From the NCBI GenBank assembly GCA_010093705.1, contig MU006103.1, positions 434,001 to 480,220 on the forward strand: a stretch of DNA of 46,220 bases. The letters are read 5' to 3'. The stretch is from Patellaria atrata CBS 101060. Taxonomy: Eukaryota. Positions 1-46,220 of the stretch are shown here, in pieces (within the stretch, counting starts at the first letter, position 1; each line of letters starts with the position of its first letter). The notes below the pieces were generated by a model that was given only the letters and a program-made list of their open reading frames with translations, did not search any database and was not told where the DNA came from. A program made the position numbers and the translations under genes.

Positions 1-1
1 G

Positions 2-1153
2 CGTGTTCGCCTTATAGATCCCTCTGGGAGATCCCCTGACATCGAACCAGCACAACCAGAGGTATCCTTGAAAATGGTCTCGCCGCCCGTAGTTAAGGAT
101 CATGCTGACGGTACAACCAATGTTACTTTTATCTGCCAGTGGGATTCCAGCATGCATGGTTCGCTTTTGCTTGACCGTACAACCGCGGAGAAGTATAGGG
201 TCAGCGTTAGTCTCATCTGGGACGTGATATGTGCGAAACTCAGCAGACCGATGGTCTTCTCGCTCGATCTCGCCACCCAAATCCGCTCGCGAGCATATAT
301 ACGGCCGACCTCGATGTTTATGCAGTTATGGAACGCTACAAGAGTCGTGCATTCCACCGTTGGAAACTTCTCAGTAGCCGTCCGCCCGACTTCCGCGAAA
401 CGAGCCAGCGACCTCTGGCGAATGAACACACAAAATGACTACATCAAAGGCGAAGAGAATCTGAGCGGCTGGACACCTCGAGGGATCTCTCTAGTAAAAG
501 ACTTCATCGCTGCTCGCAAACGCCGGCGGCGTATTGCAGAGATCGAAACCGCTCGTAGCGTCCTCAGCTCTCGTACCCTCACCTTGAACCCAACGTCTCC
601 ATCCATCTCTTCCGAAAAGCTCACTGAGCAGCAAGAAGCGCTTCTCCGTCGTGTTCTAGATCTCTGGAAACCAAACAAAGACATCAGCACCACGATTCTC
701 GCAAAGCAGAACACCGAACCCCCAACAAACGGCGCCGCGTTCGCTCCCAACCCTACCATCAACGGCTCATCTGCGCCTACCCTAATCGCAGAAGTCCGCT
801 TCATACCTAAAAATCCCTCTCTCCTAAAGGGCGGGTATCTCATGACACCCGACGACACGGCAACGCGGTGGGTGCGACGCTACGTCGAACTTCGTCGGCC
901 GTACCTACATATCTACTCCGTCCCGGAAGGAGATGAACTGAACGCAGTCAATCTGGCAAACTCTCGGATCGACCATCAGCCCCAGATCGCGAAGCTACTG
1001 AGGAGAAATAATAGTAATGTGTTTGCGGTGTATGCACCGCAAAATACATATCTGTTTGCCGCGAGGACGGAAAGAGATAAGGTCGAGTGGATTTTAAAGA
1101 TTGATCAGAGTTATTTTAGTAGTGGGGGGACTACGCCGGATGAAGGGGACTAA
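2..1153 (+). CDS. Kinesin-3 (Unc104/KIF1-like) C-terminal part with PH domain; 5'-truncated by the window edge
   Basis: Frame is open from base 2 (RVRLIDPSG...). It carries the kinesin-3 tail motifs WDSSMHGSLLLDR and YIKGEENLSGWTPRGISLV, and a C-terminal PH domain (KGGYL...WVRRYVELRRPYLHIYS...FAVYAPQNTYLFAARTERDKVEWILKID). Stop TAA ends at 1153. Confidence 0.9.
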   Translation, partial: RVRLIDPSGRSPDIEPAQPEVSLKMVSPPVVKDHADGTTNVTFICQWDSSMHGSLLLDRTTAEKYRVSVSLIWDVICAKLSRPMVFSLDLATQIRSRAYIRPTSMFMQLWNATRVVHSTVGNFSVAVRPTSAKRASDLWRMNTQNDYIKGEENLSGWTPRGISLVKDFIAARKRRRRIAEIETARSVLSSRTLTLNPTSPSISSEKLTEQQEALLRRVLDLWKPNKDISTTILAKQNTEPPTNGAAFAPNPTINGSSAPTLIAEVRFIPKNPSLLKGGYLMTPDDTATRWVRRYVELRRPYLHIYSVPEGDELNAVNLANSRIDHQPQIAKLLRRNNSNVFAVYAPQNTYLFAARTERDKVEWILKIDQSYFSSGGTTPDEGD

Positions 1154-1608
1154 GGTACCACCGAAAGAGTAGGGTAGCCTGTATATATTCAGGGTGATTT
1201 TTGTTCGTCTTTACGTTCTTATTTTTGGTAATAGGATCTTTCAAGGAACTGTACCGCTACGGTTTTTGCATTGGTTGGGCGCGAATGAAGAGAATTGTTT
1301 GATACCCCTATCTGTTTCCGCATTTAGACTTGGATAGAGAGGTTGTTATTATTAGCAATGCCAATCACGACGATGTCGTTGTACAGTATCATGTAGTTTG
1401 GTGTATCATAACCCTATAGTTGGTGTTGTCTATTTCGCGTGCTTCCCCTTCAGTAGTGGAAGGGACGGTATGTAGTATCTATAAGATACTTCATCGTCCT
1501 CGTGACGTACCGGTAGCATCGTCCGATCCCACCTTGGATCACATCAACGCATCCTATCATAGCCAACATGTATCAGATGCTGTAACTCCCTGTACCCACC
1601 CGCGCCTC

Positions 1609-2385
1609 TCAACCAGCCTTCTTCTTCTTATCCTCAATACAATCAATATTGTCCTCCGGCACAACCGGATACGTCTCCGTTATAAAATCAAACACATCAT
1701 CGCTCAAATCACCCTGTACCGTAATCTCCTCTCCCCCTCCGGGCACCTTCGTAACCGAGCTCCCCGTCGCAAACTTCTTCCCAAAATCCTTCGCCACCTT
1801 CTTCAACTCGAGCCCGAAGGCCTCCAAGCCCGACACCACGGTCACGTATTTGCGTTTGCTGCGCTCGACCCGCTTGATCAGCACTTGCGATTCTGCGCGC
1901 TCGGCGGCTTGTCGTTGTTCGAGGGCAGAGGCTTTGGCGGCCTTTTTGGAGGCGTCTTTTTCGGCGCGCTTTTGGGCTTCGACGGAGAGGGCCGCCATGT
2001 TAGCTTCGAGGACCTCTGCAGAGACGTTAGTCGAGGCTGTGGAATGGTGGGATTTGGAGAGTAGAGCGAGTACCTTGCGAGTAGAGTTGTCTGTGTATGT
2101 CTGGGTGATTGGATAGGAGCCATTCTTCGCACTTCTTGGTCGTTCCCCCGAATTCACAGTACTACGGTTCATGTGTGAGGTCTTGTTTGAGGGTAAAGGA
2201 TTTGTTTGAGGGGATATTTTAGGAGGGACTCGTGATGGGAGCGTACCTACTTCTGGAGGAAGACTGCAGACTGTGATAATGTTAGCAAGATGGGTTTTAG
2301 GGGCGTGTTTTGATCATATTGACGTACTACCACAGTAGAGCACCTGCTTAGCCGGCTGCTGAGTGGGTACTGATGATTCGGCCAT
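1609..2385 (-). CDS. TMA22: Translation machinery-associated protein 22 (DENR, SUI1 domain)
   Basis: Exons 2385-2328, 2270-2251 (20 nt), 2161-2074 and 2015-1609 splice at GT..AG to [41 protein letters not shown]...; the CxxC..C..C Zn motif and the SUI1 domain (KKFATGSSVTK, EITVQGD) are typical of DENR/Tma22. Confidence 0.93.
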
Positions 2386-2876
2386 ACTGTTGAGCTGGAA
2401 TCTTAGGAGTTGAGAGTACACCTTTGGGTACTTTGAGCTCCTAAGGGTAGACTGATCGTCCAGGCAAAAGAATTAGTGGAAGTTTCTATGTAGTTAGAGC
2501 TTTGGATTATCTCCAAGTGCTTCACGAAGTTCAGACGAGAGTTCTTATGACGCTAACCCGATCAAGCCGTGGGGCTACCAGAACAACATTGAGGGGTCGA
2601 AAATGTGGGGATAAAACAGCTTACCGAATCGTCAGATATCTGACAACATTGGCACTTAAGGACAGCAAATGTCTATTCTTCTGAGAATTAGTAAACACGC
2701 CAGTAGTCTCAGATCAACCAATTCATCCAACTAAAGGTTTGGATTGTAGTAAAATCTTACATTAGCATAGCAAAATCAAGCTATTGCCCTTTCCCTAATT
2801 TGGGTAAGCCTACCCACCATCGAGGTCTTAAAACTTCCGTCATCCAGATAAGGAGACGATACATAATCTTCATCCT

Positions 2877-3857
2877 TTAGACGTCGATACCATCAACAGT
2901 GACACCCTTGTGCCACTCGTATTGCATGATCCTTGCAACCTCCTTAGCAGTATCCTCGGACACCATAGCAGCAACAAGGTAAAGACTAGCGTCCAGACCA
3001 GTCGAGATGCCACCACTTGTGATTACCCTCAGCCCTCCCAGCCTCAGTGTAGCTCTACGAGCATTTGACTCGCGGCGTTTGTTGGACTCCTTCCAGGCAT
3101 TGCTACCCTTTCTCGCAATGGACATCCTCCTATTATCCGGGCGCTTCTTCACGACATAGGGGTTCTCATCAATGTTCTCTCCAAGGTCGAAGCGTGCGTT
3201 GTTGACTACATATCTCTCTTCCATAACATCGGTTTGTTCCAAGTCGCCATGCCTAGCAGCTTCCTTGCAGAGAATCTCAAGCTTTGTGTAGTGATCGGGA
3301 TGCGTGGTCGCACCGAATCCCTGAAGAACACCAGCTTTGGCAAGCAAAAGAGAGCCAGTGCATACGGAGAAGAGAGTGCGCTCCTTGGAAGGATCTTTCT
3401 TTTGAAGCTCAGCCCAAGCTTTGATCAGGCTCAAGTGCTCGGGCTTCTCCTCAGTTTGGTCGAGAATAGGTTGGACACCACCACCTGGAATGACGAGGAT
3501 ATCGTATTCATCCAAGTCTTCATGGGCATCTTCGAAGTCCATATGAGCGCGGAGAGAAGCTCCTTGGGCGGTGACAACATGTTCTGTAGCGGCGACAAAA
3601 GAACATTTGAAGGCTTTGGTCGCTGTAAGGACAAACAATGTCAGCACTCAGATACACTGCTCGGAAGGGACTCGTAGAAGCTATTGTCTGAGCTACACGG
3701 GGTCCATAAACGTACAGGCATCATTCATATTATGTTTAGCGTGACTAAAGACCTCAAGTGGTCCAGTCAAGTCCAACGTGTCCATGCCATTGTGCATGGT
3801 GAAGAGGACATTGACGACACTCGGTGTGCCGTCATCATTTTCATTGATTGCACTCAT
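2877..3857 (-). CDS. DJ-1/PfpI (class I glutamine amidotransferase-like) protein, isocyanide-hydratase-like subgroup
   Basis: Exon 1 MSAINENDDGTPSVVNVLFTMHNGMDTLDLTGPLEVFSHAKH, one GTACGT..CAG intron, then YDILVIPGG, nucleophile elbow SVCTGSLLLA, ATTH and ITSGGISTGLDASLYLV. Confidence 0.88.
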
Positions 3858-6310
3858 CTTGCCGATTGTATGGAACGCTTGCCGTACGGTAGAACGGATT
3901 GAGTTTGTTAGAGAGTAGAAGATATGATGTGGTAATTTCGGGAAGGTGGTGAGGTGGAGTAGGTCCGTGATGTGTAGAAGGCTAGAAGGATAACGGTGGG
4001 GGGTGAGAGTTTCTACAGTAACTTACAAGTGCACCTTACCCCAGACACAGGCCCCTTACCCCGCAACGGGCGGGGCCCCACAGCTTTTCCACCTTAGCTT
4101 TAGGTTGGATCTGAGCCTTCGGACTTTCAACACACAATATTACCTACACAACATCAAAACCGCCACCACCACCCAAAATAATAATACTGCGGCGTGGGAT
4201 TCCATCTCCTCTTATCAAGTTTTCGAACCTAACCAGTCTACACTCTTCATCCTAAGGTATCTCCTCGGTACATGCCCTTATCGATAGAGCAGGCCGCATC
4301 GCCCATTGTTGAGTACAGACGCTGTTTATCCCCACTGGCGAGTTATAGCATCTCGCTGAAACATTTGTAAATTCCAGACCTACGGCTCTTCAACAACTGA
4401 CCAGAGCATTTCGAACAGAATATCAGGTCTGACTAGATGCCGGTCATAGCTGTGTCAAACGTAAAGCATTCGACTCCATTCTATAGCAGAGATCAACAAC
4501 GACAAAAAAGCACAAGCTGTTCAAACAATGCTTTGTCGAAAAACTTAACTCGATCTTTTTGTCTAATGTGTGTCAACTGCTCCAGAGCGAGGATGGAAGA
4601 AGAAAACATGAGCTAGGCGGCCAGCTCCGACTTTCAATGGTACTCTCTACCAGAATATCATTCGTTCAGTCGTTCTACCTAGCACAGTGTATACTGTGCC
4701 AGTGGGAATTACTGATAGCATACAGACAAAGTAGGTAAATCTAGGCGAAGACATCTCTCCACCAAAGTTACCAACATACGGCCGTTCTGCCGGTACCTTT
4801 TTAATTTAATTTTAGCATGAGGCTAGCCGGGCATTCCCATCTGCGAATCTTATACCAACAGTGACGCTCGTGGGATGAAAAGAGCGAAATTGAGTTTATC
4901 ACTCGCAGCAAAGTCTTATGTGCCTGCGATATCAAGCTAGCGCTGTAACAGTTATACTGACACCTGATATCATAGTAATCCTTTATAGGAAATAATGGTG
5001 CAGCCTCCCTAGAAGCATGTCCAATCCCCTCTTGCAGCACATGCACACAAACGCCGTGAAACGGTTTGGCATACAAGGATCATTAAGCTCCTGCTGTACA
5101 AAACATCTACCTGTGATCTACTGTACAGTACCTATCCTGCTGGCATATCGCATGGCAAGTTCCTTTCTCTCTTACTGTGCCTCCAGTTTTACCTTTTCCA
5201 TTAAGGTCCCAAAGTCTTCCAAGCTGGCACAGATATGCTCGCTCTCTTTCTATTCTAGCTCAAGTCGGACTCCCAAGCTCTCTAGCCAACTCTTGGTACT
5301 GCATAGTCGAAGCTCTTTATACTTGGGATGGTCGTAGACATTCTATAGAGACCCGGGAGATACATGCTTCATGTGGAAGGTAAGTGATTCGATCATGTCT
5401 GTGCGGCCTACTTTACGCCGTGTATTTGCCCCGAGGTCCATGACATCGGATTCGAGGTTTCAAACTCGTCCGGAACCGAAATTCAAGAACATCTTGAAAA
5501 TCATTACTATGATATATCATACCTACGGGAGGATTATGTTTTTGTACTACCTTCTATCAGCTTATGACGAAATGATTAGAGTGATCAGTTACTCCAGCGG
5601 AAAGGTAATCGGTGTATGTTTCATCTGCGCTCGTGGTTTTTGGGTCCAGGCTATTAACGATCTATTCTGCTCTAAGTTAGTCCAATCTTTCGAAATACAG
5701 CTATTCAAGTTTCTATATCATTATGCAAGGGTCCATACTTTTTCTCTTGGAAATGGTTCTAGCTGCAACTAGAACTACACTGCAAACTGGGTGTAAAATG
5801 CAAAGAGCGTGGGTCTTTCTGAGCTACCGGACTCAGCTTTACACTATGGCACGGATATTTCAGTTACACATACCACTGAAAACCTGGAGCATGACTGATT
5901 TCCCCGAAATCTGGAAAGGCAATATCTCGGTCTCATCGCATTCAGAGTTTGATGGTTCATGGTGGACTATTCGGTGAATAGGGAATTACATACAACAGCT
6001 CTTGTGTCCTGCCAAAGTTGGATACGATACCTTATGATTTGCAGATCGCCACTACGGAAGCGGCTGTATATGCATCGCAGGCGGAAGCAGGGACAGAGTC
6101 TTGGTAGCGATACCAGTTCCCTCATGATAAAGTTCTGGAATCCTATTCGAGGTTAAATATTTCATCTGCATGACCGCCGAGATATCCATCCAGCTCATGT
6201 GTCACCGTATTATGACTTTGCAAATAGTCTTGTTGTCTATAAAAGACCTGGATGCCTAGGACAAAAGATGAGTTTAGGATTTCCAAATTCAAACTTTAAG
6301 AACAAAGAAC

Positions 6311-7216
6311 ATGCAACTCAAATATTTTCTTCTCTCTACTCTTCTTGGTGGAGCCGCTAGGGCCGCCTTGAATGAGCCATGTTACGGATCAGGAGGCAGA
6401 GCTGGTACATTCCTATCCAACACCTATGATTTCCAAGTCTTTCTCGCAATGACATAATAACTAATATGCCACAGGTGTCTGCGTTACGACAACTACTTGT
6501 TCTTCAGGCGGTGGTGTAACTATCAACGGTGGTTGTCCAAGTGATCCAGCGAACGTAAAGTGCTGTAGCAAAGCTTCTTGTGGTGCCAGCCCCGGAAACT
6601 GTCGCTGGACCAGCGATTGTGGCGGCAGCTCCGTATCTAACCTCTGCCCTGGACCTGCTGGCTTCAAATGTTGCCAGTCGACTGCTACTGGTTTTGGAGG
6701 GTACGGTGCTCCAGCCATTCCGGCCGTCGGTGGTTGCAAAGCAGTAGCCGTCGATGGCGCTAGGAAGATTGTCAATGCCTGGCCTGGCCGTATCAGGCAA
6801 ATCTACTGCACACGTGACTGCGCGTGCGGAAGTGGCTCTGACCATTGCTGTGGTAAAGCTACTGATATGATGTGCTCCGATGCTGGAGGTGTAAGTCTAT
6901 ATCAATTAGGTTTACTCTTGAATATTTGATTAGGGACTAATATACTGTATAGACTCCGACTATCTCAGGTCGTCAAATTGCCGAATGGGTTATGAACAAC
7001 AGAGGTACTCTTAACCTCAAGTATGTAATTTGGGGCCAGCGTATCTGGAACCCTTCCCAGGATGCCGTGGCTCCATGGACTTCTTGGCGCGGTATGGAGG
7101 ATAGAGGGGACGTTACTCAGAACCATTGGTAAGTTCCCAACTGGTACATTTCCTTGTGACTTCGTGGTAGTCTAATATCCAAATCTAGGGACCACGTCCA
7201 CGTGAGCTACAACTAA
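6311..7216 (+). CDS. Secreted Cys-rich protein (237 aa): signal peptide, two 6-Cys modules and a C-terminal LAS/M15-like Zn-peptidase domain (Sip/VldE/ARB_07466-like)
   Basis: Exons 6311-6404, 6475-6890, 6953-7128 and 7189-7216 join in frame (714 nt) through three GT..AG introns, each with a CTAAY branch point. N-terminus MQLKYFLLSTLLGGAARA is a signal peptide. Motifs SDHCCGKATD (H-x6-D), KYVIWGQRIW and MEDRGDVTQNHWDHVHVSYN (HxH). TATAAAA lies at ~6238. Confidence 0.9.
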
Positions 7217-10200
7217 GCTCAACGGCCTAAATCAGGACGGCAAAAGGCAAGCCATGGACTGGACTGAATGGTTGACGATAGCCTTTCAACGGAGGACTGT
7301 ACGGTGAAAACCGATATAGACTCACTACGCTCGTTGCCACAGAACAGATTCACAATCCATAGGTTACGACTCTGTGGGGCTGAACTTTCCTTTCTCTCGT
7401 CTTCTTGAAAATTGAATATAGCAACGTAGTCACGGCCAATACAATAGTATATCTACAGAGAAGTCTTGATTCTTCCACCAACGTTAGTCGGTGATTAACC
7501 ACAAAATATGGAGGTATAGATGTACAGGGTTATCTAAGTAGTCAGCTATTTTGTATGAATCGATCAACTGTCTTTCAAAAACATTTACTTGGTGTTACGA
7601 CATATGTGAACAACAGTGACGATTTTATAATCCAATTGAATAAGGTATAATAGAGAGAACTGTAGGAGATGTCTGGGAAGCAGGAGGTATATAGTGCAAT
7701 GAGGTCTGTATAAGCTTTCACTCACCATCAAGGTCCTCCGGCTCTTCAGAATCATTCCGTTTTGGTATTCATCACCCATCGGGTGTGTGATCAGTAAGAT
7801 CAATTTATGAGTATGGTTATAATGGATACTGTTCGAAGTCTGAAATTGACATAGCATCAACATATAAAAGGTATGTATATGTGGAAGGGATAGTTACACT
7901 CGCGGTTGAGAGTGCGATGATCGTGTATCAGCAAACAGACAGCAATCAGTGAAGAGGTATGTACTGGCAATATTAATCATTGTAACTGTTCGCTTTTAAA
8001 CTTTTGAACTTTCCAATCCCTAGCCCCTATTCCAGTGAGGGTGTGAAAGAAATTTGGTCTGAAGATGGGGGCTTGTCAATGTGTGCATGTATTAAGACTT
8101 AGAAGTCTTCTCCGTCTCACAGCTCAAGCACTACTTCTCTACAAGTGACTCTGGTAATTACTGTGTTCATTCAGGAGAGCGCCCTGTAATTCACAGGAAG
8201 TAGCCAGCCGAAAGTTATGCCAGTACTCCTCGCGAGGTTGATGAGACAAATAGATACTCATGGAATAGGACATCGTCTGAGTGAGAGCACCCACCCCTTC
8301 ATTCGCAATGCGTGGTGATGGACCAGTTGATGCCTATCTCGACTTGTTAGTGGAGTGTTGAGACAAGTTGTTCCGTGCTTCACTGGAAAACCTTAAACTC
8401 ACATGTTCTATAGACTCGTGAGGAGGCTCGTGTTGGACTTTATCTTGCTTCGATGGACCCCCTCTTGCAGAGCCGCTTGTAGATAGCTCTACCTTTGTAG
8501 AGAGACAGCTTTCCTAAGACCGGTTTGCTAGTGTCAAAAGCTCGCTATCCCGTCCAAGGAAGTAGGGGGTCGTTACTCACGCAACCAGATTGGCGTGTCT
8601 GGAATTCATCACGGTTGTCCTCATGTCCCATCACCTTCCCCCTTTCTCCCTTAGTCGACGGAGTGGCACTTTTGTTGTTCATTCCTTCAATTAGGGGATA
8701 CAGCTTGAGGTGTCAAAGTCCAGAGTATCAGCAACACGTCCGGATAGAGATATTAACCTGGGAAGATAATACACCCTCCCAATAATTTGCCACTCGAAGT
8801 CCATAGAGTCACGCATACGTGGATATGGTTCTGGGTTGGAGCTTATTCACAATACCTCCAGCGATGGAGTATTCAGATTGACACTTCATGCATGGCTAGC
8901 TCTTACTTTGTGGCGAGATTACCTTCGACTCGGGAATCTTGCAAGCTTTCCACCGGCTTTCTGTTTCTAGTCAACGATACCGAGCATCAGAAAAGAGCAA
9001 CCGCAAGCAGCTCGCCGACATTGCTTCGACCTGAAGAACCGGCATCAATGATGCATCTTCTTGCTCGCGAAGAGATCCAGTGGGCGATGAGGCAGTGTCA
9101 CATCTCATTATGCCACCTCATTTGTCCATTTTCATAGTTTCCGTCTTAGGAGGTCCGCGGTTCCCTTCTACGCCTCGCGATGTTTTATGCACACCGCTAT
9201 ATTGACGAGACATTGTACTTAAAGGTCAAGAACACTATTCGCTGAGAGAAAATGGCGATAATCCTCATTCTCAAATTAGTGGCAACATTTTATATTAGGG
9301 CAGAGCTCGATTTCCAGCTGCAGTTACTGCAAAACATGTCTCAAAATATAGTCCCCTTGCTCAATGCTGCATACCATCCTGGTGCTCGGTTGAGCTTGAG
9401 AGATAAACGAGGATCTATTCTTTCTTAGTATTCAAATACATCTATAAGAGTAAGCGAAAAAAGGCAATCAACTTGGAGACGAATACCGTGGTTAGGAAGC
9501 AACTGAAGACTAATTAATTTCTGCTAGACAGATAGAACAGCTTTGACAATCAATCGCTAATTGGTATAGTATAAACCTCGTCACGTAAGCTGCGAGAGAT
9601 GGTAGAAAATGAAGATGTGATACATCATACGCGGGAAACATACAAGGCGCATTCAAACGCGAACCGTTTGCCTCATTCTTGAGAGAAGTGTTTCGCCACC
9701 GACTTGGACTTGGACAAGGATATGTCCTGAGATATTTTCTGACGGAAAGGTTTCAGAAGCAAATGTAAAGAGACTCTTTGTACAGAGAGGTTATTGACCT
9801 TATTCTTTGCTCCCTTAACTTATCGATAGCATCCCGATCATACTCGTAGAATAGTTGATGTTAATAACAAATTCGGCCGTATCATGAGGATATATTCTCA
9901 TATACGGACTATTTCTACCTCAGCCTTGAGTTATCAAGATAAGGATCAAGCAGCACGAGGTGCCTTATGGATTGTCGGGAGTGCACGTGGAGAACTTGTG
10001 TTAGGTTACTGTCCTCTGTTATGTACGGATTATAATCTCAATGTGTCGTTCTAGGACTAGAACTGGTTCTAACCAGTTCAGGCAGACACTTGGACCATTC
10101 AACGTCAGCTCCACGGCAGTTTCCAAGAGCATCATATCACGTTGAACAGATCCTTCACTTGCTTTCTCATACAATCATATATCCATGTGCACATTATCAA

Positions 10201-11440
10201 TATTACATACTCCTCTATCTGCTTGACCTGATTTTGTCTGATCGTACTGCACATCACCGTTTCTCCGTTACTGGTACCTCTCTCCCCACAAGGCTTAAGG
10301 GTACTTCCTAGAGTGGCGAGATCTCTGCCCGAATGGCTTCCTCAGGACTTCTCATCCGCTTTACGGTTGGCGGATGGGAGGATGTTAATCACGTTAAAAG
10401 GTTCCTCTTTAGGTTTCTGCTGTCTCCAAACTTTCATCTGTATTCATTCTGTCAGCTCCCCGTTGATCATTCCGCCCATGGTACAACGGGTGTCCTGGAC
10501 TAACTTGAAAGCTTTCTTTTTTTATGCTGTTTTTCCCTTCTGTATATCCTTCACTTGCTCCTTGATGAGCACCTCTATCCTCTTTCGCTCCCTTAGCTTC
10601 TGTACCAGCCATATTCAAAGTGGACCCTAGTGAGCTGTTCAGACCCATCAGCACATGTGAGAGTTGTTGGATATTCCAATCCAGTAATATAAATAACAAT
10701 GGGGTCGACTTACTCAGGTTGAAGTAGGTGCGTTTTCGGGCAATACTAGCGTAGATCGACGGCGAATAAACCAGCATAGCTCGGAAAGAGGAAAAACTCA
10801 GCTTTTATACGATCTCTTTGGTGTCCCATTTGTTTTTCTATACCTTCACGTATACTTCATCTTACACCAAATGGCATTGGTGAAGAATTTTGTGGCTGTC
10901 TCGTCCAAGCGCATACGTTCCGCAAGCTCTATTTCACATCGTTTGGGATGTCTTTGTGGAATGCGAAAAGTTTGCACGTACACGGCCACCGCGGGTATGA
11001 GACACTGGTCCTTAGTAGGAGACAGGGATCAAGTATGCGTTATGGTAATTTTGGGATAATGTTGACCTATTCAACATATTACCGCTAAGAACGTCTCACC
11101 GGGACCACGTACTGTACACTCCAATACTGGTCTTCAGCTGTACGACCTTTGGGTTGTTGGTCCCGCCTAAGTCGGAGAGGACGAACCGAACCCCAAAGGC
11201 CTTAAGAAACTGGGGTAGGAGGCGACAATGAATCCGGTTTGGCTTGTTCCCCATCCGAATTCCTCACCCTCATCAAGCATCGCGTCAGGTTGGTCAAGGG
11301 ATTATATCATACCGAGGTCCGAAGTCCGATCTTCCCGAAATGTGACTTCTATCTTGTCGTTAAATCTACTGATCATTGTGAGAGATAAGTACGTTTTACG
11401 AATGCTAGAGTCCGACGGTCGCTGTTGATTCCTCTTATGA

Positions 11441-11473
11441 TAGATTTCAGTGTCAGCTTGACTCTGAAATCTA
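11441..11473. repeat. Short near-perfect inverted repeat (15-bp arms, 3-nt loop)
   Basis: TAGATTTCAGTGTCA-GCT-TGACTCTGAAATCTA, one mismatch between the arms. Confidence 0.6.
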
Positions 11474-13905
11474 CATCATTGAAAGAAGGTTGGTTGTCTA
11501 TGCCGTGGCATGTTGAAAAGAAATGCTCAGTAATACTTGAGTTCCTTCCTCCCTATCTTTCTCATAAGCATAGGGTGCCACCATATCCGTGAACAAGGGG
11601 CAATACAAGTTTCACGGTCAATGGATATCAACCCTTAAACTCACCCGAAAGAATCATTAATCGCAAGCACCGTTGAACGACTTAGCGAGAAATATTCTCA
11701 ATATGCTCCCACACCAAGTTCCACTTACTATTCGGCTTGACACATGATCATATCAAAACTTGGTGTAGTGTCAGTTAAAGTCCGCTCAACCAATCTCATT
11801 CACTAGTTGCGAGAAGCAACGTAATCCACGTTTCATAAATTTCGGGAAACTATCTCTTATCCTCTTCGGCGCTAAATGACTTTCCATAATACGATTTCTT
11901 AAGACATCTCTTAGTATAAGGTTTCCGCGAGGACTGTTCTACCAATTCCCCAGGTCATAGAGTAAAAGCGTCTTATTGTAGGAAGCTAAAGACTAGCAAG
12001 AATACGTTCTACTCGACAGCACACCAACGAGTCTATGTCGGACATTCTAGGTCAGTCAGCCCCTTATCGAACACCGTGGTACCATCTTAACTGAGGGACT
12101 CAGCGCTTAAGAATCTAAGCTGTCACGAGCATGCTCATGGGTGGTATTTATCAGTCTAAGCTTCCGACAGCAACAAGTGTGCTACAGAGGCGCAAATTTC
12201 AGCTGGTAACGAATACTTAACTGGAATTTGTTGTAGAAAACAGGTAGGGTTCCTCGCTGTTGGTAGTGTGGCTGCTCCCATATGTGTTGTGTGGTTGCTG
12301 ATTGTAATGGTTTAATACCATGTAAGGTAATTAGGTATTCAGTCTTCCTTGCAAACGACTCTGGTGTTGAACTAGCCGAAAAGGTCGCTGTGGACTGTTG
12401 TACCACGTCCTGATCGTGCCTCGTGCTCTCAAAAGGATGCACCGTAATCATAATACTCAGCTTCTAAATAATCTCAATAGGACCCGAGGGATCAAGACCT
12501 CTTTGTGAAAAAAATCTATCGTGTTAAGATATCTAGATTGGGCATCAGGTTTGTGGCATCAAACGATCTAACGCGGTCTAACTATAGCAAGGCTAACGAG
12601 AAGACAGCATGCCAAGTTGATGCCTTAACGCCAGACGCCACAATCCATATTCCATCAATCTCTTCTTCAATTATGCGGAGATTGAATCTCTCGAGGCTTC
12701 GTCGATGATCTTGAGCAGTTTCGCAACCTTCATTTTTCCGGACAACTCTGCTCGCACCAGGACTCAGGACCTGAGCCTAGGACCCATTGTGAAAGGTGAT
12801 AAGCTTTGATGAATCCATTCATGGAAGCAACAGCAAAATGTGACATGTCAGAAATCCTGAGCCGTGGACACTCAAGGTCTGCTGTACAACAACCCCTTAC
12901 TCGAAGCTAACGGGCACAACTGATGAGTGTACGACCATCGTGAGTATTGAAAAATTCACACGAGCCCAATAAACAAATGTTCAACCCAATATCACCAGGA
13001 ATGCGTTAGCCAATATGATAGGCAAGATGTCAAGGACCCAATTTCCGAATTGGACTATGTCAGAATCGCTTTCCGATATATTTTAACGCCCATCGTAACC
13101 TATCAGCAAGATGATTTAGTGGGACTCTCGGAGTCATATTACCTTCGTCGCTGTATCAATAGCAAGGAAGTGTCCTTCTTTCGGGAGCTGGTATCGGCTG
13201 CTGTCTGTCCTCTATTAATGGATCGAAGTGGATACACATCTTTACAATAAGTGAATACAGGAAGGCTTTTTAGACCATGTTTCACCAAAGTTGTTCAAAT
13301 AACATATCATGAAGGATCTCCAAGTTGGAACATTACTATGATTCATCGTCTAGTCTATAAGTTTAGGATATTTCACTAGCTGACCCCTCAAACATCTATC
13401 TCCTAGTTGAAATCACACATTATATGGAGACCAACCGGTAAGAGAGCACTATTACTCTTATTTTGAAACACTAGACCATTTCATTTTCGCTAGTCATCGC
13501 TTTCAGCTGTCGGCACTATCTTCCCCTTCGCCAGGGTACTTAGCCTACAGTGTGTTTCCATATAGAGGACATCTGACCTGAACTGTACATGCACGTAAGA
13601 CTTAGCATAGATAGAATTCAACTACACATCATTAATATATTCTGAGCGTACGAAAAGTCCGGGAGTCGCCAACTGGATCCAAAGAATGAATAATAGCGCC
13701 CAAACCCACAGGTAAGTCCAAAGCCCACCTTCCTTCCCCATGATGAGTAAGATACACCCTTAACAATTAGAACCTCTCACCTCAGAAAATGTTATTCGTC
13801 AAACCCACCACCTCTAGCACGTCTCCCGCCTCCAGGAACTCCCAACATCAAGCTTCACAACGACAGAGCACGGCACCGCTCACCCGTCTAAAGACAGGCC
13901 TAGAT

Positions 13906-13974
13906 GCAGAGACCCGTCAGAGGCAAAGATCCGCCCAGCCGCAGAGACCCGTAAGACGCAAAGACCCGTCGAAC
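13906..13974 (+). repeat. Degenerate minisatellite, four units of 17-18 bp
   Basis: GCAGAGACCCGTCAGAG / GCAAAGATCCGCCCAGCC / GCAGAGACCCGTAAGAC / GCAAAGACCCGTCGAAC, starting at 13906, 13923, 13941 and 13958. Confidence 0.6.
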
Positions 13975-14594
13975 GACTCGGGCGTCAAGCTGTCACAGAA
14001 GGAAATACCCCGTCAACCTGAATACGCAAATTTAATCTCATCCCTCAAACCTTAACCTAGACCGGCAAACCCTGGATCTCCCTTAACACACCCTAGAAAG
14101 GGGGGCGGATACATACCTACATGTGTGATTAGACAACATATATACACGCTGCCCTAACTCTGCTTGTCATTTCTTCAGTATCAGCTTCTTTCATCGCCAA
14201 TGGAAGGGTTCGTAAATTTTTATGACATGGGGTAGTGAGTTTCTAAGGCAGTCTTCTGTGATCACACCACCCTTCCTTTTATCTAAGTAATTGGAAAAAA
14301 CGAGATCGGACTTCCTATTTGCTTCTTCCACTTCAGTGTACAGCCCCTTACTATACCATCAAGAGCCGCAACAGTAGGCCCCATATACGCACGTTAGAAT
14401 CAAGTAGAACATTCAAGTGATAGCCAACATAGAGACATTCAATTCGATTTAAACTCACATAACCCTCCAATCAATCGCCCTTTCGGCCGCGGAGCAAATC
14501 CACAGCGGCACACCAAGAAACTAACCTACATTTTCCCGAGCTCATATCAACACCATTGACAATCCTCGACTGGGTCTGATACAATGCTGTTCGC

Positions 14595-16334
14595 CTAATA
14601 CTCGCCTTCTTCTTCACCCTCCTCGATGCTGTCGCTGCTCACCTCCTCATAGTCCTTCTCCAGCGCCGCAAGGTCTTCTCTCGCTTCGCTAAACTCACCT
14701 TCCTCCATACCCTCACCGACATACCAGTGCACGAAAGCGCGCTTGCTGTACATGAGGTCAAACTTGTGATCAAGTCTGCTCCACGCTTCGGCGATTGCCG
14801 TAGTGTTGGACAGCATGCTGACAGAGCGGTCGACGGGAGCAAGTTCGCCACCGGGAACGCGGACTGGCTTTTGGTAGTTGATGCCAAGCTTGAAGCCGGT
14901 AGGGCACCATTCGACCAGGTTGAAGGAAGCTTTAGCCTTGAGCGCGGCGACGGCAGCGTTGCAGTCGCGTGGAACGACATCACCTCGGTAGAGGAGGGCA
15001 ACAGCCATGTACTTGCCGTTTCGGGGATCGCAGACGACCATCTGGTTGTGGGGCTCGAAGCCTGGATTTTTGTTAGCTACGACATTTTGGGCCGAGAATT
15101 GACGAAACATACATTGGAAAGTCAAATCGTGGACCTTGAAACTTTCATGGGAGCTCTTCTTGCTTGAGATGACAGGTGCGTAGCTTATTAAAGGATAATG
15201 GATACGAGGATAGGGGACTAAGTTTGTCTGAAACTCGTTCAAATCCACGTTGAGAGCGCCATCGAAGCGGAGACTAGACGTGATTGAGCTGACTACCTGG
15301 GCAATGAGCTGGTTGAGGTGAGCATAATCCGGACGTGGGATGTCGAGATTGCGGCGGCAAATATCATATACAGCTTCATTATCAACTAAAAAGGTGCAAT
15401 CTGAGTTCTCGATGGTGCTGTGAGTGGACAGAACGGCATTGTAGGGCTCAACAACGGAGGTCGAAACGCGAGGAGCAGGGTAAACAGCGAATTCGAGCTT
15501 GGACTTCTTGCCATAGTCCGTAGAGAGACGCTCCAAGAGGAGTGCACCAAAACCGGAACCAGTGCCACCGCCAAAGGAGTGGAAAATCAGGAACCCTTGG
15601 AGAGAGGAGCAATTATCTAGTGATTATGAGTGATGCTTGATGCTGATTGATGTAGATATCATACGTACCGGCAACGCGACGGATGCGATCAATCACACTG
15701 TCAACCAGTTCTTTTCCAATCGTGTAGTGACCACGAGCATCTGCAACCCCCGTCAGTTCCTTGTACATATCAACCCCTATTTTACTAACAATTGTTCGCA
15801 GCGTCCTCCTTGCCACTGATGAGAAGCTCTGGGTGGAAAAGTTGACGATAGGAACCGGTGCGGATTTCATCAATAGGCTAGGTGGGATAATATTAGATCG
15901 GAAAGCGTCATATGTGTATCGGTACATGGCACTTACGGATGGGTCTAAGTCGACGAAGATAGAGCGAGGGACGTATTTTCCGCTTCCAGTCTCAGTGAAA
16001 AAGGTTCCGAGAGAACCACCATCAACATCACTCAGTTCCGGATCAGGGCGTCCATCTGCTTTAAGACCGTGCTCGAGAAGATATCTGAAGTATGATTGTC
16101 AGTTTGGGCATTTTACAATGGGAGTCGATTTCCTTACAGCTCCCAAGCACTATTGCCTAATTGAGTTCCGGCCTGGCCGATGTGAAGGTGGCAGATCTAT
16201 ACATCGAAGCATTTTCATCAGCATTACATATCGTATAAGGACATCGAATGGCATGTTTATGCCTATTGCCGAATTGAACGCGTGAGAAACGCGGGGCAGA
16301 GAGGGTTAAGGTATCAACTCACTTCACCCCGCAT
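14595..16334 (-). CDS. Alpha-tubulin (MRGE-type, alpha-2/TubB-like paralogue)
   Basis: Multi-exon gene: [30 protein letters not shown]...[20 protein letters not shown]...KEDAANN|YARGHYT..|[22 protein letters not shown] (tubulin signature), [21 protein letters not shown], acidic tail ending EGEY. Confidence 0.97.
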
Positions 16335-16890
16335 TGTTTATATCTGCAGATATACAATTGAGAGCTTGACTGAAGAGATAGTATAGTAGGCGAAAAAGAG
16401 CTCTTGAGAGGAGGTGGTGCTGGCCAGTTGGTGTTTTGGCAAGTCGAAGTGTTTTTGGATTGGGTGAGGACCAACTAGGGAGGTTTATGTTATGGCGGTG
16501 TGCGTGTGCGGTTATGCTACAGATGGGGGAGAGGGGCGAGACGCTAGTACTAGAAAGGCAAAGTGAGCTAGTAGAGGGCGCTAGCGACAAGGCTCGTGCT
16601 CTGGACTTTATCACTACATCAAATGTCCACTGTATATTCATTACTTAGCCCCTTATGATCAGAAATTTAGTATCTACTTATAACTATCGAATAATGCTGT
16701 TGCACCCAGCGTGTCGATGCTTGATAGAATAATGAATGCACCTAATGCCTCCATTAAAAAAAAAATTAAATTTTCACTATGTGCGCTGAATATCCATGCA
16801 AATTCCTTTCCTTTCCGATATCCTCCATCATCAGGCAGCACTTTTCTCTGAAAGATGATTTATACAAGAAGACATTATATATCAACCACA

Positions 16891-18737
16891 CTAGCTATGC
16901 GTCGGCATTACTACGCTTGCTTTACTTGCCACTGCATCCTCACTTCTCCACAAGCTCGTGACAGTCTTCTGCTGCGTGTAGAACTGGAGCCCGGGTTTGC
17001 CGTAGAATGTGTTGGCTCCTCCCCCGGCGATGCTCTTCTTGTTTCCTGTAAATGAGAACATGGGAAGCTAGAGCGTGGTTAGTTTTGTTTTGATATCAGG
17101 TAAAGGATATGGTGGACTTACAGGAACTGGGATTGGTACGTTAATCCCAACTTGACCAGCTTCGATTTCACGTTGGAACCGGCCAGCAGTTGGTCCACTG
17201 CGTGTAAAAATTGCAGTACCGTTACCGTACTCATTGCTGTTGATTAAATCGATGGCCTCTTCGATCGTGCTTACATTAAGACAGACGAGAACTGGTCCAA
17301 AGATCTCCTCCCTGTAGCATCGCATGTGTGGCTTGACGTTGGCGATGATCGTAGGGCCAATCCAATTACCGTTGGGATACTTTTCTGGTTTTTGACCTCT
17401 ACCATCCAAAAGAATGGTTGCACCCTCTTCTTCTGCGCTCTGAATCAAACTTTCGATTCGCTTCTTAGCTTCGGGACTAATGACTGGACCCAATTCCGCA
17501 CCCTCCTCAAAGCCACCGTCCATCTTGATACTCTGTGCGCGTTCCGCTAATTCTTTTACCCATTCCTTCGTTTCGCCCACCATGACGCATGTGCTTAAGG
17601 CCATGCATCGCTGACCGGCAGCTCCGAATGCAGCACCTGCAATTGCGTTCAGAGCATGGTTCTTGTTACAATCCGGTAACACGGCCGCATGATTCTTTGC
17701 CCCAAGATTTGCTTGCACACGTTTTCCGTTTGCTGAACCTCGTGTGAAGATGTATTCTCCCGCCTTGTTGCTGCCTACAAAACTGATAGCCTTAATACGG
17801 GGTTCATCGATGATAAAGTCAACGGTCTTTGCGGCTCCATGAATAATATTCACAACTCCAGGAGGAAAGCCTGCCTTTTCGACCAATTCTGCAATGATCA
17901 TGGTCGCGCCAGGATCCCGTTCTGAGGGCTTGACGATGATCGTGTTACCAGTAACGGTGGCGATGGGAATGCACCAGAGAGGGATCATAGCGGGAAAATC
18001 TGCGGAGAAGATCAGCAATTCGTGCAAGATACAGAGTTGAGAATATGAAACTTACTGAATGGACAAATTGCGGACACGACTCCCAATGGCTCTCTGTAAC
18101 TTCTTGTCTCCATATCCTTGGCCACTTCTAGAACCTCTCCAGTCATTTGAGTGGTAATGCCGCATGCTGTTTCTGCAACCTGCAAACCCCTTAGTACGTC
18201 GCCCTTCGCATCTGCGAAAGTCTTTCCCTGCTCGATTGTGATGCTCGCCGCCAGTCTGTCCCAGTTCTCACGAATGAGGGAAACAAATTTGAACATGAGC
18301 TGCTGTCTGTGAAGAATACTCGTTTGCCGCCATGATTTGAAGGCCTTCTCCGCACTGTCCACAGCCGCTTTCATCTCAGCATCTGTACTTTGAGGTACTC
18401 TTGTGACAAGATTGTTGGTGGCAGGATCGTATAAGTCAATCCATTGTGTAGCTTGAGAATCAACGAACTTATTATCAACGAAGCCTTTGGTGTTAACCGG
18501 GTTCGAGATACGTTCGTGGGTGGTTGGGTACGATTCCGCTGTGGTCGCTGTGGTGGTGGATGCGGCGAGGTGGTTCACCGTAGCATGTAACCTTCGGGCG
18601 GCTACTTTATTTAAACTCGAAGATGATGGGGCCATGATTGCAGCTGTTTTTGGAGAAGTGTATATTGAGCGTTGGATCGAAGGTCTGATTGTTGTGAGTA
18701 CACCGATGTTTCGTGGAAGAGCTCGTCGAGCTGCCAT
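16891..18737 (-). CDS. Methylmalonate-semialdehyde dehydrogenase (ALDH6/MmsA), mitochondrial
   Basis: Arg/Ser-rich presequence, [47 protein letters not shown], catalytic [17 protein letters not shown] and [17 protein letters not shown]; two introns. The start could alternatively be the later MAPSS ATG. Confidence 0.95.
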
Positions 18738-19446
18738 TCTGACGGTCTGAACTCCGTAGAGCGGAATTAACAACTTGAATGAAAACTATGGAGCAACGAT
18801 TGCATGAGAGGGGAAAAAAGGGATAGATAAAAGTTGTTATAGTCAGTTAGTTGCAGAGGCAAATACTTTATTCAATGTAGTAAAATTGCGGCTACGGCTA
18901 CGGTTATCCGCTACACTCTTTTGGTTTATTCTATCAGAGTGATGGGAATTGCGGCGGGGAGTCGATGGTTTGCTCGTATGCCGAGGAATCGGACATGGAT
19001 GGACAGATGGAAGGGAAAGCCGCGAACAGCCGATTAGCGTACAGTTCGAACAATATTCTGTACAAATGTACGCCTCAAGTATAAAACTTTTCTAACAGGT
19101 ACCCGACCTCCACTGTCCATTAACGCTTAATCACTCGCATATTGTATTCATGGTATAGAGCTCGGTGCCTGTATTCGCAGGAGGATCAACTACAATACTC
19201 ATGCTTGAAAAGCTTCACCCCTACAGTAGTTTAGAACACAGGACATGTCGTTCGTAAGGACGCCAGAAAAGATTTGCAGCAGCCTATCCCTAATTAATGC
19301 CTTGAATCACAAAGTCTTGCTTGCGTCGGCCTTTACACAGCAAGGTCACATTGCCCTATGTGCAATACCCCTAAGACAACTCTATCACTACTGACTTCTA
19401 AGAACCCATTTTGCTTTTGTTATCCTTTGGAAACACCAACTCTGAC

Positions 19447-21411
19447 TTATGACGCAGAGGAACGGGTCGTACGCTTATTCACCTCTGCCTGTACCTTCTC
19501 AGCACCTGAGCTGACAGCCTCAGCAGCCTTGTCCTTAGCATCAACTGCCGCATCCTTTGCCTTTTGAGCGGCATCTTTGACCTGCTCCTTGGACGGAGCA
19601 GAGGCACCGCCAAGAGCACCAACTGATAGGAGCACGACGGACAAAAGAATTGCGGCAATGGTGCCTGAAACTTCTGGTACAAATTTTATAGCTTGAATTG
19701 GATCACTCTTAGCAATGGTCAAGAAGAGGTCAACCTTCTCACGGATAAAGAGGAGTGGATTATCCAAAAACTTGAGATCGGAAGGTGAAGATGGCTTGTC
19801 TTCACTCTTTGGCTTGTTAGCTTCCTCCTCTGCTTTCTCAGCGGCAATCTTCTTGTCGAATGTTTCCTTCTGAAGCTTGAGTGCGTCCTCAACTGAATGG
19901 CCGATGTAGATATTGTCAAAGAGGATATCACTCTGCATGGTCCAAAGCTCGAATCCAATCTAACATTTCTCTAGTTAGCGTGAAAGTAGGCTTTTAGAAT
20001 AGGTTGTACTTACGGCTCCCATAGGCTCGAAATTGGCAGGTGCCTTGTCCTCATAGTAATCCGGGTTAGGAATCTTCCGAGGAGCCCATTCACCCTTGTA
20101 TGCCGGGTTATCAATGTAAGGTGCGGACCACTTTCCCTTATAATCTGGGTTCTTCTTCGTGGGCTTTTCCCAGGGACCGCATCCAGACACATCATCACAC
20201 TTAGGGTTGGCGACCTGCGGGGGAACCCAGTCACCATCTTCCTCATCATCCCAGTCTTCCGGCTTCTCGGCCTCTGGATCAGGGATCATTGTAGGTTCAT
20301 TTTCAAGCCAGTCATCAGGCTTAGTAGCTTCCTCGTCGACAATTTCGTAGGGTGCATCTTCATCCCAGTCCTCAGGCTTCGTTGCCTCTGGATCTGGGAT
20401 CTTAGCATCATCGACCCAGTCTTCCGGCTTGGTATCCTTCGGGTCATTAATCTCTTTATCAGGGTTGACAGCTGGGTTGAAGTCTTCAAATAGACTACCA
20501 TTCTTTGACCTCTCGCCATCAAGTTTGATCTCGTAAGTCTGATCAGGGTTAACAATAAGAGTGTATAGACCAGTAAGTTTCGTGGTCTTAGCCATCGGTG
20601 GGACCATGAGATGCTTTTCTTCGTATTCACCGCTTTTAGGATTCTTGTGCCTGAAGATGAAATGAACCTAAGCAGGTGATGTTAGAGTTTACACTCCCTC
20701 TGTAGGATACTCAAAGAGAGAAGATTACCTTGTTTGTCGCGCCACATTTGTCTGGCCCGAACATAATAATATACGGAGATGCGTTTGAAAATTCGTCTGC
20801 GTGAAGAGCCTTGTTATCTTGGAGAAGCTTTAGATATGCTCCACCGCATTCAAGACCATCTGTTCGTAGTTAGAGCAGATCGTGGATTCCCAAAACATGC
20901 AAAACTCACTCTGTGTCTTAACTTCGTATTGTACAACAAGAGTCTTCCCCTTGTTGTTGATTGGCTTCTTGAATTTGGCGGAGATAGCATGATGAGCGGC
21001 CTTATCTTTAACAACCAAGCCTTTATCACCTTCCATACCCTTCAGGACAGATGGCTCTTCAACGGACCAGGTACCTACGTATGCCCATTCCTCTTCTGTG
21101 GACTTGTCGTTTTGCTTCTTAGCATGTGAGGGTTGCCATCGTGTTTCCCAATCGTCAGTGAACTGTTCGAGGAAAGGTGCTTTGAGTGTTGTAGGCTAAG
21201 CATTGAATGGTCAGTTAGGGGAAGGTTTGATGTGTGATCAATGTTACAAGCTTACAGTAAAAGTAGGTTTTGCAATCGATGAGGTAGCAGACTCTACTAC
21301 CGATGATACAGAGGAGGCAGCATCAACGAGAGGCTCCTCCAGATCATCAGCGACGTCAGCACGAACGACCGAAGCAGCTGCGAAAGCTACAGCGAGAGCG
21401 TGGAAACGCAT
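19447..21411 (-). CDS. CNE1: Calnexin
   Basis: Signal peptide [51 protein letters not shown]-domain repeats (KPEDWD; GxWxxPxIxNPxY), [10 protein letters not shown]-terminal TM helix; four introns. Confidence 0.96.
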
Positions 21412-22407
21412 TGTGAGAGGTTCTCACCACCAAATAGGACTATATAATGATAATTGGGTTTTTGTGGGTTGACTAAAGGTTCTAAGAAGGGTTGTGGAGT
21501 TAGCAGGATTGTGATAGATAGTTATAAACGTTAGCACAGACGTTGTAACAAATTGGACAGATTTCAGAATCGCGATGGAAAGTTCGAGGGCGGGGAGGCT
21601 GGAGCTTCCTGATTGGCGTGACTTGGTTTAACAGTCTCGCTTGTAAGCACCACCTAAACGTCTACGCCTCCACGGATATACTTCAATATCATCCCAACTT
21701 CTTCATTTTGCAATCTGTTCTTCGGGAGTTGGTATCTCCATGCTTATGGCTAAATACCGATACTTATTCTCCACTAGAATGTAGAACTTATAAAATCAGC
21801 ATGAAGAATACTAGTTATTTATTAATGAAGGTAGAGATGGGATGGTATTATTATCCTTCTCCTCTGTCACAACGTCTTCAATAATCTCCGGTGTTATTTC
21901 TTTCTAATTCAAAACTGTCAATAACAGTAATCTAATTCTTCCGCTCCTTACGACTAATAAAAGGGAAAGAGCATTACGCATCTTCTTTCCGTCCCTTCCT
22001 CCATTGTAGGCTACCTTACTCAGCCCAAATCCTTCTTCCTGAAGTGGTTGTCAGTCCTGTTTCTTTATTTGTCAACGCGTTCTCAGCTTACTATACTCTT
22101 ACTATACGAGAATCTCCAGCTTGGTCAATACTCTACACAGACACAGGAGCTCTCACGTGTAGCAGTATTTTTTTTATTACTCCTTTATGTATACAAATAG
22201 TACACAATTAACGAATATTGACCTCAATAATTGAGGAGATAATGGCCATCGATATTGCGAAGTAAATAAAAGTTCAAATGTCTAAGTACCTTATTCCGTA
22301 CTTTCATCTCATTTTAACAGTAGATCATACTTTTATTAGCCTATCACTATCTTACCAGTGCAATTAGGGTTGAAATCCACCATCCATGGATATTCTCAGC
22401 ATTTACC

Positions 22408-23224
22408 TTAGTCAGCGACCCATTCCTCGCGCCAGAACTCAATCACACCAACAGCGTCATCCCCAATGTGCTGTTGAAGGCGTTTCAATACTTGTCGATC
22501 CCCGCTTGTCTCTCCCATCATCAGCATGTCTCCATCCTCGTCCGGTGCTTGCCGTGACCCTACTATGTACGCAAGCTCCCGCAAATTGGTACAGAAGTCC
22601 GTAAGTCCCACTACAGTCTCGTAGCTCATTGGTGGGGATGTGGAACACCAAGGTAACAGTTCGAAGGCGTTTGGTGCATATAAAAAGTTCCTGGTATCGA
22701 CTTGAGAAGATGTATCAATTACCCGAAGGTACCTACGTAGCAATGACTCGAATCCAGAAAGATTCGGAAGAGGTAGTACCGGGATAGCTGGTAATTCGAC
22801 CATTGACGTGAGCATTATTGTTAACTGCATATACGCGTGAACGCTTGGGGCCTGCGCGCTTGCACTTTCATACGAGGTAGTTGAAGCTGAACTCGAAAGA
22901 AGAATCACAATTGCTAGGTTCGTCCCTGCAGTAAGTGCTGCAAAATGCTGAATACGGGAATGAGTATGGGATATAGCAGATGATGAGGCACAAGATGGTC
23001 CGAGGAGGAGTAAGCGTAACGGATACTTGGCGTTGGGATTATTCGATAGAGGTAAAGAAACATCATGTGTTTCTAGGGTATTCTCTCAAATATTGTTAGT
23101 TTTCGTTCATACACGATATGATCGATGACACTTCGATACCCTTTAGGTTGAAGCCCTGCTTTGCTGTAAGCAGTGGGACGATGCCCGAGAAAGAGGGTCG
23201 ACGACGCAGAGTTGAGCAGAACAT
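22408..23224 (-). CDS. Uncharacterised ~249-aa protein with an ERCC4-like plus HhH-like pattern (possible Spo16/SCRE/FAAP24-like)
   Basis: The frame of the 22408-22908 ORF stays open up to a TAG acceptor at 23073 (branch ACTAAC). Exon 1 (23224-23140, donor GTATCG) joins in frame. C-terminus reads LTDFCTNLRELA...IGDDAVGVIEFWREEWVAD. The gene is well supported; exon 1 and the family call are less certain. Confidence 0.65.
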
Positions 23225-23823
23225 AGCCCGGTGTGAGAGCCTTCAAATTTGATATAGAAGTTGGACGGTATATATAAGGTACCTTAGGTATTCGGGTAGT
23301 TTTGTCAAGCGATAACTGGAGTTCCTGGTATACCTGTTTATGGAAAGAGCACTGGAGATACCCACACTTGTGCCGTGCACTCATTAGCGGAGAAGTCGAA
23401 TTTTCAAGGTTGGAAGAACGATAATTCATTTTAATAACTGCAAATCTGAAGGAATAAATGGTATCCATGGTTATTTACATGTTGCATCACAATTATTGAT
23501 GAATGTATGCACAAACTTTGTCTAGTAGAGGGAAATTTGGGAGAAGATAGACCTTTAAGCTCAGCTTCGGGTTCAATCCCTTGATATGTCTTCTACAGAC
23601 GTCTGACCTTTTTACACAAAGTGACGCTATTGACGTCTTCGGTGATGAGTGGAGGTATAGTACGTAGAAATGTACTGCCGAGAGTGGAGAGAAGGCCGTA
23701 GTACGTCGTGCGATTAAGCGATTGTCTGAAAAATTGGTAGAGCACTATCCTTCCGGCTTTATTATAGATCCTCCTTGAAATGGTAGCAAGATAGGTGGAC
23801 TTATACTTAGAGCAGGATTGAAC

Positions 23824-24595
23824 TCATGAAGAAGCAGAATTCTTGGACTTGTCTTCGGCTCCAGGCTGATCTTTGCTAGATTTATTTGCATCCGGTTTCA
23901 GTGGTTTGATTAGATCCTTGGGGGTAGGTTGCGGTTCTGGTAGAGATTTACCTTGCTTGCTTTCCAAGGATGAAATCACCTTATCCAAGTGGACGAGATG
24001 AGTTTTTAAAGTCGCGTTTTCCGCTTCAAGTGCTTCTATTCTATCAGCAACTCCTTCTCTTCTATTACTTTCTTTCCGCCGAGATCTGAAATTTTCAAAA
24101 ATGATCAGTCCTCCTGCAACCAAGAAAAGGAAGGTCTCTGAGATGAAGTTTGCACCTGTCTCGATAGCCTTCGATTCCGAAAGGGGCCTTATCCTGACTG
24201 ATTTGTTTGCACCTTTCGCCTTTTCTGAAATCTCTCTCTTTTCCCGCGCGGCTGCAGACTCGTCGGCCTTCATCTGCGCTTCCGTTTTGACCGTGGGGAT
24301 TTGGGACTTTTTCCTCTTGGCTTCGGCTTCAGCCAGCTCTTTTGCGATTTGTCTCTCAATGACCGCTGGATCTTGTAGAAGGCCTAAACGCATTCTCATG
24401 TCCAAACGGTGCAGCCGTTGCGCAAAGCCAACGCAGAGTTTACGGAATCGTTCGTGATCGTGGGCATTTCTTTTGATATAGTTCTACTGAATGTTATGGT
24501 GAAGACTCTTAACACGGTAGTGGGCTATAGCTCACTCCAATTGGTTTAGCTAATGTCCTAATGACCAGCGACCCGATCTTGAGGGTAAGAGACAT
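23824..24595 (-). CDS. OPA3: OPA3-like mitochondrial protein
   Basis: MSLTLKIGSLVIRTLAKPIG|NYIKRNAHDHERFRKLCVGFAQRLHRLDMRM and IRPLSESKAIETGANFISETFLFLVAGGLIIFE, followed by a coiled coil; one intron. Confidence 0.92.
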
Positions 24596-25081
24596 GACTG
24601 CGAAAGTAAATGCGCCGTAAAAGGGTAGATTCGATGTATCGCAAGTCAGGTCATGGTCGCGTACAGTTAACAATTTGTCGACTCTATACGCGTGAGTCTA
24701 TGCGGAACCCATGGAAATTGAAAATGTGTGAGAGTAAGCGCAATGTATGTGGTAAGGTAGGTAAATTAGGTAGATGCTGATGGCTCCTATGAGGTACCGT
24801 ACGCTATCAAACTGCAGTGAAGACTGGTGAGGTTGTTGCCCGCGCTCGGAGATTTGTAATCCCTGCAATTTGGATACTATACCTTAGTCACAATTCTTCG
24901 TCTAAACTCAAATAGAACTAGCTCAGGAACAAGAGACGGAAAGTTCTCTTGGCATACCTGAGCTGAGCCGAGAACTTCGCATAGCAACCCCCGGGTCATT
25001 GTTTACTAACTCAGATTCTCAGTCCTACCTCAACCTCTAACCCACACCGAAACCAACGACAACGCGAATTTCTTCACCCCA

Positions 25082-27835
25082 ATGTCGGTCCACGCCGAAC
25101 CACCACCACAGCTAGTCAGCGAACCTGTCGGGGGAATTCAATATGCAACCGGAGCACAGCTGGGAAAAGGCGGATTCGCTATCTGCCATCGGGCAGAGAG
25201 ACTGGATGGCGGACATCCGACAGGCCACATCTTAGCATTAAAAATCGTCAAGTCGAAGATGGAACCTCTGAAGCTTGCACAGAAAGTAAGTTCGGCCTTA
25301 CCCCTTCGATTGTGCTTTGCACTCACTGGTGCTTAGTTCGTTACTGAAATGCAAATACACTCGAGACTTCACCACAAAAACATCGTCAATTTCTATCGGG
25401 CATTCGCTTTCGGAGAAAGTACATATGTCGTCTTAGAGCTATGCGAGAATGGCTCCCTGGCTGATGCTCTCAAACAACGGAAATATTTTACCATGCCTGA
25501 GATCCGGAGGTTCGTGATCCAGACCTGCGGTGCTGTTAAATACCTGCACCATCGGAATATCGTACACCGAGACTTGAAGACAGGGAATCTCTTTCTAGAC
25601 AAGCACATGAACATAAAAGTTGGTGACTTTGGCCTTGCAGCAGTCCTCGTTTCGAAGAACGACGTCAAGTCGCGTCGGATCACAATGTGTGGGACTCCTA
25701 ACTACCTAGCGCCGGAGATACTCGAAAAGGGTGGGCAAGGTCATAACGAAAAGGTCGACCTATGGGCCATTGGAATCATTGCGTAAGTCGACATCTCCAA
25801 CTCAGATTCATTCAGTGCTAAAAGTGCTTAGATATACGCTTGCAGTCGGAAAAGCGCCATTTCATGCAGCCAAGAGGGAGGAGATCTACAAGAAATTACA
25901 GGCTCGCGACTACAAATGGCCTGAGCTCAACAAGTGCGTGAACGACATATCTAGTGACTTGAGAGATCTCGTGAGTTCGCTTCTAGTGCATGAGGACGAG
26001 AGACCCACGCCAGATCAAATAGTCAGCCATGCTTTCTTCAAGTTATCTTTTGTACCCCTTCAGCTTGACAGCAGTTACACCTCTCGGGTCCCGAAGTGGT
26101 CTAACATAAGGCCTCCAACCCCGGAAGCAATTGCTAAAGGATACTCGGAATCCTGGTATAAGTTATGTCAAGAATCTGGGGTTGGGGAGTACGAACCTGG
26201 AAAGGTATTTCCGGTTGCGAATGGCAAAAAATTGAGATCAATTGTTAGAGAGATAGAGAAAGAAGTCACAGCAGGTCTCCATCCAGCGGTACCGTTTTCA
26301 CCTACAATGGTGTACGTACCTTTTCCCGAACGATTAGGTTGGACAAGCCCCAAAAGTGAGTCAGCGAAGGTAGTCTCAGAGGAAAAGGGGTACTCTGCGG
26401 ACGGCAGATGTCTCACGGAGATATGCGCAAATGATCGGGAACAGCTTCCTGTCAAGAGGACACGAGATAAAACCCTGGAATCAAGAAGTTGGAAGGAAAA
26501 GGTTGAACCAGTCATTCATACTGAAGCAAGAGATATAGAGGAGCAACCCAAACGGAGTAGAACGATGAACAAAACACTCGTCAAGACGACCGAGCCAACG
26601 GTTAAACGATCTACGTCCCGAAAAATATCTACAAAGCGGCCTGTTGCTACACGCACGGTTAAAGCAATATCTATTAATGCGGTAGAATCGTTAGAGCCAA
26701 GCACAGAAAATAGACCAAGTAGCGATGAAGTGCAGGATCTGATACAAGAAAACAAACCTATGAGTGGAAGTGCGAAGAGTACTCGGGAGACAGTTCCAAA
26801 CAAGGAACTTCCAGCAGTATCATTGACGGACCCGGTTACTGTCCTTGACAGAGTATCCAAGCTTCGAGATACTCTGGCCCAGACTTTATCAAAAAAGACA
26901 ACAGTATCTAGCCGTGCCCCGCCAGTCTCTCGTTTGCCTTTCGTATCAAAGTGGGTGGACTATTCAAGGAAACATGGTATTGCATATGTCCTCGAAGACG
27001 GCACCATTGGTTGCGTCCTTAATGCTACTATCCGAGATCCGGTCACTCATGTTGTTGTACGGTCCGGTTATAAGCATTTAAGGCAATTCGGGCAGGATTC
27101 AGAATACATTGATCAGATACCGGTAGAATACTATGCAGACTGTGGATCGGAAGGTATACGACGTGTTAATGTAGAGAGAGAACGTCATCGATCGATAATG
27201 ATCCTATGGAAGAAGTTTGGAAGATATATGTGCCAACAGCTAGGGCAAAGCGAAGGTAGAGAGGCAGGGAAAGCCCAACCACCTGGAACGCAACCTTTTG
27301 TCAGATTCTACCAGCGATTGGGTGCCGTCGGAATATGGGGTTTCAGTGACGGATCATTTCAGGTATTTTTCTCATTTTTTTAACCGTTTTAATGGGTTCT
27401 GGCGTCATGTACTGGGCCTGTTGCTGATCCTTTTAGTTCAACTTCCCCGATCACACTAAACTTGTGGTATCTGCCGATGGTAGGCACTCTAATTTCACCT
27501 ACCACTCCGATGAGGCGGTAGCATACTTGGAAAAGTTCAGAGACCTTCCGCTTGAGATTATGGGACAGAGGAATGTTTCCACCGACACCCTATATGCTAT
27601 GCTATATGGGAGTTCAGTGTCAGTGAATTCAGAGACGGTTAGGACGATGAAAGCCAATCACCTGAGAACCAAGGTTCGTTTCATAATAGAACTAGCGGAG
27701 CAATGGATATCAGGACATGGGCTGGGGTGTCGCCCATACGATGCAGAACCTGTTGTTTGGAGAGGCCCTAAAGTTGATGATGGCAAAAAGCAGGACTGGG
27801 TAACGGTCGGTCGCTTTGGTGGAGATAGTACATAA
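25082..27835 (+). CDS. Polo-like Ser/Thr kinase (Cdc5/PlkA family)
   Basis: GKGGFA, LALKIV, HRDLKTGNLFL, GDFGLA, TMCGTPNYLAPE; polo boxes FVSKWVDYSRKHG and FQ|FNFPDHTKLVV (His/Lys pincer); three introns. A possible extra 5' exon (ATG ~24780, donor 24794, acceptor 25014) would join in frame, so the start is uncertain. Confidence 0.93.
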
Positions 27836-28440
27836 GGGGTCATGACGGCGTTAATGAGGAAAATATTTAAGGCGTATTGTTAGGATTTTGGATCTTGACA
27901 AATTCGGGCGGTGGAAGGAAGGCATAGCAAGGTGTTTTGGCGCATTTCTATTATATATGTATAGGACAGAAACCTGGAGGGCAACAGGATGTTATTTGTA
28001 TATCCATACCGATGCATGTACCTTAATGTAATACAAGTGGAAGATTTAGGTTAAGACGTACCCGACGTACATTTACCTTTGTATCCAATTGAAATATGCT
28101 GAAGCCGGTCTTGGCAGCATTACATTGTACGCGAATGTGCAGTGTGGCTGAGGCTGATAGAACGTACAGTACGGTAGCCCATCGTACCTGAAGTGTGACG
28201 TTCAATAAGGTAGATCTTCAAGACATCCGCCTGTCGCCAGAAATATTTCAACCCAAATCTTTCTGCAAAAAAATACCATTTGTTTTCCATAACTACTACG
28301 CGCTCAACCTCACACAAACTTCCGACAGGGCAGCCTTTATACTGCAGTAGTCTTCAACACTCGGCCGGCCAGTCATATTGACCGCGATTCCGTTTTCCAC
28401 CTCCGGCTGTCCAGTTTGGAGGCAGTAACTGTCCGCATTC

Positions 28441-31400
28441 ATGGTATACCTAATTTCGTCTACTTAGAGCCATACAATTGTATTCTAATGGCTACTCCAT
28501 AGGCGGTTACCAAGCGCGCAGGTCGGAAAAAAGATGCCAGTAATACCAAACAGTCTGCCAGCGGGGCGGGAAAAGGACCAGTCAAGAAGGCAGTATTTGA
28601 GAGCACGAAGAAGAAAGAGGTTGGAGTATCGGATCTCACACTGATCAGTAAGATCTCGAACGAGGCCATCAACGACAATTTGAAGAAGAGATTTGAGAAT
28701 AAGGAGATATATGTATGTTACGATATAATGAGATCGCGACGCAAGCATCCTCGTGATCCCAAAGACATATATATGGCAACAGACTCTGATATTGCTTTAG
28801 ACTTATATCGGCCATGTGCTCGTCTCGGTCAATCCATTTCGAGACTGTATGTTATCCATCTGTTTCGCGTGTATTCATACGCTGACATTTAGCAGTAGGA
28901 ATTTATACGGACCAAGTTCTGGAAAGCTATAAGGGAAAGAATAGGTTAGAGGTCAGTATAACATATCAGCCTATAGAATTGGTACTGATCAATGAAGATG
29001 CCCCCACACGTTTTCGCTATCGCCGAATCATCCTACTACAATATGAATGCCTACAAGGAGAATCAGTGCATCATCATCTCTGGAGAATCGGGAGCGGGAA
29101 AAACAGAAGCAGCTAAAAGGATTATGCAATACATTGCGAACGTGTCTGGAGGGAGCAATTCTTCTATCCAGGAGATCAAAAACATGGTACTCGCGACAAA
29201 TCCACTCTTAGAATCTTTCGGTAACGCGAAGACTCTAAGAAATAATAACTCTTCCCGATTTGGGAAATACCTAGAAATACAGTTCAATGCACAAGGAGAG
29301 CCCGTCGGTGCAAATATTAACAATTACCTTCTTGAAAAGACCCGAGTAGTAGGGCAAATCCAAAACGAGCGTAATTTTCACATATTCTATCAGTTTACGA
29401 AAGCAGCCTCTTCAAATTATCGAGGTGGGTGATCCTAAACGTCCTTAGAGAGGTAATAAAGCTAATACTCTGAAAGAGACATTTGGGGTCCAACAACCAC
29501 AGTCATATGTGTACACAAGCAAATCTAAATGTTATGATGTTGATGGCATCAATGACCATGCTGAATTCAAAGATACCTTGGAAGCTATGAAAATAATCGG
29601 GCTCTCGCAAGGCGAGCAAGACAACATTTTCCGCATGTTAGCCGCCGTTTTGTGGTTAGGAAATGTCGATTTTGGAGAGAACGATGAAGGAAATGCAGCG
29701 ATCCGGGACCAGTCCGTGGTTGACTTTGTTGCATACCTCTTGGAAGTGGAGGCTTCCCATGTTAACAAAGCCCTTACTCAAAGAGTGGTAGAAACAAGCC
29801 GGGGCGGTCGTAGAGGATCAGTATACGATGTTCCACTAAACCCTGCGCAAGCGATAGCAGTTCGTGATGCTCTATCCAAAGCTATTTACCATAACATGTT
29901 CGATTGGATAGTAGAGAGAGTCAATGCTTCTCTGAAAGCTCGAGGCGCCCTTGCGCATTCCATTGGTATCCTCGATATTTACGGATTCGAAATTTTCGAA
30001 CGGAACAGTTTCGAGCAACTTTGTATTAACTATGTCAATGAAAAACTACAGCAGATTTTCATCCAGTTGACTCTCAAGACAGAACAAGAGGAATATGCCC
30101 GAGAACAGATTCAGTGGACACCGATCAAATATTTTGACAACAAAGTCGTTTGCGAATTAATAGAGGAAAAGAGACCGCCTGGAGTTTTTGCAGCATTAAA
30201 CGATGCATGTGCTACTGCGCATGCTGACCCTGGTGCTGCAGATCAGACTTTCGTTCAAAGACTGAATGCACTATCTTCAAATACGAATTTCCAGCCCCGC
30301 CAAGGTCAATTCATCATCAAACACTATGCTGGAGATGTCTCTTATGCAGTCGAGGGGATGACGGATAAAAACAAGGACCAGTTGCTAAAGGACTTGCTGC
30401 TGCTGGTCGGGCAGAGTTCGAATACGTTTGTACACACTCTATTTCCAGACCAAGTCGACACCGATAATAGGCGACGACCTCCAACAGCAGGTGATAAGAT
30501 CAAAGCATCTGCTAATGACTTGGTCTCCACCTTGATGAAAGCATCACCTTCTTATATCCGAACCATAAAGCCTAACGAAAACAAATCACCAACCGAGTAC
30601 AATTCTCAGAATGTTCTACATCAAATCAAATACCTTGGGTTGCAAGAGAACGTTCGTATTCGGCGAGCTGGATTCGCCTATCGGCAAACTTTCGAAAAGT
30701 TTGTGGAGCGATTCTATCTCCTTTCGCCGAAGACCTCGTACGCAGGGGAATACACCTGGACTGGAGATTATCAAACAGGGGCGAAGCAGATCCTGAAAGA
30801 CACCAGCATCCCTATGGAAGAATACCAGATGGGCGTCACCAAGGCATTCATCAAGACTCCCGAAACCTTATTTGCACTCGAGACAATGCGAGATAGGTAT
30901 TGGCACAATATGGCCATCAGAATCCAAAGGGCGTGGCGCAACTATTTACGTTATAGGACGGAATGTGCTATCCGTATTCAACGATTCTGGCGTAAGCTAA
31001 AAGGGGGCTTAGAATATATTCAGCTCCGTGACTATGGTCATCAAGTCCTCGCTGGACGAAAAGAAAGACGACGATTCAGCCTGATCGGATCCAGAAGATT
31101 CCTGGGCGATTATCTAGGAATAAATAATCGGGGTGGACCGGGAGAAATGATCCGAAGCTCTATCAACATGAGTGGGAATGAGAATTGTCTGTTCTCGTGC
31201 AGAGCTGAGGTTCTAGTCTCTAAACTCGGTCGATCTAGTAAACCGGAACCCCGTACCCTCATCCTGTCGAACAAAAATATTTATATCTTGAAGCAAGTGC
31301 TAGTGAACCGTCAGGTATCAATCCAAACTGAAAGGTGCATCTCCATAGGAGCTATACGCTTTGTTGGTACATCGAACCTGAAGGATGACTGGTTCTCGAT

Positions 31401-32543
31401 TTCCGCGGGAGCACAGCAGGAACCTGATCCGCTCGTCACTTGCGTGTTAAAGACGGAATTCTTTACACATTTGAAACAGGTCAACAGAGGATTAGATTTA
31501 CGGATAAAGGACTCGTACGTAACCCTGTATATTTCAGACTACAGTGCTAATGAGTATACAGTATTGAATACAACAAAAAGCCAGGTAAACCTGCAGTCGT
31601 CAAGGTCGTCAAGGATCCTGCTGTACCCCGGGATGACCTGTACAAGAGTGGTACAATACACACTGGGCCAGGAGAACCAGCAAACTCGGTCTCCAAACCT
31701 ACCCCACGTGGGAAACAGGTTGCCAGCAAACCTATCACTAAAGGCAAGCTTTTACGCCCAGGAGGACCAGGAGGAGCTCCTTCAAAGCTTGCTTCTCGTC
31801 CCGCACAACCAAGAGCAAATCCTCAAGCCAATGTCCAGACCACTGTCCAGGCAAACCAAACTAGACCAATTCCCCAACCGATTGCGGCACTCAATGATAG
31901 TGCCGGTCATTCGCGCAACCTATCATCTTCCTCAGCAAACGCTGTGCGTCAACCCCCGCCTCCCCCACCAGTTGCACCCCCTGCCCCTAAGGAACCGACT
32001 TATCGCGCTTTGTACGATTTCACCGGCCAAAGCAGCGGCGAATTAAGTGTTAAACAAGGAGAAGTCATCATTGTAACGCAGAAGGAAGGCAATGGTATGT
32101 TCTTTGTCCACAATCGTGACTCTAGTTATATTCTCATTTCAATAGGATGGTGGCTTGCTCGTCGCTTGGATAGCTCAGCATCAGGCTGGGCACCGTCTGC
32201 ATACTTAGAAGAACATATCGCAAAACCCACACCCCCACCTCCTCCACCTGTTGCGGCGCGACCCGTCCCTACTCCCCCTACCGCAGCATCTGGTAACTTA
32301 GCAAATGGTTCAACAGGTGCTCGTGCCAAACCCGGTCCACCAGTTCCTCCTGCAAAACGTCCCGCTGCGAAGAAACCGACACCAGCAGCGGCGCCCCGTG
32401 ATAGTGGATATTCGGGAAGCGGAGCGAGCGGCACTGATACGCCTAGGGATAGTAGTGGTAGTCTAGCGGGCGGGTTGGCGGAAGCTTTAAGGCAAAGACA
32501 AGCAGCGATGCACGCACGAAAGGATGATGAAGATGAATGGTGA
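28441..32543 (+). CDS. myoA: Class I myosin (MyoA/Myo1)
   Basis: The first coding exon is the ATG alone, then AVTKRAGR...[12 protein letters not shown]-loop [21 protein letters not shown]-site RRGSVY, DIYGFE, two IQ motifs, TH1, Pro-rich region, SH3 (YRALYDF...GWW...GWAPSAYLE) and acidic DDEDEW end. Confidence 0.97.
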
Positions 32544-34004
32544 TTTTACGATATTGCATACTCGCCTTGTTTCATGGTTTTTGGAGTTATTTATATGTTC
32601 CAAAGGTATTCAATTTTCCCTGCTCTAGAGGAATGTAGAGAAAATAGCGTTTCTTGGTAGCCACTTTTTGGTTCTGGCGCTATATGGAAATGAATTTTAT
32701 AATGCGGCGATCACAATGGTGATTGGAACACGGCCATAAAATTCGTAGGTCTCTCTTGAGTCTCAACATGTGCTTGCCGCTAAGCTAGGATAATAAGGAT
32801 GTACATGTTATGTATCTTAAGTATATCAGATATACCCGATGTTTTAGGGCGTAAAATTGATTGAATTCTTGGCGCTTTCACAACCAGCTCTACTTTTAAT
32901 ATTGAAAACATGTGCAGGTGAGAATTCGTGCTGATAACGTTTTGAATAACGGTGCAAATATCAGAATGGGACGATTGGTGGTGGAGGTAAAGTCGTATAC
33001 ATGAGTGTAACGGTACGAGGCCCGATACATCCGTAAGTAGCAGCACCTAACCTTCGTTTAGAACTTGACAGGTATCTAACAGATTTCTCAATCAATAGCA
33101 AAACCCTTTCTCCAATCCCCACGCCTGTTTCCCGCGTATAATCAATTTACCCGCCTTCCCGTCGAAGGTACATAGGAGTACGGCCAAGAGCCAGATAGTC
33201 ACCTTTTGCTCCTGATTCTTCGCCAAATCGTGCTCTCGGACGAGCCTCTCCGACGCCTTGCAGGACCGCTATCACCGTCGCTCTTCTCACTTCCTTTCTT
33301 GCGGCTGGACCGTGGACAAGCTTTCCATAACCCATGTACCATATCCTTCTACTCGAAATCACGTTGCGAAAGAGATTCGACAAAGGTCCGGTTCAAGTTA
33401 CTACTAATATTTCCCACTTACGGCAAGTAAAATCTAGTCGGCCACCGGTTCCTACAGTATCAAAGCCGAATCCACAGCACCACTACTACTGTATCCGCTA
33501 CGGTGGGGGGCTTTTAGGCTTGCAGCAGATTCAATGGATCCTCCCGGGCTATTGCCACAGTATCTCTCTTTCATGTCGTCGATCTAGATTGGCGGAACCT
33601 AAGATGTTCTATCTAGAGGCTGATCATGAAAAAGACTTGCAAGTTGCAGCACCATCAGCCGCCTAATTTTCGGGTATGGCTCGTTGGCGCCATCAGCCAA
33701 TTACTTTGAGACCCCTCTACAATGTATCCAGGACTCAATGTACAGTGATCACAGGGGTGATCCAGTTTCCGGATATTCAGCTGTTTTGGTACAGCTGTTC
33801 TGATGGAAACGCGTGCTCTGGTAGACGCTCGTTCAGAGCTGCAAGTAAGTACTAAAGACGAACAATCTACGCGGCCACTTGCTACCCAAGGCGTTTTTAC
33901 TTTTCTGCTCTGTGATCATATACAGCTAGGCGTTGCCGTGAGTGGAGAATATAAACGGATCTCGTCCAGAGTCTCCGGCCTACCACACAGAAATAATCCT
34001 GACA

Positions 34005-37000
34005 ATGGGCGAATCCAACCATGTCCCTGGTCTCTCAGCTACCATAATGAACGGGGACAGACTTATAAAGCATGATTCACATCAAGAATCCCCATCTACC
34101 CTGAAATCAACACTCTCCCAGAAAAAGTTTGAGGAAGAGAACATGACTGGAATTAAGATAAATGCCTTTGAGAATCAAAGGCCTGACGAGAGGGCCCGAG
34201 CGCTTGCCAGGAAGCTGACGTTGGATGAGCAGGTAAGTTATCATACCTTTACTTGAACCAAATATTTTACTAGCACTATACTCTTTTCACCTTTGGTTGA
34301 ACATCATGAACATGTTGTATTTCTGTGGTCCGATTTTCATACTCAGGGGCGTGAAGATTGCTAATGGGATTAGATCGGTTTGATCACGGGCGCCGACTTT
34401 TGGAGGACATTCGCAATACCAAGACTAGGAATACCTTCTATCAAAACTACAGACGGTCCTAATGGTGCTCGAGGCGAATTCTTCAAGAATGGTACGCCGG
34501 TAAGTAGATCATGTCTTTTGTACCGGGCATGACTAAGTATATGTAGGCAGCTTTGTTTCCGTGCGGTATTTCACTCGCTGCAACCTGGAATCTTGACCTT
34601 CTGGAGCAGGTTGGAAAGCAATTAGGGGAAGAAGCAAAGGCGCGTGGGGCAAATGTACTGCTCGCTCCGACTGTTTGCATGCACAGGTCCCCACTTGGTG
34701 GAAGAAACTTCGAATCGTTTTCTGAGGATCCATTCCTGACTGGAAAACTCGCCGCGTCCTATATCCGTGGACTTCAAAGTAAAAAGGTTGCTGCCACAAT
34801 TAAGCACTTTGTTGCAAATGAGCAAGAGACCGAGCGAATGCGCATAGATTCGATCGTCAGCGAAAGAGCATTGCGTGAGATCTACCTAAAACCCTTCGAA
34901 ATCGCTGTTAGAGAAAGTTCTCCCTGGGCCTTAATGAGCTCTTATAATCTAATAAACGGAGTTCATGCCGATCAGAATGAACATACTCTTAAAGACATTC
35001 TCCGGGGAGAGTGGAAATACGATGGGTAAGCTAGACTACACCCTTTAGAGCCCAATTCCGCATCGCTAAACTCATTCATCTCTCTTGTTATCCTTATAAT
35101 CGAATAATGTACTAATTAAAGACTAAAAGTATGGTTATGTCGGACTGGACAGGAACGAACTCGACCGCAGAAGCACTCCTTGCCGGTTGTGATTTGGAGA
35201 TGCCCATGGGACCAAAGACAAAACGAGGAAAACACATGCTTAAAGCTATTGCGGAAGGCAAACTTACGTGTTTTGACATAGAAAGGGCTGCTTCGAACGT
35301 ACTCTATCTGGTAGATAGAACTAAAGGGCTTAATGGACCACCGGAAACAGCTGAAAGAGCAGATGATAGAGCGGAAACCCGTCAACTCATTCGCCAGGCG
35401 GGTGTAGAGGGTCTTACTCTGCTCAAAAATGAAAATGAGACCCTACCGATCCGAAATGCGAACACCATTGCTATAATTGGACCGAATGCTAAAAGAGCAA
35501 TCGCAGGAGGAGGCGGCAGTGCCAGCTTGAATCCCTATTACACAACGACCCCGTTTGATGGGATTGCCGCTTGTTCAAATTCAAAGCTCCTATTTTCTCA
35601 AGGCTGCGATACAGCAAAGTGGCTTCCAGTTGCAGACGAGTACTGTACAACACCGTCAGGGAAACAAGGCGTGATAATGGAGTACTACAAGGGAGACAAA
35701 TTCAAGGGAGAACCATTCTCTGTACAACACAAACAAACAACTGAACTTTGGGTATGGGATTCTGCACCACAAGAAGTTCGGCCAGATTTTTCGTTCAGGG
35801 TCATCACCAAACTTACACCGAAGACAACTGGCCTACATACATTCAGCTTCGCCAGCGTTGGGCCTGGAAGATTGTTCATCAACGGGGAACTTTTCATTGA
35901 CAATTGGGAATGGGTAGAAGAGGGAGAAGCCATGTTTACAGCATCAAAGGACGTGGTAAAGTCTATCCGCTTGGAGGCAAATGTTCCCATCGACATTCTC
36001 GTTGAAAGCACATCAGAAATGCGACCAGTGTCGAAAATTGAACTTGAGGGGCAAACTCATGATTATGGCGGTTGCCGTATCGGATATGAGGAGGAGCCAC
36101 TAATTGATCTATTACAAGAAGCTGTGGATGTCGCTTCTGCAGCGGATGTCGCGATCCTATTCGTTGGCCTCGATGCAGAATGGGAATCCGAAGGTTACGA
36201 CCGACAAACCATGGATTTACCCAAGAACGGTAGCCAGGACAGATTAGTTGCTGCAGTTATGAAAGCCAATCCTCGAACAATTGTGGTCAATCAATCCGGG
36301 ACTCCTGTCAACATGCCATGGGTCGATCAAGTCCCGGCCATCCTACAGGCATGGTATCAAGGTCAGGAAGCTGGCAATGCTCTCGCTGAAGTTCTATTTG
36401 GTCACCAGAGTCCTAGCGGAAAATTACCAACAACATTTCCAAAGCGTCTTCAGGACAACCCCGCCTATCATAACTGGCCCGGCGAGAACTTGAAGGTAGT
36501 ATACGGTGAGGGTGTATATATTGGTTACAGACATTACGAGCGTGCTCAGGTAGAGCCCTTGTTTCCTTTTGGCCACGGCCTCACATACACCACCTTCTCT
36601 TATGGAAAGCCCAGCATCGATAACCCGGTATTGTCGGAATCTGGAACTATTAGAGTTACCGTCCCGATCACCAACACGGGCGACTTCCCAGCCCATGAGA
36701 TCGTCCAGGCATACGTGAAAGACATACAATCGAGGATCCCACGACCCGAGAAAGAGCTCAAAGGATTTGCAAAAGTGTTTTTGCAACCAAAAGAAACTAG
36801 CCACGTGGAATTATCTTTCAACAAACACGCTGTAGGATACTATGATACAGCACTAGCCGCTTGGATTGCCGAGGAAGGGCGTTTTGAGATCTTGATTGGG
36901 GCTTCATCAACAGATATAAGGTTCGATGCTGCCCTTAACTAAAGACACTTAACATCGTTAGCTAACATGGTATAGATGTACCATTGCCTTCGACGTGGTA

Positions 37001-37024
37001 GAATCGTTTACTTGGATTTTCTAG
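34005..37024 (+). CDS. GH3 beta-glucosidase with PA14 insert and FnIII-like domain; no signal peptide (intracellular type)
   Basis: KLTLDEQ|IGLITGADFW, TDGPNGARG, RSPLGGRNFESFSEDP, IKHFVANEQE, nucleophile VMSDW, WESEGYDR, VYGEGVYIGYRHY, KELKGFAKV; four introns; ends FTWIF-TAG at 37024. The start ATG is uncertain (34005, 34047 or 34143). Confidence 0.93.
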
Positions 37025-37963
37025 AGCAGCGAGAGATGGTTGTAAAATTACATGCATCCTTGCTGACATTTGGCGCAAGTTCCTGTTGTGAGGTTGGATT
37101 TGACGACCGGAGTTCGAGGCGCATTTCTCGCACAGTTTGTAGAGGTTGCTGATGATTTCCAGATTCCCCAAAAGATTAGGATTATAGGCTGTAGAGATTG
37201 GAGCGGAAGACAATGTCCTGATATTTTACCTGGGTTAAATTATACTTTCTATTGAAGTTGGCGCATCTTTGAGCAGCCGTTTCTCCCCGATGGATCCTTA
37301 TTGTGGTATGATGTATTAGCTCTAATGAATATCACCATTGAGGACGTCAAGCTCTACAGCAATATAAGGTATCTATAGCACAGTGTGAGTTGCCGTAGTC
37401 AACAGTTGTAAAATGTTGTAATGTTGTAGTCCTTTTAGAGAAGCTGATACGATAATAACTGGTTTTCGTCGTGCCAAGACGGTAATAGAAAGGTTCGGTC
37501 GGGACCGGAGAAATTATCCCCTGTCGCGGGTTGCGATTATGCTATGAATGAAGTATTGAGCAAAGCTCAGGCTGTATCTCCCTTTACCATCTGAACAGAG
37601 CTCTGCAACTGCACTTTCTTCATTCTTGCCATATAACCATCATACTGATAGGTATTGCGAAACTCCTTAAGGTTCTTGATTTGCAGTCTGAGAAGTCTTT
37701 GCGATCTACTTTGCGATCCAGTCCCTGGTTTTCTGGGTGACCTTCCGTCGCGTCTCCACACCTTTGTCAGAACAGACTTTACTCACAATCTGAGCCCTCT
37801 TTACATCTATTTCACCCTCGAATACGGACTGAAGATAAATTCAAGATCTGCGATCTTCCGTCTGGACTTTGCGATGTCCGCATGAGCAACTTCTCCTTAC
37901 CTCTATTCCGCGGTTTTAACATACGTTGCGCAAGCTTCTCCCTGACTACTTTACATTTTGAAC

Positions 37964-40900
37964 ATGAACTCGACAAGTCGTGATGGATGGCCACCATCAC
38001 AAGGTACCGGAGCCAATCTTACAAATGGCCCCCCGGTTGGTGAACAATCCCTTGCCCAGGGACCAAGAGCGCTAGGATTCTCGTGAGTCTTCCCGTCTCA
38101 CCTTTTCAAATCTTGTATATCCTTTCATGAGATCAGCTTCTCAAACCTTCCATCCAACGTGTGTGTGAACGAATCTAACGTCTTCGTGGCAGAGCAACTC
38201 CTCATACCCAGCAGCACCCACAGCAACCTGCGGCGCCTGGGGGTAGTCATGTTCTCCCTCCACCTTCTGGTACGTGGAACACGTCATACTTTGCTGTTGC
38301 AGATCTCGATACTCTTGCTCCTTTATAAACAGTACTGATAGTTTTCCATAGGACCGTTCTTTTCTCCGCAGCAACCTGGGCATCTACCCTCATTGCCTAC
38401 TCTTTCCCAACCTTCTCAAACATCCCCTCGACAATCTAGTCAGAGACCTACTTCAGCCACACACGAGTCACTATCGGCTGCACAGCAGCACCAAGTTGGG
38501 CATCAGTCGGGAGCTTTCTCTCTCCCTACAATCAACCAGGCCTTGCATTCTCAGAACCTTGCTCAGCCCCATCCCACGGCGGACCGAGACAGATCTCATA
38601 GAGAAGTTCCCGCTGATATCAGGGACACACACCTCGAGGAAGCGGCCTCTCGAGAAGCGGAACAAAGAGAGCGTGAGATGCGTCAGATGCGAGACCGACA
38701 GCAGTTGGAGCAACCCACACACGAGAACAATGTTAGTGCCACGCATTTGCATCAGCCCCAGGCTGTAGGGCCCCAGATCCGTGCGATGCATGGGCCTAAC
38801 GGTTTACTCGGTAACAGCGGCTCTATCGGCGGAAGCACTCTGTCGGCTTCACTCGGGGCTCCCAGCGGACCTGGGAATATTTTTGTGGCGAATAACAACC
38901 AACAAAATGATTCAGGCAACAGGGTCCAGCAACAAGCATCACAGCAAGCACAGCATTCGCTCCTCATGCCATTTGGGGGTGCTACTGCCGTTCCGTCAGC
39001 TCCACTAGGTATGGGTCAGGGACAACAACCCATCTTGAACGATGCGCTTAGCTACCTTGATCAAGTAAAAGTCCAATTTGCCGACCACCCTGACGTGTAC
39101 AATAAGTTTCTTGATATCATGAAAGACTTCAAAAGTGGAGCAATCGATACACCAGGAGTAATCGAAAGGGTCTCGAATCTATTCGCAGGTCACCCTAATC
39201 TTATCCAGGGTTTCAATACGTTTCTTCCCCCAGGGTACAAGATTGAATGCGGAACAAGTGATGATCCGAACGCGATAAGAGTAACAACCCCGATGGGTAC
39301 GACTGTCTCATCGATGCCCGTGCCACGAGCCCTCTCACCACGGGGAGCGCCAGTTAATGGGAATGCTGGACCGGACAGAACCTTTTACGAAGGCGCAAGA
39401 GCTCCAGCATGGAGTCAGACGCCTGGTACTGCGGCGCAAGATGTGATTTTTAGCCCGGGAAACCGCATACCACAACCTTCTTTTGGAACCCAGAACAACC
39501 AGCCTGCGCCTGCACCGCTTTCACCGGAAACACAACGGGATCATCAAATTGTAGCTGCGTTAACGCACCAGCAGGAGCAAAGAGGAGTCTCTCAGCTACA
39601 GAATGCTGCGTCGGCCGTTGGCGGGGCGCGGCCAGGTTTCCTTTCACCTCCAAGCGGTTCCAATTTGCCGTTACCACCGCAATCTCTCAATGGGATTCCC
39701 CCTCTTGGCCCTCAGACTGCCGGGAGCGCAGCAGAAAAAAGAGGCCCTGTGGAGTTCAACCATGCTATAAGCTATGTCAATAAGATAAAGGTATGGGCTA
39801 CTTTACGGGTTATTTCCAAAGACTAATATGCTGTAGAATCGCTTTGCACAACAACCGGATATTTATAAGCAGTTCCTTGAAATTTTGCAAACATATCAAA
39901 GGGAGTCTAAACCGATACAAGACGTATATGCCCAAGTAACTCAGTTATTCAATGCAGCACCCGACTTGCTAGAAGACTTTAAACAATTCTTACCAGAGTC
40001 CGCCGCACAAGCTAAAGCGGCAGCAGCTCGTCAGGCTGCTGAAGATCAGGCTCCTACAAGCAATGTGCGAGGTGAATTAAGCTACGCAGCTGCTCAACAA
40101 CAAGTTCAACAAACCCCTCGCCCTGAGCAGCAACCTCGAATGCCTCCCGTGGGGCAGTTCGGTCCCGGACATACATCTAATCGTGATGGTAAGAGGAAGC
40201 GCAATGATAGGCTCGTGATCACTCCTGCTGTAGTAACACCTGATTCGGGGAGTGTGGCCGCGCGTGCTGGCTACGGCCCTGGAAACTCCTTGAATAAGGT
40301 ACGTTCTCTCTATTGAAAAGTAGCACGTGCAAATCACTTTTTCGTACTATTCTGTTGCCCCTCTATTGTAAGGTGTGAATGAACAGTATCAATGACTCTG
40401 TTGAGCACGGACCACTATATTTCCTTCCTCCTCGCGGCGGACTTCTTCGACCACAAAGATTCTTTTCTCAAACATCTTCCCAGTAACGAAACTCATTATC
40501 TTCCCTTCCAAGGATAATTTCCTAAACTCTTATTCTATTTCCTAAGACTGCAATTTCATCTTCTCCTAGACCATGAGGTTCGCGATCTGCAAACAACATT
40601 TCCCCCTTACAGATCTCAGAGACACCTCTTCTTCAAGTCTCAGTGATTGCCCATCTTTAGAGTTTGAATCAGCATACACGAGTAGCGATGAGATCAATGG
40701 AACTGATGATAGTTTTCCTCAGAGAGTCAAGCAGCATGGCGCAAAGCAGGCCTCAGCGTCAGATGCTCCCACAGTTTCTCCTACCTTGATTCCAGCTCTT
40801 CCAGAGCCGCTGCCTCCAACTACTACGCTCCTCGCCAGCCAGGAAGACCTCGCGTTCTTTGATCGGGTTAAGAAGTTCATCAACAACAAGGGCATGATGA

Positions 40901-43561
40901 ACGAATTTCTAAAACTGTGCAACTTGTACTCAAACGACATCATTGACAGGGCCACCTTGTTTTATCGCGCTCAGCACTACTTCGGTGGTAACGCTGATCT
41001 AATGACTTCATTTAGGACTTTCATCAAGTACGAAAGTAAAGAAGAAATTATCGAGAACCGCGCTCGACCTATGTCTGAGACCGTAGCACTCAACAAATGT
41101 CGCGGCCACGGACCAAGCTATCGTCTGCTTCCAAAGCGAGTCAGTATTTTATTCTGTTACTGTTCAAATCCCTCCATTCATGCTCCAGTTTCTGACGCCA
41201 TTTTTAATTTGTTATAGGAGCGTTTGAAAGTTTGCAGTGGACGTGACGAGCTCTGTCAAGAGGTCCTCAACGATGACTGGGCATCGCATCCTACATGGGC
41301 CTCTGAAGATTCCGGATTTGTCGCTCATCGAAAAAATGTGCATGAGGAAAGTCTACATCGCATCGAAGAGGAGCGTCACGACTATGATTTCAACATCGAG
41401 GCCTGCCAGAGGACGATCCAGTTACTAGAACCCATCGCACAGACACTTCGATTAGGCAGCAATGACGAACGCCAAAGCTTTGTTCTACATCCGGGATTAG
41501 GAGGGCAAAGCGAGACGATATACAAGCGAGTCATCGTAAAGCTCTACGGTAGGGACAGGGCACGCGAGGTTATCACACGCCTCTTTGCACAGCCGTGGAG
41601 CGTGATACCAGTCCTTCTCTCTCGCATGAAGCAGAAATTAGAGGAATGGAAAGCCGCCCAGGTAAAATATCTTGCATTAAGTTTCTTATGGCATGTACTA
41701 ATTTCTTGAACTAGCGAGAGTGGGAGAAAATCTGGAGAGAACAGACACAGAAAGTATTTTGGAAGAGTCTGGATCACCAGAGTGCTGGGACCCGCGCAGG
41801 AGACAGGAAACAATTTCAGTCTAAGACTCTTCTCTCAGAGATCTCCGTCAGGGCCGAAGAACAAAGGCGTCAGCGCTATGTTCAGAATTTGCCCGTCAAA
41901 AGATATCAATTTGCATACACCATCGATGATATTGATGTTCTATTTGACGTTGCTCACCTTGTCCTTGTCTATGCCGAGCAGTCTACGAATACCACCGACT
42001 ATCCGAAACTTCTCGAGTTCTTGAAGACCTTCATTCCTCTGTTCTTCGGCATTGACCGCGACGGATTCGAGGTCCGACTTGCAGAAGAGGTTGAAAATTC
42101 TTCACCACCTGAAGATGCCGAAATTGAGAACGCTGCTTCTGATGAAGGTCCCTCATCTCGTACGCTCAAATCTAACGGAAAGCGCCCACATGATCTTCTC
42201 AGAGATGTGCTGGACAGGGGCCGTAATAAGAGACCTAGGAGGGAGAAGGACGATAGCGTGGCATCGGAAACCAGGGGCAGTACTCCAGAGATATCTTCCG
42301 CCATAGATGAAGAGATTACTGGCGATGTCAGTAGTCCTACTGGAAGCGGAAGTAATCCAGACCCCCCAAGCAATAGATGGCTCGATTATCCCGATTCCGG
42401 CAACATCGCCAACAAACCGGAAATTGCCCCAAACGAACCATACAAGCGGCACACGTACAATATGTACGCAAATGTTCAGATCTACTGCTTCTTCAGGATG
42501 TTTGTCATGCTCTACGAAAGGCTTCTCAATCTCAAAAAGAGTGAACCAGATGTTCACAAGGTCATCCGCCGTGCGAAAGATGCAAAACCTGGCCATCAGA
42601 TGAAAATTATTGACAAAACTCCCGATGACTTCTTCGGTAACACCGGGCCTGATGCGAACTACTACAAACAGATTCTTGGACTCTTCCATGAACATATCAA
42701 CGGTCATGTGGATAATGAGCAGGTACAAGAGACTTTGAGGCGCTTTTACCTCCATGTAGGGTTCCACTTAAATTCTGTCAGCCATCTTGTTAGTGCTCTA
42801 GCGCGATTTGCTCTAGGTATACACTCAGATGATCCGAAAGATAAGACTAAAGACATCTACAATCTCTTCAAAAAAGATCGTGTTAGGGAAGTTACCACGC
42901 ACCAAGATGAGATCACTTATAGGAAACAAGTGGAAAAATTCATCAAGGAGGGAGAGTGTTTCCGGATCACTTTTGTAAGTCACGAGCAGCAAAGACCGAG
43001 TCATCAAGCGCTAACTATGCCAAGGATCAACATGACATGGCTGTATTTATTCGAATCTTCAAAAAGGATGACATGACCTTTGATACGAGCACTCTGGATG
43101 CGGAGAGGCGTTGGTCCTACTATATCACATCCTGGTGCTTACTCGACCCTACTGAAGGCATCGTCTACGACAAACTGAACATGCCCATCCTACAACACAC
43201 TGCGTTAAGGCCAGATGATGAAGACGTTAGCAATGTTGATAACAAGGAAAAGTTGATTATTCGCGTGGCGACGGAGAACTTTAAAACCTTCTTTGAATCA
43301 AATACCGAGGAGTACTCAGTGTCCCTAAAGCCAGAATCTGCGATCATGGTTGGTGATAAGGAAGAAATGAGATCTGAGCATAGGAATCGCCGTAAATCGG
43401 CACAGGAGAGACTCAGCATGAACAATACATGGATGAAAGATCTTAGTAAGGATGATGTGGACCACCAAAAGCATATCTTTACCGAAGCTGTCAAGAGCGC
43501 GGAGGAGGATCAAGTGGAGGATGAAGAGGAAGCTGAAATTATAGCTACTGAATCCAATTAG
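37964..43561 (+). CDS. SIN3: Sin3 transcriptional corepressor (PAH1-3, HID, Sin3_C)
   Basis: [11 protein letters not shown]... start; PAH1 [35 protein letters not shown]2 [32 protein letters not shown]3 [31 protein letters not shown]|..[38 protein letters not shown]; seven introns. Confidence 0.96.
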
Positions 43562-44001
43562 AAGAACGAAGGGGAAATAGCAGAAGTGTAGGCGGGGTGT
43601 GGATACACCGGATATACGGCGTTGGTAAGGTGATGGGTCAATAGTTTTGAGGGCAGCGGTGATACCTTTTTGAGGCGGTTATTTGGGTCATTCGTCATGG
43701 ATCTCTTCCATATTGCGAGTGACAACTTATCATGAGCTTTCTAGATTGAGTAAACATACATACCCTAGCCTGAATCAATCCGTAAACTCTTATTCTCGAA
43801 TGTTTCCAATGTCCACCATCATTGCGTCATCGCTAGGACATTGTTGTGCTCTTGCTCTCGGAAGTAGTGAGGGGCATGCATTCGTAAGGTATGTATTCTC
43901 CGTGTCCGGATGTGAGCCATGCTTAGGTTAAGGAACCACCTCATTACCTTTATATCTGTTGAACTACCACAAGTCTCTTTGACTCAATTATATTGTTCAC
44001 A

Positions 44002-44845
44002 ATGGCTTTAGCACCCAAGTTCATAGGCCAGAAGTTTGCGGCCGGGATATCTCCCACCACGACTCACACGCTCGACATATGTAAGGTACCGTTACATTAT
44101 AGTATCAACACCCCCACATAAGCTTGCTACAATGCTAAAGATAAAAATCGTATATCAGATCTCGACTATGTCTGCCCCGTACGTTCTACATCGCCCATCG
44201 ATATCAACCCTTGTTTCCAGCCCGAGCATCACAGTTTCCTTACTATGCTCTAACCTAGACCAGTTCTCCCGCAAAATGTTTAACAGCCTTTACACGCACG
44301 TCCTTCCGACCGTCGAGACTCGCTATAGGGGCAAGCTCGCCATCATATTCCGCCAGCAGATCCAGCCATGGCATCCGTCCAGCACGTTGACGCACGAGGC
44401 CGGCGCGGCGGTGCTCAAGCTCGCGCCGAACAAGTTCTACGAGTTTAGCTATAAGCTGTTCGAAAAGCAGACGGAGTTCTTCGACGTCAGTGTTGTGAAT
44501 GAGACTAGGAATCAGACGTATAAGAGGCTCGCGGAGATTGCAGGGAGTGTAGGGGTAGATGAAGGGGAGGTATTTAGGTTATTGGAGATCCAGGATACGC
44601 CGGGAGAGGATGGGAGTTTGAATAGTGGGAATGGGATTACGGATGATTTGAAGGTCTTGGTGAAGGTTAATCGGCTAGTTGGGATTCACGTCACTCCGAC
44701 GGTGATATTCAATGTATGGAGATCTGATCTTTTGGGTTCTTTTTAGGGGAGTGCTAACTGGTGATAGGGTGCGGTGGAGAACGCAATATCTAGTAGCTTC
44801 ACAAAGGAACAGTGGGAAGAGTGGTTAGAGAAGAATATCACGTAA
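44002..44845 (+). CDS. DsbA/thioredoxin-fold protein with a single-Cys CPFS motif
   Basis: MALAPKFIGQKF...HTLDIY|LDYVCP|FSRKMF (20-nt microexon 44159-44178), FRQQIQPWHPSS, cis-Pro motif GIHVTPTVIFN|G, ending QWEEWLEKNIT-TAA; three introns. Confidence 0.88.
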
Positions 44846-45443
44846 GATGGGAGATTGAAGACATGAAGTTGATTTATGGCATGGATGACTTTCTTTGTAG
44901 TTGTGTATATATCTGGTATGAAGTACATAATAATAAGAGGCGCACCTGCTCCATTGATGCTACGTACCTTCCAGTTGCTTGCTTGTACAGTCCAGTACCT
45001 AAGGTATCGTACCTTCCGTTATCCGGAGCCTTGGCACTTAGAATGGGAAGGTAGGTAGAGACTCTGCAGGTATCTCCCAGTCTTCTTCTCATCTTTCTCT
45101 ACAAATGTTCTCTGCCTCTCTCTGCAATTCAGTTTAACGATTCCTCAATCCAGCGACCGAACAAGCTGGATTCGAACAGATCGACACGGGCTCATTCCGT
45201 TTTTCGAGAAATCTGGTGAAAGCGAAATGTAAGGTTCTCCTATTATCGTCCTATTAAGAGATGAAGTTTCGGCATCCCCAACGAGTCTAGATAGGGAAAG
45301 TTGACCTACCTTATCCGATGAATAATAAAGAGTCTCAGCTTGGCCAGATCGGATCAGGCTTTGGCGGTTATACAAGACCGCCATGCTCATTCGACGCGTC
45401 AAGGTATAGTCCTATGGACGGGTCTCACTGCCGATTACATGTA

Positions 45444-45614
45444 CAGCACCCGATTTTCTACGGTCGTTAGCGCATCCTACAGGCACGGTTCAGCGTAAAA
45501 ATACAGCCAGTTATTCATCCAGAACGTTCTCTTTGATGATACCGGATTGGCTTAATTCTGAAACGAAGACGTGATTAGACGGGAACGCTAACGACCGTAG
45601 AAAATCGAGTGCTG
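45444..45614. mobile_element. MITE, Tc1/mariner-like (171 bp, 29-bp TIRs, TA target-site duplication)
   Basis: TA|CAGCACCCGATTTTCTACGGTCGTTAGCG ... CGCTAACGACCGTAGAAAATCGAGTGCTG|TA: terminal inverted repeats with one mismatch, TA on both flanks, non-coding interior. Confidence 0.8.
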
Positions 45615-46220
45615 TACTGCATACATGATACGTGCTCCAAGGATACAGATACGGCTGTAATCTAGGCGGAGAAAGTAACGCTGCGACAGAGCGTTCCAGA
45701 TGTCCGACGGGTGCTGTGCCTCACTACGGAGTACTGTACTGTGGTACACTTTAGGTTCGAGGTTTGCAAATTTCAGTCACCTTTTTGCTTGTCGAACTTG
45801 ATATCCCAAGACTTCGGTACGGGCGGCAGCGATGGGAGAACCCGAGAAAAAAATATCGGGAAAGATGGATTGTCCTTTCTTTACTACTCAGTGCCCCCTG
45901 CTTTCTCAATTCTCATCCGTACGGTATGACACAGTCGTCTTCCGAGTGGATGAGAGAGAGTCTCGAAAGTCGTCATTCTTGAGGTGAGTGCGCTTGCACG
46001 ACTCAGATCCTTGTCCGAATGTGGCTGGAGAGCGTAACTTAGAACATTTCAAAACTCGTCACACCAAAATTTTCCGTGTTTTCACGATAATCGCCATATT
46101 GCATGATATCCGGGACCTATCATTATACTAACGCTATGGATAGGAACCAGGCGGTGAGTTTGGAACTCATCTCCTTTTACCCTTCAGGTTATTATTCTGA
46201 TTTCGCTTTCTTTCTTTTTT

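Follow-up and report, generated by a model that had tools for sequence, protein, structure and literature searches.

The plus-strand interval from 6311 to 7216 of the window (the whole 46,220-nucleotide stretch of Patellaria atrata CBS 101060 DNA that was analyzed) raises the question of whether a genuine fungal gene lies here and, if so, what a fungus would do with a bacterial-type zinc peptidase. A sequence-only reading had proposed four exons, absent from a list of open reading frames, that splice into a 237-residue secreted enzyme acting on bacterial cell walls. The features that we assigned to the locus are as follows.

6238..6245 (+), putative TATA-like box TATAAAAG, read directly, 66 nt 5′ of the ATG
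6311..6404 (+), exon 1, 94 nt, residues 1-31 plus base 1 of codon 32, junction GCTG/gtacat
6311-6364 (+), putative signal peptide within exon 1, residues 1-18, judged by eye
6368..6674 (+), 12-Cys N-terminal module, residues ~20-98, its first cysteine (C24) in exon 1, containing intron 1
6405..6474 (+), intron 1, 70 nt, GTACAT..AG, CTAAT 10 nt before the 3′ splice site, GC 0.37
6475..6890 (+), exon 2, 416 nt, residues 32-170, most of the 12-Cys module, the connector, and the first half of the peptidase
6699..7213 (+), predicted LAS zinc-peptidase domain of the VldE/MT3 type, residues ~107-237, containing introns 2 and 3
6843-6845 and 6864-6866 (+), codons of H155 and D162, in exon 2
6891..6952 (+), intron 2, 62 nt, GTAAGT..AG, CTAAT 12 nt before the 3′ splice site, GC 0.27
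6953..7128 (+), exon 3, 176 nt, residues 171-228 plus two bases of the W229 codon; motifs YVIWGQRIW and MEDRGDVTQNH; R221, T225, and H228 (7124-7126)
7129..7188 (+), intron 3, 60 nt, GTAAGT..AG, CTAAT 13 nt before the 3′ splice site
7189..7216 (+), exon 4, 28 nt, last base of the W229 codon, D230 (7190-7192), H231 (7193-7195), H233 (7199-7201), the end ...VSYN, and the stop

The spliced frame comprises 714 nt (237 codons plus a stop) and runs from the ATG at 6311 to the TAA at 7214-7216 on the plus strand. All three introns are bounded by GT..AG, and the predicted product is identical at 237 of 237 residues to a public protein (P0051), which bears out the proposed four-exon splicing; the C-terminal sequence quoted in the sequence-only reading is the one encoded by exons 2-4. 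The introns are poorer in GC than the exons (0.27-0.40 versus 0.53), and each carries the branch-like site CTAAT 10-13 nt before its 3′ splice site. When intron 3 is retained, the frame stops at TAA 7130-7132, after ...NHW, and the HxH motif is lost. Junctions 2 and 3 are crossed by a colinear phmmer alignment with the intron-less bacterial protein VldE, and junction 1 is crossed by an alignment of the spliced product with a fungal GH24 protein. The gene had been described as hidden. It is indeed missed by the bacterial-style list of open reading frames, which shows only the fragments 6278-6457, 6465-6929, and 6953-7132, each unspliced piece running into a stop, but the identical 237-residue protein was already present in NCBI and UniRef.

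The neighboring genes (kinesin, SUI1, tubulin, myosin I, Sin3, and others) are ordinary eukaryotic ones, so the locus is not bacterial contamination. Two sequencing runs, from one sample and one study, contain the stretch; both are genomic, their contigs of 21-24 kb span it without joints and may be where this DNA comes from, and they provide no RNA reads over the junctions. Searches with exon 2 yielded 194 matches at E <= 0.001 among 205 candidate proteins of similar length and 48 matches among 358 longer candidates, which excludes a chance open reading frame. Among the matches listed, identity to exon 2 reaches 79-81% in the closest homologues. Members of the family are found in saprobes, lichen fungi, dermatophytes, plant pathogens, and some basidiomycetes; the homologue in Podospora anserina is P0072. 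These data confirm a real four-exon fungal gene, one ordinary and already annotated member of its family. As for the export of its product, the N terminus has a lysine (K4), a hydrophobic core, and A-R-A at residues 16-18, all read by eye only, and residues 1-20 are modeled at a pLDDT of 51-58; secretion, as had been proposed, is plausible.

Which enzyme family does the C-terminal half belong to? As judged from sequence comparison and a predicted model, residues ~107-237 are a LAS-fold peptidase of the VldE/MT3 type (MEROPS clan MD) that would bind zinc. PF26571 ("ARB-07466-like C-terminal domain") is precomputed on P0051. A phmmer search of P0051 against PDB sequences matched two VldE sequences only (6 entries), the best match being a VldE crystal chain (E 2.7e-15; residues 149-237 against chain positions 44-128) with which the DH..D and NHxDHVHVS motifs line up. 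Our Pfam scan of the exon pieces and P0051, run with a Pfam copy that does not hold the PF26571 model, gave no family at E <= 1; VanY reached E 0.031 on one fused homologue, its 14.5 bits falling short of the cut-off of 25 for a profile match. The AF2 model (pLDDT 91.4, pTM 0.87) was compared with known structures, residues 107/118..237 of this predicted fold aligning to LAS proteins. The top five Foldseek hits were all entries for the VldE C-terminal domain (E 2.7e-8 to 3.3e-6, target TM 0.78-0.80), followed at E > 0.2 by the LAS proteins Ply500, hedgehog, LdcB/DacB, ChiX, and LysB4. VIA-align, run against 48,161 chains, likewise placed VldE first (Z 13.4, rmsd 2.1 Å, 101 residues, 34% identity), with Ply500 (6.8), the Streptomyces DD-peptidase 1lbu (6.6), hedgehog (6.5), and DacB (6.2) as runners-up and LysB4 (Z 5.5), T5 endolysin (5.1), and MepA (5.0) lower. 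VldE had been named as a relative in the sequence-only reading and is the best solved match by both sequence and structure; ARB_07466 of Trichophyton benhamiae, named there as well, is a family member (P0037) with 54% identity to exon 2. The LAS fold that had been proposed is thus the one that the predicted model matches, and the H-x6-D plus HxH zinc signature is present as H155-x6-D162 and H231-x-H233.

The alignment extends to the active site. The Zn-1 ligands of VldE (H301, D308, and H375) align to H155, D162, and H233, and its essential MT3 residues H370, D372, and H373 align to H228, D230, and H231 in the sequence NHWDHVHVS. In VldE (Spr1875) of Streptococcus pneumoniae, alanine at any one of these six positions abolishes wall lysis (PMC11667670). 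All six occur together in 72 of the 96 aligned fungal homologues, 16 being gapped and 8 substituted; H155 and D162 are invariant (96/96), and H233 is found in 74 (13 gaps). The VldE residues M310, T367, and R363 have M164, T225, and R221 as their aligned counterparts, whereas A and V stand opposite K350 and Y351, with which VldE reads the free carboxylate of the acceptor-strand L-Lys (PMC11667670). The lid residue of the four-zinc "zipper" closed state, E368 (PMC11667670), is replaced by Q226, and the four-zinc lid feature is absent. With K350/Y351 and E368 replaced, specificity and regulation may differ from those of VldE. TQNH is the consensus both in the fungal set and in 12 aligned relatives that lack the N-terminal module, and on this alignment the zipper lid belongs to VldE itself and is not a family trait. 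R145, a candidate counterpart of the transition-state arginine R294 of VldE, is kept in 95/96 homologues but lies 10 residues before the histidine, compared to 7 for R294. The fungal domain has six conserved cysteines, none of them in VldE.

Ahead of the peptidase, directly after the putative signal peptide, lies a module of 12 cysteines (C24 to C98). These form two units with the spacings C-x9-C-x5-C-x11-C-x8-CC and C-x6-C-x5-C-x8-C-x7-CC, and alignment of unit 1 with unit 2 scored 64, compared to 9.6 +/- 9.1 for shuffles. Each cysteine is kept in 92-96 of 96 homologues, and a conserved connector in exon 2 (GFGGY.AP.IPAVG) joins the module to the peptidase. The separate nature of this half, which is common to other fungal lysins, had been missed by the sequence-only reading. 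The module is 56% identical to the N terminus of an Amanita GH24 lysozyme, and GH24 (PF00959) replaces PF26571 in 7/48 of the longer matches. When 32 module-only proteins were scanned, GH24 was found in P0252, NlpC/P60 in P0302 (9e-11), and PF18013, the phage tail lysozyme, behind the module in P0219 and P0297; 27 of the 32 were without any Pfam family. The module also precedes a 3D domain at two loci in bacterial metagenome-assembled genomes (MAGs), and it occurs as free-standing proteins of 106-124 aa in Chaetomium and Serendipita. Taken together, the identified partners of either the module or the peptidase domain are LysM, M23, SLT, PG_binding_1, GH24, NlpC/P60, and 3D, all of them peptidoglycan-related.

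The spacing C...C...C...C...CC of the units fits the beta-defensin pattern. A fold search of the 48,161 chains with the module of a homologue gave 9 chains at Z >= 2 (only 2.1-2.8), and these weak matches all belong to the beta-defensin/clip fold class (clip domains, hBD4, big defensin, helianthamide, and anemone toxins); the best Foldseek match was hBD1, also weak (E 3.8), and an ESM Atlas search with residues 20-100 gave no usable match. We also considered whether the module might be the CWBD of Moroz et al. (an SH3-like domain for binding cell walls), and dropped this candidate because the cysteine patterns differ (12 versus 4); no SH3 chains were among the listed fold matches in the searches with the homologue's module. 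Compared through primer-encoded motifs and layout, the module appears to be the "defensin-like" domain of the bacteria-induced Coprinopsis lysozymes: the motifs C-I-T-T-S-D-C-S and T-G-L-C-P encoded by the DLP1/LYS1 primers fit its consensus GVCxxTxxCS / GLCPGP. Since the partners of the module are all active on peptidoglycan, the module probably serves to bring the enzyme to the bacterial envelope or to stabilize it there. Coprinopsis LYS2 stripped of its Cys-rich domain showed no loss of lysis in vitro (PMC6461984), so this targeting role is tentative.

Further relatives of the peptidase were sought in several ways. A tblastn search returned 522 phage records, all from actinobacteriophages; the matches listed lie under tape-measure genes, the best with 38% identity over residues 115-237 (E 1e-9). 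A word-index search of longer proteins with residues 110-237 recovered only 4 fused fungal gene models, and a related-locus search with the fungal alignment, which carries fungus-specific Cys patterns, recovered only 3 loci. A tree of 121 peptidase domains set 46/46 fungal and 15 module-less rows apart from 51/51 actinobacterial and 9 other rows, a split with an SH-aLRT of only 59 and flagged long branches. As a reconstruction from sequence, the tree fits one fungal clade and shows neither donor nor direction of transfer. It is conceivable, and we put it forward tentatively, that the ARB_07466 family represents widespread fungal "defensin-lysin" chimeras, in which an actinobacterial or phage-type peptidase was taken up and joined to beta-defensin/clip-like 6-Cys units, the module serving, across kingdoms, as a means of access to the bacterial envelope. 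In this chimera reading, the module would be joined to five or more unrelated domains that cleave peptidoglycan, in bacteria as well as in fungi, and it might be antimicrobial alone. The beta-defensin/clip-like fold class is regarded as confined to animals.

What, then, would the enzyme do? Fungi have no peptidoglycan, so the target would be bacterial wall material, belonging either to living competitors or to dead cells that serve as food. From the sequence, the model, and the analogy with VldE, we think it likely that the product is secreted and is directed against bacteria as an endopeptidase of peptidoglycan stem peptides. After removal of the signal peptide, the protein would consist of two tandem 6-Cys units ahead of a single-zinc LAS-fold metallopeptidase. 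If it works as VldE does, Zn2+ would be held by H155, D162, and H233, H231 would place the attacking water, H228 and D230 would also be required, and the cleft would be framed by R221, with M164, T225, and H231 forming a pocket for the L-Ala methyl group. The substrate would be the bacterial peptidoglycan stem and the bond most likely L-Ala/D-iGlu(Gln). The sequence-only reading had the enzyme cutting cross-links; VldE does act on cross-linked peptides, but the bond that it cuts is L-Ala/D-iGlu of the acceptor stem and not the cross-link. We infer an antibacterial role.

An enzyme with another peptidoglycan specificity, either a D-Ala-D-Ala carboxypeptidase or a cross-bridge or mDAP-type endopeptidase, is unlikely. 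Several homologues are automatically named "D-alanyl-D-alanine carboxypeptidase" in NCBI, DD- and LD-carboxypeptidases are among the clan relatives (Z 4-6.6), the L-Lys carboxylate readers of VldE are not conserved, and one fused homologue gave the faint VanY match (E 0.031). VldE is, however, by far the nearest characterized relative (Z 13.4 versus <= 6.8) and shows no carboxypeptidase activity on the substrates tested (PMC11667670), P0051 has no Pfam VanY or M15 match at E <= 1, and M164, T225, and H231 of the L-Ala pocket are all retained. Rather improbable as well is a protein that binds or trims soluble peptidoglycan fragments, whether for sensing, feeding, or removal of immune-active muropeptides in pathogenic relatives, or as a silent hedgehog-like binder. 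The joint presence of the six catalytic residues in 72/96 homologues argues for catalysis, and other partners of the module are true lysins (GH24, NlpC/P60). Such a role would fit the weak, regulated remodeling activity of VldE, which acts on cross-linked stems only (PMC11667670), the LAS fold of the hedgehog N-domain, which is not known as a wall lysin, and the spread of the family across fungi as different as saprobes, lichen fungi, dermatophytes, and plant pathogens.

We attach little weight to a substrate other than peptidoglycan, such as a protein of the fungal wall or a peptide with D-amino acids: the six conserved cysteines absent from VldE speak for divergence from the bacterial form, but the characterized relatives, close or distant, all work on peptidoglycan peptides except hedgehog, and the identified partners of either module are all peptidoglycan-related. 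Least credible is a non-working gene, be it mis-modeled, a contaminant, or a decaying locus. The genomic nature of both sequencing runs, with no RNA run among those containing the stretch, leaves some room for it; against it stand an intact frame with canonical splice signals, catalytic residues and 12 module cysteines that are all kept, listed homologues reaching 79-81% identity with exon 2, and eukaryotic housekeeping genes on both flanks.

Fungi secrete glycan-cutting lysozymes (GH24, GH25, and GH184) against bacteria. In the literature that we searched, we found no description of a peptide-cutting partner enzyme for them, no paper on this fungal family, and none containing the name ARB_07466. 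The VldE structure and assay, dating from December 2024, turn the preferred reading, an endopeptidase acting on peptidoglycan stem peptides, into a concrete, testable biochemical prediction for the fungal family, and the 12-Cys module offers a handle for walking to further fungal and bacterial wall-degrading enzymes. If active, the family would be a candidate source of lytic enzymes and a possible factor in the fungal shaping of surrounding bacterial communities. For the window itself, the result is modest.

Among known systems, the closest is the C-terminal MT3 domain of VldE (PDB 9flh, 9flj, 9flk, 9fll, 9flm, and 9fln), with which the predicted fungal domain has the LAS fold, the six essential residues, and the motifs in common. 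Within cross-linked stems, VldE cuts the L-Ala/D-iGlu bond of the acceptor strand (PMC11667670). VldE, a bacterial autolysin, carries LysM at its N terminus and has a long, disordered linker, whereas the fungal protein has introns in its gene, the 12-Cys module, and a short conserved connector. The Introduction of the VldE paper names MT3 as the founding motif (PMC11667670), and the domain family is shared with the tape measures of TM4-type actinobacteriophages; phage MT3 sits inside a very long virion protein, while the fungal domain is predicted to be part of a free secreted enzyme. The M15-type L-alanoyl-D-glutamate peptidases Ply500, T5 EndoT5, and LysB4 have the LAS fold and the H/D/H zinc triad in common with it (Z 5.1-6.8). 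The bond cut by these phage endolysins is probably the same, but their identity with the fungal domain is only 14-18%, and P0051 has no Pfam M15/VanY match. ARB_07466 of T. benhamiae belongs to the same family, has the same two-module layout, and differs in nothing of substance.

For the N-terminal half, the nearest counterparts are LYS1-5 and DLP1-10 of Coprinopsis cinerea, in which a 12-Cys domain precedes a peptidoglycan hydrolase or stands free, the same layouts as those of the fungal module described here. The 12-Cys GH24 lysozymes and the free DLPs are bacteria-induced and secreted (PMC6461984), the free DLPs being secreted proteins of ~100 aa (Kombrink et al. 2019, PMC6461984), and LYS1-3 lyse Gram-positive cells (PMC6461984). 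The Coprinopsis LYS catalytic domain is a GH24 muramidase that cuts glycan, whereas the one here is predicted to be a peptide-cutting metallopeptidase. Fungal CWBD-GH24/GH184 muramidases are likewise secreted and combine a small N-terminal accessory module with a peptidoglycan-cleaving domain (PMC10394673), and the CWBD module is common to several catalytic types (Moroz et al. 2023, PMC10394673). Its 73 aa form an SH3-like domain, which has two disulfides and binds cells of M. lysodeikticus (PMC10394673), in contrast to the 12 cysteines in two 6-Cys units of the module encoded here.

The gene is made up of four exons on the forward strand:

6311-7216, + strand: gene, four exons, 714 nt in total (237 codons plus TAA)
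6238-6245: TATAAAAG box
6311-6404, + strand: exon 1
6475-6890, + strand: exon 2
6953-7128, + strand: exon 3
7189-7216, + strand: exon 4, the last, 28 nt

The three introns (70, 62 and 60 nt) all run GT..AG, carry a CTAAT branch-like site 10-13 nt 5' of the acceptor, and have a GC content of 0.27-0.40 versus 0.53 in the exons. A mechanical ORF list of the window shows the gene as fragments only; read-through of any intron meets a stop, and with intron 3 unspliced the protein ends ...NHW and loses the HxH motif. After splicing, the product matches a public protein, P0051, at 237/237 residues, which bears out the exon model and protein sequence of the sequence-only reading. The gene is not hidden, as had been claimed, because the same protein was already in public annotation, with the UniRef name "ARB-07466-like C-terminal domain-containing protein" and the domain PF26571. 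Outside this gene, the window's long ORFs code for unremarkable eukaryotic proteins (kinesin, SUI1, DJ-1/PfpI, tubulin, aldehyde dehydrogenase, calreticulin family, OPA3, myosin I, GH3 and Sin3, among others), and the locus is therefore fungal chromosome, not contamination. Downstream of the gene, window 7300-14500 (~7 kb, GC 0.38-0.50) holds only short ORFs (<=132 aa), four of which were scanned and gave no Pfam family; the first clear gene beyond it encodes a tubulin (minus strand, ~14.6-16.1 kb).

When P0051 was compared with all PDB sequences, the sole matches were two C-terminal-domain sequences, covering six entries, of VldE, the cell-wall L,D-endopeptidase of S. pneumoniae. The alignment (E 2.7e-15) places residues 149-237 on chain positions 44-128 with one gap of 4 residues, setting DHCCGKATD over DHGKGLAID and NHWDHVHVS over NHYDHVHVS. 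With an AlphaFold2 model built on 96 family sequences (mean pLDDT 91.4, pTM 0.87), VldE entries filled the top five Foldseek places (E 2.7e-8 to 3.3e-6, target TM 0.78-0.80); Ply500, hedgehog N-domains, LdcB/DacB, ChiX and LysB4 came next, at E > 0.2. Such VldE and LAS-type matches had been anticipated by the sequence-only reading, which proposed a bacterial-type peptidoglycan zinc peptidase. VIA-align of the model against 48,161 representative chains also put VldE at the top (Z 13.4, rmsd 2.1 Å over 101 residues at 34% identity; residues 118-237 of the model on VldE 269-379), and the next LAS members, at Z 5.0-6.8, were Ply500, the Streptomyces DD-peptidase 1lbu, hedgehog, DacB, LysB4, T5 endolysin and MepA.

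According to the accessible text of the VldE paper (PMC11667670), the MT3 domain of VldE has a LAS fold of clan MD, its catalytic zinc is bound by H301, D308 and H375, and Ala at any of these or at H370, D372 or H373 abolishes wall lysis. That text gives the substrate as the L-Ala/D-Glu bond on the acceptor strand of cross-linked stems only, with no carboxypeptidase, amidase or transglycosylase activity shown by VldE, and the terms 'fungi', 'fungal' and 'eukaryot' do not occur in it. The corresponding residues are as follows.

Residues of VldE, their roles and their counterparts in the window's protein
H301, D308, H375: Zn-1 ligands; H155, D162, H233 here
H370, D372, H373: essential MT3 residues; H228, D230, H231 here
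R363: cleft framing; R221 here
M310, T367: L-Ala methyl pocket; M164, T225 here
E368: lid of the four-zinc state; Q226 here
K350, Y351: L-Lys carboxylate reading; A, V here

R145, compared with VldE R294, is kept in 95/96 aligned homologues, yet stands three residues out of register. Loss of K350/Y351 suggests that the third residue or cross-link may be read differently than in VldE, and loss of E368 that the four-zinc resting state of VldE may be unused here. All six catalytic residues occur together in 72/96 aligned fungal proteins; 16 have gaps and 8 have substitutions, at C-terminal positions. We note that the C-terminal D-H-x-H motif is absent or garbled in 24/96 public homologue models (e.g., P0035, P0027, P0023, P0026, P0032, P0061, P0092 and P0138), where the very short last exon (28 nt here) was likely overlooked; such models would wrongly appear catalytically dead. 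The fungal domain also has extra cysteines, C119, C143, C147, C149, C156 and C157 (kept in 94-96/96) and C165 (in only 84/96), none of which is present in VldE.

Relatives of the peptidase were found in phages and bacteria. A tblastn search of 50,697 phage records gave 522 matches, all from actinobacteriophages (grouped by the opening word of the organism name, chiefly Mycobacterium, 267; Gordonia, 190; Streptomyces, 46; and Corynebacterium, 13), the best over residues 115-237 (38% identity, E 1e-9). The 15 phage matches listed fall under tape-measure genes, some of which carry the label endolysin or hypothetical protein; a phage tape-measure motif, MT3, gave the VldE domain its name, as the available part of its description states (PMC11667670). 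Among prokaryotes, a profile from relatives lacking the Cys module, run on one genome per species, confirmed at least 589 stretches among 605 candidates; the best 80 of these, judged by titles, are all Actinomycetota, with 32-50% identity (median 40) to the window's peptidase domain. Pfam scans of 24 module-less or atypical relatives found LysM (P0263), peptidase M23 (P0269, P0303), SLT (P0303) and PG_binding_1 (P0286) as partners, and no Pfam family in the other 20. A quick tree of 121 domains separated all 46 fungal and 15 module-less rows, including P0223 of Paracoccidioides, from all 51 actinobacterial rows and 9 others with an SH-aLRT of only 59, which is compatible with one fungal clade and proves no donor.

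The window's gene is one typical, already annotated member of a fungal family. Searches with exon 2 gave 194 matches at E <= 0.001 among 205 candidates of similar length, with PF26571 in all 120 listed, and 48 among 358 longer candidates (40 with PF26571, 7 with GH24, PF00959, instead and 1 without a precomputed family). Kinship to Trichophyton ARB_07466, put forward in the sequence-only reading, was confirmed at 54% identity (P0037). An exhaustive HMMER search of 1.84 billion representatives returned 2610 proteins at E <= 0.001, of which 425 reached <= 1e-10 and 47 reached <= 1e-30. Named sources are Dothideomycetes, Sordariomycetes, Eurotiomycetes, lichen-forming fungi and some Basidiomycota (Collybia, Tulasnella, Serendipita). 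P0052, from the basidiomycete Collybia nuda, ranks among the closest relatives (79% identity to exon 2) and is nearer than most ascomycete members, which may reflect patchy distribution or fungus-to-fungus transfer. Several gene models (P0007, P0010 and P0319, 664-688 aa; P0005, 427 aa) fuse the family domain to another enzyme, an M24 Xaa-Pro aminopeptidase in Chaetomiaceae or a methyltransferase in one Colletotrichum; these are probably adjoining genes merged by the predictor, not real fusions. An 895-bp contig filed under Pandoraea sp. (L001, coverage 0.88) encodes a fungal-type member (59% identity, residues 1-154 including the Cys module) and looks like fungal DNA within a bacterial assembly.

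Residues ~20-98 contain 12 cysteines in two units, C-x9-C-x5-C-x11-C-x8-CC and C-x6-C-x5-C-x8-C-x7-CC, which align with all six cysteines paired (score 64 versus 9.6 +/- 9.1 in 500 shuffles). Single units form long tandem arrays in P0297 (541 aa), P0219 (1179 aa) and P0253 (761 aa), from JGI metagenome contigs of 1.6-3.8 kb, and these arrays show that the repeating building block is the 6-Cys unit. By local phmmer, 308 stored relatives sorted into 204 with both modules, 52 with the Cys module only and 52 with the peptidase only. An Amanita thiersii protein has an N-terminus 56% identical to the module, followed by a GH24 lysozyme at residues 116-248. Among 32 module-only proteins scanned, GH24 was found in one (P0252, Lobaria), NlpC/P60 in one above cut-off (P0302, Westerdykella, 9e-11) and two below it (P0043, P0219), PF18013 phage tail lysozyme behind the unit arrays of the metagenomic P0219 and P0297, and no Pfam family in 27. 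Chaetomium globosum and Serendipita have free-standing modules of 106-124 aa. Two contigs, L002 (246.7 kb) and L003 (18.9 kb), which are filed as bacterial MAGs, encode lipoprotein-like proteins with the two-unit module and then a 3D domain, PF06725 (L002:1486-2502, +; L003:928-2313, +); the MAG-protein module shares 36% identity with that of the window (pairwise E 5e-7), and a polysaccharide deacetylase gene lies upstream in L002. The module thus extends beyond fungi. Our main argument that it belongs to peptidoglycan business is that every identified partner acts on peptidoglycan. The connector between the modules (window 6617-6700; residues 99-117; GFGGY.AP.IPAVG) has block-mean pLDDT of 91-97 (pTM 0.87), and G104, G106, G107, Y108, P111, P114 and G117 are conserved in >= 90% of 96 homologues. 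Judged from model and conservation, it is not a loose linker, and it may fix the relative placement of the two modules or touch the active-site cleft.

The fold of the module was modelled on a natural homologue, P0296 (85 aa, just two units, 52% identity over residues 19-98; pLDDT 91.0). Foldseek with this model gave no match at E <= 0.001, the weak top rows being human beta-defensins 1 and 2 (E 3.8-7). VIA-align gave 9/48,161 chains at Z >= 2, with Z of only 2.1-2.8 and covering unit 1 only; all have a beta-defensin-type fold (Grass and PAP2 clip domains, helianthamide, human beta-defensin 4, oyster big defensin and three sea-anemone toxins). The cysteine spacing fits the beta-defensin pattern. 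A beta-defensin-type fold is thus a consistent lead from modelling, short of demonstration. The Cys module is probably distinct from the wall-binding, SH3-like domain in Moroz et al. 2023 (PMC10394673), which in the accessible text has 73 residues and two disulfides.

Taken together, these data describe what is probably a peptidoglycan peptidase directed at bacterial walls. A signal peptide, predicted by eye, would be cleaved after A-R-A at residues 16-18 (residues 1-20 of the model have pLDDT < 60), and the disulfide-rich two-module protein would then be secreted. The Cys module may aid in reaching or staying on bacterial envelopes, and the stem peptide would be cut by the LAS domain, using a single zinc on H155/D162/H233 and water activated through H231. 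Since the L-Ala pocket is kept, L-Ala/D-iGlx would be the most likely bond, an assignment that we hold tentatively, at just short of an even chance; a targeting role for the module is held with less assurance still.

The Cys module has very probably been described already, as the defensin-like domain of Coprinopsis cinerea. The available text of Kombrink et al. 2019 (PMC6461984) reports ten "defensin-like peptides" of ~100 aa with 12 conserved Cys, and five GH24 lysozymes bearing this domain at their N-terminus. Several of these DLP/LYS proteins are bacteria-induced and present in the secretome, LYS1-3 lyse Gram-positive cells, and LYS2 lacking the defensin-like domain lyses as well as the full-length protein. 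The printed primers for DLP1 and LYS1, on which alone our comparison was made, encode motifs fitting the module consensus. Open-access searches (ARB_07466, VldE, fungal D-alanyl-D-alanine carboxypeptidase effectors, Ascomycota peptidoglycan endopeptidases) found no paper on the fungal family, and a subscription paper may be missed. Nothing in that literature describes an enzyme family, widespread among fungi, that joins the MT3 peptidase to the DLP module; each of these parts is known separately, as are fungal antibacterial lysins.
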